Positions 1 to 64,000 of a stretch of DNA of 64,000 nt are shown here, piece after piece. Source of the DNA: an uncultured delta proteobacterium (GTDB lineage Bacteria; Desulfobacterota; Binatia; UBA9968); assembly GCA_963840855.1 (NCBI GenBank), contig CAWJBB010000003.1:43991-107990 (forward strand), given 5' to 3'. A model generated the notes under the pieces. It saw only the letters and a list, made by a program, of their open reading frames with translations. It did no database searches and was not told the DNA's origin. Position numbers and translations under genes: made by a program. The first letter of the stretch is position 1, and each line of letters starts with the position of its first letter.

Positions 1-1215
1 CGCCAATGGCGCGACTTCAAGAACCAACATGGCTTGGTCGTCTCGTTGTGGTGCATCGTTTATGAACTGATCGATTTCACGAAATGCGTTTTCCACTAGT
101 GTTGCGATCGGCACGTTGGAGAAGTCGGCGCAGATACCGGCCAAACGGTCCTCGCCCAAAAGCTCTTCTTGGTCGTTCATCGCCTCAGTGATGCCGTCGG
201 TGTAGCAAACGATCCTCTGGCCGGCGCTAAGCTGGATAGACGATGCCGGGAACTCGCCGTCAGCCATCACTCCCACAATACCCGGGCTCACACAGAGACG
301 TTCCACCCTTCGGCTATCGTGGGTGAGCAGCATAGCCGGTGGGTGGCCGGCGCCAGCATAGGAAAATTTCTGAGACTTCGCGTTCCACAAACCGAGAAAG
401 ACCGTGAGAAATTCGCCGGTAGCAAGATACGACGAGATCTGCCGGTTCAGCCAGCGCAGCAGGAACCCCGGCTCGGCGCAGCGCTCTGCGCCAGTGCGAA
501 ATAAAACCTTGGCGACACTGGTCAAGAGCGCCGCGGGCAGCCCATGGCCCGAAACGTCGGCCATCATGATAGCGATCTCATCATTACCCACCGCGACTAC
601 GTCGAACATATCGCCACCCACCATCTGACTGGGACGATAGCGGTGGGCAAACTTGAGTCCGCGACCATATGGAAAGAGGTTAGTGACAAACCGTTGCTGT
701 ACTGCACGCGCTTGCTCGAGCTCGAACTCCCGTGCCGCTTCGCGGCGGCGTTCCTCTTCCAACCGCCGCGACTGCTCTTCAACGACGTTGCGCAGCTCGC
801 TCAGCGGACGGTAGGAGCGGATGCGGGCATGGATGCGCGCCACCAGTTCCGATGCGTTCACCGGCCAACTGATGAAGTCTTCGCCGCCCAGCTCCAAACC
901 TTCAACTACATGCTGATCGGGGTCGAGGACAGAGACGAAAAGCACCGGAATCTCTGCGGTGCGCGAATTGGCTTTCATCCTGCGGCAAACTTCGAAGCCA
1001 TCGAGCTCCGGCATCAAGACGTCCAAGAGCACGACGTCCGGCAGCTCCTCATCGATGGCGGCAAGGGCGCTGGCGCCGTCGCCAGCTTCGAGAACTATAA
1101 AGTTTTTGTCGAGAATGCTGCGCAGCAGAAAACGCTTATCGTCGTTGTCATCCACCACCAGCACCCGAGGGGCGCGGGTGGTGTTGACGTTAGGGGACAA
1201 AACTGCGGATCGCAC
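1..1215 (-). CDS. Response regulator with REC + PP2C/SpoIIE phosphatase domains (RsbU-like); 3' end runs off the window
   Basis: Not in the ORF track; translated by hand from GTG at 1215. REC part RVLVVDDNDD...DVVLLDVLMPELDGFEVC, then VGGDMFD, ADVSGHG, AGAGHPP, YTDGITEA and RDDQA (PP2C motifs), all in one frame. Confidence 0.9.
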   Translation of the reverse strand, partial: MRSAVLSPNVNTTRAPRVLVVDDNDDKRFLLRSILDKNFIVLEAGDGASALAAIDEELPDVVLLDVLMPELDGFEVCRRMKANSRTAEIPVLFVSVLDPDQHVVEGLELGGEDFISWPVNASELVARIHARIRSYRPLSELRNVVEEQSRRLEEERRREAAREFELEQARAVQQRFVTNLFPYGRGLKFAHRYRPSQMVGGDMFDVVAVGNDEIAIMMADVSGHGLPAALLTSVAKVLFRTGAERCAEPGFLLRWLNRQISSYLATGEFLTVFLGLWNAKSQKFSYAGAGHPPAMLLTHDSRRVERLCVSPGIVGVMADGEFPASSIQLSAGQRIVCYTDGITEAMNDQEELLGEDRLAGICADFSNVPIATLVENAFREIDQFINDAPQRDDQAMLVLEVAPLA

Positions 1216-1242
1216 GCAATGTCTCGCTGCGCCGAAGGCGGT

Positions 1243-1548
1243 CTAGTGGGTCACCTGGAAAAGCTGGTCGAAGTGGCAAAGCCGCAGAACCTTCTCGACG
1301 TACTCCTGGGGCCGGTCGAGCACCACGGCACCGCCGGCTTTTTCGCAATTTTCGCGGGCCAGGAGGAGCATCCCTAGAGCCGAGCTATCGATAAAGCTCA
1401 CCTCTGACAAATCCAGGGTCAGCTCGGAATGGCCTGCGCGCAGCAGGCCCTCCACAGTTCTGCGAAATTCCATGTGCGCCTGAAAATCGAACCGCCCCTT
1501 GAGGGAGACAGTCGTATTACTGGATCCTTCCCTGACGCTGATGTTCAT
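1243..1548 (-). CDS. STAS-domain anti-sigma factor antagonist
   Basis: 101 aa; LKGRFDF...LDLSEVSFIDSSALGMLL with the conserved phospho-Ser motif. Confidence 0.92.
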   Translation of the reverse strand: MNISVREGSSNTTVSLKGRFDFQAHMEFRRTVEGLLRAGHSELTLDLSEVSFIDSSALGMLLLARENCEKAGGAVVLDRPQEYVEKVLRLCHFDQLFQVTH

Positions 1549-1552
1549 AACT

Positions 1553-2002
1553 TCACTCCTTGTTTAGAGACATGACGATGCGTTTACCGTCGCCCTGGAT
1601 TGCGACTGAATTCATGAATTGACTGATCAGATACAATCCCCGGCCATGGGGGTCGCCCTTCAGCCGAGAACTCGAGGCAGGGTGTGCGTCATAGCCTTTG
1701 CCCTCATCTTCGACATCCATTTCCACTCTACCCGGCGCAAGCGAGCAGCCGACGCGAATCTCGCGTTTAGAGTCGGCCTCGTTACCGTGAAAGTGGGCGT
1801 TGAGCAGCGCCTCGTGCAAACACAGCTCGGCGCGGAAAACCCAGTCTTGTTCAAACGCCATCCACTCCATCGTGACACGAACAAACCGCACCGCCGCGCT
1901 CAACGCCGCCGTTGTGGACGGTATCGCGAAGCGCAGCACCGCCGAGGCCCTCAGCGGAGATCCCGCATCATTGCCTTCCTTAATGGCGACCGTCCCGCTC
2001 AC
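1553..2002 (-). CDS. RsbW-like anti-sigma factor / Ser kinase (HATPase_c_2)
   Basis: EALLNAHFHGN (N box), DEGKG (G1), GRGLYLI (G2). Confidence 0.88.
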   Translation of the reverse strand: MSGTVAIKEGNDAGSPLRASAVLRFAIPSTTAALSAAVRFVRVTMEWMAFEQDWVFRAELCLHEALLNAHFHGNEADSKREIRVGCSLAPGRVEMDVEDEGKGYDAHPASSSRLKGDPHGRGLYLISQFMNSVAIQGDGKRIVMSLNKE

Positions 2003-2157
2003 CTAAGCCCTCTCCGTCGGCGGACAACTTGGATAGATATCCAGGGGCGCGACTGCTGCCGGCGACGCGGCGGCCCTAACAGGAGGGCTAAGGTTAGCGA
2101 AACGGTTATGACGGTGATACAGATCAAGGGTAGGCGCTCCGCGGTTAAGGAAAATTT

Positions 2158-2373
2158 TTATTCTATATAAATCCCGCCTCTTGAGGCGGGAACGACATTG
2201 TGGGGTTTCCAAAGGGGGTGAGCATCCCCTTTGGTCAAGGGCGGGGCCAAAACCCCGCCCGCGAAGTGGCTTCGTTTATTGAGTTTTTCGTGCAGCGTCT
2301 GAGCGTTGAACGGTGTGTGGCGCATCGCCCCTGCATCGTCGACAACCAGAACTTCCATCTCTGGATCGAACAT
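2158..2373 (-). pseudogene. cheY: cheY remnant with large internal deletion
   Basis: CheY-like N-terminus MFDPEMEVLVVDDAGAMR is joined almost directly to the CheY-like C-terminus PFNAQTLHEKLNK; AAGGAG RBS upstream. Confidence 0.7.
2172..2260. repeat. Three consecutive GC-rich hairpins (REP-like)
   Basis: TCCCGCCT..AGGCGGGA; CCAAAGGGG..CCCCTTTGG; GGGCGGGG..CCCCGCCC. Confidence 0.65.
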
Positions 2374-2463
2374 CCGTAATCTCCTTACTGCTTCAATTCA
2401 CCCCGAAAGGTACCAGTGCGTCATCTACTTGGCGGGGCGGAAAGATCGCGGTTACAACTTAAG

Positions 2464-2490
2464 TTATCGGAAACACGCAGCTAGCCTTTA
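2464..2490 (-). promoter_or_regulatory. Sigma-28 (FliA)-type promoter
   Basis: Minus strand TAAA-N15-TCCGATAA versus consensus TAAA-N15-GCCGATAA, about 90 bp upstream of the cheY remnant. Confidence 0.75.
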
Positions 2491-2582
2491 GAGACCAACT
2501 GAACGCTTTGAACAAGGCGACGCGGAATCAGGAAAGGAGTTGGTAATTTGGAACCATCGGAAGGACTTCTATCAATCCGTGG

Positions 2583-2625
2583 ATCATAGCGGGCAGGAAT
2601 TGGCAATGTTCCCGCCCGCTATGAT
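2583..2625 (-). terminator. Long hairpin downstream of flgE (probable terminator)
   Basis: ATCATAGCGGGCAGGAA...TTCCCGCCCGCTATGAT, 30 bp after the flgE stop; U-tract is weak. Confidence 0.6.
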
Positions 2626-2654
2626 TTCAAGGCTATGAAAAAACCAGGTTACAA

Positions 2655-3927
2655 TTAACGCTTCAGATTCGACACTTCTTCCAACAAAGTGTCAGTAACC
2701 GTGATCGTACGCGAGGATGCCTGAAACGCCCTCTGGGTAGTGACCATCTTCACGAACTCCGTGGCGAGGTCCACCGTCGAGAGTTCGAGCGAGCCGGACA
2801 ACACCGTGCCAAAGCTGCCGTCATCCGGCGCGCCGATTAACACCGGCCCGGACTGTTGCGATTCGAGAAACAGCGAGTTGCCCAAATGGGTCAAGCCTTC
2901 GGGACTGGCGAAGTCAGCCAGAGCGACTCTGAAAAGCGGCTGGGTTCCACCAGTGGTAAATTGACCGGTTATGGTACCGTCCGTGCCGATGTTGATGCCG
3001 CGCAGAACACCCGATGTCGAGCCATCCTGGTTCAATACGCTGACCGAAGATGCCTGGGCGTACTGGGTGGTGCCGAGAAAGATCTGATTGGCGGCGGTGA
3101 TGGTCTGAGCGCTGGCGCCGTTGGCCCAGGCTGCGGTTATGTTAGCAGGGGTGCCCGTATTCAGCGATCCGTTAGCATTAAACACCAGGGTGCCATTACC
3201 GACCTGTTGCAAGTTGCCAGCCGTGCCGCCGACCTCTGCAGCATTAGCGGTCACACGGTAGTCCCATGTGTTCGCTGCGGTCTTGCGAAAGAGATAGGTC
3301 AGATCATGTCCCTGACCAAGAGAGTCGAAGACCGTTAGCACGGTGGAAAAGTTGGCGCCGGCAAACCAGGCGGCAGGCAAGCCCGACGGAGGCACGCCCA
3401 CGGGAAACGTCGGGATGGGGGTCGTCGAAGTTGCATCCAAATTGACCGTCGACGTGATAATGCTGGTGGGCGTCGGCGCGACCACCGACTGGTTGATGAC
3501 AATGTCGTTAAGGCCGGTGTTGATATTCCCGGCGCTGTCGAGACCAAAGCCCTGAACGCGCAGTCCCGCGGGATTGACGAGATTGCCCTGGTCGTCAAGC
3601 ACAAATTGTCCCGCGCGGCTATAGAAACTCGCCCCCGCGGTATCTCTTAGAACGAAAAGCCCACGGCCTTGGATCGCCATGTCCGTAGGACTGTTGGTGG
3701 TTTCGACGCCGCCCTGAACGAACGGACGCTGCGCATCGGCCAGGCGCGTTCCAAGACCGACCTTGGTGCCGCCGATGTCCGCGCTCAAGAGATCGAAAAA
3801 CACCGCCCGGCTCGACTTGAAGCCGATGGTGTTGCACGTTGGCGATATTATCGCCGATGATGTTCATCGCGTTACCGTTAGCGTTGATGCCGCTAACGCC
3901 CGCGAAAAGTGCTCCTGTAAGTGCCAT
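2655..3927 (-). CDS. flgE: Flagellar hook protein FlgE, copy 2 (frameshift near 3830)
   Basis: N-terminus MALTGALFAGVSGINANGNAMNIIGDNIANV lies in ORF 3619-3927; the remainder, with FYSRAGQF and LELSTVDLATEFVKMVTTQRAFQA, lies in ORF 2655-3803. Confidence 0.92.
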
Positions 3928-3946
3928 TGAGTCCTCCCTGTTACTA

Positions 3947-4036
3947 TTTTGGAATTTAGATTTTTGGATTTTAGATTGTCGGAAAATAGAATCGCCATCG
4001 CGCTCCGTCCCAATCCAAAATCGGAAATCTAAAATG
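3947..4036. repeat. Inverted 7-nt-period repeat (TTTTGGA/TCCAAAA type) between the flgE copies
   Basis: ttttggaatttagatttttggattttagattg ... caatccaaaatcggaaatctaaaat. Confidence 0.7.
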
Positions 4037-4048
4037 TTTAGCGCTTTC

Positions 4049-5320
4049 CTAAGCCTTCAACTCCGTCGCCACGCTGTACATCTCGTCGGCCGTGGTAATC
4101 ACTCGCGAGTTCATCTGGAACGCGCGCTGCGACGCGAGCATGGTGACAAACTCCGTCGCGAGATCCACCGTCGAAAGCTCCAGCGTGCCGGAAACGATGT
4201 CACCGCGGCCGCCCGAACCCGCCAGCCCCACCTGCGCCGCGCCGGAGTCCAGCGTCGGTAGGAAAAGCGTATCGCCGAACGGGTCTAGATCATCGACGTT
4301 GGCGAAGTGCGCCAGCTGGATCGTATCGATGAGCTGTGAGTTGCCATTGGAATACAAGCCGCGCACATTGCCCTGGGCATCGATGTCGATGGCTCTCAAG
4401 GCGCCCTGCGGCGAGCCATTCTGCGTCAGGCTGACGAGCGTCGACGCGTTGGCATATTGCGTCGAAGCGGTCGGGGGTGTCGTGGGTGTCGCCGGCGCGA
4501 AAAGTATGCTTGCCGCTGAAATAGTCTGACTCGCCGCGCCGTTTACCCAGGTCATGCCGGTAATATCCGTGCTGGTGCTGGAATTGAAACTGCCGTCCGT
4601 ATTGAACACCACCGTGCCGGCGCCCAATTCGCGTAGGTCAGTGGAGTTTGGCGCCGTTGCGTCTAGTTCGCTGCGCGCGCCCACCACGCGGTAATCCCAA
4701 TTATTGGGCGTGGTCTTGCGGAACAAGAACGTCAGATCATGCGCAGCACCTTGCGAGTCGTAGATCGCGGTAACCATGGAAGCGTTGCCGGAGCTAAACC
4801 ATGCGCTGGGGATCGCATCCCCCGCCGGAAAGCCGACCGTGGGAGTCGTCGCCGCTGCGTCGAGATTAAATCTCATATCGAGGGTCGTCGTTGCCTGCGC
4901 CGGCAGGGTTTGTCCTCCGGCCAGGGAAATATTCCCGGCTGCGCCTTGGAGAAAATAGCCGTCGGGATTGACCAGGTTAAAGTTTTCGTCGAGGTGAAAC
5001 TGCCCAGCGCGAGTGTAATAGCTCGCGCCGGCACCGTCGCGCACAATGAAAAACCCATTGCCGCCGACGGCGAGATCTGTGACGTTGGAAGTCGATTCAA
5101 AAGCGCCTTGAGTAAATTGGCGATCGGCACTGACCACGAACACGCCATGACCGGCTTCGATCTCGCCAGCGACCGTCGGCAAGACGTCGGCGTAGTTAAC
5201 CCGCGAAGCCTTGAACCCGGTGGTGTTGAGATTGGCGATATTGTGGCCTACCACTGCCATCGAAGTGCCGAAGGCGCCCAGCGCCGTGCTTGCCGTATAC
5301 ATGGACCCGGTAATCGACAT
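4049..5320 (-). CDS. flgE: Flagellar hook protein FlgE, copy 1
   Basis: MSITGSMYTAS...GHNIANLNTTGFK, YYTRAGQF, LELSTVDLATEFVTMLASQRAFQMN; directly after flgD. Confidence 0.93.
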   Translation of the reverse strand: MSITGSMYTASTALGAFGTSMAVVGHNIANLNTTGFKASRVNYADVLPTVAGEIEAGHGVFVVSADRQFTQGAFESTSNVTDLAVGGNGFFIVRDGAGASYYTRAGQFHLDENFNLVNPDGYFLQGAAGNISLAGGQTLPAQATTTLDMRFNLDAAATTPTVGFPAGDAIPSAWFSSGNASMVTAIYDSQGAAHDLTFLFRKTTPNNWDYRVVGARSELDATAPNSTDLRELGAGTVVFNTDGSFNSSTSTDITGMTWVNGAASQTISAASILFAPATPTTPPTASTQYANASTLVSLTQNGSPQGALRAIDIDAQGNVRGLYSNGNSQLIDTIQLAHFANVDDLDPFGDTLFLPTLDSGAAQVGLAGSGGRGDIVSGTLELSTVDLATEFVTMLASQRAFQMNSRVITTADEMYSVATELKA

Positions 5321-5335
5321 GAATAATCTCCCCAA

Positions 5336-5989
5336 TCAGTGTATCGCCGTAACCGCGCTCAAAGAAATCCTCAGTTGGCCTATTTCCAAAATCGGTTCCG
5401 GTCCTTCAAGATTGATTCCGGTGACCACGCCGCGCACCTGTTTTATGACGGGCAGTGATTTGCCGGCACTGTCCAGGGCACTCACTTCAAAGCTATAGAC
5501 TCCCGCCGGCAGGCTCTGGCCGAGACTATTCTTGCCATCCCATATCGCGCTCTTCGCTCCCGCGTTTTGACTCCCGACGTCGATCTGGCGCACCACCGCG
5601 CCACTTCCGTTCAGCACTTTGACGGTGACCTTGGCCGCGTTGCCCGCGAGCTCGTAGTGCAAGCTGGCGTTGCCGCTCTGGCCGAGATTGAATTCATTGC
5701 CTCTGCCGGCCACCTGTTTGCCGAGGAGCGCGGCGCTGTTGAACTGACTTGCCAGTCCCTGTTGGCTCGTCAGGCTGTCGAGCTTTTCGTTTAGACCGAT
5801 GAGCTGCTCCAAACTATTGAATTGCGCCAACTGCACGGCGAATTCCTGATTGTCCATCGGGCTCAGTGGATCCTGGTTTTGCAACTGCGCGATCAATAGC
5901 TTCATGAAATCGTCGCGGCTGACTTGCCCACCGGCCTTCACCGGCGCGGATTGCGCCGCCGCGGCGCCGTTAATACTTTGAATCGCCAT
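5336..5989 (-). CDS. flgD: Flagellar hook capping protein FlgD
   Basis: DDFMKLLIAQLQNQDPLSPMD and WDGKN...G.Y motifs. Confidence 0.96.
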   Translation of the reverse strand: MAIQSINGAAAAQSAPVKAGGQVSRDDFMKLLIAQLQNQDPLSPMDNQEFAVQLAQFNSLEQLIGLNEKLDSLTSQQGLASQFNSAALLGKQVAGRGNEFNLGQSGNASLHYELAGNAAKVTVKVLNGSGAVVRQIDVGSQNAGAKSAIWDGKNSLGQSLPAGVYSFEVSALDSAGKSLPVIKQVRGVVTGINLEGPEPILEIGQLRISLSAVTAIH

Positions 5990-6088
5990 GAGTTTTTCTA
6001 CCTTTGTGTTCTTTGCAGTTAAATCTCTTTTTTGCGTTTTTTCTGTTCTTTGCGGTTAAATTTTTTGCTTCTCTCATCTGGCTCCAAT

Positions 6089-7368
6089 TTACGCCCACAT
6101 ACTCACGCGTCCCGGTTCTCGAGCGGCCGGTTGGCGCTGAATCGGCTCACGCTCGTCGTTGCCGCCGCGCGCTGTAGAGCCGAAATCATCTGCAGATTGA
6201 CGTCCGCCGTCGGCTTGCTGCCGCGGTCCCTGATGGCCATCGCCGCGCCCGCCGCCCCAGCTGCCGCTCTCAATGCGCACGTCCACATGTTCCAACCGGT
6301 TTTCGCCGAGAGCTTGGCGCAGTTCGGGCAAATGCGTTTCGATGAGGCTTCGAGACTCTTGCGTTTCTGCGAAGATGCGCGCTTCAAGTCTATCGCCCTC
6401 CAGATGGAGATCGATTTTCAACTTGCCTAGTTCCGGCGGATCGAGCTGAATGATTGCGTCTGTCTTGCCGATGTGGACACGGCCGTTGATCTCTCCGGCC
6501 ACCTGTTCAATCACAGGGCGCCATTGGGCCGGCTCCGCTCCGCTCGCCGCCGAGGGCGGATGGTCCGTCAAGCGCATAACGTGAAACACCGTACTGCCAT
6601 GTTGTGCGGTTTCAAACGGAACTTGCATTCCTTCATGGGATGGCCCATGGTCGCCATGCTGAAAAAACATACCCTGCTCTCCCTGATTCGAATCCGCTGA
6701 ACGAGTTTCGCCGCTGCTAAGAATAGTCTCCGACAGCGCGTGATCATGGGGCGCGCTTGCAGATTTCGTTTGGACCAAATTATCCTTCGCGTAGGCCGGA
6801 AAGCCGCGCAATAGCGCATGCGCATCACGGAGTTCAATATTATTATGATTCCCCTGCCTCACCTCGGCGCCCGTCGACATGTCTAATTTCGTGAGGCTGG
6901 TGCCGGAATGATCTACCCCGGTTTCAAGCGCACTTATTTCTAGGCCATTTTTGTAATTCGTGGCAAGATCCTGATCGCGATGGGTCTCGCTTTTCGCCGT
7001 GATATCCGCCACGGCCTGCGTGTTTGCACTGCCGACAGGTGCGCTGTTGTTTCCCAACGCAGCATCAACCGATCCCGGATCCACCGATTTAATGAGCAAA
7101 TTGACAACATGGTAACTTGCGTCGTAGAGATCCGCGCTTTCAGTAGAAGCGGAATTCGCGCTAGAACCGCCGTCGGAAGAAACCGCGGTGAGGGAACCCT
7201 CTGGCGTCGTCCTTAACCTGTGGATCTTGGGCCGCGGGGGTAGCAAGGATTAGAAACAGCAAAGCGGAGAAATCACCGCGTTGGGCGCCGTCTTCGTTGA
7301 TAACCCCCCCCATTCATGGCTTCTTGGACCGGATTATCGTTGATTGAAAAAGAGCCGTTGATGATCAT
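6089..7368 (-). CDS. fliK: Flagellar hook-length control protein FliK (N-terminal part frameshifted)
   Basis: C-terminal IQLDPPELGKLKIDL...LPELRQAL; lies between fliJ and flgD. Upstream ATGs at 7368 and 7317 connect to a GDFSALL segment only across a G8 tract and a second shift. Confidence 0.8.
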
Positions 7369-7383
7369 GTCGCCCACGAATGG

Positions 7384-7399
7384 AGCAAGGCGGATGCCA
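7384..7399 (-). promoter_or_regulatory. Sigma-54 promoter for fliK-flgD-flgE-flgE
   Basis: TGGCATCCGCCTTGCT (GG-N10-GC). Confidence 0.75.
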
Positions 7400-7566
7400 G
7401 GCCCAAAACGGCTAATTCTTTGATTGACGAAGGGTTGTGAAATCTTTAGCCTGCCGCGGACGAATCGAAAGCCAGTGGCACTCTTCGGAACTTGTGCGTC
7501 GGATGGCGCTGCCGGCTTCGGTTCGAAAAACGGAAACTAAAATCGGAAAGAGGGAAGGAGTTGCTG

Positions 7567-8025
7567 CTAACTGGGACCTTTTTTCCGGCTTTCCGACTGC
7601 GCAAAATTCCGTTGGGCGATCTCATCGCTGAATCTCTGTTCTGCGGCATGTTGGGCGCGCCAATAGCGCTCTTCGTGGCGTTGCCGCAGTTGCTCCAACG
7701 ACTTCACCGCGCGCATCGCTTCCACGACCTCTTCGCGTTTGTCGGCGATCATGTCGTTGAACTGCGCCAGCGCAATTCCCTTTGCATTGATTCGTTTAAG
7801 TAACGACTGGCCATGCTCGGCGCGCAGCTGCAGTTCAATTGCGGTGAAGATTTGGCCCTCTGCGGCGAAGGTGCTAGCCTCAGCCAGTTCGCTTTCAAGG
7901 GTGTCAAGTTCAGCCACCATTTGCCGTCGGGTTTCGTGCAGGGCGCTGAGCTCCCAGTGCTTCTGGTCTCGGATACGCTCGCGCAAGCGCAGTACCGCGG
8001 CGAAGCGAAATTTGAACACGGCCAT
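7567..8025 (-). CDS. fliJ: Flagellar export protein FliJ
   Basis: MAVFKFRFAAVLRLRE...EQRFSDEIA; coiled coil, follows fliI. Confidence 0.88.
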   Translation of the reverse strand: MAVFKFRFAAVLRLRERIRDQKHWELSALHETRRQMVAELDTLESELAEASTFAAEGQIFTAIELQLRAEHGQSLLKRINAKGIALAQFNDMIADKREEVVEAMRAVKSLEQLRQRHEERYWRAQHAAEQRFSDEIAQRNFAQSESRKKGPS

Positions 8026-8037
8026 GAGTGATTACAC

Positions 8038-9351
8038 TTACGCGAGCAGCTCGGCGAGAGCCTGCATGCTCTGCTCCAGCGTCGCATCATCATGTTGGTC
8101 TTGGCGCAGAAACTCGCGCAGCCGGGGCAGCAGCGCGATGGCCCGGTCCACGTCCGCATTGATGCCTTTAGTGTAGGCGCCGATCTGAATCAGATCTTCG
8201 GCGTCGCGGTAGGCGGCCATGAGGCGCGTGACTTCGCCAACCATGGCTCGATGTTCTTTTCCGGTCACGCGGGAGCGCACCCGGCTCACCGACGCGAGCA
8301 CGTCGACGGCGGGAAAATGTCCCTGTTCTGCGAGCCGGCGCGACAGTTGAATATGTCCGTCGGTGAGCGACCGCACGGCGTCGGCGATGGGCTCATGGGG
8401 GTCATCTCCTTCCATGAGCACGGTGTAGAGTCCCGTTATGCTCCCCATCCCCTTCCAACTCCCCGCCCGCTCGAGCAGGCGCGGCATCAACGCGAACACC
8501 GACGGCGTATAGCCCTTGGTGGAGGGCGGCTCCCCCACCGCCAGCCCCGCTTCCCGCTGCGCCATGGCAAAACGGCTCAGAGAATCCATCAATAGCAGAA
8601 CGTCCTGGCCGCAATCGCGAAAATATTCGGCGATGGTGGTGGCGATAAACGCGCCGCGCACGCGCACCAGCGCCGGCGCTTCGGAAGTCGCTGCCACGAC
8701 GATCATGCGTTCCCGCTCCTCGGACGGTAAGGTCCGGGCAACGAATTCTTCCACTTCCCGGCCGCGTTCACCGATGAGCGCGATGATCTTTACGTCGGCG
8801 CGGGTATTGCGCGCGATCATGGCCAAGAGTGTGCTCTTGCCCACGCCGGCGCCGGCCAAGATGGCGACCCGCTGTCCTTTGCCACAGGTAATCATGCCGT
8901 TAATAGCGCGAATCCCGATATCTAATGGTTGGTGAATCTCTTCGCGATCGAGGGGATTGGAAGCGGCTCGATAAACTGGATAAGAATGGGCGGCAATCAC
9001 GCCTTTGCCGTCGATGGGGCGGCCTAAGCCGTCGATGACGCGCCCCAAAAGTTCGGGCCCCACCGGGTAATGGGCTTCCTTCGCCAGCGCCACGACTTGG
9101 CTTCCCAGGCCAACGCCGCGCAGGTCCGCCAGGGGCATTAAGAGAGTTTGATCGCCGCGAAAGCCGACCACCTCCGCCAGCACGGGCTCCCCGCCGCCGA
9201 TGGGTTCGAGATCGCAGACGCCGCCGACGGGCAGCCGGGGCCCGCGGCTTGCGACCAGCAGTCCTGTTACTTCACTGACCGTTCCGGAGACGCGATACGG
9301 TGAGACGGTTTTGAGCCGTTCGCGGTACGGGGCAAACAGTGCGTCGTTCAT
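8038..9351 (-). CDS. fliI: Flagellar export ATPase FliI
   Basis: AGAGVGKSTLL Walker A, LIGERGREV, DSLSRFAMAQRE, GEPPSTKGYTPS. Confidence 0.96.
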   Translation of the reverse strand: MNDALFAPYRERLKTVSPYRVSGTVSEVTGLLVASRGPRLPVGGVCDLEPIGGGEPVLAEVVGFRGDQTLLMPLADLRGVGLGSQVVALAKEAHYPVGPELLGRVIDGLGRPIDGKGVIAAHSYPVYRAASNPLDREEIHQPLDIGIRAINGMITCGKGQRVAILAGAGVGKSTLLAMIARNTRADVKIIALIGERGREVEEFVARTLPSEERERMIVVAATSEAPALVRVRGAFIATTIAEYFRDCGQDVLLLMDSLSRFAMAQREAGLAVGEPPSTKGYTPSVFALMPRLLERAGSWKGMGSITGLYTVLMEGDDPHEPIADAVRSLTDGHIQLSRRLAEQGHFPAVDVLASVSRVRSRVTGKEHRAMVGEVTRLMAAYRDAEDLIQIGAYTKGINADVDRAIALLPRLREFLRQDQHDDATLEQSMQALAELLA

Positions 9352-9375
9352 AGGTCGTGGTTCGTATTACTGGCT

Positions 9376-9454
9376 CGTTCAAAGTTCAACGATTTAAGAC
9401 TCGGACGAGAAATCTCAGGTTCAATTTCGAAACGTTGAACATTGACATTGAACC
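9376..9454. repeat. Inverted GTTCAA/TTGAAC 7-nt-period repeat between fliH and fliI
   Basis: cgttcaaagttcaacg ... cgttgaacattgacattgaacc. Confidence 0.65.
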
Positions 9455-10247
9455 CTACAATTCGCGGCTCACCGTTGCGCTAGCTCTTTCCGAATACACC
9501 GGAGCTCGTCCGGGTTTCGCAGTCTCCTCATCTAAAAGCTGGCGTCGAATCTCGGCGATTTGCGTTGGCACCGTGGCATCGACGACACCAATCTCAGTTT
9601 CTAGACGGCAGCCGCCCCGGCTGAGTTCAGAATCGGTCACGATCTCAATCACGCGTCCGTCATCGTGTCCCTGCGCCAGCAAGTCGGAGCGCATCTCGGC
9701 GAGCAGACCGTGATCCGCAGGGATTGAGACAGATACGAATGCGGCGCGCGTCGACGACCTCCTGACGCGCTCGCTCCAACACCGAGGCGACGATCTCGGG
9801 ATCGGCAGCTACCGTCCGGTGCACGATTTTCTCGGCGATCTCCACTGCCAAGCGCACGAGCTCCGGCGCGTAGCGCGCGATCATCTGTTCTTCGAAGACG
9901 ATCAATGCTTGGCCGGCGTTGGCGAAAGCAACGGCTGAAGGTAGCGCTTCCCGTTTTCCTTCTTCGCGCCCTTCTGCGGCACCTTGTGATCGGGCCTGCT
10001 CGCGCAGCATTTCAGCCTCTGCCCGAGCGTCATCAATGAGATCCTCCGCCCTTGCGCGCGCCTCTAACAGGAGCAGGTAAGGCACTAGTTTGAGCAGATC
10101 GAGAGACTCGAGATCGATATCGCGGCAGCCTCCGTAGGCGGCGCCCTCTTCCTCCCGAACCGGCACCGGCTCTTGGCCTTCCTGCCGATAGGGAAGCACA
10201 TCGGCGGGCTGCAAGCGGTCGCGCGCCAGCAGTTTAGACAAGGACAT
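9455..10247 (-). CDS. fliH: Flagellar assembly protein FliH (frameshift near 9715)
   Basis: GAAEGREEG repeats and LAVEIAEKIV in ORF 9660-10247; DSELSRGGCRLETEIGVVDAT in ORF 9455-9694. Confidence 0.88.
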
Positions 10248-11265
10248 CCTCCTTGCTCTTACCGCCGCTCAGCACGACCTTGCCTTCGGATTCGAGTCGT
10301 CGGGCCAGATCGATGACTTCTCGCTGGGCCGCTTCGACATCGCGCAAGCGCACGGGTCCCATTGACTCGATTTCTTCCTTGAGCAGCGCCCCGGCGCGTT
10401 CGGACATGTTGCCGAAAATCTTCTTTTTTAGATTTGGGCTGGCCGTGCGCATGCTCATCACCCACTTGTCCTTTTCAACTTCGCGGATAAGCACCTGCAT
10501 GCTCTGGTCGTCGATCTTGCCCAGGTCTTCGAAAGTAAACATGAGTTGGCGAATGCGCTCCGATAGTTCCGGCTCCAACTCGGTCAGGCCGTCCATGACA
10601 CGCGCTTCGGTGGCGTTGTCAACGAAGTTTAAAATTTCGGCGATGGGACGAACCCCTCCCACTTGTTTGCCTTGCACCTGGCGGATCTCGTTGCGCAGCA
10701 CCTTGCTCACTTCTTCGATGGCGCCGGGCGACGTACTGCCGAGACGGGTGATGCGAAAAGCCACTTCCGCCTGTTTGTCTTCGGGCATTAGCCCGAAGAC
10801 TTCGCCGGCGTGGGCGGGATAGAGATGGGCGAGGATGAAAGCCACAGTTTGCGGATGCTCTTCTTGAAGTAGCTGCGCCATGGTTTTCGCATCCATTTCA
10901 TGCAACACGTCGACGCCATAGGTATCGTCACCGCTGTCTTCCTGAAAAATGCGGCTGAGCACTGCGGACGCTTTTTCTGGGCCCATGGCCTTGCCTAAAA
11001 CCCGCTGCAGGTAATCGCTGCTGCCTTCGGCGAAGATGTTGGCCTTTTTCAAGTGCCGGCAGGTGTCTTCGAAGACCTCGTCGATGTCCTCAGGCGTGAT
11101 CTGCGACATGCGGTGCACGCCCTGGCGCAGCATGATCAACTCTTTCTCTTGCAGTTCGCCGCAAAGCGATGTCGCCAGCTCCTCGCCCACCAAGGCGATG
11201 AAAATCGCCGCCTTTTCCGGACCGCTTAATGTCAACACCGTCCGTTTTCTTGTTTCTTCGGCCAT
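10234..11265 (-). CDS. fliG: Flagellar motor switch protein FliG
   Basis: EHPQTVAFIL, MFTFEDL, NMSERAG, GPVRLRDVEAAQ. Confidence 0.97.
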   Translation of the reverse strand: MAEETRKRTVLTLSGPEKAAIFIALVGEELATSLCGELQEKELIMLRQGVHRMSQITPEDIDEVFEDTCRHLKKANIFAEGSSDYLQRVLGKAMGPEKASAVLSRIFQEDSGDDTYGVDVLHEMDAKTMAQLLQEEHPQTVAFILAHLYPAHAGEVFGLMPEDKQAEVAFRITRLGSTSPGAIEEVSKVLRNEIRQVQGKQVGGVRPIAEILNFVDNATEARVMDGLTELEPELSERIRQLMFTFEDLGKIDDQSMQVLIREVEKDKWVMSMRTASPNLKKKIFGNMSERAGALLKEEIESMGPVRLRDVEAAQREVIDLARRLESEGKVVLSGGKSKEDVLV

Positions 11266-11335
11266 CGGTAGTCCTCCAATGGATGCACTTGGCGCTGCGT
11301 ACTTACGTTAACGTCGCCTTCGGGTGAACTGAGAT

Positions 11336-11413
11336 CGTTCAGGTTCAACGTTGAAGGTTTGCAAATTCGCATTTGCATCCCAAAAATTGGACATTGAACC
11401 TTAAACTTTGAAA
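11336..11413. repeat. Inverted GTTCAA/TTGAAC repeat between fliF and fliG
   Basis: cgttcaggttcaacgttgaagg ... ttggacattgaaccttaaactttgaaac. Confidence 0.6.
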
Positions 11414-11425
11414 CCGGCGTAGCCC

Positions 11426-13045
11426 CTATCGCTCGTTCGCCGCGGCTTGCGCCCGCGCCTTGTTCACATCTTCCTGCAGCCACATGCGGACGATCCGCGC
11501 GGTGGCGTCGTGATAGTCGCGGGCAATCTGGGTGAGTTGCTCCTTGCGCGGGTCTTCCGAAACCACGACTTTTTGCGCCACCATCGCGACTTCTTCCTGT
11601 ACCTGTGCGGTGGTGGCCGTCGTGATGACGGGCCCCGGCGCCGGCTCTTTTTCAGCCACACGCCTCTTTGACCCGCCTCTCATTAGCAGAAAAATCAGCG
11701 TGCCCAGAATCAGCGCCGCGCCGACGGCCACGCCGATGCCAATCGGGGTCAGGACCATATCCTTTAGATTAGGCGCGACGACGGGCTGCGACGACGGCGC
11801 CGCGGGTTGAATCTTGAACGGCACGTTGGCCACCTCGATTTCGTCGCCGCGGTCGGCGTCAAATCCTACGGCCCGTTTGACCATGCCTTTGATGACTTCA
11901 ATCTCTTCCTTGCTGCGCGGAATGTATTTGTCTTTTTGATAGGTGCCATCGACCAGCACCGCCACGGAAAGCTTTTGCACCTGCCCGCGCGGCTCCATAG
12001 TGCGGCTGGTGGTACGGCCCACTTCGTACGTCACCATTTCGCTGCTCCGCTTTTGGCCCCCTTCCGCCGCGGTTTTGCCAGCCTCGCCGCCGGGGATGTT
12101 CGACTGCACACCCGGCACACCGCCACCCTTTAGCCCTGTGTCATCCACCGCCTGGCGCTGGCTGCGCACGACCCGGTTCTGCGGGTCAAACTGTTCCTTG
12201 GTCATTTGAGTTTCTTGCGGATTGATCTGCACGTTGGCGCGCACCACGACTTTTCCTGCCCCCAACACCGGGTCGAGCATGGATTCAACGCGCCGTTCCA
12301 TTTCCTGCTCGTGCTTGAGTTTGAGCTGATTGAGCTTTTCCGCTTCGCTGCTGGCCGCTACCGAGACGATCTCCTTGAGGGGGCGTCCAGAACTGTCGAT
12401 AACCGTGACTTTGTCGGCGCTCAATTTGGGCACGGAGCTGGCAACTAGATTGACGATTCCTTGAACCTGGTCGGGACTCAGATGGTAACCGGGCCTGAGT
12501 TCCACGACCACCGACGCCGACGGCTTCTCCTCCTGGCCGAAGAAATTCGACCGCGCCGGCAGCGCCAAATGAATACGGCTCGACTGCACCGCCGATAATG
12601 AATTGATCGTTCGCGACAGTTCTCCTTGCAGCGCGCGCAGATAGTTGACCTGTTGGGTGAATTCGCTAACGCCGAAGGCGGTCTTTTCAAAGATCTCGAA
12701 ACCTACCCCACCGCCGGCGGGTACGCCCTTGCCGGCAAGCTTCAAGCGGGTCGAATAGAGAACCCCGCGTGGCACTTCGATTGCCGTACCGCCGCCGGAA
12801 ACAACGTAAGGGATCTTCGCCGCCTCCAGTTCCTTGACGATAGCCGCCCCGTCCTGAGGCGATAGATTGGCATAAAGAGGTCCGTAATTGATCCGATCGT
12901 AGGTGTGGTAGGCGGCGTAGGCGATGCTCAATATGAGCGGCAGGCCGATGAACAGGAGCCGCTTTTGCCGGGGTGAAAGAAAGTCAAAGAGACGCGCGAG
13001 CATCTCCTTGAGGTCGTTTAAAAAATTGCTTAGTTGTTCAGGCAC
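11426..13045 (-). CDS. fliF: Flagellar M-ring protein FliF
   Basis: VGFEIFEK...YLRALQGELSRTI, GVPGVQSNIP, two transmembrane segments. Confidence 0.96.
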   Translation of the reverse strand: MPEQLSNFLNDLKEMLARLFDFLSPRQKRLLFIGLPLILSIAYAAYHTYDRINYGPLYANLSPQDGAAIVKELEAAKIPYVVSGGGTAIEVPRGVLYSTRLKLAGKGVPAGGGVGFEIFEKTAFGVSEFTQQVNYLRALQGELSRTINSLSAVQSSRIHLALPARSNFFGQEEKPSASVVVELRPGYHLSPDQVQGIVNLVASSVPKLSADKVTVIDSSGRPLKEIVSVAASSEAEKLNQLKLKHEQEMERRVESMLDPVLGAGKVVVRANVQINPQETQMTKEQFDPQNRVVRSQRQAVDDTGLKGGGVPGVQSNIPGGEAGKTAAEGGQKRSSEMVTYEVGRTTSRTMEPRGQVQKLSVAVLVDGTYQKDKYIPRSKEEIEVIKGMVKRAVGFDADRGDEIEVANVPFKIQPAAPSSQPVVAPNLKDMVLTPIGIGVAVGAALILGTLIFLLMRGGSKRRVAEKEPAPGPVITTATTAQVQEEVAMVAQKVVVSEDPRKEQLTQIARDYHDATARIVRMWLQEDVNKARAQAAANER

Positions 13046-13109
13046 GGTTCAATTTTCAATGAGCAAGAGTTGGGGTTGCTAAACAGGTAAAAACGCGTTT
13101 TCGCCGGCA

Positions 13110-13409
13110 CTATACCTGCATTCGCATGATCTCCTGATACGCTTCCAATACTTTGTTGCGAATCTGCATCATCAGACGAAACGAGACATCGGCCTTTTCC
13201 AGCGCCACCATTGTTTCTTGCAGATCGCCCTTCCCTTCGCCCACCAACTGTTGAATTGCTTGATCGGCTTTTTGCTGCAGCTCATTGACTTCCCCGAGGG
13301 CCTTATTCAGATGGGCGCCAAAATCTCCCTTGGCGTTATCCTGCGTCGGCTTGGCCTCCGTCAGCGGGTTTTTCGTGGAGAGCAGATCGACCCCTTTAAT
13401 CGTATTCAT
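13110..13409 (-). CDS. fliE: Flagellar hook-basal body protein FliE
   Basis: QIRNKVLEAYQEIMRMQV. Confidence 0.97.
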   Translation of the reverse strand: MNTIKGVDLLSTKNPLTEAKPTQDNAKGDFGAHLNKALGEVNELQQKADQAIQQLVGEGKGDLQETMVALEKADVSFRLMMQIRNKVLEAYQEIMRMQV

Positions 13410-13442
13410 GCTATGCAGTTCTCCCTCACCGTAAAACTTGAG

Positions 13443-13895
13443 TTACGGATTGCGGCCAATTTCCAGCAGTCTTCTGACCAGCCCCTTGGTGGTGTTGTAG
13501 GCGGTTAAATTGGCTTCATAGCTGCGCACTGCCGACATCAGATCGACCATTTCCTCAATGACGTTGATATCCGGCAAAGAGACGTAGCCCTCGGTGTTGG
13601 CGTCCGGATGTTTGGGATCGAAAATCTGCCGCGGCGGGCGGCTCGACTGGCGAATGCCCGCTACTTGCACCGATAAGAGCCCCTCGGGATTGTCGAAAAA
13701 ATTCTCGGATAAAAGATCGGCGAACTCACCGTTGGCCGGCACCGCCTGAAAAATAATATCGCGGCGGCGGTAAGGCCCGCCCTCCGGCGTGCGCGTGGTT
13801 TCGGTGTTGGCCAGGTTGCCCGTGATCACGCTCATGCGGTCTCGCTGCGCCGCCATGCCGGCGCCGCTTATGGCAAACATCTTGAATAGGTTCAT
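13443..13895 (-). CDS. flgC: Flagellar basal-body rod protein FlgC
   Basis: NLANTETTRTPEGGPYRRR, DPKHPDA, EMVDLMSAVRSYEAN. Confidence 0.97.
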   Translation of the reverse strand: MNLFKMFAISGAGMAAQRDRMSVITGNLANTETTRTPEGGPYRRRDIIFQAVPANGEFADLLSENFFDNPEGLLSVQVAGIRQSSRPPRQIFDPKHPDANTEGYVSLPDINVIEEMVDLMSAVRSYEANLTAYNTTKGLVRRLLEIGRNP

Positions 13896-13900
13896 TCCGT

Positions 13901-14326
13901 TTAACTCCTTCCGTCACTGATGACATAGCGCAGCTTCGCCAGCGTGCGCGAAAACAACGTCAAGTTTGCTTCGTAAGACAGCGCGTTCTCGTTGAGCAGC
14001 GCAATCTGGCGGTCCAGGCTCACCCGGTTGCCGTCCAAACGCTCTTCGCCGTGGCGTTGGCCGCCGCTCGACGGCTCATAGACCGCCGCCTCAAACCCCA
14101 GCGTGCCCGAAAGCATTTCATCCATTTGCCGCTCCCGTGAGACCGGACGATCATCGAGCTCCATAGCAGTCTGAATAACCGATTCAAAATCGAGGTCCTT
14201 CGGGCGAAAACCGGGGGTGTCCGCGTTGGCGATATTGGCGCTCAACACTTCATGGCGCGCTCCGCGCACGCGCATCGACAGCTCGAGCAACTGGTGAGTG
14301 AAATCAAAAAGCCTTAAGGTAGCCAT
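13901..14326 (-). CDS. flgB: Flagellar basal-body rod protein FlgB
   Basis: NIANADTPGFRPKDL, RLDGNRVSLD. Confidence 0.95.
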   Translation of the reverse strand: MATLRLFDFTHQLLELSMRVRGARHEVLSANIANADTPGFRPKDLDFESVIQTAMELDDRPVSRERQMDEMLSGTLGFEAAVYEPSSGGQRHGEERLDGNRVSLDRQIALLNENALSYEANLTLFSRTLAKLRYVISDGRS

Positions 14327-15694
14327 CTAGAGTTCCCTCGGATATTCTTTCTCGCGGTATTGCTTGAGCTTGTTGCGCAGCGTGCGCACGCTGATCCCTA
14401 GCATCTTGGCCGCCCGCGTGCGGTTGTCGTGTACCTGGTTGAGGGTCTTGAAAATCAGCTGCTCTTCCATTTCACGCACCGACACGGTGGCGTCTGGCGC
14501 CGCCATGCGGGGCGCATCACTCTGGGCTTGCGCAGCGACGGCCACCGGCACGGGACATAGATCCTCTTCCATTCCCATCATTTCTTCGAGCCACAAGTGG
14601 GCCGGCTCAATCACACCCCCATCGGCGACGATGGCGGCACGCTCTAGGACATTGAACAGCTCGCGCACGTTGCCGCGCCAGGAATTATTCTTGAGATGGC
14701 TGACCGCCTCCGCCGTGAGCTGCGCCCGATGATAACCCTGTCTGACGAAGAACGAGCGCGCCAGCGTCGTGATATCATCGATGCGCTCGCGCAACGGAAA
14801 GAGCCTCACCGGCACAACATTTAAGCGGTAAAACAAATCCTCGCGGAACGTCCCGGCGCGGATCATGTCGCGCAGGTCGCAGTTGGTGGTCGAAAGAACC
14901 CGGATGTCGATGGGCAGTGGTTTCTTTCCGCCGAGCCGGTCCACTTCCCGTTCCTGCAAGACGCGCAAGAGCTTGGCCTGAAGCGCCAATGGCATCTCGC
15001 TGATTTCGTCGAGCAGTATAGTACCGGTGTGGGCCAGCTCGAACTTGCCGGGTTTGTTGCCGATGGCGCCGGTGAAGGCGCCGCGTTCATGGCCGAATAA
15101 TTCTGATTCCAAAAGACCTTCGGGCAAGGCGGCGCAGTTTACCGCCACAAATGGGCCAGCGCCGCGCCGGCTGTTTGCATGAATGTAGCGCGCCAGAAGC
15201 TCTTTGCCCGTGCCGCTCTCGCCCTGAATCAAGATCGAGGCGTGGGACTTGGCGACCTGCCGGACGAATTCCAGCAGAGCAAGCATGCGCGGGTGGGCGG
15301 TGATGATATCGCCATTTTGCTCCCCCGCCGCTACCTCCCGGCTTGCCCGTGACAGCCCCCCCTCCACCAGAGGAATCAGCTCGCGATAAGAAAACGGCTT
15401 GACGACGAAATCGTAGGCGCCGATCTTCATCGCCTCCACGGCCTCGGGCACGGTGGCGAAACCGCTGATCATGATGAAAGGAATATTGGGAAAGCGTTTT
15501 AACAGCTCCAGGCCGCCGAGCACCGGCATGCGCACGTCGCTGATCACCAGATCGGCGCCCGACTGGCGCAGATGGCGTTCCGCTTCTTCGCCGTTGGCAA
15601 AGAGCGCCGCGTCAAATCCAGCGCTGCGCATCGCTTCGCCGAGGGCCGAGCGCATCGTCGGATCGTCATCAGCGATAACAATTCGGTTGTGCAT
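14327..15694 (-). CDS. Sigma-54-dependent response regulator, FleR/FlrC-like
   Basis: REC (IADDD, DVRMP, KPF), [29 protein letters not shown]; start re-called at ATG 15694. Confidence 0.9.
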   Translation of the reverse strand: MHNRIVIADDDPTMRSALGEAMRSAGFDAALFANGEEAERHLRQSGADLVISDVRMPVLGGLELLKRFPNIPFIMISGFATVPEAVEAMKIGAYDFVVKPFSYRELIPLVEGGLSRASREVAAGEQNGDIITAHPRMLALLEFVRQVAKSHASILIQGESGTGKELLARYIHANSRRGAGPFVAVNCAALPEGLLESELFGHERGAFTGAIGNKPGKFELAHTGTILLDEISEMPLALQAKLLRVLQEREVDRLGGKKPLPIDIRVLSTTNCDLRDMIRAGTFREDLFYRLNVVPVRLFPLRERIDDITTLARSFFVRQGYHRAQLTAEAVSHLKNNSWRGNVRELFNVLERAAIVADGGVIEPAHLWLEEMMGMEEDLCPVPVAVAAQAQSDAPRMAAPDATVSVREMEEQLIFKTLNQVHDNRTRAAKMLGISVRTLRNKLKQYREKEYPREL

Positions 15695-15698
15695 GGAC

Positions 15699-16928
15699 TT
15701 AGATCTCCTCCGCCGCCGGCAAGAACACGGAGAACTGCGTTCCCCGGCCAGGGCTAGACGTGATTTTAATGGAGCCGCGATGGGCGCTGATGATTTTGTG
15801 CGTGAAGGCCAGGCCGAGGCCCGTGCCTTGCGTTTTAGTAGTAAAAAACGGGTCGAAGATGCGCTCGCGGTTTTCCGGCGAAATGCCGGCGCCCTCGTCG
15901 CTAACTGTGATTTCAATGGCCTTATGAATATGGCCGTTCATTGCCGAGAACGGCGACAGTTGCGCGCGAACATCGACCGCGCCGCCCTCGGGCATGGCTT
16001 CCTTGGCGTTGACGATCAGATTGAGCAGCGCCTGCGCCAGCAGGCCGCGGTCGCCCCAGAGCGGCGCGAGTACGGTTTCGCAGTCAAAGGCAACCGACCA
16101 ACGCGAGTCGTTAAAATAGGGCCGGCAATCCTCTTGCAAATCGTTCAACAGAGACTCGACCTGTAATACATCGCCGCTCATGGTTGGTTCGGCAGCGAAG
16201 GACAAGAGATGGGAAAGGGTGGTGTATAAGCGCTGCACCGCGCTGAGGATTTCCCCCGCTAAACGCTGGGGATCGCCAGCAGATTTTTCTTTGAGCAGTG
16301 AGGCGTATAACTCGATGCCGCCGAGGGGGCTGCGCACCTGGTGTGCGATCTCGGATGCCATGATGCCGAGGGAAGCCAAACGACGCGTGCGCGCCGCTTC
16401 CGCCTCCAGCCGTTTGAGCGTCGTGATATCCTGAAACACCAGCACATATTCGCTGGACCGTCGTCCGGTGGCGACTTCCGAAAGCACGAAGTGCACCGGC
16501 GTCATCATGCCGCCGGGCCCTTGCGCCACTTTCTCACATTCCAAAGGCAAAAAACTCTTGTCACCACGCTGCAAACTGGAGGCGAGTTTTTCGCCCAGCA
16601 ATTGCCGCGCCCGATCGCCGTCGACATGGCCGAGCAATTCGCTGACGCGACGGTTGAGGAAGGTCGGTTGGAGATGGCGATCAAGGACCAAGACACCGGC
16701 TTTGAGACTCTCCAGCACCGATAGCAGATAGGCGCGCGCTTCCTCGCGTTCGCGCAGGCTCGACTTCAACTCTCGATGCTTGGCCTCGAGCTGACCTTTC
16801 AGGTAAGCTGCGCGCTCGTCGAGACGGCGGTATTCCTCGATCAGCTCGACGCTGCTCTGATTGAACCAGCCGATGAGACTCGTTAGGGCTTGGACATTCT
16901 CTTGCGGCTGGCTGAGCGGAACCAACAT
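15699..16928 (-). CDS. Sensor histidine kinase, FleS/FlrB-like
   Basis: IAHQVRSPLGGIELYA H box, NLIVNA, DEGAG, PFFTTK, GTGLGL. Confidence 0.9.
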   Translation of the reverse strand: MLVPLSQPQENVQALTSLIGWFNQSSVELIEEYRRLDERAAYLKGQLEAKHRELKSSLREREEARAYLLSVLESLKAGVLVLDRHLQPTFLNRRVSELLGHVDGDRARQLLGEKLASSLQRGDKSFLPLECEKVAQGPGGMMTPVHFVLSEVATGRRSSEYVLVFQDITTLKRLEAEAARTRRLASLGIMASEIAHQVRSPLGGIELYASLLKEKSAGDPQRLAGEILSAVQRLYTTLSHLLSFAAEPTMSGDVLQVESLLNDLQEDCRPYFNDSRWSVAFDCETVLAPLWGDRGLLAQALLNLIVNAKEAMPEGGAVDVRAQLSPFSAMNGHIHKAIEITVSDEGAGISPENRERIFDPFFTTKTQGTGLGLAFTHKIISAHRGSIKITSSPGRGTQFSVFLPAAEEI

Positions 16929-16972
16929 TTCTTGCCTCCTCGTTCTCCTAGAAAAAATCTATCAGAATGAGG

Positions 16973-16988
16973 AGCAATGGCCGTGCCA
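16973..16988 (-). promoter_or_regulatory. Sigma-54 promoter for the fleSR-like-flgBC-fliE... operon
   Basis: TGGCACGGCCATTGCT, a full consensus match 45 bp upstream of the kinase start. Confidence 0.88.
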
Positions 16989-17005
16989 GCCGTCGGCGAG
17001 CCCGG

Positions 17006-18157
17006 CTAGACCGTCACGGTCTCGAATTTGCCGGCGCGCGGGAGTGAAAATGGGTTCGAACTCCAATAACCGGTCTCGGCTTCCGTTCCCGGATGGCGGC
17101 CTTCCGTCACATTGACGACGCCACCGTTCGGGTTTTGGCGGGCGGAAGTCAGCAAACCTTTTTTGCGCAGACGTTCGATGAACGTGGTGCGGTTAAGATT
17201 GAGCATGTTCGCGGCGAGTGTCTTGTTGCCGCGCGCCCGTTCCAGCGCCTGGCAGATGAAACCGTTCTCGATCTTCTCGAGATAGTGGTCCAGGTCCATG
17301 CCGCTGACGGGCAGCGCCGCGCCGGCGGATTGATTCGATGAACCGTTTTGAATGACGTAGTCGGGAAGCTCATTGACGCGAATGACGCCGTCTTCGTTGA
17401 GCACGATCAGGCGTTCCACGAGATTCTCCACTTCACGGACGTTGCCGGGCCAGCGGTACTTTTCGAGCACCATCATCGCTTCAGGCTCCACCTGCGCCAC
17501 TCGTTTACCTTTGCGTAGGCCGTGCAGAGCCAAGAAGTGTTTAACAAGCAGCGTGATATCCCCCTCGCGTTCGCGCAGCGCAGACAGATGCACGGGTAAG
17601 ACATTCAAGCGATAGAAGAGATCTTCGCGAAACTTGCCTTCACGCACCGCGACATGCAAATCGCGGTTGGTGGCGGCCACCACGCGCACATCCACCTGCA
17701 CCCCGCGGTCACTGCCCACCGGTTCAAACTGGCGCTCTTGCAAAACACGCAGCAGCTTGACTTGCAGCTTCGGGCTCATCTCGCCGATCTCATCGAGAAA
17801 CAAGGTGCCGCCGTTGGCGAGTTGAAAGCGCCCCTGACGCGAGTTCACCGCGCCCGTGAAAGCGCCGCGTACATGGCCGAAAAGCTCGCTCTCCAACAAT
17901 TCCTCCGGAATCGCGCCGCAATTGACCGGCACGAAGGGCTGATCGCGGCGCGGACTCAACTCGTGAATCGCGCGCGCTGCTAACTCTTTGCCCGTGCCGC
18001 TCTCGCCGGTAATGAGGATCGTCGAATTGCTGTCGGCCACCTTGTTAATCAGTGAGTGGATTTGGCGCATCTTGGGGCTGTTTCCCACAAGTGGGTTCAT
18101 CGCCGATGATGCTTCGGCGGACTCTTCCGTGAGGCGTGGTGAGGCTTGCAACTCCAT
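17006..18157 (-). CDS. Sigma-54 enhancer-binding protein, FleQ/FlrA-like, with no N-terminal regulatory domain
   Basis: AAA+ domain begins about 20 aa after the start (LVGNSPKM); [32 protein letters not shown]; alternative start at 18187. Confidence 0.85.
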
Positions 18158-18210
18158 AGGGTCTCCTTTGTTGATTGGGCATTCCAAATAACTGACCGTT
18201 TGCCCTTTTT

Positions 18211-18226
18211 AGCACACTCCATGCCA
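18211..18226 (-). promoter_or_regulatory. Possible sigma-54 promoter upstream of the FleQ-like gene
   Basis: TGGCATGGAGTGTGCT (GG-N10-GC). Confidence 0.55.
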
Positions 18227-18451
18227 CTATTTTCCAAGTCCGTTAAATCGCCCTTAACCTACCGGCAAATAAAGTATTTCTTGGCACGAAGGTCGCGGGT
18301 GGAAATTCTTTCCCAGTGGCAAACAATTAACGCCGGTGACCTCGACGTTAAAAGATTGCCGCTGGCGGAAGCTCGGGAGTGATCGAGCGTTGGGAAATGG
18401 AGTCGCGGAGTGATGAAGGGATATCGCGGCTAACTGACCTTCTTTAACGAC

Positions 18452-18532
18452 TCGTTCAAGTTCAAATCGTTCAAGCCGTTCAAAACGTTTCCGGATCCGT
18501 TGGACGACTTGAACGATTGGAACGGTTTGAAC
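18452..18532. repeat. Inverted 9-nt-period repeat (TTCAANNCG)
   Basis: gttcaagttcaaatcgttcaagccgttcaaaacg ... cgttggacgacttgaacgattggaacggtttgaac. Confidence 0.75.
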
Positions 18533-18543
18533 TAGCCGGAGGT

Positions 18544-19863
18544 TTATTCGCCGATCTTATTTTGATTGCCAACGACGACGGTGATGAATTTTTCCGGCTG
18601 GAGATATCGTTTGGCGACTCTTAACACATCTTCGCGCGTCACTTTGCCGATGAAATCGCCGTAGCGGTCCGGATAGTCCAAGCCGAGCTGAAAAAATTCC
18701 ACCTGCGCGAGAAAATTGGCGACCTTGCGGTTGGTGTCCAGACGCAGCGGAAAGCTCCCGGTGAGGTAGTCTTTGGCGTCGTTCAACTCTTGCTCGCTCA
18801 CCAGCTCGCGCCGGATGCGTTCGATTTCTTCACGAGCGATGCGCATCGCTTCGCGCGCGCTATCGTTCTTTGTCTGCATCACGAACTGGAAAGTCCCATG
18901 GCTCTTGTCAGCATTGAAATACGTATACACGGAATACGCCAGGCCGCGTTCATTGCGGATCGAATCCACGACCCGCGACGAAAATCCGCCGCCGCCCAGA
19001 ATATTATTCATGACCTGAATGGCGTAGTAATCTGGGTTGCCGCGGGTTACGCCCTCATGTCCCATGATGATGTTGGCCTGGGTAAGTTCCTTGCTGACGC
19101 GAATCGACGTCGGCGCACCGGTAGCCGAGGGCACCAGCGGCTTGCCACCAGGCTCGCCTTTTTTCCACGAACTGAACGCTTGGTTAAGCGCCTCGGCGAT
19201 TTCCTCGGCGGTGACGTCGCCGACCACCGCCATGATGGTCCGGTTGGGCCGATAATAACGCTCATAAAACTCTCTGAGGCTCTTTTGTGAAATGGCTCTG
19301 ACCGAGGACTCCATGCCTTCGACGGGACGGCCATAGGGACTGTTAGGAAATAGCGCCGCTGCAAATCTGCGCTCGGCTATATCACCCGGTTCTTCTTCGC
19401 GCGCCTTGAGGGACGCCACGATCGACTGCTTTTGGCGCTCGATCTCCTCTTGCGGGAACGTGGACTGCGTCAGCACTTCCGCCAGCAGCGCCAAGCCAGT
19501 GGGTAGATCTTTCTTGAGTATCGTCATGCTGACGCTCGCGAGATTTTCGCTGCAGCCGGTTGACAGGCTGGCGCCGATGAAATCAAGAGCGTCGCTGATC
19601 TGCAACGCCGAGCGCCGTTTGGTGCCATAGGTCAGGAGCCGCGCCACAAGATTGGCGAGACCCTCCTGTCCGCCGCCGTCATAGCGCGCGCCCGCGTCGA
19701 TCAAGAGCTCGATGGAAATCATCGGCAACGCCCGCTGTTCCGAAGTCAGCAGGACGACACCGTTATCAAGCTCCGTCCGTTTCGGCGTAAGCTCCGCCGA
19801 CGCAGGCACCGCCGCCATCAGTATGGCGAGAGCAAATAACAAGCCCGGAAGAGTCTTTTTCAT
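18544..19863 (-). CDS. M16 family peptidase, non-catalytic subunit
   Basis: Signal peptide; lacks HXXEH; GGGGFSSR...RNERGLAYSV. Confidence 0.9.
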   Translation of the reverse strand: MKKTLPGLLFALAILMAAVPASAELTPKRTELDNGVVLLTSEQRALPMISIELLIDAGARYDGGGQEGLANLVARLLTYGTKRRSALQISDALDFIGASLSTGCSENLASVSMTILKKDLPTGLALLAEVLTQSTFPQEEIERQKQSIVASLKAREEEPGDIAERRFAAALFPNSPYGRPVEGMESSVRAISQKSLREFYERYYRPNRTIMAVVGDVTAEEIAEALNQAFSSWKKGEPGGKPLVPSATGAPTSIRVSKELTQANIIMGHEGVTRGNPDYYAIQVMNNILGGGGFSSRVVDSIRNERGLAYSVYTYFNADKSHGTFQFVMQTKNDSAREAMRIAREEIERIRRELVSEQELNDAKDYLTGSFPLRLDTNRKVANFLAQVEFFQLGLDYPDRYGDFIGKVTREDVLRVAKRYLQPEKFITVVVGNQNKIGE

Positions 19864-21185
19864 AGCGCCTTTTCTTTACTCGGAATCAGAGTCCCCACAG
19901 TTCGGCGGTCGCGGTCCAGGTATTGCCTCGCCACGCGGCGGATATCTTCGCGGGTAACACTGCGAATGCCATCGAGATAACTGTTCATGCGCTCCCAGCC
20001 GCCGGTGGCTTCATAGTAGCCAACCTTCATCGCCTGCCCGAAGATAGAATCCTGCGCGAAAATAAAGCTGGCTTCGATTTGATTCTTGGCCTTTTCCAGT
20101 TCTCGTTCGGTAATCAAATCCGCTTTCACCTTGTCCAGCAGTCTGTCGATCTCGCGCTCGACTTCCGCCGGCTCCTTGTCCGGCATCAGCTGGGCGCTGA
20201 TGCTCAAGCCCGAAGGATCGATGGACACGCTGCTATAGTCAGCATCGACGCCGCGGGTGAGACGTTTCTGATAAACCAGGTCGTGGTAAAGCCGCGAGCT
20301 GCGCCCACCGGCGAGCACCACGGTCAAAACATCGAGGGCGAAGTTGTCGGGGTCATTCAGATTAGGCGCGTGGTAGAACATGAGCAGGAAGGGCAACTCC
20401 GCTTCTTTCTTCAAGATAACCCGCCGCTCCCCTTTCTGCGCCGGTTCCTGGACGCGCACTTTGGGCGGCTCGGGGCCGCGCGGAATCTTACCGTAGGCAG
20501 CCTTGATCTTCGGCAGAATTTCTTCCGTAGAAAAATCTCCGGTCACGACGATGAAAGCGTTGTTGGGCGAGTAATAGGTCCGATAGTAGTCCAGCAGGTC
20601 TTGGCGCGTCAGATTTTGGATATCCTCCATCCAGCCGATCACCGGGCGGCGATAAGGATGCACAGTGTAGGCCACCGCATTGGCGACTTCGGCCAGCGCC
20701 GAAACCGGATCATCCTCGGTGCGCAGGCGCCGCTCTTCTTGAATCACGTTCTTTTCCGGCTCGAAATAGGTCTCGGCGAGAAGCGCCTGGGTCATGCGCT
20801 CCGCTTCCAATTCTAACTGGATAGCGATTTTGTCGCGGCTCATGGTCGCGAAATAAACCGTCACATCCGTAGTCGTAAACGCGTTGGAGCGGCCGCCGTT
20901 CTTGGCGATAATGCGCGAATATTCTTCCGGCTTGGTCTTCGGCGTGCCTTTGAACAGCATGTGCTCCAAAAAATGAGCCAGGCCGCTCTTGCCGTCTTTC
21001 TCGTTACGCGAGCCGACCCGGTACCAGACCTGGAAAGTCACCGCGGGGCTTTTGTGGTCTTCGAGCAGCAGGACTTTTAAGCCGTTGTCGAGCACGAATT
21101 CGCGCACGTCGGTTGCATGACCCGGTGCGGCACCAAACGTTAGCGAGAGCAAGACAGAAATCGATGTGAGAAAGAATCGGCGCAT
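19860..21185 (-). CDS. M16 family zinc peptidase, catalytic subunit
   Basis: GLAHFLEHMLFKGT (HXXEH), NAFTT, HPYRRPVIGW; signal peptide. Confidence 0.93.
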   Translation of the reverse strand: MRRFFLTSISVLLSLTFGAAPGHATDVREFVLDNGLKVLLLEDHKSPAVTFQVWYRVGSRNEKDGKSGLAHFLEHMLFKGTPKTKPEEYSRIIAKNGGRSNAFTTTDVTVYFATMSRDKIAIQLELEAERMTQALLAETYFEPEKNVIQEERRLRTEDDPVSALAEVANAVAYTVHPYRRPVIGWMEDIQNLTRQDLLDYYRTYYSPNNAFIVVTGDFSTEEILPKIKAAYGKIPRGPEPPKVRVQEPAQKGERRVILKKEAELPFLLMFYHAPNLNDPDNFALDVLTVVLAGGRSSRLYHDLVYQKRLTRGVDADYSSVSIDPSGLSISAQLMPDKEPAEVEREIDRLLDKVKADLITERELEKAKNQIEASFIFAQDSIFGQAMKVGYYEATGGWERMNSYLDGIRSVTREDIRRVARQYLDRDRRTVGTLIPSKEKAL

Positions 21186-21192
21186 GATCAAT

Positions 21193-21390
21193 TTAAGGTA
21201 AAGCAAGCGGCAGCAAAGTCAAGGGAAGTTCGGGTACCACTCGCACTGTATGGCAGAAGGGAAAGCCGACAATCGAGGATGGACGATTGAGCACCACCGC
21301 CATTGTAATATTGCTCACGCCCGACGCGAAAAAACCGGCGAGCATGCACACCGCGACGATGCGCCAACCGTAGAAGAAGGAAAATCTCAC
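21193..21390 (-). pseudogene. N-terminal fragment of an MFS transporter
   Basis: MRFSFFYGWRIVAVCMLAGFFASGVSNITMAVVL is a typical MFS first helix; similarity then stops abruptly. Confidence 0.55.
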
Positions 21391-21498
21391 GTTTCGGTCA
21401 TGGCATGAATCGATAGGCTAATCCACCGCCTGGCGCGCGGGGGTTATGTTGACACCTCCGACCCATCCCAATAGTATGACATCTGGAATAAGGAGGAG

Positions 21499-22937
21499 AT
21501 GATGCCAGACGTAACAGACATGCGTGGATATGTGGAGCTTCTTGAGGAAATGGGCGAGCTGCGCAAGCTCGACGGCGCGGATCTGAATCTCGAAGTAGGC
21601 GCGCTGACGGAGCGCGCGGCAGAAAAACAAGGTGCCGGCGTTGCTCTTCGATAATTTCAAAAATTATCCCGCGGGCTTTCGCGTGATTTCCAACGTATTC
21701 CGCACCTGCAAGCGCACCGGGCCGGCGATGGGCATCGACCCTGAGCTTGACGGTGTCGCCTATCTCCATGCCTGGCGCAAAAAACTCGCCGCTTACAAAC
21801 CCGTACCGGTGCAGCAAGTCGAAGGCGGCCCGGTATTTGAGAACCAAATGGCGGGTGACCAGGTCGATCTTTATAAGTTCCCCGTGCCCAAGTGGCATGA
21901 TCTCGATGGCGGACCCTACATTGGCACCGGCTGCGGCGTCATCACCAAAGATCCTGAAACCGGCAAGATCAACGTCGGCACTTACCGTGTCATGGTCCAG
22001 AACAAGAACACCTTGTCGGTAAAAATGAACATGGGGAAACATGGCAGAATGGCATTTGAACGCGCCCGCGACGCCAGCAAGCCTTTGCCCATCGCGATCA
22101 CGCTGTGCCAGGGGCCGGCGGTGTTTCTCGCCGCGCAAATGCCGCTGCCTCCGGATGTTAACGAGCTTGAATTTGCCGGCTATCTGCAAGGCTCGCCGGT
22201 GCCCGTTGTCCGCGGCGCCGTGACCGGTCTGCCGATTCCGGCCAATGCCGAAATCGTCATCGAAGGCGAAATGCCGCCGATGAAAGACGAAGACATGCCC
22301 AAGGAAGGTCCCTTTGGCGAATGGCCGGGATATTTCACCGACGAGAACGTCGGCGAGACGCCGATCATGAACGTAAAACGCATCTACTATCGCAACGATC
22401 CGATCCTACTCGGCGCCCCGCCGCTGAAGCCGCCTGCGAGTTATCTGCCGATTCCACTCGGCGCCGCGACGCTCTGGGAGCAATTGGAGAAAGCGGGGAT
22501 TCCCGAAGTTAAGGGTGTGTGGGGTTTTGTCTACGGCGGACAGCCTGGCCCCTTCACCATCATCGCCATCAAGCAACGTTACGCCGGTCATTCGAAACAG
22601 GCTCTGTTGGTCGCCGCGGGCGCCCGCGCCGGAGCCTATGGCGGAAAGTTTGTCGTGGTGGTGGACGATGACATCGATATCGCCAATCCCGCCGACGTGA
22701 TTTGGGCGATTGCCACCCGCTGCCATGTGCGCGAAGGGCTCGACGTCGTGAAGGGTGTGTGGGCGTCGGTGTGCGAACCGGCGCTGCCGCCGGAGGAACG
22801 CTCGCCGCGGGGCTATACCTCGGACCGCGTACTGATCGACGCTTGCCGGCCGTATAAATGGATGGACCAGTTCCCTGCCGGTAAACGCCTTCACTAAGGA
22901 ATTCAAAGACAAGATTGAAGGAAAGTGGAAAATCTAG
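21499..22937 (+). CDS. UbiD-family (prFMN-dependent) decarboxylase; frameshifts near 21630 and 22880
   Basis: AGGAGG RBS; MPDVTDMRGYVELLEEMGEL in an upstream frame; DGGPYI, NVGTYR, EGPFGEWPGY, VVVVDDDID; C-terminus VNAFTKEFKDKIEGKWKI* in a shifted frame. Confidence 0.9.
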
Positions 22938-23041
22938 CGGCTCCTTCGAAGGTAAGCTTTTTGTAATGAACTAGCCGTTCAGCCGTCAAAAACAGATTAG
23001 ATGTAAATCCCCAGCCCGGTTGTAAACAGGAGGCTTAAAAA

Positions 23042-23680
23042 ATGGGCACTATCGAAGCATTGAGCCTCGCCATGGGAACCGCCTGGACTTCCGGCATCAA
23101 CCTCTATGCCACCGTAGCGGCGCTGGGCATCGCGGGCCGGTCGGAAATGATTCACCTGCCGCCGGAATTGCAGGTGCTCACCCACCCCGCCGTTATTGCC
23201 ATCGCCTGCATTATGTACGTTATCGAGTTTTTCGCCGACAAAGTGCCTTACGTCGATAGCGGCTGGGACATTTTGCATACTTTCATCCGTGTGCCTGCGG
23301 GGGCGATCCTCGCCGCGAAATCTCTGGGCGACATGAATCCTGCTCTGGAGCTTGCGGCGCTGCTCGCCGGCGGCACGGTGGCGCTGGCGGCTCACGGCAC
23401 GAAAGCCACCGTACGCCTGGCAATCAATACGAGTCCTGAGCCCTTCAGCAACTGGGCGGCCAGCTTCGCCGAGGATGTGACGGTCTTGGGCAGCATCTGG
23501 ATGGTCTTCAACCATCCGATACTGATGTTAATTCTCGTCGTAAGCTTTATGGCCCTCGTGGTATGGTTAGTGCCAAAACTATTTCGCCTCGCCAAGCGGG
23601 GCTTTCAGGTACTACGCGACCGGTTGCGCGGGGTAAAGCCGGACCATCCCGCGCCAACGGGCTCGCCGCAAATCGGTTGA
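23042..23680 (+). CDS. DUF4126 family membrane protein
   Basis: AWTSGINLYA, EFFADKVPYVDSGWD, SPEPFSNW. Confidence 0.88.
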   Translation: MGTIEALSLAMGTAWTSGINLYATVAALGIAGRSEMIHLPPELQVLTHPAVIAIACIMYVIEFFADKVPYVDSGWDILHTFIRVPAGAILAAKSLGDMNPALELAALLAGGTVALAAHGTKATVRLAINTSPEPFSNWAASFAEDVTVLGSIWMVFNHPILMLILVVSFMALVVWLVPKLFRLAKRGFQVLRDRLRGVKPDHPAPTGSPQIG

Positions 23681-23740
23681 CGGAAGCTCAATTCACGGCC
23701 CAAACAAGATAAGTGATTGCTGAATCATAACGACCGTCCT

Positions 23741-24601
23741 ATGGAAACAGCAAAGAATAAACAGCCGGCGGACGCCCTGCCCGCCACCCCACTCACCCTC
23801 GACGGCTCCTATATTTTGCATCAGATGTTCCGCTTGCGCTGGGCGGCATGGCGTTCGCTGGCGGCGTCGGACCAAAAAAGAATTCTTGACCGCGCCATGG
23901 CCAGGTTCGGCGATTGGGAACGGAACAAAGAGGAGCCGAGCGCGCTGTTTTCGCTATTGAGCCACAAGGGCGACCTGATGATCGTTCATTTTCGCCAAAC
24001 CCTCGACGATCTCAATCACGTCGAGCTCCAGCTGGCCCACTCCAGATTTAGCGAGTTTCTCGAACCGGTAACGTCTTATCTCTCAGTCGTTGAGCTAGGG
24101 CTCTACGAGGCGTCGGTCAAACTTTACAGCGAGTTGGTTGAAAAGGGCGTGCGCCCAGGCACCGCCGAGTGGAACCGCGAGGTGGAAGCGGAACTCGCCA
24201 GACAACGCCAAGCCGCGGCGCCGCGGCTCTGGCCGGAAATCCCCCAGCGCCGTTATCTGTGCTTTTATCCGATGAACAAATTCCGCGGCGAAATCAAGAA
24301 CTGGTATAGCGAGCCCATCGACCAGCGCCAACGCATGATGCGCGAGCATGGCATGATCGGCCGCCACTACGCCGGGCGGGTCACGCAGATCATTTCCGGT
24401 TCCATCGGTTTCGACGACTGGGAATGGGGCGTCGATCTTTTCGCCGACGATCCGCTGGTATTTAAAAAACTCGTCTACGAGATGCGCTTCGACGAAGCCA
24501 GCGCGGTGTATGGGCTGTTCGGGACTTTCTTCGTGGGGCTGCGCTTCCCGGCGAGCCACCTCGGCGCCCTCCTCGAAGGCAAAACACCGGCCTTTGCATA
24601 G
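23741..24601 (+). CDS. chdC: Coproheme decarboxylase ChdC/HemQ (chlorite dismutase-like family)
   Basis: SYLSVVEL, CFYPMNK, NWY, MMREHGMIGR, QIISGSIGFDDWEWGVDLF, KKLVYEMRFDEASA. Confidence 0.82.
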   Translation: METAKNKQPADALPATPLTLDGSYILHQMFRLRWAAWRSLAASDQKRILDRAMARFGDWERNKEEPSALFSLLSHKGDLMIVHFRQTLDDLNHVELQLAHSRFSEFLEPVTSYLSVVELGLYEASVKLYSELVEKGVRPGTAEWNREVEAELARQRQAAAPRLWPEIPQRRYLCFYPMNKFRGEIKNWYSEPIDQRQRMMREHGMIGRHYAGRVTQIISGSIGFDDWEWGVDLFADDPLVFKKLVYEMRFDEASAVYGLFGTFFVGLRFPASHLGALLEGKTPAFA

Positions 24602-24663
24602 CCGCTCGCGCGCTCAAAGACGAAACCCAGTTCCTCTGAAACGACCGATGCAGCGGAGGCTCC

Positions 24664-25425
24664 ATGAGACTCAAAGACAAAGTTGCCATTATCACCGGCG
24701 CGGCCCATGGTATCGGCAAAGCCTACGCGCGGCGTTTTGCCGAAGAGGGGGCGCATGTAGTGATCGCCGACATCGATGCGCAGGGCGGTGAAGCCACCGC
24801 TAAGGCCATCATCGATAGCGGTTTTTCAGCGTGGGCGCGCGGGACCGACGTGAGGGACTTCGCGAACCTGCAAAGTTTGATGCAGGAGACCGTGACAAGA
24901 TATGACCGTGTCGATGTCCTGCTCAACAATGCGGCGATTTACGTGACGCAAAAACTTTGGAAAGGTCCGGTGGAGGAATTGGCGATCGGCGAGTGGGACC
25001 GCGTTATTGAAGTCAATCTCAAGGGTGTCTTTCTCTGCTGCAAAGCGGCGATCCCGATCATGAAGCAACAGAAGAGCGGCAAGATAATCAATATCGCCTC
25101 GGGGACGTTTTTCAGCGGCTCAGGCGACATGCCGCATTATACGACGGCCAAGGGCGGGGTGGTGGCGCTCACTCGAGTGATGGCACGGCAACTCGGCGAA
25201 TGGGGCATTAACGTGAACTGCATGACGCCGGGCTCGACCATGAGCGAAGACATTGTCACGGCGGACGTGCTCGCGCGGCGCGAAGGCGGGATGGACAAGC
25301 GCGCGTTCAAACGCGTAGAAATTCCCGCAGATATCGTTGGCACCGCCCTCTTTCTGGCCAGCTCGGACAGTGATTTCGTCACCGGTCAATTGCTGGTGGT
25401 GGAGGGCGGCGGGATCATGCATTAG
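24664..25425 (+). CDS. SDR family oxidoreductase
   Basis: TGAAHGIG, NNAA, YTTAK. Confidence 0.93.
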   Translation: MRLKDKVAIITGAAHGIGKAYARRFAEEGAHVVIADIDAQGGEATAKAIIDSGFSAWARGTDVRDFANLQSLMQETVTRYDRVDVLLNNAAIYVTQKLWKGPVEELAIGEWDRVIEVNLKGVFLCCKAAIPIMKQQKSGKIINIASGTFFSGSGDMPHYTTAKGGVVALTRVMARQLGEWGINVNCMTPGSTMSEDIVTADVLARREGGMDKRAFKRVEIPADIVGTALFLASSDSDFVTGQLLVVEGGGIMH

Positions 25426-25493
25426 GGTTTCAGTTCAAGGTTCCGGAGGCAAACTTCGGACCTGAGACTCTAGACTTCCCTGAATCCCGAAGA

Positions 25494-25994
25494 TTACACA
25501 GCTTTATAAGGCAACCGTTTCATTTTCTGGGTATTCTTGCCCTCGATGCGGATCAGTCCCGTGGTGGCCGTCCGTTTCGGCGAGTGCACGTCGCCTTCGT
25601 TATAGATATGCGCCATGCCGGGCTTCAGTGAATAGACCCGCGCGCGACGAACTTTTCCCGGTTGCGCTTCTTTCGGCGCCTCGAGCACCTCCCAGTCGCT
25701 CATTTCGGTTTCGCCGATGGCCTGTCCGTAAATCGCCCACGAAGAACCATGATCATGGGGATTGGCCTCCTTGGCGCCGTGGCTCATATGGGCGCAGATA
25801 CAGAATCCCAGCTCTGGGTCCTCGTAGACCACCTGGCGGTCCGGCGTGCGCTCATTGAGATATTGGCCGGTAAACTTTTCATCCTTAAGCGCGTCCTCCA
25901 CCAGCAGACGCACTTTTTCGCGTCCGGCGGGACTGGGGTCTGCCTTCAGAAGACGTTGGCATTCCGCCGCAAAGGTTTCGATCGTGTATCCCAT
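25494..25994 (-). CDS. Cupin / cysteine-dioxygenase-like protein
   Basis: PHDHGSSWAIYG...VHSP three-His pattern. Confidence 0.7.
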   Translation of the reverse strand: MGYTIETFAAECQRLLKADPSPAGREKVRLLVEDALKDEKFTGQYLNERTPDRQVVYEDPELGFCICAHMSHGAKEANPHDHGSSWAIYGQAIGETEMSDWEVLEAPKEAQPGKVRRARVYSLKPGMAHIYNEGDVHSPKRTATTGLIRIEGKNTQKMKRLPYKAV

Positions 25995-26232
25995 TTGGTT
26001 CCCCTCTCTAAAATCAATCTGACGCCTGTTTATCAGGATCCCATGCTCCGCGTCAATTGTTGAGAGCGACAATACTGATTCGTCTTGCCTGGGAGCTTCG
26101 CGACGTCGAGAAATTCGATTGCTATTGCAGGGCGTGGCGGGAATCGACCCTTAGCGCCAATGAAGAAAAATTTCACATGCACGGAAAAGATCAACGGCAC
26201 CCGCACGCGGACCGGCCGTGGGCGGCGCTCAT

Positions 26233-26673
26233 CTACCGTCGCTTCTGGACCATTAGGACGCACATGTCGAAGATCGCCGACCCCGGCCGATCATCGACGA
26301 CATGTTCGCCTTCGCGCGTGACGTATTCCACTCGAAACAAGGAATCCTCAATCCTAACGTCGTTATTCGATATCCGAATCAAATTAGAACCATACTTGTC
26401 GAGAAAATCGCCGATAGCCCGTAACATCTGCGCTTGATGCAAAAATTCTTTTTCAGCCTCCTTACCGCGCTGGGATTCGCCCGAACGGTCGAGGAATTCA
26501 ATATCCGCCGGCGTATACCGAATAATTTCCGTCGTCCCGGCGGGAGGCTCCTGATAGCCGCAGAGCGCCATGAAGTGACTCCCTTCCGGCTTGATATCGA
26601 AAGTTTTTAGCCTACGCTGCACTAAGTCTTGCGCTATACAGCGCAGGGCAATGGAATAAATGACTTCCGCCAT
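26233..26673 (-). CDS. Hypothetical protein
   Basis: GGAGG RBS before ATG 26673; the sequence appears to repeat internally (LRCIAQDL / LRAIGDFL). Confidence 0.6.
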   Translation of the reverse strand: MAEVIYSIALRCIAQDLVQRRLKTFDIKPEGSHFMALCGYQEPPAGTTEIIRYTPADIEFLDRSGESQRGKEAEKEFLHQAQMLRAIGDFLDKYGSNLIRISNNDVRIEDSLFRVEYVTREGEHVVDDRPGSAIFDMCVLMVQKRR

Positions 26674-26861
26674 ATGCTTCCTCCGTCCAGGCTCGACCGG
26701 TTCCAAGGTGCGGTGATCAAAACTCCGGGAGCGACTCCGTTACATGATATCTCACCGCCGCCGAAGCTAAAATTCAGCGTTAGAGTAGTATCTATATCGG
26801 CGCGCCCAAAAGAATGTTCAGTTGACGGCTAGCAATGGCGGGATTCTCCTGGCAATTCACG

Positions 26862-27506
26862 CTATTTGGGAACAGCGGGGAGCGCGTCCATGACGCCGAT
26901 CATGCTGTCGCGGGTGACCAGTTTTTCCAGCTCCATCGCGCTTAAGTGCTCCGTCCCCTGCGGACGCAGGGGCAACACGAGATAGCGAATATCCGCGGTG
27001 CTATCATGCACGCGCACCTCGACGTCATCGGGCGGAACCAGGCCAAACTCGCGCATCACCCCGCGCGGATCGTTCACAGAGCGCTGGCGATAGTTGAAGC
27101 TTTTGTACCAATCGGGCGGTCGCCCGAGAATCGGACGGGGATAACAGGAGCACAGCGTGCAGACTACCATATGCCGCACCTTCTCGGTATTTTCCAAGAC
27201 GACGAACTCATTGATGCTTGTGGCATCGATTCCCAGCTCCAAGCAAGCCGCCTTGGGATCCGCGATAAGCCGCGCTTTGTAAGCCGGATCAATCCACGCT
27301 CGGGCGACGATTTTCGCGCCGTTAGCCGGCGAACGCGCTTCCTGGTATTCGATCTGACACCGGATATCGTGCTCGGTGAGCAGGCCCTTTTCGAGCAGCA
27401 ATTCGCGAATCGCGTAAACCCGTCGGGCGACAGCGCTTAACTCGTGCTTGGGGTGCTCGTGACCGTGCGCGTCATTAGATTGATCGACGGAATGATCTAC
27501 GCTCAT
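26862..27506 (-). CDS. Co-type nitrile hydratase alpha / thiocyanate hydrolase gamma-like subunit
   Basis: VCTLCSCYPRPILG metal-binding motif; His-rich N-terminus; VTRDSMIGV. Confidence 0.92.
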   Translation of the reverse strand: MSVDHSVDQSNDAHGHEHPKHELSAVARRVYAIRELLLEKGLLTEHDIRCQIEYQEARSPANGAKIVARAWIDPAYKARLIADPKAACLELGIDATSINEFVVLENTEKVRHMVVCTLCSCYPRPILGRPPDWYKSFNYRQRSVNDPRGVMREFGLVPPDDVEVRVHDSTADIRYLVLPLRPQGTEHLSAMELEKLVTRDSMIGVMDALPAVPK

Positions 27507-27519
27507 GGACCTATCCTCC

Positions 27520-27813
27520 TCAATTTGCGGGCTCCAACCAGTGTTCAAAAATGTCGACTAATAATTTGTCGCGCTTGACGTCGTACCGCTGCCAGACGTC
27601 ACCTTGCTGAAATGCCACCAAATAGAGGACCTTCTTTGGCAAGCCGTCGCCTCCATGTCCCAAGGACTCTGGATTCAGAAACTCGCCGTGGATGCGTTCG
27701 ACCCAACCGGTCTTGCCGCGGATATACCACGGCGTGCGTATATGGCCCGGCCTGTCTTCGAAACGAACCTGAACCCGATCGCCCGCCTTGAACTTAGCGC
27801 CGCTTGTACTCAT
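27520..27813 (-). CDS. Nitrile hydratase beta C-terminal (SH3-like) / thiocyanate hydrolase alpha-like subunit
   Basis: FKAGDRVQV, GHIRTPWYIRGKTG, LYLVAF, VDIFEHWLEPA. Confidence 0.88.
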   Translation of the reverse strand: MSTSGAKFKAGDRVQVRFEDRPGHIRTPWYIRGKTGWVERIHGEFLNPESLGHGGDGLPKKVLYLVAFQQGDVWQRYDVKRDKLLVDIFEHWLEPAN

Positions 27814-28121
27814 GGCTCGCCCCATTTTTTTTCAAACTCGGCGAGTTTGCGATCGATCTCATCTCGCGTCAAAATTTTCTTCTCGATTAGAATTGTCTCC
27901 ATGCTCGCTATCCATCGTTCGTAATAACTCATGTCATGATAGGCGCCGGACTCCATCTCCTCGCGCACGCGGCGCAACTCATCGGTGCGCCGGATCCCCT
28001 TGGCGCCCAATGCTTGATTGATCGCGTCGGCTAGTATTTCCCAATCGGAGAGTTCGTGCTGCGACTGGTCTATCGGACCCGCGCCCGGAAGTCCGCCGAT
28101 ATCATGATGACCTCGCGCCAT
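27810..28121 (-). CDS. Nitrile hydratase beta N-terminal / thiocyanate hydrolase beta-like subunit
   Basis: HDIGG, WE, DELRR..EEM, YHDMSYYERW, EKKILTRDEI; ATGA overlap with the next gene. Confidence 0.88.
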   Translation of the reverse strand: MARGHHDIGGLPGAGPIDQSQHELSDWEILADAINQALGAKGIRRTDELRRVREEMESGAYHDMSYYERWIASMETILIEKKILTRDEIDRKLAEFEKKWGEP

Positions 28122-28138
28122 GGGACACCTCCGGTATC

Positions 28139-29911
28139 TCAATCCTTGAGACGGTTGGCGAGGGAGCTGTGCTCCTCCTTCAAGCCCGCCGGCAAATGGT
28201 CGCCGAAGGTATCGAAGAAGCTGCTCTGGCTTTTGAGATTAGTTTTCCATGCCTCGCGGTCGACGGCGACCAGTTGATCGACATCGGACCTGGATACTTC
28301 GAGTCCTGGACCGCTCAAGCTCGAGGCTTTCGGTAAATAACCGATAGCCGTCTCGTCCGCTTGGCCGCCGCCCTTTGCGCGCTCGATGACCCAGCGAAGC
28401 ACGCGCAGGTTCTCGCCGAAACCGGGCCAGAGAAACCTGCCGCGCTCGTTGCGCTGGAACCAGTTGATGCGGAAGATTTTTGGCGGATTGGTCGCCCGCT
28501 TGCCCATCGATAGCCAATGGCCCCAGTAATCGCCCATGTTGTAGCCGCAGAAGGGCAGCATCGCCATGGGATCACGCCGCACCACCCCCACCGCGCCCGT
28601 AGCTGCCGCGGTGGTCTCGGACGCCAAAGTCGCCCCCAGAAACGTACCATGCTGCCAGTCGAAGGATTGGTAGACGAGCGGAATCAATTTTTGCCGCCGT
28701 GCGCCGAAAAGAATCGCGCTGATAGGGACGCCTTCGGGCTTTTCCCATTGCGGTGAAAAAGTCGGGGTCTGCTTGAGAGAAACCGTGAAGCGGGCGTTGG
28801 GGTGCGCCGCCGGATGGCCGCCTTCGGGGTCCCATGGTTTGCCGCGCCAATCCTGAGCGTTGGCAGGCACCGGGTCGTCGTGGCCTTCCCACCAGACGGT
28901 GCCATCGGAGCGTAGCGCGACGTTAGTGAAGATCGTGTCCTTTTTCACCGTCTGCACGGCGTTGGGGTTGGTGTTGGAGCCGGTTCCCGGCGCCACGCCG
29001 AAAATCCCCGCCTCCGGGTTGATCGCCCATAACCGGCCATCCGCACCGACGCGCAGCCACGAGATATCATCGCCAATGGTGTGAATCTTCCAGCCCGGCA
29101 TGCTCGCCGGCGGCACTAACATTGCCATATTGGTCTTGCCGCAGGCGCTCGGAAAAGCGCCGCAGATATACGTGATTTCGCCGTCCGGGCTTTCGACACC
29201 GACGATGAGCATATGCTCGGCGAGCCAACCTTCCTTCTGGCCGAGCTTGCTGGCGATGCGCAGGGCCAAACACTTTTTGGCCAGCAAAGCGTTGCCGCCG
29301 TAGCCTGAGCCCACGCTCCAGATCGTATTGTCCTGCGGATAATGGCAAATAAAGCGTCTTTCAATATCGAGATCGGCCTTCGAATGGAGACCGCGCGTAA
29401 AATCATCGGAATTCCCCAAGTGATCGAGGGCGACGTTGCCCATGCGCGTCATGATGCGCATGTTGAGCACGACATAGACGCTGTCGGTGACTTGAATGCC
29501 GACTTTACTGAAGGGCGAGCCATGAGGCCCCATGAGAAACGGGATCACATACATCGTGCGGCCGCGCATGGCGCCGCGAAAGATTTTGCCGAGCTTGTCG
29601 TAGGACTCCGCCGGCGCCATCCAATTATTATTGGGTCCGGCCTCGTCCTTGTCCTCGGTGCAGACGAAGGTAAGATTCTCCGTGCGCGCCACGTCGTTGA
29701 GCGCGCTGCGGTGCAGATAACAACCGGGCAGAGCTTGTTGGTTCAACGGTATCAGATCGCCGCACTCGACGGCGACCCGGGTAAGACGCTCCTTTTCTTC
29801 TTCGCTACCATCACACCAGAAAACATCGTCGGGCTGGCACAGCGCCGCCACTTCTTTGACCCACTGTTGAATCGAGGCGTTCGAAGGCGCCGTTCCCATC
29901 GCGTTACTCAT
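28139..29911 (-). CDS. pckG: Phosphoenolpyruvate carboxykinase (GTP)
   Basis: SGYGGNALL, WLAEHM, AFPSACGKTN, GDDI, RRDPMAMLPFCGYN, WPGFGEN. Confidence 0.97.
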   Translation of the reverse strand: MSNAMGTAPSNASIQQWVKEVAALCQPDDVFWCDGSEEEKERLTRVAVECGDLIPLNQQALPGCYLHRSALNDVARTENLTFVCTEDKDEAGPNNNWMAPAESYDKLGKIFRGAMRGRTMYVIPFLMGPHGSPFSKVGIQVTDSVYVVLNMRIMTRMGNVALDHLGNSDDFTRGLHSKADLDIERRFICHYPQDNTIWSVGSGYGGNALLAKKCLALRIASKLGQKEGWLAEHMLIVGVESPDGEITYICGAFPSACGKTNMAMLVPPASMPGWKIHTIGDDISWLRVGADGRLWAINPEAGIFGVAPGTGSNTNPNAVQTVKKDTIFTNVALRSDGTVWWEGHDDPVPANAQDWRGKPWDPEGGHPAAHPNARFTVSLKQTPTFSPQWEKPEGVPISAILFGARRQKLIPLVYQSFDWQHGTFLGATLASETTAAATGAVGVVRRDPMAMLPFCGYNMGDYWGHWLSMGKRATNPPKIFRINWFQRNERGRFLWPGFGENLRVLRWVIERAKGGGQADETAIGYLPKASSLSGPGLEVSRSDVDQLVAVDREAWKTNLKSQSSFFDTFGDHLPAGLKEEHSSLANRLKD

Positions 29912-30134
29912 GATTTGTCACCGTCTCCCATTCGCTTCAAGCATCAAAAAAACCAACCCTTCACTAGACGTATCGGTCTGCCAATGCCCGTGCCACGGCG
30001 ATGCCGCCGCGCTCTTAGCCGAGGCGCAACATGGGCGCCGCGGGTGAATTTCAAAATTAACTGAATTGCTACGGCCATGTCAATAAAGCGACCGTTCGGG
30101 TTGTGGTTCAGTTTGATTTCAACGCCGCATCGAT

Positions 30135-30195
30135 GTAGGGGCAGGCTCGTACGTGCCTGCCCTCCGAACGGGCAACGACAGAGGGTTGCCCCTGC
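30135..30195. repeat. GTAG-type REP doublet
   Basis: GTAGGGGCAGGC..GCCTGCCC / GGGCAAC..GTTGCCCCTGC. Confidence 0.7.
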
Positions 30196-30227
30196 AAATT
30201 TTGGCGCATCTGAACCAATACCGCCGT

Positions 30228-31118
30228 TCATTCACGAAAAACCCGCCCTAGCCGCCAGCCGGAAACGTCGCTCCATTCAGCCAGCGCGACCAGGTTGCCC
30301 TGGCGGTCCAGAATCGGCGCGAGTTTTCCTCCCGCAAGGGGATTGCCGAGCTGGGCCAAAATATCTTGCTGTCCCAGGCGCAGCCGCGCGATCCAACGGT
30401 TGTCCCAAGTCACTGAAGGCAGATGGCTGAGCGCCACCGCCAGTGACACGAGAGCCCCGGAGGGCGCGGTTTTTGCCTCCTCCAACTGAGCGAGCGTTAT
30501 CGCCTGATCGATGCTTAAGCGGCCACAGGATAGGCGTCGAAGACTCTTGAGATGCGCGCCGCAACTCAAAGCCACGCCCATATCCGCCGCCAACGTGCGC
30601 ACGTAGGTGCCTCGTGAACAGGTCACGTCCAGCTCGATCTCCGTTTCATCGAGCTGAACAAGACTCAGCATTTCAACCCGCACCGCGCGCGGCGCCCGGG
30701 GTACTTCTCGGCCCTGGCGCGCCAGTCGGTACAAGCGCACGCCGTCTTTTTTTAAAGCGGAGAACATCGGCGGAATCTGTTGCAACTCGCCGGTGAACTG
30801 TGCTGCCAAACGCTCGAGGCGTTCGGCATCAAGCGCCGGCACAGGCCGCGTCTCAACCACATTGCCGGTGGCATCCTGGGAGTCGGTGGCCACTCCGAGA
30901 ACCATGACGCCGCGGTAGCGCTTGGAAGCGCTCAAAAAAATATCCGCGATCTTGGTGCCTTCATTGATCCCCAAGAGGAGTAATCCCGACGCAAATGGGT
31001 CCAGCGTGCCGAGGTGGCCGGCCTTTTTAGCGCCAAGGATCACCTTGACGCGTTGAACGACTTGCGCCGAGGAAGGGCCCGCCGGTTTATCGATGAGCAG
31101 AATGCCACTCCGAGTCAT
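30228..31118 (-). CDS. truB: tRNA pseudouridine(55) synthase TruB
   Basis: IDKPAG, GHLGTLDPFASG, PPMFSALK, SRGTYVRTL. Confidence 0.97.
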   Translation of the reverse strand: MTRSGILLIDKPAGPSSAQVVQRVKVILGAKKAGHLGTLDPFASGLLLLGINEGTKIADIFLSASKRYRGVMVLGVATDSQDATGNVVETRPVPALDAERLERLAAQFTGELQQIPPMFSALKKDGVRLYRLARQGREVPRAPRAVRVEMLSLVQLDETEIELDVTCSRGTYVRTLAADMGVALSCGAHLKSLRRLSCGRLSIDQAITLAQLEEAKTAPSGALVSLAVALSHLPSVTWDNRWIARLRLGQQDILAQLGNPLAGGKLAPILDRQGNLVALAEWSDVSGWRLGRVFRE

Positions 31119-31133
31119 ATGCAATAAATTGCC

Positions 31134-31238
31134 CGTTCAATGTTCAATGTTCAACGTCCCCACCGCCCAACCTCGAACCTTGAACGCGGAACCTTGAATC
31201 GCGCCGAAGGTGCCACGTTGAACTTTGAACGTTGAACC
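31134..31238. repeat. Inverted GTTCAAT/TTGAAC 7-nt-period repeat
   Basis: cgttcaatgttcaatgttcaacg ... cgttgaactttgaacgttgaacc. Confidence 0.75.
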
Positions 31239-31255
31239 GCACACGCAGTGTGCTC

Positions 31256-31822
31256 CTACTGATCAGAAGGCGTTAACGGCGCCCGGTTCTGCAACCAGAG
31301 GAAACCCCGATAGAGATATTGAATGCCCGAGAGCATTGTCGCCGCCGCCGTGGTGGCGATCAGAGTATCCAGGGTGAGCGCTGGTAACAGCTTTGGATCG
31401 TGGAGCGAGGTCAAAGCCGCCGCCAGAGTTGCCAGCTGTAGCATCGTGCTGCCTTTACCGATCAAAGTTGGCCGGGCCACGAACTTTTCTTCGATCTGAT
31501 AAAAAATTATGCCGAAACCAAGCAAAATAAATATATCGCGCATCACCACGATGACCACCAGCCATATTGGAATGGCTTCAATGGAACCGAGCATCACGTA
31601 GGACGAGAACACCAACAATTTATCGGCCACGGGGTCCAAGTACGCGCCCAGCCGAGTTTCCTGATGCAAACAGCGCGCCGCGAGGCCATCGAGAAAGTCG
31701 GTAACCGCGCCGAAAATAAAAATAATCAATGCTTCCGAATACCGGTGATAGGCCAAATAGGCGAGAAAGAACGGAATCGTCAGAATACGAATCAGCGTTA
31801 AGAAATTGGGCAGATTAAGCAT
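31256..31822 (-). CDS. pgsA: CDP-alcohol phosphatidyltransferase (PgsA-like)
   Basis: NLPNFLTLIR, TDFLDGLAAR...LGAYLDPVADK. Confidence 0.85.
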   Translation of the reverse strand: MLNLPNFLTLIRILTIPFFLAYLAYHRYSEALIIFIFGAVTDFLDGLAARCLHQETRLGAYLDPVADKLLVFSSYVMLGSIEAIPIWLVVIVVMRDIFILLGFGIIFYQIEEKFVARPTLIGKGSTMLQLATLAAALTSLHDPKLLPALTLDTLIATTAAATMLSGIQYLYRGFLWLQNRAPLTPSDQ

Positions 31823-31845
31823 CGCAACTCTTGGGCGCGAACGGA

Positions 31846-31920
31846 ATGGAGCGTTGGAGTAATGGAGTATTGGGATTCGAACCCAGCACTCCACCACTCC
31901 AGTACTCCGTGTACTCCAGT
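31846..31920. repeat. Inverted 8-nt-period repeat (TGGAGTAA/ACTCCA)
   Basis: atggagcgttggagtaatggagtattgg ... ccagcactccaccactccagtactcc. Confidence 0.75.
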
Positions 31921-31962
31921 TTCTATGAGGCGATTGAGGGCAATAGCCCATATGAGTCGCTT

Positions 31963-33242
<1,280 letters not shown>

Positions 33243-33246
<4 letters not shown>

Positions 33247-36200
33247 TTGGCCAAAGAATGAAAGCTGACCCGCGCGCCGAAAAGTTTTTCCACCGATGCT
33301 TCCAGCTCAGGCGTGGCGGCCACGCGCACCTGGTTGGGCAGCTCGATGACGGTTTCGCTTAGGCTCGCGGCGTAGAGATGGAGAAACACCGTGCAGGGGC
33401 CGGGATATTCGAGCAGCATATCGCGTAGCCGCACCAACTCGTCGACGGAGATTTCGCTTTCGTGCGCATGCAGGTGGAGTTTCTCACCGTCGCGCCGGTC
33501 ATTGCCAACGCCATTGCCGTTGGCGCGCCCCTTGGCGGCGGCTTCGGCCAGCAAACTGATTTCATTGGCGATGACTTGAATGCGCTCTTCGCCCGCTTCC
33601 AGCCGGCCCTTCACGAAAATCGGGTCGTCGGCGGAGAGCAGCTCGGCGCACTTTTTATAAACGTCGGGCCAGGCGATGATTTCGAGAAATCCGGTCTTGT
33701 CCTCGAGGTTGAAACTGCCGTAACGGTCGCCTTTCTTGGTATTGCGCAGTTTCAGCGCGGACACCACGCCGCCGATCTTGACTTCGCCGGGAGTGGCTTT
33801 TTCTTTTAGCGCGGCGATGGAGCCGTTGGTGATTTTCTTGATCGCGCGCTCGTATTTATCGAGCGGATGGCCCGTGATGTAAAACCCCAGCGCCTCCTTC
33901 TCGAAGGCCAGGGACTCCTGCGCCGACCATTCCGTCACCTGCGGATAAATGTCGCCGGGCTTTTTGCCTCCCTTGGCCGGGGCGCCGAGCACGGCGAAAA
34001 TGTTGATCTGGTTGCTCTCCTGGTCTCTCTGATACGCCTGACCTCCCTCGCGTCGCGTCGTCCAACGCGCCAATCATGCGCTGCCGCGATATGCCGGTAG
34101 CGTCGAAGGCGCCGCACTTGATCAAGCTCTCGATCACCCGCTTGTTGACCGCCGTGAGATCGACCCGCCGGCAAAAATCGAATAACGATTCAAAGGGACC
34201 GTCTTTCCGGCGGCTATCGAGAATCACTTCCACCGCCTTCGCGCCGACGTTTTTTACCGCGGCCAGACCGAAACGAATTTTGTCGCCCACCGGGGTAAAA
34301 TTCGAGCGGCTCTCATTGACATCCGGCGCGAGCACTTCGATGCCCTTTTGGCGGCACTCGGCAAGGTTCTTAATGACCTTGTCCGTGTCATCCATTTCCG
34401 AGGTCATCAGCGCCGCCATAAACTCCACCCGATAGTGCGCTTTCAAGTAAGCCGTTTGATACGATACCAAGGCATACGCCGCGGAGTGAGACTTATTGAA
34501 GCCGTAGCGCGCGAAAGTTTCCATCTGGTCGAAAATCTCGGTCGCCTGCTCATGGCTGATTTTTTTCGCCTCGGCGCCCTCGACGAAGCGCTCCCGTTGC
34601 GCCGCCATCTCCTCGGGGTCTTTTTTGCCCATAGCGCGGCGCAAGATATCGGCGTCGCCCATGCTGTAGCCACCGAGCACCTGGGCGATCTGCATCACCT
34701 GCTCTTGATACACGATGACGCCATAGGTGTCCTTCAGAATCGGCTCAAGCAGCGGATGCAGATACTTGATCTTCTCTTTGCCATGTTTGCGCTTGATGTA
34801 CTCTTCAGCCATGCCGCTATCGAGGGGACCAGGACGGTAGAGCGCCAAAATCGCCACCAAATCTTCGAAACAGTTGGGGCGAATCTTTACCGTCATCTCG
34901 CGGATGCCCGTGCTTTCCAGTTGGAACACGCCGGTGGTGTTGCCGTCGCACAGGAGCCGGTAGGTCTTTTTGTCGTTGAGAGCGAGATGTGGGATATCGA
35001 CTTTCACCCCCTGGCTCTCATCGATGAGCTTCAAGCAATCATGAATCAACGTCAACGTCTTAAGACCGAGAAAATCGAATTTCACCAAACCGATCTTCTC
35101 CACGCTGCCCATGTCGAACTGGGTGACGATGCCGCCTTCTTTATCAACGAACAAAGGCAGGTGGTCCACCAGCGGCAGATTGGAGAGCACGACGCCCGCC
35201 GCGTGGGTAGAAGCATGGCGCACCAGGCCTTCGAGACGAAGCGCGTGGCCGATCAGAGTCTGCACCCGTTGATCGGCCTTGATCAGTTCTTGGAGCCGCG
35301 GCTCCATTTTAATCGATTCTTGCAGCGGATAGTCGAAGCCCTGTTTGGGCGCCGGGATGAGCTTGGCGATGGCGTCGGCTTCAGCAAACGAGAAACCCAG
35401 CGCGCGCCCGACATCCTTGATTGCCGCCTTGGCTTTGAGCGTTCCGAAGGTGGCGATTTGCGCTACCCGGTCGGCGCCATATTTGTCCTTGACGTATTGA
35501 ATGACCTGGGACCGGCCGCGGATGCAGAAATCGACGTCGATATCCGGCATGGAGCGGCGCTCGGGATTGAGGAAGCGCTCGAAAAGCAAGACATGGCGGA
35601 TCGGGTCCAGGTCGGTGATTTTGAGCGCGTAGGCGACGAGACTCCCAGCCGACGAGCCGCGCCCAGGACCGACGGGGATGCCGTTACGTTTGGCGTAGTT
35701 GATGAAGTCGGCGACTACCAGGAAATAACCGGGAAACTGCATGCCCTTGATCACACCCAGCTCGTAATCTAGACGCTCGCGATAAGACTTGCGCAGCTCG
35801 GGATCGTCGACACCTTCGAGCCTTTCGTCGAGGCCGCTGTGCGCCAACTCGTCTAGATAGTCATCGAGACTGATCTCTTTTGGCGGGGTGAAGGCCGGGA
35901 AGTGATACTTGCCAAACTCGATCTCGACGTTGCAGCGGTCGGCGATCTCCAGCGTACGCTCCACCGCGCCGGGGCAATAATCGAAGCCCCGCTGCATCTC
36001 CTCCGCCGACTTGAGAAACAGCTCGTCAGTCTCGAGTCTCAACCGGTTGTCGTCCTCGACCGTCTTGCCGGTCTGCACCGCGAGCAGCACGTCATGCGCG
36101 TGGTAATCTTCGCGCTCGCCGTAGTGGCAGTCGTTGGTGGCCACCACCGGCAGCGACAAGTCCCGCGCCAGCTCGACTAAGAGCCGGTTGACCTTCTCCT

Positions 36201-36759
36201 GCTCAGCGAGCTTGTTGTCCTGGATTTCGACGTAGTAGCGGTCGCCGAATATCGACGCATAGCTCGCCGCGGCGGCGCGCGCCTTCTCCATGTTGCCATT
36301 GGACAGCGCTTGCGACACTTCGCCCTGAAGACAGGCGCTCAGAGCGATCAAACCGCCGTTGAACTCCATGAGCAGCTCTTTGTCGATGCGCGGCTTGTAA
36401 TAAAACCCTTCGATGTAACCGAGAGAGACGAGCTTGCATAGATTGCGATAGCCGTCCCGGTTCATCGCCAGGAGAATCAAATGATTATTGTACTCCTTCG
36501 GTCCCTTATCGACGCCTTTCTTGTCGAAACGGCTGGTCGGCGCGACGTAGATTTCGCAGCCGATGATCGGTTTGATGCCTTTGCTCAAGGCCTCGCGGTA
36601 GAACTCGATGGCGCCGAACATATTGCCATGATCGGTCATGGCCACCGCCGGCTGCTTGAGCGCTTTGATGCGCTCGAAAAGCTTATCGACCTTGTTGGCC
36701 CCGTCGAGCAAACTGTATTCGGTGTGGCAATGTAAATGGACGAACCGGGAATGCTCCAT
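33243..36759 (-). CDS. dnaE: DNA polymerase III alpha subunit (frameshift near 34050)
   Basis: PHP domain [37 protein letters not shown]; OB-fold C-terminus ([14 protein letters not shown]) in ORF 33243-34073. Confidence 0.96.
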
Positions 36760-36885
36760 CAGAATAAGCTATCTCTTAGCACAAAGAAATTTTTCGCTCA
36801 ATTAGATCAAGATAAATTGTTGTCATGAGTTAGTGTCCCCCGTGTGGCAACAGTCCAAACCCTTACATTAACGAATAGCAAAGGT

Positions 36886-36951
36886 CGTCACTCCTGCGGC
36901 AGCGGGAATCCAGATGAGAGAAATCTGGATTCCGCTTTCACGGGAATGACG
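36886..36951. repeat. GTCAYTCC...GGAATGAC palindromic element
   Basis: cgtcactcctgcggcagcgggaatccag ... ctggattccgctttcacgggaatgacg. Confidence 0.75.
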
Positions 36952-36962
36952 CACCGGGCGCA

Positions 36963-37406
36963 TCAGTTATCTACAGACTCCGGCCACAGACCGGCATCGA
37001 CAAACGCATCAACCACCGCGCCGAGAATATTGGCGAACTTGATTTCTTTTCGCTCCGCCATCGCGATGCTCCTGAGTCTCTGGCCTTCATAAAGGGTCAA
37101 TTCGGCCGGCGATCTATGGATGGTCGCCCAGTAAATATGTTTGACGTTGGGATAGGCATCCCCTTCTGCGCAGTAAAAGCGCCGAAACGCGTGCCAGGCC
37201 TTGAGCTCGATACCGATCTCCTCCTTGACCTCGCGCACCAAGGCTTGTTCCGGTGTCTCATCTTTTTCCAAATGACCGCCGAAGAGGTCCCAATGATTTG
37301 GAAAGGGAATCTCCGGATTATCGTCGCGCAGATAAATCAAGAGCCGCCGGTGGCGGTCGAAAAGCAAAACCTGCGCAATCTGTTTAACCCTGATAGATTC
37401 TTCCAT
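36963..37406 (-). CDS. NUDIX hydrolase
   Basis: GGHLEKDETPEQALVREVKEEIG Nudix box. Confidence 0.92.
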   Translation of the reverse strand: MEESIRVKQIAQVLLFDRHRRLLIYLRDDNPEIPFPNHWDLFGGHLEKDETPEQALVREVKEEIGIELKAWHAFRRFYCAEGDAYPNVKHIYWATIHRSPAELTLYEGQRLRSIAMAERKEIKFANILGAVVDAFVDAGLWPESVDN

Positions 37407-37534
37407 AAACTCTGCCGAAAAACCCTATGACTGCTTTCGACCAAGCTCTTACTTTGGCAAGCTCAAGAACCCGGAAACTAAAGCGCTCCCCACGCCGCGA
37501 AGGCATCCCGGGGCACGAATAATCCCGCTGCAAT

Positions 37535-39067
37535 CTACTCCCACTCGATGGTCGCCGGGGGCTTGGACGATACGTCGTAGACCACGCGGTTGACGCCACG
37601 CACCTCGTTCAATATGCGGTTGGAAATTTTCCTCAGCAACTCCGCCGGCAGCGCCACCCAGTCGGCGGTCATGCCGTCCTGGCTATCGACCACCCGAAGC
37701 GCGACGACGTTTTCGTAACTACGCTCGTCGCCCACGACCCCGACGGTCTTGATCGGCAGCAAAACCGCGAACGACTGCCAGACTTTTTCATATAGATCTG
37801 CTGTCTTGATCTCGTCGAGGACGATCACATCGGCGTCGCGGAGAATATCCAACCGCTCTTCCGTGACCTCGCCGAGTACGCGAATCGCCAGTCCGGGACC
37901 TGGAAAGGGCTGGCGTTGAATCATCTCTATGGGCAGGCCCAGCTCTTTGCCGAGGACTCTCACTTCGTCTTTGAATAATTCGCGCAGCGGCTCGACGAGC
38001 TTGAATTTCATCTTGGTGGGCAAACCGCCGACATTGTGATGCGACTTGATGGTAGCTGAAGGCCCGAGCACCGAAACCGACTCGATCACGTCGGGATAAA
38101 GCGTCCCTTGAGCGAGATGTTCGATCTCACCGAGCTTCGCCGCCTCTTCCTCAAAGACTTCAATAAATTGGTGACCGATGCGCTTGCGTTTGATCTCAGG
38201 GTCCTCCACCCCCTTGAGCTCGGAGAGAAACAGCTCGCTGGCATCCACATAACGAAAACTGTTGGCGAAACGCTCGGCGAAAAGCTGGCAGACACGTTCC
38301 GCTTCGTTCTTGCGCAGTAGGCCGTTATTAACGAACACGCAGATCAGCCGGTCTTGGATGGCGCGGTGGACCAGAGTGGCGGCGACGGCGGAATCGACGC
38401 CGCCGCTGAGCGCGCAAAGAACGCGGCCATCGCCGACCTGGTCACGAATCTTCTTGACCGAGGATTCGATGAAATGCTCCATCGTCCAGCTCGGCTGGCA
38501 GCCGCAGACGCGAAATACGAAATTGTCGAGAATTTCTCTGCCGCGCGGCGTGTGTGCCACTTCGGGATGAAACTGCACGCCGAAGAAGCGCCGCGTGGAA
38601 TCAGCGAATGCCGCAATGGGCGAGTTGCCGCTGTGGGCGAGAATGGTCCAGCCCTTGGGGTATGAGACCATTTTGTCGCCGTGGCTCATCCAGACCCGGG
38701 CCGGCGGGTGTTTAGTGAAGCCGTGGAAGAGATCGGCGTCATTGTCGATGGTTAAATCGGCTGGGCCATATTCGCGATGGTCGGCGCGCGCGGCTTCGCC
38801 GCCGAAAGCGAGGTTGATCATGCCCATCCCATAACAGATCCCGAGGAACGGTACGGGCAGCTGAAAAATCGCCGGGCTGACTTTTGGAGCGGTTTCCTGG
38901 TAGATGCTCGCCGGACCGCCGGAAAGAATAATGCCTTCAGGTTGGAGGTCCTTGATTTTTTCCAGCGTGATGTTGAACGGGTGGATTTCGCAGTAAACCT
39001 TGGATTCCCGGATGCGCCGCGCGATGAGTTGGGTGTACTGCGAACCGAAGTCAAGAACAAGAATCAT
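37535..39067 (-). CDS. guaA: GMP synthase (glutamine-hydrolysing)
   Basis: [40 protein letters not shown]. Confidence 0.98.
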
Positions 39068-39110
39068 TCCATAATCCGAAAGTAAGCTCACAACCCATTA
39101 ATTGACCTGG

Positions 39111-39221
39111 CCGTCGAGAAGGCGGTGGGTGGGAGGCGACCTTAGGGCTCGCACCAGAGCGTACATCGGCAGTGCGTCAGGATGCGAGCCAGAGGTGACA
39201 GCAAGTGCGCCCTATCGACGG
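39111..39221. repeat. MITE-like element with terminal inverted repeats between guaB and guaA
   Basis: CCGTCGAGAAGGCG ... CGCCCTATCGACGG (12/14 match) plus an inner GGCTCGCA/TGCGAGCC pair. Confidence 0.5.
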
Positions 39222-39228
39222 ATCGGGA

Positions 39229-40698
<1,470 letters not shown>

Positions 40699-40755
40699 TC
40701 ACCTCCGTGCTCAGCTAACAGAGTGCCGAAAAACTCTGGTATCAGGCTTCCTGCT

Positions 40756-40785
40756 AAAAAAAAACCCAGACCGGGGCCTGGGTTT
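40756..40785 (-). terminator. Intrinsic terminator inside the guaB 5' leader
   Basis: AAACCCAG-gccccggt-CTGGGTTT followed by a T run, between the promoter and the start codon. Confidence 0.7.
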
Positions 40786-40822
40786 CGAGAGGATTGCGCT
40801 TGTTTCAGTGCAAACATAAATT

Positions 40823-40851
40823 CTTATAGCAGGAAAATTTTCTTGAGACAA
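40823..40851 (-). promoter_or_regulatory. Sigma-70-type promoter for guaBA
   Basis: TTGTCT-N17-TATAAG. Confidence 0.6.
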
Positions 40852-40902
40852 GTTTGCCTGATTGAGCGCATCCAATCGATGTGATAGCTACAAATCCACA
40901 CT

Positions 40903-41136
40903 ATGCCGCTGTACGAATACAATTGCGCCAAGGGACACCGTTTCGAGTCCATCCAAAAGGTCAGCGACCGGCCGCTCAAGCGCTGCGACATTTGCTCCGC
41001 CCCCGCCACGCGTGCCATCTCACAGCCGACCTTGCTCCATAACCGCGGTGTCCATGTCTTCGACCGGGTCACCAAAGACGATGCCCTGCGCGCCCGCCCT
41101 TCTTCCCTCAAATCGTTTAAGAAAGACAAATTCTAG
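40903..41136 (+). CDS. FmdB-family zinc ribbon protein
   Basis: MPLYEYNCAKGHRFESIQ...CDIC. Confidence 0.88.
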   Translation: MPLYEYNCAKGHRFESIQKVSDRPLKRCDICSAPATRAISQPTLLHNRGVHVFDRVTKDDALRARPSSLKSFKKDKF

Positions 41137-41173
41137 AACCGACTGGCTCACCTCAAGAGCGAGCCAGCCGGAG

Positions 41174-41262
41174 TTCAAAGGTTCAATAGTTCAAGGTTGA
41201 GGTTCAAAGTACGATTCGCCGAGTCCGACCTTGAACACTTAAACCTTTGAACCTTTGAACGA
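41174..41262. repeat. Inverted GTTCAA/TTGAAC repeat
   Basis: gttcaaaggttcaatagttcaagg ... ccttgaacacttaaacctttgaacctttgaacg. Confidence 0.72.
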
Positions 41263-42636
41263 TTATCCATAAATCCACTTGCCGGGATTCTGCGCATAGT
41301 CCTCGTACGAACCGGGACAGGTGATGCCGGGAATTTGCGGAATCCAATCTTCGCGCAAAAAATCATCTGGGTTACCGTACGTTTCGGCGAGTCGGCGCAC
41401 CTCAGGATCGTCCAGAGCCGTCAGCCGGCCATCGCGGATAATCGTATATTCCTTGCCCCTTTTGGTGGTGATGGTGAAGGTCGGGAAAAGCAAATGAATA
41501 TGCAAATGGCCGTAGAGAATGCCATTCTCACCGGCCCACTTTTCTTCAGCCGAGCGCCACAGGGTGCCGAAGCCCATATGAATTACGCCGGAACGGCGCC
41601 GCTCCCATTCGAAGCCACCGGAAGAGTGCTTTTCGATGCCGCTCGGCCGCATGATTTTTGGATTGGTTCCGATGGCGACTTCCCAGAGATAAAACAGCCC
41701 CGGACGCGGAAAGCACGGATACTGTGTGCGCTTGCTTTCTTCCAGCAGGTCGCGCCACGCATCACCATAAGCGGCGCCGCCGCTCACTTTAACGATTTGC
41801 CCGCCTTCCATCTCGACTTTCACTTGCGGGAAAGCCCTTGAAAAATGGCTCGTCGTGCCGGCCACTACGCCGGCGGCGTCTTCCTTGGCGATGATCGGCG
41901 GCACGGGATGACCAAACAGATGCCCGTTGCGCGGCGAGGCCGCAAAACCATAGCGCGTGCCATCGTAGTACTCTTCCCAATAGGTCCAGGTAAGATCGGT
42001 GCCTTCGGCGTCCGTTAGCCGCACGCGCCCGCCGCGCCCATATTGCCAGATCGGATCCCAGGTTTTTTTATTGATCAGCAGATGGAGATCCAAAGGATAG
42101 GTCGTGGAGCGCTGGAGAAAATGCTCGGGGCGGAGCCACGGAATCTGCTCGTAGCGAAAATCTGTTTTGGGGATCGGTCCGCCCTTGCCGTGGATAAGCA
42201 GATCGTATCCGCCGCGTAGCGCGAAGTCTTCGATATACGGCATCCCTTCCCAACGGCGCGGATTGTTGTCCCATGGCTCGCGCCGCATGATGACTTCAAT
42301 TTCATCTTGATAATCGAACAGCCGGTCGGGGTTGCCCATATCGGCGATCAGGATATCGACATGGGCGCCCTTTTCGCGCAAGGCCGCGGCGACGGCATTG
42401 GGCACATCGTGATCGTACTCGCGATCGATGGCGATCAGCACTCTGTTGCCCGATTTGGTTTTGTTGTAGCCGACGAAGCCGATATGGCTGTCGCGGTTTT
42501 CCCGCGCATTCGCCAGCGCCCGCGCGAAAGGCATCAACCGAGAAAGATCAGCCGAGCGCAGTCCAGCGCGCCGCAGCTGCTCTTCCCTGGGAACCGCGCT
42601 GCTCAAACCTACGCCATCATCGGCTGTGTCGCACAT
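41263..42636 (-). CDS. Uncharacterised protein, remotely M29 aminopeptidase-like metalloprotein
   Basis: EVAIGTNP...E...GVIHMGFG...HLH resembles the C-terminal metal motifs of the M29/NicX-like fold. Confidence 0.6.
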   Translation of the reverse strand: MCDTADDGVGLSSAVPREEQLRRAGLRSADLSRLMPFARALANARENRDSHIGFVGYNKTKSGNRVLIAIDREYDHDVPNAVAAALREKGAHVDILIADMGNPDRLFDYQDEIEVIMRREPWDNNPRRWEGMPYIEDFALRGGYDLLIHGKGGPIPKTDFRYEQIPWLRPEHFLQRSTTYPLDLHLLINKKTWDPIWQYGRGGRVRLTDAEGTDLTWTYWEEYYDGTRYGFAASPRNGHLFGHPVPPIIAKEDAAGVVAGTTSHFSRAFPQVKVEMEGGQIVKVSGGAAYGDAWRDLLEESKRTQYPCFPRPGLFYLWEVAIGTNPKIMRPSGIEKHSSGGFEWERRRSGVIHMGFGTLWRSAEEKWAGENGILYGHLHIHLLFPTFTITTKRGKEYTIIRDGRLTALDDPEVRRLAETYGNPDDFLREDWIPQIPGITCPGSYEDYAQNPGKWIYG

Positions 42637-42656
42637 AAAAACCCCTCAATCCTGGA

Positions 42657-42728
42657 ACGTTGGAGTGATGGAGTGTTGGGGTCCGGAGCCGTCTGAAACC
42701 CATTACTCCATCACTCCACTACTCCATT
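42657..42728. repeat. Inverted 8-nt-period repeat (TGGAGTG/ACTCCA)
   Basis: acgttggagtgatggagtgttgg ... ccattactccatcactccactactcca. Confidence 0.72.
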
Positions 42729-42737
42729 GTCCCGTTC

Positions 42738-43727
42738 TTACAGACAGTTCTTCTTCACCCACTCGACGATCTCGCCACGCTTGGCGAACCAGATATCGGG
42801 AAATGACTTGGCGTACTTGATGCAGTCATCGTAAACCTTGCCGGTGGCCGGGAAAGCCATCTGGCAATGCATGGCCAAGGTGAGCATCCGGGGCTGTGCT
42901 TCGGATTCTTCGTAGAGAATATCGAACTCATCCTTGAACGAGTGAAAAACATCCCGCGCCATTATGCCGCGGCGGTACATGCCAGTATCGTTCAAGCCGC
43001 TGATGGCGTTCTTGTACGGCACGATGATCATGATCTTGCCGTTGACGGTGGCGGGATACGGATTATCGTCGTTGACCGCGTCGCCATGCCACGTAAACCC
43101 TTCATCGGCGAGGATTCCCAGCGTGCGCTCGGTGTGGCGCATGCCGGAGGTGAGCCATCCCGTCGGCCGCGCGCCGACGAAGTCCTCGAACATCTTCGCG
43201 CAGGTGCGGATCTCCTCGCGCTCTTGTTCTTCGGTCAGATGGATTAATTGAACGTCTTCGGCATAGGAGTGGCCGACGATCTCGTGGCCACGCTCGTGAA
43301 CCGCTTTTACCGCTTCGGGATAGCGATGGATGCACAGCGCGTTGGTATTGAACGAGGCCTTGACCTCGTATTTGTCCAAGATGCGCAAAATCCGCCAGAC
43401 GCCGGTCCGGCCGCCGTAATCGTTCTCACTGGCGGTGCGGCAGTCGTACTGCGAGACCACGTCGTCTTCTTTTATGGGATTGGATCCGCCGACATGATGC
43501 GTGCGGCGATGCTTGGCATTCGGTATTTCGGTCCAGGCTTCCAAATTACCCGCCAAGGCCACCGCGATCCGCGCCCCATTGGGCCACTTGATTTTGATCT
43601 TCTTGGCCTTGGAATAGACGTCGTAAAAATTGTCGTGTTGCGGCATCATGGCTCGCTCACCCTCCTCGTATAACCGCGCAAATTTCTCTCGTTGTTTGGA
43701 TATATGGAAATCAAAAGTTGCTGTCAA
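42738..43727 (-). CDS. Polysaccharide deacetylase family protein (PuuE-like)
   Basis: WPNGARIAV, DYGGRTGVWRI, GHEIVGHSY, FDILYEE, LAMH. Confidence 0.82.
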   Translation of the reverse strand: MTATFDFHISKQREKFARLYEEGERAMMPQHDNFYDVYSKAKKIKIKWPNGARIAVALAGNLEAWTEIPNAKHRRTHHVGGSNPIKEDDVVSQYDCRTASENDYGGRTGVWRILRILDKYEVKASFNTNALCIHRYPEAVKAVHERGHEIVGHSYAEDVQLIHLTEEQEREEIRTCAKMFEDFVGARPTGWLTSGMRHTERTLGILADEGFTWHGDAVNDDNPYPATVNGKIMIIVPYKNAISGLNDTGMYRRGIMARDVFHSFKDEFDILYEESEAQPRMLTLAMHCQMAFPATGKVYDDCIKYAKSFPDIWFAKRGEIVEWVKKNCL

Positions 43728-43804
43728 TCAACTGAACTCGAATCGATATCATTTGCCATCGGCAACTTATCTTCACTGAAGCGGCGCCATGAGCAACTAT
43801 GCTT

Positions 43805-44536
43805 TCAATACTTCACCTCCATTAAAAACAGTCCATGGGCGGGCGCCGTGGGCCCGGATTTAGTCCGGTCCCGCGCTGCCAAGAGTTCCGCAAAGGACTC
43901 GGACGCGCGCAGCCCCGCTCCGACCTCGGCTAGCGTGCCGACGATGTTGCGCACCATGTGGCGCAGAAACGCGGTGGCTTCTATGCTGTAAACGAGCAGC
44001 TCGCCGCGCCTTTCCAAGGAAGTGTTATAGACCTCGCGCACCGGGTGCGCCGCGTCGCAACCGGCGGCGCGAAAGGAAGAGAAATCATGTGCGCCCAGCA
44101 AAGCGGGAATCGCCGCGCGCATCGCGTCGAAATCCAAAGGCTCGTGCAAATGCCACGCGCGGTTCAGATAGAACGGCGACGGCATCGAGCGGTTTAAAAT
44201 ATGATACTCATAAATCCTGGCGCGGCCGTCGCGGCGCGCGTCGAAGGAATCAGGAACGGCTTCGGCCTCTTTGACCGTGATGTCCGGCGGCGTCAACGCA
44301 TTGAGGCCGCGCAGCAATCGGTGCCGGTCAAATTCTTTCGCGGCGTGAAAATTGGCCACCTGGCCAAGGGCGTGCACGCCCGCGTCGGTGCGACCTGAGC
44401 CGGTAACGCGAATGGGCGCGCCGAAAAACGTCGACAGGGCGCTTTCGAGAACCGCTTGGATGGTTTCACCGTTGGACTGATTTTGCCAACCATGATAGTG
44501 GGTGCCGTCGTATTCAACGGTGAGTTTGATGTTCAC
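43805..44536 (-). CDS. truA: tRNA pseudouridine(38-40) synthase TruA
   Basis: YDGTHYHGWQ, GRTDAGVHA, FLRHMVR, TAPAHGL. Confidence 0.97.
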   Translation of the reverse strand: MNIKLTVEYDGTHYHGWQNQSNGETIQAVLESALSTFFGAPIRVTGSGRTDAGVHALGQVANFHAAKEFDRHRLLRGLNALTPPDITVKEAEAVPDSFDARRDGRARIYEYHILNRSMPSPFYLNRAWHLHEPLDFDAMRAAIPALLGAHDFSSFRAAGCDAAHPVREVYNTSLERRGELLVYSIEATAFLRHMVRNIVGTLAEVGAGLRASESFAELLAARDRTKSGPTAPAHGLFLMEVKY

Positions 44537-44696
44537 AAATAAATTTCTTGGGTTTCGGGTTTCTGGTCAAGGATTGATTCTGCTAGAAAACGTTCGAATG
44601 CTTCGAAACGTTTTGAACGGCCGGAAGTTTCTGAACCCATTTCAGCCCCTCGATGTCCTACTCGTCGAAGGATCCGAGGGAATCTTGAGCAGCGAG

Positions 44697-45719
44697 TTAG
44701 AGGTGATCGCGGATCAGAATCTCGGCGATCTGAACGGCGTTAAGCGCCGCGCCCTTGCGCAGGTTGTCGGCGACCACCCAGAGATTCAAGCCGTTAGGAA
44801 CGGTATGGTCTTCGCGGATTCTTCCCACAAAGGTCGCGTCCTTGCCCGTGGCATCGATCGCCATCGGATAAACATTATTTTCCGGTTCGTCCGCGACAAC
44901 CACTCCCGGAGCCTCACGCAAAATTTTTCTCGCCTCCGCGGCCGATAGATTCACCACCGTCTCGACGTTGACCGATTCCGAATGGCCGCAGAACACCGGC
45001 ACGCGCACCGTGGTCGCGGTGACCGGCAAGGAGGGCTCGCCGAGAACCTTCCGCGTCTCGTTGATCATTTTCCACTCTTCTTTGGTGTAACCGCCTTCCA
45101 TGAATACATCGATGTGCGGGATACAGTTAAATGCGATCTGATGCGGAAATTTTTCTTTCTTTAAGTCCTTGCCGCTGAAAAGCGCGCCCACCTGCTGGCT
45201 CAGCTCTTCCATCGCTTTACGCCCAGCGCCGGAAACCGACTGATAGGTCGATACCACCACGCGCTTGATGCGCGCCGCGTCGTGGATTGGCTTCAGCGCT
45301 ACGACCAATTGGATCGTCGAGCAGTTGGGGTTGGCGATGATGCCGCGTTTAGTGTAGCCCGAAATGGCACTCGCGTTGACCTCAGGCACCACCAGCGGCA
45401 CATCCGGCTCCATGCGGAACTGCGAAGTGTTGTCCACCACCACGGCGCCCGCAGCCACCGCCAGCGGAGCGAACTTGGCGCTCACGCCACCGCCCGCAGA
45501 AAATAGCCCGATGTCGATGCCCTTGAAAGAGTCTTCGTTTAGAACCGCAACGCGAATCTGCCTGCCATCGAACGGTAATAACTGCCCCGCCGATCTTTCC
45601 GAGGCGAGCAAACGCAGCTCGCCCACCGGGAACTGTCGCTCTTCCAAAACTTCGCGCATCTCCTCGCCGACGGCGCCGGTGGCGCCGACTACGGCGACGT
45701 TGTATTTTTTCTTCTTCAC
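44697..45719 (-). CDS. asd: Aspartate-semialdehyde dehydrogenase
   Basis: GATGAVG, NPNCSTIQ, YQSVSGAG, DNLRKGAALN. Confidence 0.98.
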   Translation of the reverse strand: MKKKKYNVAVVGATGAVGEEMREVLEERQFPVGELRLLASERSAGQLLPFDGRQIRVAVLNEDSFKGIDIGLFSAGGGVSAKFAPLAVAAGAVVVDNTSQFRMEPDVPLVVPEVNASAISGYTKRGIIANPNCSTIQLVVALKPIHDAARIKRVVVSTYQSVSGAGRKAMEELSQQVGALFSGKDLKKEKFPHQIAFNCIPHIDVFMEGGYTKEEWKMINETRKVLGEPSLPVTATTVRVPVFCGHSESVNVETVVNLSAAEARKILREAPGVVVADEPENNVYPMAIDATGKDATFVGRIREDHTVPNGLNLWVVADNLRKGAALNAVQIAEILIRDHL

Positions 45720-45811
45720 GACCGTATCCCCAATCTTAGATTGTGGATTTTAGCTTGCATCGAAAGTCCAACATACGTTCGATGATTTAAACTCTAAAAC
45801 CCTTGAAAACT

Positions 45812-46900
45812 TTAAACCGCCCTCTCGATCCTATCGCGCACGAGCCGGCCCATCTGTTTGCAGCCGGCTGGCTTGCAGCCCGGCTCCTGAATATCCGCCG
45901 TGCGGTAGCCTTCGTTCAGAACATCTTCCACGGCTTTCTCGATGCGATCAGCCGCGGCGCCTTGATCCAACGAATGGCGCAGCATCATGGCCACGCTCAA
46001 GATCGTCGCCAGCGGGTTCGCTTTATCCTGGCCCATGATGTCAGGCGCGCTGCCGTGCACCGGCTCGTACATGCCAGCTTTGCCGCCAAGACTCGCGGAG
46101 GGCAGCATGCCGATGGAACCCGTCAGCATCGCCGCTTCATCGCTGAGAATATCGCCAAACATGTTGGTCGTAACCATCACATCGAACTGCTTCGGATTGC
46201 GAATCAGCTGCATGGCGCAGTTGTCAACCAACATATGTTCGAGCTGGATGCCGGCGTAGCCCTCGTCTTTGTGCATTCGGGTGACGACTTTGCGCCACAA
46301 CTCGGTGACCTCGAGCACGTTGGCCTTGTCCACCGACGTCACTTTGTTGCGCCGCTTGAGCGCCGCCTGAAAAGCCACATGGGCGATACGTTCAATCTCC
46401 GGCGTCGTGTAAACTTCGGTGTTCACGCCGCGCTCGGTGCCATCCGGCAGCTTCGTGATGCCTTTGGGCTGTCCAAAATAGATCCCGCCGGTGAGCTCGC
46501 GCACGACCAGGAGGTCCGTGCCCTCGACGACTTCGCGCTTGAGGGTAGATGCCGACGCCAGAGCCGAAAACAGTTTCACGGGGCGCAGATTGGCGAATAG
46601 CCCGAGCTCCTGGCGCAACGCCAGCAATGCCCGTTCCGGGCGGATCGAGTAGTCCAAGCCATCCCATTTGGGCCCGCCCATGGCGCCGAGCAGCACCGCG
46701 TCGCTTTCTTTTGCCAGCTTGAGAACCGAATCCACAAGCGGCTTGCCGTGAGCGTCAATGGACGCGCCGCCGACGATTCCTTCTTCGAGCTCGACTTTGA
46801 AGCCGTAAAGTTCGGCGACTTGTTTGAGGACCTGTGTTCCCTCGCCCATCACCTCGGGTCCGATGCCGTCCCCCGGCAAAACCGCGATCTTGTAGCTCAT
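45812..46900 (-). CDS. leuB: 3-isopropylmalate dehydrogenase
   Basis: [39 protein letters not shown]. Confidence 0.97.
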
Positions 46901-48465
46901 GGTCCCTCTCTGTCTACCCGTTGACGATAGTGTTTGCGGCCTTCGAGCTTGTTGAGCGCATTGATGTAGGCCAGCGCGCTGGCCATGATGATATCGGTAT
47001 GGGCGCCTTGCCCCGACACGCGAAAACCGTCGTCTTCGATGACGCAGGAGACTTCGCCCTGCGCGTCGGCGCCGCCCGTTATGGCATTGACGTTGTAACG
47101 AACCAGCTGAGACTGCGAGCCGGTAATTTTCGTGATCACCTGGTAACAGGCGTCCACGGCGCCGTCGCCGGTAGCGTAGTCCATTTTTTCCTGGCCGTTG
47201 ACGCGCATCTTGATGGTCGCCGACGGCGTCCCCTCGGAGCTCGAGTTGACGCTGAGATAGAGCAGCTCGTAGCGGTCCGGCTGCCCCGGCACCCTGAGAA
47301 TTTCTTCGCCGACGATGGCCTCGATATCTTCGTCATAGACGTTCTTTTTCTTGTCCGCCAACTCTTTGAAGCGCAGGAAGGCGCGGTTCATATCTTCCTT
47401 GCCGAGGCTGAAGCCCAAATGCTTGAGCCGCTCATCGAAGGCGTGGCGTCCGGAATGTTTTCCCATGACCAGCCGGTTGCCGGGAATGCCGATGGATTCC
47501 GGCGTCATGATCTCATAGGTCAGTTTGTGCTTGAGCACGCCGTCCTGGTGAATGCCGGCTTCATGCGCGAAGGCATTGTCGCCGACGATGGGCTTGTTGA
47601 TGGGGATCTGGATACCGGTTACCTGGGACACCAAACGCGAGGTCGGATAGAGCTGCTCGGTGGTGATATGGGTGTCCAGATCGAGATAGTTTTTGCGCGT
47701 GCGCAGCGCCATCACGACTTCTTCCAGCGAGGTATTGCCCGCGCGCTCGCCAATACCGTTGATGGTGCACTCGATCTGGCGCGCGCCGTTATGCACCGCC
47801 GCCAAAGAATTCGCCACCGCCAGCCCCAGATCGTTGTGGCAGTGCGCGCTCCAGACGACCCGGTCCGCCCCCGCGGTGCGCTCGATCAAGTTGGCCATCA
47901 ACGCGCCAAACTCGGACGGAATGGCGTAGCCCGTGGTATCCGGCACGTTGATAATCTTGGCGCCGGCGCGAATCGCCTCGCGAAAAATTTGAATCAAAAA
48001 CTCCGGATCGCTGCGCGAGGCGTCCTCAGCCGAAAACTCAATGTAGTCGATGAATTTCTTGGCGTAGCTCACGGCCTTCACAGCCGCTTCGATTACCTGC
48101 TCCCTCGACATTCTGAGCTTGTGCTTGAGATGGATGTCGGAGGTCGCGATGAATGTATGGATACCGGGATTCTTCGCGCGCTCGACGGCTTTGAGCGCCC
48201 TCTCGAGATCACCCTCCTGGGCGCGCGCGAGACTTACGATCCTCGGCCGCGCGACTTCCTCGCAGACTCTGCGCACAGATTCGAAATCGCCTTCCGACGA
48301 GGCCGCAAAGCCGGCTTCGATCACGTCCACGCCGAGCTTTTCCAATTGCCGGGCGATGACGACCTTTTGTTCGACGGTCATGCTCGCTCCCGGCGACTGT
48401 TCTCCGTCCCGCAAAGTGGTGTCAAAAATTCTAACGCTATTGTTGTCCATTACTTGTTCTGACAT
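46897..48465 (-). CDS. leuA: 2-isopropylmalate synthase
   Basis: [36 protein letters not shown]. Confidence 0.97.
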
Positions 48466-48499
48466 GGATAGCCTCCGTTCGTTCTCCAAACCCGCCTAT

Positions 48500-48534
48500 A
48501 AACAAAAACTCCCGCGGCATGGCCAGCGGGAGTT
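48500..48534 (-). terminator. Intrinsic terminator between pssA and leuA
   Basis: AACTCCCGC...GCGGGAGTT followed by TTTGTTT. Confidence 0.7.
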
Positions 48535-48560
48535 GTGTCTACTGAATCGAGAAGCGTGAA

Positions 48561-49418
48561 TTACGGCTGTGCCTCAGCCAATTCCCCTCTTCTCCCCCGC
48601 CGGCGTTGGATCGTCGTCCAACTCCATAAGAGAGGCCCGGATAACGTGTATAACAGAACCAAGGAGAAAAACATGACCTGCGGCGTCATGACGATTACTT
48701 TAATCAAAATAATTCCAAAAACCAATATCCAGATGGGGAAGCGCTTTCGCAGGTCGGTGTTCTTCGGGCTGAAATAGGGAAAGCCGCTGACCATCAATGC
48801 CGCCAAGCCGTAGATGACCAGCAGGAGCGTCACCTGCTTGTTGGGTGCGCCTTCGCCGCCGAGATAATAGTAGAGAAAGATCGTTGACGTAATCATCTCG
48901 GCAGCCGCGGGGATGGGCAAGCCGATAAAGTGGCCCTTCGCGGACGTACCGGCCTGGACGTTAAAGCGGGACAAACGCAGCGCGCCGCAAACGACGTAAG
49001 TACAGGCGGCGAGCCAGCCCCAATTGCCCCAGGGCACCAGCGCCCAGAAATATACCAGCACCGCCGGCGCGACGCCGAACGAAACCACGTCGGCGAGGGA
49101 GTCGAATTCAATGCCGAACTGGCTCGTGGTTTTGGTGAGCCGCGCCACATAACCGTCCACGCCATCGAGAATATGGGCGAAGATAATGAACAACGCCGCT
49201 TGAATATACTGTCCACTGAAGGTCGAGACGATGGAAAAAAACCCGCACATAATATTGCCCGCGGTGAATAGGCTGGGGATCAGATATATCCCCTTTCTCA
49301 GCTTTTCCGCCGGTACGCGGTTACGCAGTGAAACTCGTGGCCTTCCCCGGCGGCGCAAGAGCCTGACTTTTCCGCCGGCCGGAAACTGTTCCGGTTCACG
49401 AGGATTGGCGCCGCTCAT
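48561..49418 (-). CDS. pssA: CDP-diacylglycerol--serine O-phosphatidyltransferase
   Basis: DGVDGYVAR...FGIEFDSLAD, LRLSRFN, FIGLPIP. Confidence 0.94.
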   Translation of the reverse strand: MSGANPREPEQFPAGGKVRLLRRRGRPRVSLRNRVPAEKLRKGIYLIPSLFTAGNIMCGFFSIVSTFSGQYIQAALFIIFAHILDGVDGYVARLTKTTSQFGIEFDSLADVVSFGVAPAVLVYFWALVPWGNWGWLAACTYVVCGALRLSRFNVQAGTSAKGHFIGLPIPAAAEMITSTIFLYYYLGGEGAPNKQVTLLLVIYGLAALMVSGFPYFSPKNTDLRKRFPIWILVFGIILIKVIVMTPQVMFFSLVLLYTLSGPLLWSWTTIQRRRGRRGELAEAQP

Positions 49419-50044
49419 GCAAACCTCCCTATGACGGTTTCACCGCCTTTCACTTTTTGCCCCTCCGCGATTGCGATCTCGGTGCCAGGCGGCAGATAGA
49501 GATCGGTGCGTGATCCGAATAAAATAAGCCCAAAACGTTCGCCCCGGTCAAAAGTATCGCCTCTGCGCGCCTTGCACACGACCCGCCGCGCCACAAACCC
49601 GGCAACCTGGACGACCCCGAATTTTCTTCCCTCGGAATCGGCGATACGCATAGCGTTTTGCTCGTTCTGTTCGACGGCTTGGTCTTTGTAGGCGGCGAAA
49701 AACTTACCGTCTTGATGACGAACCTCTTCAATGGTCCCTTTGACCGGTATGCGATTGATGTGAACATCGAACGGAGACATAAAGATGCTTACCCGGGTTT
49801 GGTTCCCTTCCAAAAGCGGCGCATTATTGATCTTTACGATACTTACGATTTTACCATCCGCGGGGGCGACCACCAACCCCTTCGCTTCAGGAGCACGTCG
49901 TTCGGGGTCGCGAAAAAACCAAACAAAAAATACCCCAAGTCCAGCGCCGGCAAACGCGATCGATGCCCAACCCAAAACGAAGCCAAGGCCCGACAATGCT
50001 AGCGCGACAAGAACAAAAGGATAACCTTCGACGGCAATCTTCAT
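49415..50044 (-). CDS. psd: Phosphatidylserine decarboxylase proenzyme
   Basis: FFRDPER, APADG, IFMSPFDVHINR, FGSRTD self-cleavage motif. Confidence 0.94.
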   Translation of the reverse strand: MKIAVEGYPFVLVALALSGLGFVLGWASIAFAGAGLGVFFVWFFRDPERRAPEAKGLVVAPADGKIVSIVKINNAPLLEGNQTRVSIFMSPFDVHINRIPVKGTIEEVRHQDGKFFAAYKDQAVEQNEQNAMRIADSEGRKFGVVQVAGFVARRVVCKARRGDTFDRGERFGLILFGSRTDLYLPPGTEIAIAEGQKVKGGETVIGRFA

Positions 50045-50087
50045 CCGGACTAATGACCGCGCGCCGCCTGCTGGCGCGGGCTCGCGC

Positions 50088-50200
50088 TTGTTCAAGTCGT
50101 TCCAATCGTTCCAGAGGTTAAAACTGAAACTCACCGCCGAGACGCTGAGTGCGCCGAGTTCGGAAAAATTCGCAATCCGCAATCCGAATTCCGCAATTTT
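50088..50200. repeat. Composite intergenic repeat (9-mer array + TTAAAACTGAAACTCACC + GCCGAGAC module + 7-mer array)
   Basis: Same module order at 51410, 54324 and 55607; partial copies at 58411 and 60517. Confidence 0.75.
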
Positions 50201-50212
50201 ACTTTACGGCCT

Positions 50213-51229
50213 TCAGTTCTTGCTCTTGTCTACGAGGCGGTTCTGCGCGAACCAGGGCATCATGGCGCGCAGATTTTCGCCCACTTTCTCCAGCGGATGA
50301 TTCGCCGCCTCTTTACGCAACTCGGTGAAGTGCGGCATGCCGCACTTGTATTCGTTGATCCATTCATCGGCGAACTTGCCGGACTGTATATCCTGCAAGA
50401 TTTTTTGCATCGCCTCGCGCACCTCGGGACCAATAACCCGTTTGCCCCGCGTCAAATCGCCGTACTCCGCCGTGTTGCTGATGGAGTATCGCATATTGGT
50501 CAGCCCACCTTCATAGATCAGATCGACGATGAGCTTGACTTCATGGACGCATTCAAAATAGGCCATTTCCGGCGGATAACCCGCGTTGACTAGAGTGTCA
50601 TAACCGGCTTGGATGAGCGCGCAAAGACCGCCGCACAATACCGACTGCTCCCCGAAAAGATCGGTTTCCGTTTCGTCTTTGAAAGTGGTTTCGATCACCG
50701 CCGCCCGCGCGCCACCGATGGCCGAGGCGTAGGCCAAGCCGATTTTCTTGGTGTCCCTGGACGGATCCTGGTGGACCGCCAGCAGGCAGGGCACGCCGCG
50801 CCCTTTCTGAAATTCGCTGCGCACCAGATGCCCGGGCCCTTTGGGCGCCACCATGAAGACATTGACACCCGCCGGCGGCACGACTCTTTTGAAGTGAATA
50901 TTGAAACCGTGGCCGAAGGCGAGACAGTTGCCGTCTTTGAGTCCCGGTTTGATTTCCGTTTCGTAAGCTTCGCCCTGCAGCTCGTCGGGCAAGAGAATCA
51001 TCACAATATCTGCGGTCAGCGCTGCATCCGCCGTCTTTAGCACCTTCAAGCCGGCATTCTCAGCCTTGGCCCAAGAGCTGCTATCGCGACGCAATCCGAC
51101 TACCACATCGACCCCCGAGTCGCGCAGATTGTTCGCATGGGCGTGCCCCTGGCTCCCATAGCCGAGCACCGCGACCTTTTTTCCCTGTAAGACGCCCAAA
51201 TCGGCGTCCCTATCATAGTAAACCTGCAT
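50213..51229 (-). CDS. ilvC: Ketol-acid reductoisomerase
   Basis: [37 protein letters not shown]. Confidence 0.98.
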
Positions 51230-51327
51230 GGCACATCTCCTTGATGAAATACGCCTTACAATATGCCGGTTGCACTTTGGCAAGTCAACCGCAAGTCACG
51301 GAAAAACAATAATTTTTAGCTCAAGAC

Positions 51328-51359
51328 GAAATAAAACGGGGCCGCTGCTCGGCCCCGTT
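51328..51359 (-). terminator. Intrinsic terminator downstream of the VOC gene
   Basis: AACGGGGCC-gagcagc-GGCCCCGTT-TTATTT. Confidence 0.72.
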
Positions 51360-51409
51360 CAAACTGCAAAACAACCTTTGTGACCTTTAGCGCCAGCCAG
51401 CTGGCGTGT

Positions 51410-51542
51410 GTTCCAATCGTTCCATGGGTTCCAATCGTTGCAAACGTTAAAACTGAAACTCAGCAAAGAGACACGGAGGGCGCTGAGTCGGACAAACTCA
51501 CAATCCGAATTTCGAAATTCTACTTTGCGTTCTTTGCGGTAC
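51410..51542. repeat. Composite intergenic repeat copy
   Basis: gttccaatcgttccatgggttccaatcg...ttaaaactgaaactca...aatccgaatttcgaaattc. Confidence 0.7.
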
Positions 51543-51547
51543 AGGCT

Positions 51548-52351
51548 CTAACCCTCCGCAACGTCGATCAGCACGCCATCGGGATCTGACGTATGATGTT
51601 GGCCGAAAGAACATTTGGCGAAGAGTTTCTGCCTGACCTCGCGCTCCGGATTTTTGTCCGGCCGGTCAACTTGCTGCGCCGGGTATTGATCGGCGAACTT
51701 TTGCAAGTCGGCTTTGAACGCCGCCATACTTTCGACTTTGAAGCCGATATGATCCAGCGCAGGGCGTTCTATGCCGGAGCCCTCAAAGTCGTTGATCTGC
51801 CAGGGCATGACCGCCAGAGTTACCTTACCGTCGGAGAGATAATGATTCGGGTCGCCGGCGGGTTTTTCCAACTCGGTGAGATCAAAGACACTGCGGTAAA
51901 ACTCGCCGATCATGTCGGGTTCCAACACGCGCAAGGCAATATGGCTGATTCGCCGTGGCCTTTCTTGGTCCGTTTCGGTATAAAGGTCGCGGCGGTTCTC
52001 CATGCCCGCTTGCGACAGATCGAAGACGTTGCCCGCTGGGTCATGGGTGCTGATACCCGCGAAGGGACGATTGCCTGGCCGCTTGAGCACGCGCACCTTG
52101 GGATAATTTTCTTTGAAGCGTGAATATACCAATTCCACATCCTGAACCTCAAAGCCGAAGTGATCGAACCCCCCTTGGCGCCCCGGCGCTCTGGGGTTGA
52201 GATTGAGGCCGACGTAGCCGTCGCGCACCACCACGGCGCCGCCGGCCCGCGCTAGTCCGGAACGTTTCAAGCCGAAGACATCTCGATAAAAATCACCTTC
52301 GTGATTGGCGTTGCTGGTAACGATGGCCAAGTGTTTCAATTGTGCGAACAT
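51548..52351 (-). CDS. Two-domain VOC/glyoxalase family protein
   Basis: LKHLAI...FYRDVFGL, DHFGFEV, DPAGNVFD; repeated as ISHIAL...DHIGFKV...DPDG. Confidence 0.85.
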   Translation of the reverse strand: MFAQLKHLAIVTSNANHEGDFYRDVFGLKRSGLARAGGAVVVRDGYVGLNLNPRAPGRQGGFDHFGFEVQDVELVYSRFKENYPKVRVLKRPGNRPFAGISTHDPAGNVFDLSQAGMENRRDLYTETDQERPRRISHIALRVLEPDMIGEFYRSVFDLTELEKPAGDPNHYLSDGKVTLAVMPWQINDFEGSGIERPALDHIGFKVESMAAFKADLQKFADQYPAQQVDRPDKNPEREVRQKLFAKCSFGQHHTSDPDGVLIDVAEG

Positions 52352-52649
52352 GGCGTACTCCTTTCTCGTCATGGATGAGCCAACGCTACTAAACAGCAGT
52401 ATCACTTGTCAACTCCAGCGCGATGACGCTCGCGCGCTCGCGCCGTTCCAAACGTTCCAAATCGTTCAAGTAGACGACGACAGACCCCAAGACGGATGAC
52501 CGGCGGTCTTCGCGTCGTATTGGTCAATCGGTCCGAACGTTCAATGTCCATAATGCAACGTACGCTCTTCTCCGATCGCTTGCTGTTGAAGACTTACTGC
52601 GTGAACGGCTAGCGACTTACTGCGCGTAGTTATGGTAATATATGCGCAC

Positions 52650-53744
52650 ATGGCAAACACATCGAAAGCCAATGGCCTTAAGGGACTGGTGTTAGCCGGC
52701 GGACGGGGAACGCGCTTGAGACCGCTGACCCACACCGCCGCCAAGCAGCTCGTTCCCGTAGCCAACCGGCCGATCTTGTTCTATGTGCTCGACAACCTCG
52801 CGGCCGCGGGGGTCACTTACGTGGGCATGATTATTTGTCCCGAGACCGGGCAGGCCGTGCAAAACGCCGTAGGTGACGGCGCGCGGTGGAAAATTCACGT
52901 CGAGTATATCTTGCAAGACCAGCCCCTGGGACTGGCCCACGCGGTGAAGATCGCGCGCCCTTTTCTCGGTCAAAGCGCCTTTATCATGTATCTTGGGGAC
53001 AATCTCATCGGCTCGGGAATCTCCGAATTTTGCGGTGAGTTCGACGGCTCCGGCGCCGATGCGATGATCCTTCTTAAGGATGTCGCCACGCCATCAGCCT
53101 TTGGCATCGCCGAAATCGATGCCAGCGGGCGGGTGAAAAGCCTGGTGGAAAAGCCGCAACAGCCAAAATCAAATTTGGCTCTGGTTGGTATCTATATATT
53201 CTCGCCGAAAATTCATCAAGCCATCGATCGCATCAAACCTTCCTGGCGCGGCGAGCTGGAGATTACCGACGCCATCCAGGCGCTGCTCGACGACGGCAGC
53301 AAGGTGCTAAGCCACCGCATCGACGGCTGGTGGCTCGACACCGGCAAGAAAGACGATCTGCTTACCGCTAATACCGTTGTCCTCGACGAATGGATTCAAC
53401 GGAAAATCATCGGCGAGATCGACGAGCAAAGCCTGGTCACCGGCCGGGTGCAGCTCGGCAAAGGGAGTAAAGTGGTGCGCAGCAAGATTCGCGGACCGGT
53501 GGTGATCGGCGAAAACGTCCATATCGAAGATTCCTTCATCGGCCCTTTTACCTCCATTGGCGACGGCTGCCAAATCACGGCTTCAGTTCTGGAACATTGC
53601 CTCTTTCTCGAGCATGCCACCGTCAAACGAGTGGACCGGCTAGAAGATAGTTTGATCGGCAAGAACTCAGCGGTGATCAAGGAAATAAACAACCATCAAG
53701 CCTACCGCCTGATGATCGGCGACGATTCCGAGGTCCTGCTGTAA
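52650..53744 (+). CDS. rfbA: Glucose-1-phosphate thymidylyltransferase (long form)
   Basis: LAGGRGTRLRPLTHTAAKQL, YLGDN, RGELEITD, WLDTG; C-terminal hexapeptide repeats. Confidence 0.93.
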   Translation: MANTSKANGLKGLVLAGGRGTRLRPLTHTAAKQLVPVANRPILFYVLDNLAAAGVTYVGMIICPETGQAVQNAVGDGARWKIHVEYILQDQPLGLAHAVKIARPFLGQSAFIMYLGDNLIGSGISEFCGEFDGSGADAMILLKDVATPSAFGIAEIDASGRVKSLVEKPQQPKSNLALVGIYIFSPKIHQAIDRIKPSWRGELEITDAIQALLDDGSKVLSHRIDGWWLDTGKKDDLLTANTVVLDEWIQRKIIGEIDEQSLVTGRVQLGKGSKVVRSKIRGPVVIGENVHIEDSFIGPFTSIGDGCQITASVLEHCLFLEHATVKRVDRLEDSLIGKNSAVIKEINNHQAYRLMIGDDSEVLL

Positions 53745-54313
53745 TGCCATTTCGTTTTAGCCGCCTCGAATTGCCGGAGGTCATCCTCATCGAACCCAAA
53801 GTGTTTGCCGACGACCGCGGTTTTTTCATGGAGACCTACAAGTATTCGGAGTTTGCCCAATACGGTATCGCCGATCGTTTTGTCCAGGGCAATGAATCGC
53901 ACTCGCCGCGTCACACGCTGCGCGGTTTGCATTACCAAAAAGAGCCCAGGGCCCAGGGCAAGCTGGTGCGCGCGGTCCTCGGAGAGATTCTTGACGTCGT
54001 CGTCGATATTCGCAAGGGCTCGCCGCGCTACGGGCGGTGGCTGGCGGTCCGCATGTCGGCTGAGAACAAGAAAATGCTGTATGTGCCTCCTGGATTTGCC
54101 CACGGCGCCTGCGTGTTGAGCGCGGAAGCGAGCCTGCTTTACATGGTGACGGAGGAATATGCGCCGGAGTGCGAAGCGGGTGTGATCTGGAACGATCCCG
54201 CGCTTCGAATTGACTGGCCGGTGGAACAGCCCTTGCTTTCGGCGCGGGACCGGGCCTGGCCATGCTTGAGCGAGGCGGACAATAATTTCGTCTACGAAGA
54301 GACCATCCGGTGA
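53744..54313 (+). CDS. rfbC: dTDP-4-dehydrorhamnose 3,5-epimerase
   Basis: DDRGFFME, LRGLHYQ, QGKLVR, PPGFAHG, WNDP. Confidence 0.96.
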   Translation: MPFRFSRLELPEVILIEPKVFADDRGFFMETYKYSEFAQYGIADRFVQGNESHSPRHTLRGLHYQKEPRAQGKLVRAVLGEILDVVVDIRKGSPRYGRWLAVRMSAENKKMLYVPPGFAHGACVLSAEASLLYMVTEEYAPECEAGVIWNDPALRIDWPVEQPLLSARDRAWPCLSEADNNFVYEETIR

Positions 54314-54323
54314 ATCGCGCAAA

Positions 54324-54500
54324 GGCGCAAAAATAACCGCTTTGCGCGGGTTCCAGTCGTTCAAAATGTTCCAATCGTTCCAAACGTTAAAACTCAAAAC
54401 TCATCGCCGAGACACCGAGTACGCGGAGTGATAGAATTCTTGATTCGACGAAATTCTTCCGAACTCTTGCGACACTCCGTGCTGGCCTCTGTGGTGAAAA
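54324..54500. repeat. Composite intergenic repeat copy between rfbC and rfbB
   Basis: The first ~40 nt are nearly identical to 58412-58452 (gcgcaaaaatRaccgcKttgcgcgggttccagtcgttcaaa). Confidence 0.75.
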
Positions 54501-54537
54501 TACTTAGCCGCAGAGTCTGAAACGCGGGAGGTACCGA

Positions 54538-55576
54538 TTGAAAACATTGTTGATAACCGGCGGTTGCGGTTTTATCGGAAGTCAATTCGTCAAACTCGTC
54601 CTGCGCGAGCGCCCACAGTACCGCGTCGTCAATCTCGATTTGCTCACCTACGCCGGCAATCCGGAGAATCTCGCCCACGAGGAACGGGCGCGCGACCCAG
54701 GCGCTTATCGCTTTATTCACGGCGACATTGCCGACACCAAGCTCGTGCAGGAAACACTCAGTGGCGAACAGGCGGACGCCATCATAAATTTTGCCGCCGA
54801 GACTCATGTAGACCGGAGCCTGCTCGACAGCGCGCCCTTTCTCCGCACCAATGTCGAAGGCACTCGGGTCCTGCTCGACTGCGCTAGCCGTCTCGGTATC
54901 CAGCGCTTCTTGCAGGTATCGACCGACGAGGTCTACGGCTCCCTCGAACCTTCGGATCCACCCTTTACGGAAGAGCCATCCACTTGAGCCGAACAGTCCC
55001 TACGCCGCTAGCAAGGCCGCCGCGGATTTGCTGGTTCGGGCGTACCATAAGAGCTATGGCGTCCCGGCTATAATTACCCGCTGCGGTAACAACTATGGTC
55101 ACTATCAGTTCCCGGAGAAGTTTTTACCGCTGTTCATCACCAATGCGCTGGACGATCGGCCGCTGCCGCTTTATGGCGACGGCCTGCAGATCCGCGATTG
55201 GATTCATGTAGAGGATCATGCTCGGGCATTGCTGTGCGTGCTGGAGGACGGAGCTGTCGGAGTGACCTATAACGTCAGCGCAAACGGCGAACATACCAAC
55301 TTGCATATGGCGGAACGGATTTTGAGCCTCATGGGCAAGTCATCGAGCCTGCTGCGCTACGTTACTGACCGGCTAGGGCACGATCGGCGTTACGGCATCG
55401 ATGCGAGCAAGTTGCGTCGCGAGTTGGGATGGCAACCACTTATCTCTCTCGACGACGGTTTACTGGCGACCATCGTTTGGTACCGCGAACAAAGGGGTTG
55501 GTGGGAGCGCATCAAGAGCGGCGAGTATCGCAAATATTACGCGCAACAATACGGCGACCGCCTGGGCGGAAAATAA
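54538..55576 (+). CDS. rfbB: dTDP-glucose 4,6-dehydratase (frameshift near 54975)
   Basis: TGGCGFIG, LLTYAGN, AAETHVDRS, STDEVYG; then PNSPYAASK, QFPEK, GHDRRY in the next frame. Confidence 0.95.
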
Positions 55577-55606
55577 GCGCCAGCGCCGCTGGCGCGCTCT
55601 CGTGCT

Positions 55607-55751
55607 TGTTCAAATCGTTCAAAACGTTCAAGACGTTTAAAACTAAGACTCACCACGAAGGCACGAAGGACGCGAAGAAGAAAATCTGACCACAGAGAGC
55701 ACAAAGTTCACATAGGGCGCGAAGCGCGCAAGATAAAAGCTTCGTGACCTC
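55607..55751. repeat. Left half of the composite repeat interrupted by IS110
   Basis: ttcaaatcgttcaaaacgttcaagacg-tttaaaactaagact-caccacgaaggcacgaaggacgcgaag...cttcgtgacctc. Confidence 0.75.
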
Positions 55752-55802
55752 CTTCGAAAATTTGGTTGGGGGTGGGGTTCAGGCTGCTTTAGCCATGGGT
55801 GA

Positions 55803-57053
55803 CTATTCCACCTCCTGTCCGAGTTCCCGGAGTCTGCGGACATGGTAACGAATACGCTGTTGAGGGTTGAGTTTATCAAAGTAGTCAACACCGAGATCCT
55901 TGTAGGGTTTGTCATCGCGGAGCATAAGATAGACGGTAACCAACAGGCTGTGTTTAACCGCGCCGATCGCACGCTTTTTCCCACGTCGGCCTGCCAGACG
56001 ATGGTACTGCGCTTTGAAATAGCTGTTTTTGGTGCGCACCGCCGCGTGCGCCATCTCGGTAAGCACCGCGTCGATGTGACGGTTGGCAGCGGGGGTTTTG
56101 CCGCTGCGCCGTTTGCCGGCGCTTTCATGATTGCCGGGACACTGGCCCGCCCAAGAGGCGAAGTGCTTGTGGGTAGGAAACCGGCTCATGTCAGTTCCGG
56201 TTTCCGCCAACAGCGCTTGGGCTCCACGTTCCCCCACCCCCGCAACCGCATCAAGCTGCTCTACCGCGGCACGAAACGAAGGGGGCGCTACCGCCCCCAA
56301 CCGCTCGCTTACGCTGGCGATCTCCTTTTCGAGAAAGTCGTATTGTCCAAGCAACTGCCGCAGCAAAAAGCGGTGATGCTCGGTCAGCTCTCCCTCCAAA
56401 GCGCGCTGCAATTCGGGGATCTTGCCGCGCAGCTGGCGCTGGGCCAGATCCGCCAACACTGTAACGTCTTTCTCTCCAGCGATCAGCGCCTCGATCATCT
56501 TGCGTCCCGACGCCCCCATCACATCACTGGCTACCGAGCCCAGCTTAATGTTGGCTGTCTCCAACACCTTCTGGATGCGGTTGTCCACCGCATTTCGCTG
56601 CTGCACCAGCTTGGTCTGTTGACGCGTCAGATCCCGCAGCTCGCGCTGCTGGCGGTCGGGAACAAAACTCGGCCTCAACAGCCCACACTGCAAAAGCTGC
56701 GCGATCCACTCCGCGTCCTTCATATCGGTCTTTCGCCCAGGCACTTTCTTCAGATGCTGGGCGTTGATCAGCAACAGCTTGAAATGGCCTTCGAGCAGGT
56801 TGAACACCGGCTGCCAGTAAATCCCCGTCGACTCCATCGCCACGTGGGTCACCCTCTGCTCGGTCAACCACTGGCGCAGCTCTATCAGATCGGCCGTCAT
56901 CGTGCCGAACTTACGCAGCGTGCTCTGCACCGTGCCATCCTTCGCATTGAGGATACGCACGCACGCCACGATCAGTTTTTTGTGCAGGTCCAACCCGCAC
57001 ACGCGCGCATACAAGGCCTGCAGCCCCGCAGGGCTACTGTTCTTCTTGCTCAT
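55803..57053 (-). CDS. IS110 family transposase/recombinase
   Basis: GLDLHK, AMESTG, RKTDMKDA (DEDD); GVGERGAQALLAETG; WAGQCPGNHESAGK (Tnp-domain Ser); start re-called at 57053 after an AAAGGGGGAG RBS. Confidence 0.96.
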   Translation of the reverse strand: MSKKNSSPAGLQALYARVCGLDLHKKLIVACVRILNAKDGTVQSTLRKFGTMTADLIELRQWLTEQRVTHVAMESTGIYWQPVFNLLEGHFKLLLINAQHLKKVPGRKTDMKDAEWIAQLLQCGLLRPSFVPDRQQRELRDLTRQQTKLVQQRNAVDNRIQKVLETANIKLGSVASDVMGASGRKMIEALIAGEKDVTVLADLAQRQLRGKIPELQRALEGELTEHHRFLLRQLLGQYDFLEKEIASVSERLGAVAPPSFRAAVEQLDAVAGVGERGAQALLAETGTDMSRFPTHKHFASWAGQCPGNHESAGKRRSGKTPAANRHIDAVLTEMAHAAVRTKNSYFKAQYHRLAGRRGKKRAIGAVKHSLLVTVYLMLRDDKPYKDLGVDYFDKLNPQQRIRYHVRRLRELGQEVE

Positions 57054-57064
57054 AGACGCTCCCC

Positions 57065-57298
57065 CTTTCTTGCGGCACACCCAGGGGACATCCGGCATAT
57101 TCGATTCTCCTTCGCGTGCTCTCGTCGGCAGATGACGAGGCGACAATCTGAGGCGCCGAAGGATGTCCTGGATCACACTTCGTGTCGGGCTCTCTCGCGC
57201 CACTCACTTATCGATCTCTTCGCTGGGGCGCCGCTCCCTGCTTACCGCATCTGCCTCCCATTTTCATCTTCTGCGGGCGAGCGTAAGATCATGAATCA
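57065..57298 (-). ncRNA. Candidate bridge RNA in the IS110 non-coding end
   Basis: About 240 nt upstream of the transposase, with stems and the guide-like segments GACACGAAG and TCCTTCG that match the target. Confidence 0.6.
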
Positions 57299-57303
57299 CT
57301 TCG

Positions 57304-57462
57304 TGGTAAAATTCTGATCTCTGTGTTCTCCGTGCCTTTGCGGTGAATAATCTTTTCCTTCGTGTCCTTCGTGGTAAATTTTGTTTGCGCCCTTTGCGCT
57401 CTTTGTGGTTAAATTCTTTCCTACGGTTTGAACGATTTGAACGGCTTGAACTGCTTGAACGG
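57304..57462. repeat. Right half of the composite repeat interrupted by IS110
   Basis: tggtaaaa...ctctgtgttctccgtgcctttgcggtg...cttcgtgtccttcgtggtaaa...ttgaacgatttgaacggcttgaac. Confidence 0.75.
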
Positions 57463-57472
57463 GGTGCGCAAA

Positions 57473-58423
57473 GTGTCTGATCAATTTCTAGTTACCGGCG
57501 GCGCCGGTTTTATCGGTTCCCATTTAGTTCGCAGGCTGCTCGCCGACGGCGGGCGGGTTCGGGTAATCGACAATCTCGCCACCGGCAAACGGGAGCGGCT
57601 ACGCGACCTGGAAGGCGCTATTGAATTCATCGAAGGTGATCTGGCTGATCCATCCACGTGCGAAAACGCTCTTAGCGGCATTGATTGCGTGCTCCATCAA
57701 GCCGCCGTTCCTTCGGTGCAACGCTCCGTCAAAAATCCCATCGAAACCAACAAAGCCAATATAACGAGCACACTCAATTTGCTCGAAGGCTGTCGCAATC
57801 ATCGAGTTCGCCGCTTCGTGTACGCCTCGTCGTCGTCGGCCTATGGCGATACCCCCGTGCTACCAAACGCGAAGACATGCCGCCAAATCCATTATCGCCC
57901 TATGCGCTCCAGAAGTTTGTCGGCGAACGCTACTGCCAGCTGTATTTCCGTCTTTACGGCTTGGAAACGGTAAGCCTGCGCTATTTTAACATTTTTGGCC
58001 CGAGCCAAGACCCCTATTCCGAATATTCCGCGGTGATTCCGAAATTCGCTACCCGATTGCAACGAGGAGAATCGATCGTCGTCTACGGCGACGGGGAGCA
58101 ATCGCGGGACTTCACCTACGTCGACAACGTGGTCGAGGCTAACATCCTCGCGCTACGCGCGCCGCGCGCCGCAGGCTCTGTTATCAACGTCGGTTGCGGC
58201 GAACGGATCACGCTCAACCGGCTCATCAAAATCCTCGAAGAAATCCTGGAAGTGCAAGCCACGGTCGATTACCAGCCGGCGCGCCCGGGCGACGTGCGCG
58301 ACTCCCTCGCTGATATCAGCCTCGCCCAAGATTTATTAGGGTACCAACCAAAAGTAACGGTAGCGGAAGGATCTACGGCGCACCGTCACCTGGTTCGCCT
58401 CCAACGCTGACGCGCAAAAATGA
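57473..58423 (+). CDS. NAD-dependent NDP-sugar 4-epimerase, WbpP-like (frameshifts near 57865 and 58370)
   Basis: TGGAGFIGS, HQAAVPSV, ASSSSAYG; PLSPYALQK, RYFNIFGPSQDP...AVIPKF, SRDFTYV, GDVRDS. Confidence 0.9.
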
Positions 58424-58703
58424 CCGCGTTGCGCGGGTTCCAGTCGTTCAAAGAGAGGACTCCCACGAGAGCAAAGCTACGAAGGTATCTTGTGAAATTC
58501 TCCGAATTTACTTTGTGCTCTTTTTGGTCAAATCTACGAGAGTTCTCCTCATCTTCATCCTCGCAGCAATCTGCGAGGTACTCCGCGCCTGCAGAATAAA
58601 TGATAGCAGACCGTGGACGTCCGTCCGGCCGGTCGGTGAACTTCATGGTAAAAGGTCATTTAAATTGGATCTCACCGCTGAGACACGGCGAGCGCCAGTG
58701 GAC

Positions 58704-58737
58704 AAAAAAAAGCGCCGGGTAGAAAAACCCGGCGCTT
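58704..58737. terminator. Intrinsic terminator downstream of the PEP-CTERM-like gene
   Basis: AAAAAAAA-GCGCCGGGT-agaaaa-ACCCGGCGC-TT. Confidence 0.75.
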
Positions 58738-58790
58738 CATTGACCCAGACGAGAAATCCCGGCTGCAGTTATTAGAGGGCCAAACCCTTA

Positions 58791-58848
58791 CTTAGCATGA
58801 ACGGAAATTACTCCGTTCGCCCTGAGCCTGGTCGAAGGGAGAACGGAG
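58791..58848. repeat. CCGTTCGCCCTGAGC..GTCGAAGGG-type repeat
   Basis: A reverse-complement relative lies at 62488-62511 (cttcgacgggctcagcatgaacgg). Confidence 0.6.
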
Positions 58849-58871
58849 TTTTTTTAAAAGCGCCCTAGCGA

Positions 58872-59527
58872 TTATTTACGGGGGCCAAACTTGCGCGCAA
58901 CACCACTCAACAATACCAACCCACCGCCAAGGAGCATAAATGTGGCTGGAGCATCAAGTGGGGTAGCAGCAGAAGAGATAGAGGTGTTATTGCCAGTGAT
59001 ACTACCCTCTGCGTTATTGTAACTGGCGCCAATGTGGCCAAAGGAAATCGGGTTGCTCGAACTAAACGTCCAGCCCCACGTAAGTTCTCCGCCCACCGGA
59101 GCCGAGGTAAGTCGCATTGGCGTCCTTGTACATAATGAAAACCCGCCGGCGGCTGCCGCAATTGGTCGCTCCTTGGCCGTTATTGAAAAAACTCTGCCAG
59201 TTTTGCGGCTCCCCCCGGCGCAGTTACGAGTGAATAGGTGCTTACGTTAATTAAGCGATTGACTACCTTGATATCGACCGAATCAATATAGGCACCCGGA
59301 CCAGAATTGTAACCTGTTGTATTAATAATCAGGGTCGCCCCATAGGTTGTATTTGTCGCATCGTTGGCATCATCGATGATGAGGGTATACGTGGAGCCAA
59401 AACAATTCGCGCTCGCGCTACCGCAGTCCCCAACGAAATTGTAAAGCGGGGTAGCCGGTGCGCTATTTGGCGCACTCAAAACGGCGAATACCATCAGTAT
59501 CATGCTGACTTTAAAGAGTTTATTCAT
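58872..59527 (-). CDS. Secreted PEP-CTERM-like sorting-domain protein (frameshift near 59200)
   Basis: Signal peptide MNKLFKVSMILMVFAVLSAPNSAPA; Thr/Ser/Gly/Asn-rich body; C-terminus TPLDAPATFMLLGGGLVLLSGVARKFGPRK; next to the exosortase. Confidence 0.78.
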
Positions 59528-59614
59528 TGTCTCCTTTATTCTCAAACCGGCTGTAATCTGGGTTTTTGCGGCAGGCAGTATATCCAGAAGTTCCCAGCTC
59601 AGTTCTAGTTTTAA

Positions 59615-59630
59615 AGCAATTCCGGGACCA
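59615..59630 (-). promoter_or_regulatory. Sigma-54 promoter of the PEP-CTERM-like gene
   Basis: TGGTCCCGGAATTGCT (GG-N10-GC) with an AT-rich upstream region. Confidence 0.65.
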
Positions 59631-59823
59631 ACGATTTAGCTTTTGCAACTTGTTGAACTATAAGTATTTTTTAGATCATCATACGAATTTCAAAAGACAT
59701 ATCTCATAACTGTTAGAAAATCCGGCGGGTCAAATTTTTTATGACCATGCGTTCCTCCAGGAAAATTAAGAACCCGTCAACTTATTAATGACTTAGCTTG
59801 GCTTTAGTCAGATAAATGAAATA

Positions 59824-59840
59824 TGTAAAGAAATCCGACG
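59824..59840. promoter_or_regulatory. Candidate PrsR enhancer site
   Basis: TGTAAAGAAATCCGACG; weaker copy TGTTAGAAAATCCGGCG at 59711-59727. Confidence 0.5.
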
Positions 59841-60033
59841 CGTCCTTGATTCAAATTTACTGCCTAACACCAAGTTTTTCTCTCAAGTACGGTGGCTTAA
59901 TGCCCACATCAGTCGTAACTGCCTAAGATTTCCCTCGTGCCTCCGTAGAAGAGCTTGCTGGTCCGTACCATCTCCGGAAATCGTTCGACTTAAGCGCGCC
60001 TTTCATTATTTCGATTTCCTCCTCAAGCGAAAA

Positions 60034-60465
60034 TTAATAGTGAGCACGGCGCAGGGCTATCTTAAGTTCTTCCAGATTATAGGGTTTGGAAAAGAAATCG
60101 CACGCGCCATTAGCGAGTGCGTTCCGGCGATACTCCCGTTCCGCGCGACCCGTAACTACAACTATCTTGGCAGTGGAATCGATGTCGAGAATTGCGCCGA
60201 GCGCCAGAAATCCCTCCTCCACGCCCTGCGGAGCAGGCGGCAAACCAAGGTCCAGCGTAACCAGCGCCGGCCGCTCCTTTCGGAACACCTCCAGGGCAGT
60301 CTCTCGATCCTCTGCCTCACAAACTTCGTATTCTTCGGCCAGCGCCCAGCTCATTTGCGTGCGCAGTGTGTCATCGTCTTCGACAATGAGCAGCTTGGGC
60401 TTTCTCGGCGCCTGCGCCCCGATGGGATTGAAGCCGCCAGGGAAACGGGTTAAGTGATCGGCCAT
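60034..60465 (-). CDS. Truncated PrsR paralog (receiver domain only)
   Basis: [10 protein letters not shown]...VTLDLGLPPAPQGVEEG...FFSKPY...LRRAHY*, closely similar to the prsR receiver at ~63530-63960. Confidence 0.75.
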   Translation of the reverse strand: MADHLTRFPGGFNPIGAQAPRKPKLLIVEDDDTLRTQMSWALAEEYEVCEAEDRETALEVFRKERPALVTLDLGLPPAPQGVEEGFLALGAILDIDSTAKIVVVTGRAEREYRRNALANGACDFFSKPYNLEELKIALRRAHY

Positions 60466-60516
60466 ACAATTATCTTTCCCGACTATCCAACGAAAACGTT
60501 GAAAAGAATTCGGATA

Positions 60517-60682
60517 TCTCACCGCTGAGACGCTGAGTACGCGGAGGGGGGAGGGGAGTATAGAAAAAAACTCTGCGAACTGTGGTGATCCCCCTCCTTC
60601 ATTCCCCACACGCGGGGCGGTGCGAGGTAGGGGCTCGGAGTGGAAAAAATTCGCAATCCGCAATTCGAAATCCGAAATTTTA
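60517..60682. repeat. Composite intergenic repeat copy with an added GC hairpin
   Basis: tctcaccgctgagacgctgagtacgcggag...cccctccttcattccccacacgcggggcggtgcgaggtagggg...aaaaattcgcaatccgcaattcgaaatccgaaatttt. Confidence 0.65.
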
Positions 60683-60688
60683 GTTGGC

Positions 60689-62275
60689 TTATTTCTCTTC
60701 AATCAGGGCTTGAGTTAGAGCAACGTGACGCAAGAAATTTCCAAGAGTTTCGGCAGCCTCGCGCAGGTTACCATTCTCCACGTCTACGGCGAGGGCGATG
60801 AAGGCCGAGCCTTTTTGTTCCCTGAGGAGACGGCTCTTTAGCTCCAAGAGTTTGGCGAAATAAGGATTCGACGTGTATTTTCCACCCACCCAATACCAGC
60901 TCCATACAAGCCTGGTTCGGTCGTTTGCCCGCAGAACGACCCGATCCACCGATAAGGACTCGCCGTCAACCAACGCCTCCGCCGATCCTGCGCTCACCGC
61001 GCGCCAGCTTTTTTCGTTGGTAAGAACGTTCCCGCCACCGATGAGTTCCGCACCTTGTCGCTGATGGGGGCGGTAGTACGCAATAAACAGGTGCACTCTT
61101 TGCCGACCCGCTATGTAACTTCTCGACAGTTCCCCATCTGCGCCAATAAAACGTGGCTTCCACTTGGCATCGTGTTGATCCAGGGCCTGCCAAGGCTGCG
61201 TAACGCCGGGAGCTGAAATCGTTGGGTTCGCAAAAATGGTCTGCGGCAGCAATAGGCTATGCGCGGCGAGCGGGGCTAACCCCAATAGCACTACTGCGCC
61301 GAGGGCTGTTAAAGCCATGGCCTTCAGCGAACCCGCATGAATTGCTTGAGCTTTGACTACTTCAGCTGCGGCATCGATTTTTGTTTCGACTTCAACGTGC
61401 TCGCGCCAACGCAGCCCGACGCAGAACAACAAAAATATGACGACCGAAAAAAAGATCCAACCGGCGATGAGGTGATCCACACCCACTGCGAGGCGATTTT
61501 CTGTCAAATGCGCCAGCATAACAATTCCATAGGCTCGGACACCATTGGCAGCTATCGCGCCGAAGAAGCAGACGAGAATGAACGCCAGGCGTCGTCTCCA
61601 TGAATGATAGGTAAAATAAGAAAACAGGCATCCCAGTATGACGGACGGGATCACGTAACGTACCCCGGCGCACGCCTCCGCGACTTCCCACACGCCGGAT
61701 GGAATCACGATCGTCCAACCGTCACGGTAAACCGGGATCCGGGTTAGCTGCAGGGCTTTTACCGTAAAAAACGCGGTATAATCCTGCAGAGGCCGTACCA
61801 GGTCCTCTCCAAACGGTACGGCGAAAAACAGAAAACCGAGTGGAAAAAGCAGAACACGAGTTACCGGCCACCCCGCGACCGTGAAAACCAGCAGCTGCAA
61901 CATGGCCGCCACCGCCGCCTGCTGAACCACCTGTACAGAAGCCAGCTGACCGAGTAACCACATAATACCGAGCAGGAACAGAATGGTTAGACCCCAATAA
62001 TTTGGCGACGGCACCAGCGAGATGATTTGACGGCGCCGGCTCCAGATCAAATAAATTACATGGGAGCAACCAAGAAACCGTGGGAGAATGTTTCTGATCC
62101 CCTCCATACCTCGACGGCGGCAATGACCGCGTCCCAAAAACAATATAGGACAGACGAGCCATGAAGCACCGAGAATTGCCAGTGCTTGGCGCCAAGCACG
62201 GAAAAGCGCAATTTCCGTAGCATTTCCAGCCGAATGGCGCTGGCAGCGCACATCAGATTTAAAAAGGGTGTTCAT
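60689..62275 (-). CDS. xrtA: Exosortase A with C-terminal EpsI domain (two compensating frameshifts near the N-terminus)
   Basis: VAEACAGVRY (Cys), NGVR (Arg), VDH (His); W....TFSHGFLV appears in alternate frame 62056-62253; EpsI features QRQGAELI and WSWYWVGG. Confidence 0.88.
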   Translation of the reverse strand: MNTLFKSDVRCQRHSAGNATEIALFRAWRQALAILGASWLVCPILFLGRGHCRRRGMEGIRNILPRFLGCSHVIYLIWSRRRQIISLVPSPNYWGLTILFLLGIMWLLGQLASVQVVQQAAVAAMLQLLVFTVAGWPVTRVLLFPLGFLFFAVPFGEDLVRPLQDYTAFFTVKALQLTRIPVYRDGWTIVIPSGVWEVAEACAGVRYVIPSVILGCLFSYFTYHSWRRRLAFILVCFFGAIAANGVRAYGIVMLAHLTENRLAVGVDHLIAGWIFFSVVIFLLFCVGLRWREHVEVETKIDAAAEVVKAQAIHAGSLKAMALTALGAVVLLGLAPLAAHSLLLPQTIFANPTISAPGVTQPWQALDQHDAKWKPRFIGADGELSRSYIAGRQRVHLFIAYYRPHQRQGAELIGGGNVLTNEKSWRAVSAGSAEALVDGESLSVDRVVLRANDRTRLVWSWYWVGGKYTSNPYFAKLLELKSRLLREQKGSAFIALAVDVENGNLREAAETLGNFLRHVALTQALIEEK

Positions 62276-62566
62276 CAACCGCAAATAACAAATTTTACCC
62301 TTTTCGCGGGCAATGTGGCAACCACAGGGGACACAGCCAGGCGCTCGAAGCCGGAGCGTCCTGTTGGGGGACCAGCCAATGGCAGTGGTAGCGAGTAGAT
62401 TTTTAGGGAGAGAATTACAGATCCGACTGATGAGGTGGTGGGGAGTATTGTTGAGCTAGCAGGGTGATGAAAAAGAGGAATTCCATGCTTCGACGGGCTC
62501 AGCATGAACGGGAATTTATGAGTGAATCCCGCGCGACTGGCGTAAGGCTTTCCGACGCTCCGTTGG

Positions 62567-63962
62567 TCATCGTGTGATTCCTAGTTTTTCCATGAGATCA
62601 TAAAGCGTCGGGCGGCTGATACCTAGATCGGTCGCGACCCGTGTAAGATTTCCCGCGTGCTTACGCAATGCTCCCTCAACCAGGACTCTTTCGACGCGTT
62701 CACGTGCTTCGCGGAGCGTCAGACCAACCGGCTTAAGCTCGAGATCCTGCGGTGTGACCCACGGGCCTTCGGACATGATTACCGCGCGCTTTACTCGATT
62801 TTCCAGTTCCCGCACATTTCCCGGCCAAGGGTGAGTGCGCATAACGTTTCGAGCTTCCTCCGTGAATCCTTTGACCGCCTTCGCGGCTTCGACAGCGCTT
62901 CGATCAAGCAGGGCCTTGGCCAGTAGCAAGACATCTTCTCCTCTTTCTCGAAGCGCTGGTAGCACGACAGTCACCACGCTGAGTCGAAAGTACAAATCCT
63001 CGCGGAAGCGGCCTTCTACTAAAGCGCTCGGTAAATCGCGATTTGTAGCCGTTAGGACGCGGGTATCAATTGCAATCGGCTCCCTTCCGCCAATTCGTTC
63101 AATTTGGCGCTCCTGAAGGAAGCGGAGGAGTTTCACCTGAAGCGACGGTGGCAGGTCCCCGATCTCATCTAGGAACAACGTTCCTCCTTGGGCTAGCTCA
63201 ATCCGGCCCTTTCTTTGGATATGCGCGCCCGTGAAAGCGCCTTTTTCATGACCGAAGAGCTCGCTTTCCAGAAGGTTTTCAGGGATAGCTCCACAATTGA
63301 TCGCCACGAACGGACCGGCCCTTCTGTTGCTTTCCTGATGAATCGCCCTGGCTGCCAACTCCTTCCCCGTCCCGCTTTCGCCCAAAATCAAAACAGCAAC
63401 ATCCGTGGTTGCCACCTTGCGAATCATCTCGAACACATCCTGCATTGGCCGGCTCGTACCCAGCATCTCTGAAAACGACTCGCCCCGTGGTACGTCTCTC
63501 AAGATTTCGATGCTCCCCTTCGAGCGTGAATAAATACTGAGCGCGGCGCAGGACCATCTTTAGCTCATCGAGATCATAAGGCTTGGAAAAGAAGTCGTAA
63601 GCCCCGTTGGCGACTGCGTTACGGCCATTCTCCCGTTCTGCCCGACCCGTAACGACAATTATCTTGACGGTGGAATCGATATCGAGAATCGCGCCAAGCG
63701 CGCCAAATCCCTCCTCCACGCCATGAGCAGCGGGGGTCAGGCCGAGATCGAGCGTGACCAGCGCCGGCCGCTCCTTTTGGAAAATCTCCAGGCAGTCTTT
63801 CGATCTCCCGCCTGACAAACTTCGTAGTCATCGGCCAATGCCCATCTCATCTGCATGCGCATCGGCTCATCGTCTTCGACGATGAGTAGCTTGGGTTTTC
63901 TTGGTGACGGCGCGGCTAGCTGGCTCAAATCGGTCGGGGATAAGGGTTAAGCGCTTGGACAT
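62567..63962 (-). CDS. prsR: PEP-CTERM-box response regulator PrsR (about three frameshifts)
   Basis: [51 protein letters not shown] across ORFs 63737-63928, 63279-63818 and 62567-63502. Confidence 0.88.
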
Positions 63963-64000
63963 AAAGTTATCCTTTCTGAGTATCGGATGACGAAGGTGAA

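Follow-up and report, generated by a model that had tools for sequence, protein, structure and literature searches.

The window analysed here, i.e. the whole stretch of 64,000 nucleotides to which all positions refer, contains on its minus strand an intact insertion sequence of the IS110 family, which is 1,550 bp long when the right-end copy of its AG core is counted in (55749-57298). Its recombinase gene (55803-57053, minus strand) encodes a protein of 416 aa (P0001) that contains both Pfam domains of the family, DEDD_Tnp_IS110 (PF01548, E 1.4e-28, residues 19-167) and Transposase_20 (PF02371, E 2.3e-18, residues 266-351), scores 281.9 bits against the NCBIfam model NF033542 'IS110 family RNA-guided transposase' (cut-off 140), and is distantly matched in the PDB by the solved recombinases of ISCro4 (E 3e-12) and IS621 (E 1e-11). 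The motifs GLDLH, AMESTG, KTDMKDA and HESAGK are visible in the protein and presumably correspond to catalytic residues. The left end comprises 245 nt (57298-57054) and the right end 54 nt (55802-55749), and thus the longer non-coding end lies upstream of the recombinase gene. A first-pass annotation of this DNA had placed a guide RNA in this 5' non-coding end of an IS110 element, and the protein domains as well as the guide covariation described below bear this out. The genome carries three identical full copies at different sites, in all of which the recombinase frame is open, one truncated copy and about a dozen short non-autonomous derivatives, and the element is active-looking.

Ends, copies and insertion sites

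On the minus strand, the element starts with TGATTCATG at 57298 and finishes with ...AAATTTTCGAAGGAG (...TTTTCGAAGGAG) at 55749. These exact ends are common to the three full copies (100% identity) and the truncated one, and the sequences beyond them are unrelated. The right end reads ...TTTTC[G/T/A]AAGGAG in all four genome copies and in all relatives of at least 80% identity whose right end is present, and the flanks diverge beyond it. Because copies and relatives stay alike through ...AAGGAG, the right end lies at 55749 and not at 55752, where it had been placed at first, and the circle junction predicted from that boundary is likewise 3 nt off. The string CTTCG does occur at both junctions as annotated (55752-55756 and 57299-57303), but it is not a junction repeat, as what the two junctions share across all copies and relatives is AG alone; the core is AG. 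Neither end (TGATTCATG... or ...TTTTCGAAGGAG) is an inverted copy of the other, so that the element is without terminal inverted repeats, and there is no target duplication beyond the short AG core. A subterminal inverted repeat of 6-8 bp is present, with a left arm, GATGAAAAT (57260-57268, minus strand), which is the reverse complement of the conserved right-end ATTTTC, and a right arm, ATTTTC (55756-55761, minus strand), 7 nt from the right end. The ATGAAAA of the left arm does not vary within the family (alignment A1, columns 1-7), and (A/G/C)TTTTC stands just before five variable nucleotides and the core in nearly all the listed right ends.

The left flank, ACCACGA plus the AG core at 57300-57299 (57299-57307, minus strand), is the last unit of a CACGAAG repeat, and the right flank, GTCACGAAG (55740-55748, minus strand), is the next unit; further CACGAAGG repeats lie at 55650-55677 (plus strand) and 57375-57355 (minus strand). 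Insertion is sequence-specific, as all four copies sit after ACCACGAAG or CCCACGAAG. The sequence (A/C)CCACGAAG or a near variant precedes the four copies as well as the short derivatives, and the sequence further left of the CACGAAG unit differs at every genome copy. The right flank of one copy, C2:17941, is without the repeat (TCCACTTCG...). In the genome, CCACGAAG occurs 429 times, in most cases with no element next to it (TGATTC follows in 9 of the 429), and what typically comes next is another repeat unit: it is followed by GCACGAAG in 47 places and by GTCACGAAG in seven uninterrupted places, about zero being expected in either case. The empty-site type is thus CCACGAAG followed directly by GYCACGAAG. 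The empty site reconstructed in the first-pass annotation, CCACGAAGGAG, occurs eight times against 4.5 expected. In the sister genome G014, an uninterrupted look-alike, ...CTTCGTGAC directly followed by CTTCGTGGTAAAAT..., lies upstream of the first gene of the corresponding gene pair; the same pair has a repeat-filled spacer without the element there, in which the exact repeat unit is not alignable, and the corresponding spacer of genome G012 contains no repeats. Among the arrayed repeat sites, 122 of 236 lie inside long stop-to-stop frames, a crude test that is weak because 86% of the genome lies under such frames. In the public runs, all of which are contigs, the two sides of the joints found across the element measure 21-28 letters and are separated by other sequence, and because of this intervening sequence we regard the joints as other repeat loci, not empty sites.

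A genome-wide search with a 29-nt left-end string, allowing up to six substitutions, returned 17 places, i.e. the four copies of the insertion sequence and 13 others, of which 12 were aligned and one (C30:89754) was left out as degenerate. The derivatives keep only a 46-nt left end and a right end of about 15 nt. In at least seven of the 12, the right end can be recognised as GTATTT(T)C...AG, with (G/T)CACGAAG next to it, and ten of the 12 follow CCACGAAG, the other two following CACCCCGAAG and GGATACGAG. The CACGAAG repeat family thus receives insertions of the element and of its non-autonomous derivatives alike.

Target-binding loop and natural retargeting

The segment GACACGAAG of the left end (57186-57178, minus strand), which had been proposed as a guide against the host repeat, covaries with the left flank. 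In an anchored test on the 21 elements that remained after mismatch filtering, a set that was not de-duplicated (L115 and L097 share both guides), the segment matched its own flank at 7.00 of eight positions against 3.14 for non-cognate pairs, and none of 5000 permutations did as well, a figure that, like the other permutation figures given here, overstates independence as homologs are kin. An unbiased column scan on a separately de-duplicated set (n=21) gave z scores of 4.5-6.8. Furthermore, the RNA position tracks the left flank across 50 distinct 5' ends: the last seven nucleotides of the guide show no mismatch to their own flank in 34, one in eight and at least two in eight, although these counts are partly circular, the left junction having been placed by the best guide match within about 40 nt (some 2-3 of 50 are expected by chance). 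The two nucleotides that follow the guide, UG (57177-57176, minus strand), match the first two bases of the element, and across the family 18 of 21 elements show this match at base +1 and 19 at base +2. All four copies of the studied genome have mismatches to the flank at guide positions -8 and -9. Taken together, the comparisons support GACACGAAG as the left target guide, aimed at the CACGAAG tandem repeat of the host.

Guide and flank change together in relatives whose recombinases are 84% and 87% identical to that of the studied element, and the co-change spans 32 distinct guide sequences. Close relatives are retargeted to CACAGAG and CAAAGGAG. The guide is GACACAGAG at flank ACCACAGAG in L016 and L074, GCAAAGGAG at TCAAAGGAG in L058, GGGCAAAG at GCGCAAAG in L021 and L025, and GCCACGAAG in L017 and L061; an exception is L018/L062, which sits at ACTACGGAG with an unchanged guide that matches at five of seven positions. 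In soil bacteria, one lineage has been redirected stepwise to three related motifs (CACGAAG, CACAGAG and CAAAGGAG), a clean natural case of bridge-RNA programming, and another lineage, which is 52% identical, targets a different sub-motif of this composite repeat.

On the 5' side of the target loop, AUAAGUGAGU (57202-57211, minus strand), which lies 5' of the left guide, is a weaker candidate for the right target guide. Its signal is seen at the family level, where it matches the reverse complement of the core plus the right flank at 5.05 of eight positions against 3.54 for non-cognate pairs (0/5000 permutations), and, when compared with windows slid along that flank, at 5.0 against 3.0; a part of this signal is the complement of the invariant core. 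The match is 8/8 in L025 and L071 but only 4/8 in the studied element.

Two helices frame these segments. Helix P_b, formed by AGAUCG (57212-57217) and UGAUCC (57170-57175, pairing in the order 57175-57170; both on the minus strand), closes the target-binding domain; its duplex energy is -4.6 kcal/mol for cognate strands versus -2.4 for non-cognate ones (0/300 permutations), with 77.8% of cells paired and double changes in three of five pairs. It encloses hairpin P_a (UGGCGC/GCCCG, 57186-57202, minus strand), predicted by RNAalifold, which has 94.8% of cells paired and double changes in four of five pairs. P_a contains U-G pairs in 30 of 31 sequences, and these G-U pairs fit the recombinase-sense strand as the RNA strand.

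It might be argued that the recombinase itself reads the structure or sequence of the repeat, e.g. a hairpin of the CACGAAG arrays, which form inverted arms around the insertion site, and that the RNA match is secondary; the right flank is indeed poorly specified by any RNA segment here, and a preprint abstract (10.64898/2026.03.19.712850) reports a target stem-loop as a second layer of specificity in ISPpu10. Such a reading is unlikely in view of the co-change of guide and flank in relatives of 84-87% identity and across 32 guides, and of copy C2:17941, the right flank of which (TCCACTTCG...) lacks the repeat.

Donor-binding loop and overall fold

The donor-binding domain is closed by a long-range helix, H, in which GGACAUCCU (57160-57168, minus strand) pairs with GGAUGUCC (57086-57093, minus strand, pairing as 57093-57086), at an energy of -13.4 kcal/mol for cognate versus -6.1 for non-cognate strands (0/300 permutations) and with double changes in all nine pairs. 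It encloses hairpin P_d (CUCGUC/GACGAG, 57121-57139, minus strand), in which 78.8% of cells are paired and all six pairs show double changes; the CTCGTC/GACGAG stem of the earlier annotation is thus upheld by compensatory change throughout. The left donor guide, CGAAGGAG (57107-57114, minus strand), has the same sense as the right end ...TTTTCGAAGGAG and matches its own right end at 7.29 of eight positions versus 4.15 for non-cognate pairs (0/5000 permutations, 21 elements). Among the 50 distinct elements, 31 show no mismatch between donor guide and right end, 12 show one, five show two or three, and two have no right end in the locus. In L025, for instance, the donor guide is CAUAAGAG and the right end TTTTCATAAGAG.

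The 5' side of the donor loop, UCGGCGCCUCAGAUUGUCGC (57140-57159, minus strand), contains the GCGCC and agattgtcg of the earlier annotation. The variable part of this segment repeats the left-end sequence immediately 5' of GATGAAAAT and has the same sense (the longest common run is 5.97 versus 4.49, 0/2000 permutations; reverse-complement control 814/2000). This copy of a subterminal left-end segment is the only covarying candidate for reading the left end. A right donor guide, i.e. a complement of the core plus the element start, was not found by eye in the relatives. Candidates that were tried and given up include the 13 nt after the donor guide, in which GAAUC matches GATTC here and fails in relatives, and the region 5' of P_d as well as AUUGU against the conserved CATG, which gave nothing convincing by eye. 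The candidate right target guide showed no signal against the core plus element start (2.10 versus 2.13), and the two bases after the donor guide showed none by eye against the right flank and are absent from the top 60 of the column scan.

The RNA model thus comprises two internal loops, each with a closing stem and an inner stem-loop, P_b enclosing P_a and H enclosing P_d. In this four-helix model, 76.9% of cells are paired, and its covariation score is 0.415 versus 0.189 for shuffled alignments (0/500) and at most 0.172 for slid ones. RNAalifold on the first MAFFT alignment returned P_a only, and the other helices were spotted by eye and then tested by duplex energy and covariation. When the left end is folded in full, its stability does not exceed that of shuffled sequences (z -0.86; 42 of 200 do as well), so that single-sequence folding helped little. 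Across 55000-58000, no match at E up to 1 was obtained with Rfam, a database whose release 15 may hold no bridge-RNA model, and no sigma-70-like promoter was found in 55600-57480 of the linear copy, where 0.5 would be expected. Contigs from metatranscriptomes cover 57066-57307, and they may represent DNA or read-through; a circle junction was not seen in the public-run contigs.

The anatomy of the first-pass annotation, taken exactly, would consist of CTTCG bounds, an empty site CACGAAGGAGG, a loop closed by GGCGC/GCGCC, a TGT/ACA hairpin, the guides GACACGAAG and TCCTTCG, and agattgtcg as donor guide. Every string it quotes is present at its place, i.e. TCCTTCG at 57163-57157, GGCGC/GCGCC, CTCGTC/GACGAG and the CACGAAGG repeats; TCCTTCG is an exact complement of CGAAGGA, and the GGCGC/GCGCC stem is stable here (-11.2 kcal/mol) and forms in about two thirds of the relatives. 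As a whole it is nonetheless very improbable. The final GAG is part of the element, as every copy and relative has it and the covarying donor guide matches it, and the empty-site counts favour CCACGAAG followed directly by G(T)CACGAAG. The TCCTTCG zone shows no family signal against the right flank (2.00 of eight positions versus 1.94 for non-cognate pairs; 2267 of 5000 permutations as good), and three of its bases lie inside helix H, the 5' strand of which contains the TCC of this supposed right guide as well as the ACA of the supposed hairpin. The TGT/ACA hairpin has 39.8% of cells paired. The GGCGC/GCGCC closing stem has 65.8%, with a double change in one of five pairs and an energy matched by 65 of 300 permutations, and it competes with the local hairpin P_a (94.8% paired). 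The agattgtcg segment proved to be a conserved motif, AUUGU(C) being kept whatever the donor end (by eye, about eight relatives), and it is CGAAGGAG that follows the donor end.

TCCTTCG was also considered as a guide for the top strand of the donor right end, to which it matches at 7/7 in the studied element and in L030 (34 of 3000 permutations as high by the longest common run across the family). It complements the element's own right end CGAAGGA but is unchanged in relatives with the right end TCTAAGGAG or TCAAAGGAG, and because it is fixed in relatives whose right end changed, we have rejected this reading as covariation.

That the supposed flank is a part of the element carried along, with nothing being targeted, would account for the same (A/C)CCACGAAG before every copy but is extremely improbable, as most of the 429 occurrences of CCACGAAG lack the element and typically run into a repeat unit, the sequence further left differs at each copy, and G014 contains uninterrupted look-alike sites.

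Proposed mechanism and related systems

Building on the protein family, the copy number, the boundaries, the empty-site type, the covariation of both left guides and the four helices, we propose with considerable confidence that the locus contains an IS110 element with a two-domain guide RNA, encoded in the 245-nt left end upstream of the gene for a 416-aa DEDD/serine recombinase and aimed at the CACGAAG repeat. The target-binding domain, closed by P_b and holding P_a, would present GACACGAAG on its 3' side; this segment has the top-strand sequence of the left flank and the AG core and would presumably pair with the bottom strand, directing the element to a position after ...CACGAAG, where two units of the tandem intergenic repeat CACGAAG(G) meet. 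The donor-binding domain, closed by the long-range helix H and holding P_d, would present CGAAGGAG, which equals the element's own right end plus core. By analogy with the work on IS621 and seekRNAs, the RNA would be made, bound by the recombinase and would bridge the circular donor and the target at the AG core. With less certainty, the right side of the target might be read weakly in the studied element by AUAAGUGAGU (57211-57202), the two bases after the left guide might meet the incoming element end, and the short derivatives might have been moved in trans.

A joint reading of these details is possible, and we offer it tentatively, as it is rather doubtful in its entirety. The clade with recombinases of about 416 aa would have a bridge RNA that is encoded upstream, as in IS621, and is wired differently, with the top-strand guide preceding the bottom-strand one in the target loop, as in the IS1111 order. 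The latter guide would run 2 nt past the core into the element, placing the handshake on the left and not on the right junction. The right donor end would be read through an RNA segment of 8-10 nt that copies the left-end DNA just inside the short subterminal inverted repeat, and not at the core, and short elements without the RNA and the recombinase would ride in trans. For those who engineer bridge recombinases, the clade provides some 30 different natural pairs of guide and target, together with a loop wiring that appears to differ. We do not claim the loop wiring as new, as published bridge-RNA figures and supplements (Durrant et al. Fig. 6d, Extended Data Fig. 10 and Supplementary Data 2) may show the RNA of this clade.

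The bridge-RNA mechanism was first described in 2024 for IS621 of E. coli (Durrant et al., PMC11208160; Hiraizumi et al., PMC11208158), and according to the available parts of these papers the natural targets of IS621 are the abundant intergenic repeat REP. REP is also targeted by ISPa11 (Siddiquee et al. 2024, PMC11187229), and ISPpu9 and ISPpu10 of Pseudomonas putida are found several times per genome, inserted in repetitive extragenic sequences or in conserved intergenic ones (PMC12288879), as far as the consulted portions of these sources describe. The early claim of an RNA-guided recombinase with a new target holds as regards guidance to a host repeat, but in view of these four precedents its novelty was overstated.

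As far as the same parts of the sources go, the studied element resembles IS621 in its DEDD and serine recombinase, in a guide RNA located in a long left end upstream of the gene, in a left target guide of 7 + 2 nt in top-strand sense with a left donor guide built alike, in a 2-nt core common to donor and target, in its intergenic-repeat targets, and in two pseudo-symmetric loops each with an inner stem-loop. It differs in its distant protein (E 1e-11, the best stretch being the C-terminal domain), which has 416 aa here versus a chain of 328 residues. As described there, IS621 has the core CT (AG here), and its bottom-strand-reading guide is 5' of the inner hairpin (A50-U58 before G77-G80), whereas it is 3' here; the 2-nt extension is here on the left guide, where it matches the first bases of the element, and not on the right guide. 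A right donor guide was not found here, and a subterminal inverted repeat of 6-8 bp is present.

With the IS1111-type seekRNAs (ISEc11, ISPa11 and ISKpn4), as they appear in the available text of PMC11187229, the element shares an apparent order in which the top-strand-complementary segment precedes the bottom-strand-partner one, subterminal inverted repeats, natural retargeting between relatives, and, in the case of ISPa11 with its REP targets, insertion into repeats. The non-coding region of those elements, however, lies downstream of the gene and not upstream as here, their subterminal repeats are 11-13 bp with terminal extensions of 7 and 3 bp versus 6-8 bp here, and their transposases have 330-350 aa versus 416. 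The element thus has neither the 11-13 bp subterminal repeats nor the downstream non-coding region of the IS1111 group. A preprint (10.1101/2024.06.21.599552) contains, in its available part, nothing on guide order.

The subgroup IS110 sensu stricto, which includes IS110 itself and ISEc21, is closer in other respects according to the available text of PMC11187229: its non-coding region is upstream, its proteins of 395-455 aa accommodate the 416-aa recombinase, and natural retargeting has been reported for its member ISMch6, too. In ISEc21, the bottom-strand match comes first and the top-strand match lies 3' of it, whereas the opposite order seems to apply here. Like ISPpu9 and ISPpu10, as described in the consulted part of PMC12288879, the element is a multi-copy member of the IS110 family in intergenic repeats, albeit in another host phylum and another repeat. 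The element is therefore a well-documented example of the known bridge-RNA mechanism, and leaves the known principle unchanged.

Boundaries of the element and the repeat that it occupies

The genome that we searched (7.1 Mb in 93 contigs) carries the element in full three times, at 100% identity: the contig C2 has two of these copies, and the third is that of the window. A fourth, truncated copy on another contig (C17:23335-24504) matches over bases 1-1058, with its recombinase cut at about residue 256, runs on into foreign sequence that is like the interior of the short derivatives described below, and then has the normal right end. In all four copies the left end reads TGATTCATG, preceded by (A/C)CCACGAAG, and the right end reads ...AAATTTTCGAAGGAG, beyond which the right flanks diverge (GTCACGAAG, GCACGAAG, TCCACTTCG and GCACGAAG); in other genomes, relatives whose protein is 80-94% identical likewise finish in ...TTTTC[G/T/A]AAGGAG. 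Because all these copies and relatives share the ends, and AG is all that the two junctions have in common throughout, the element is 55749-57298 with an AG core. The first-pass annotation, every quoted string of which was found at its coordinates, had placed CTTCG at both junctions; this is the AG core, extended by letters in which the right end (TCGAAGGAG) happens to resemble the left flank (CACGAAG). Furthermore, CCACGAAG is followed by GCACGAAG at 47 places in the genome and by GTCACGAAG at 7, with about 0 expected, and the empty site proposed earlier, CCACGAAGGAG, is present 8 times, with 4.5 expected; these counts agree with the corrected boundary. In another genome of the genus, a sister to this one, an uninterrupted site reads ...CTTCGTGAC joined directly to CTTCGTGGTAAAAT... 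and continues like the right-hand flank in the window.

The genome holds 62 CACGAAG arrays of at least two units, totalling 236 units, and it has 112 occurrences of CACCACGAAG, where 16 would be expected. In all 4 other genomes of the genus that were searched, dozens of matches to the flanking repeat blocks are present. To call the repeat family abundant, as had been done, is fair as a word, the arrays numbering in the tens. Around the element in the window, the CACGAAG arrays lie as inverted arms to its left and right, accompanied by tandem units of TTCAAAnCG and GCGCAAAG. The stretches 55600-55680 and 57355-57470 make up a composite intergenic repeat, in which tandem 8-9-mers (TTCAAAnCG, CACGAAGG and GCGCAAAG) are arranged as inverted arms.

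The recombinase is encoded by an ORF of 416 aa on the minus strand (57053-55803), which contains both IS110 domains (PF01548, E 1.4e-28; PF02371, E 2.3e-18) and scores 281.9 bits against the NCBIfam model NF033542, 'IS110 family RNA-guided transposase' (cut-off 140). Since its only matches among solved structures are ISCro4 (E 3.2e-12) and IS621 (E 1.1e-11), best in the C-terminal domain, it is only distantly related to the enzymes studied so far. The linear copy shows no sigma-70-like promoter. Parts of the element are covered by contigs from three soil metatranscriptome libraries, among them one of 348 nt that spans 57066-57307 and continues into another repeat flank; all of these could be DNA or read-through, and no circle joint was found among the contigs covering the element.

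Target and donor guides

Relatives were collected from the same family (9/90 genomes with a match at E <=1e-40), from the phylum (19/401 at E <=1e-60) and from one genome per species (153 found, 79 loci kept), and the guides were compared in 50 distinct 5' ends of kin elements, each with the invariant ATGAAAA motif. The RNA position that reads GACACGAAG in the window, proposed earlier as the left guide, holds 32 different sequences across this set, and its last 7 nt are identical to the flank on the left of the same element in 34 cases and differ from it by 1 nt in 8 and by 2-4 nt in 8, where the left junction was set by the best guide match within ~40 nt (by our own arithmetic, chance would give ~2-3/50). 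A second variable position, at 57114-57107 in the window, where it reads CGAAGGAG, lies directly after the conserved AGCACGC; of the 50, 31 agree fully here with the right end of the same element, 12 have 1 mismatch and 5 have 2-3, the right end being absent at 2 loci. For an anchored test, mismatch filters left 21 elements, not de-duplicated; in it, the left guide scored 7.00/8 against its cognate flank and 3.14 against non-cognate ones, and the donor guide 7.29/8 against 4.15, with 0/5000 permutations as good in either case. A scan of all RNA columns against all flank positions recovers both guide columns (z 4.5-6.8). The proposed left guide thus tracks its own flank across the family, and the guide/flank covariation looked for among homologs is present. 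Judged from these sequence comparisons, both left guides, for target and for donor, are real.

The most telling evidence is provided by close relatives in which guide and flank have both changed: an 84% relative carries the guide GACACAGAG at the flank ACCACAGAG, and an 87% relative GCAAAGGAG at TCAAAGGAG. The guide of an 80% relative reads GCCACGAAG; a 52% relative from a same-family genome has the guide GGGCAAAG at the flank GCGCAAAG and the donor guide CAUAAGAG at the right end TTTTCATAAGAG. As a partial exception, one relative sits at ACTACGGAG with an unchanged guide (5/7 match), and guide positions -8 and -9 mismatch the flank in every case within the window's own genome. The 52% identical elements (loci L021 and L025 of the genome G009, ~1474-2712 plus flanks) belong to a second IS110 lineage, whose guide and flanks (GCGCAAAG and A(C/G)GCAAA(A/G)) indicate the sub-motif GCGCAAAG of the composite repeat described above as its target. 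At another locus, L058, the target guide is now almost identical to the donor guide.

Predicted guide RNA structure and the candidate right-hand guide

The fold of the left end suggested by the first-pass annotation was run, but single-sequence folding was uninformative (z -0.86), and the helices were assessed on 31 diverse sequences. Duplex energy and covariation both support, on the minus strand, the helices P_b (57217-57212 with 57175-57170; cognate -4.6 vs non-cognate -2.4 kcal/mol), P_a (57202-57197 with 57190-57186; -3.8 vs -2.5 kcal/mol) and H (57168-57160 with 57093-57086; -13.4 vs -6.1 kcal/mol), each with 0/300 permutations as good, and covariation supports P_d (57139-57134 with 57126-57121, minus strand), which is the CTCGTC/GACGAG hairpin seen earlier. 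Taken together, the four helices show pairing in 76.9% of the cells of alignment A2 vs 61.4% after shuffling, 147 cells changed on both sides vs 55, and a covariation score of 0.415 vs 0.189 (0/500 shuffles; slid controls <=0.172). The guide RNA, as predicted from these data, is composed of two nested domains: P_b encloses a 5' side, P_a and the left target guide, and H encloses a 5' side, P_d, and AGCACGC with the donor guide and 13 nt. The GGCGC/GCGCC closing stem drawn previously is not supported, with 65.8% of cells paired, both-side change in only 1/5 pairs and an energy that does not exceed that of non-cognate pairings (65/300 permutations), and it competes for the 5' strand of P_a (94.8% paired); nor is the TGT/ACA hairpin (39.8% paired).

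The assignment of TCCTTCG as the right target guide has no family-wide support, its zone scoring 2.00 against the right flank vs 1.94 for non-cognate flanks (2267/5000 permutations); it lies partly within H, and the corrected boundary puts the 'GA' that it supposedly reads inside the element. As a guide to the element's own right end, TCCTTCG is 7/7 complementary here, yet it is unchanged in relatives with an altered right end. A better candidate within the target loop is its 5' side (AUAAGUGAGU, 57211-57202), which scores 5.05/8 against the reverse complement of core plus right flank vs 3.54 for non-cognate flanks (0/5000 permutations), part of this signal being the invariant core complement, and 5.0 vs 3.0 against windows slid along the same flank (17/20 elements higher). 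It matches 8/8 at the loci L025 and L071, 7/8 at L102 and 4/8 (GUG..U) in the window's element. This assignment, if right, would put the guide for the top strand 5' of that for the bottom strand.

The two bases 3' of the left guide equal the element's first two bases in 18/21 and 19/21 elements, with ~6-7 expected; inspection of the relatives by eye revealed no RNA segment that could pair with core plus element start. The variable part of the donor-loop 5' side (57159-57140) is a same-sense copy of left-end DNA (57298-57269) just before GATGAAAAT, and the two covary family-wide (longest common run 5.97 vs 4.49, 0/2000 permutations; reverse-complement control 814/2000). We know of no mechanism that explains such a match there. 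A subterminal inverted repeat of 6-8 bp, GATGAAAAT (57268-57260) and ATTTTC (55761-55756), is conserved in the family and placed asymmetrically, its left arm lying ~30 nt and its right arm 7 nt from the respective end. By eye, a small hairpin follows a conserved T-N4-CATG(A) at 57290-57270 and in relatives, where its sequence differs (GAGC..GCTC, GAGGGT..ACCCTC, GCCGAA..TTCGGC).

Short derivatives and comparison with known systems

Thirteen further places in the genome, all outside the window, share about the first 46 nt of the left end, and 12 were aligned (C4:11640, C7:1369, C30:186116, C45:22984, C50:11616, C67:67807, C79:62952, C81:29308, C2:16691, C32:7463, C35:22246 and C35:16103). None carries a recombinase gene or a guide region. 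Ten are of one type, ~235 bp, and at least 7 of these terminate in GTATTT(T)C...AG followed by (G/T)CACGAAG; the right end resembles GTATTTTCAAAGGAG, and the two on C35 are of another type. Short elements occupy the same sites as the full element, between CCACGAAG and GCACGAAG. Judged by their sequence, these appear to be non-autonomous derivatives in which nothing but the donor ends is retained, and are candidate passengers of the bridge system.

At C2:16691-25356, the two full copies lie in opposite orientation, 4.3 kb apart (~5.9 kb start to start), with a short derivative ~1.2 kb upstream of the first; with the copies so opposed, the intervening stretch could perhaps be inverted. Many family members stand directly after a right-end-like sequence (ATTTTC-N5-AG), as in the left flanks of L058, L088, L029, L123 and L072; one Dehalococcoidia record has true tandems, head to tail (L064 and L065), and in the right flank of L057 the left end of a short derivative follows directly.

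The mechanism, its programmability, the repeat targets and natural retargeting are all already published, and the sole potentially new part might be the possibly different guide wiring of this clade. The recombinase, at 416 aa, is within the 395-455 aa given in the accessible text of PMC11187229 for the subgroup that contains IS110 itself, and the subterminal inverted repeat is shorter than those that define IS1111 elements. The guide order, if our assignment is right, would be that of the IS1111-type seekRNAs as far as they are described in that text (PMC11187229), and the reverse of that in ISEc21 (PMC11187229) and, in the accessible parts of PMC11208160 and PMC11208158, in IS621.
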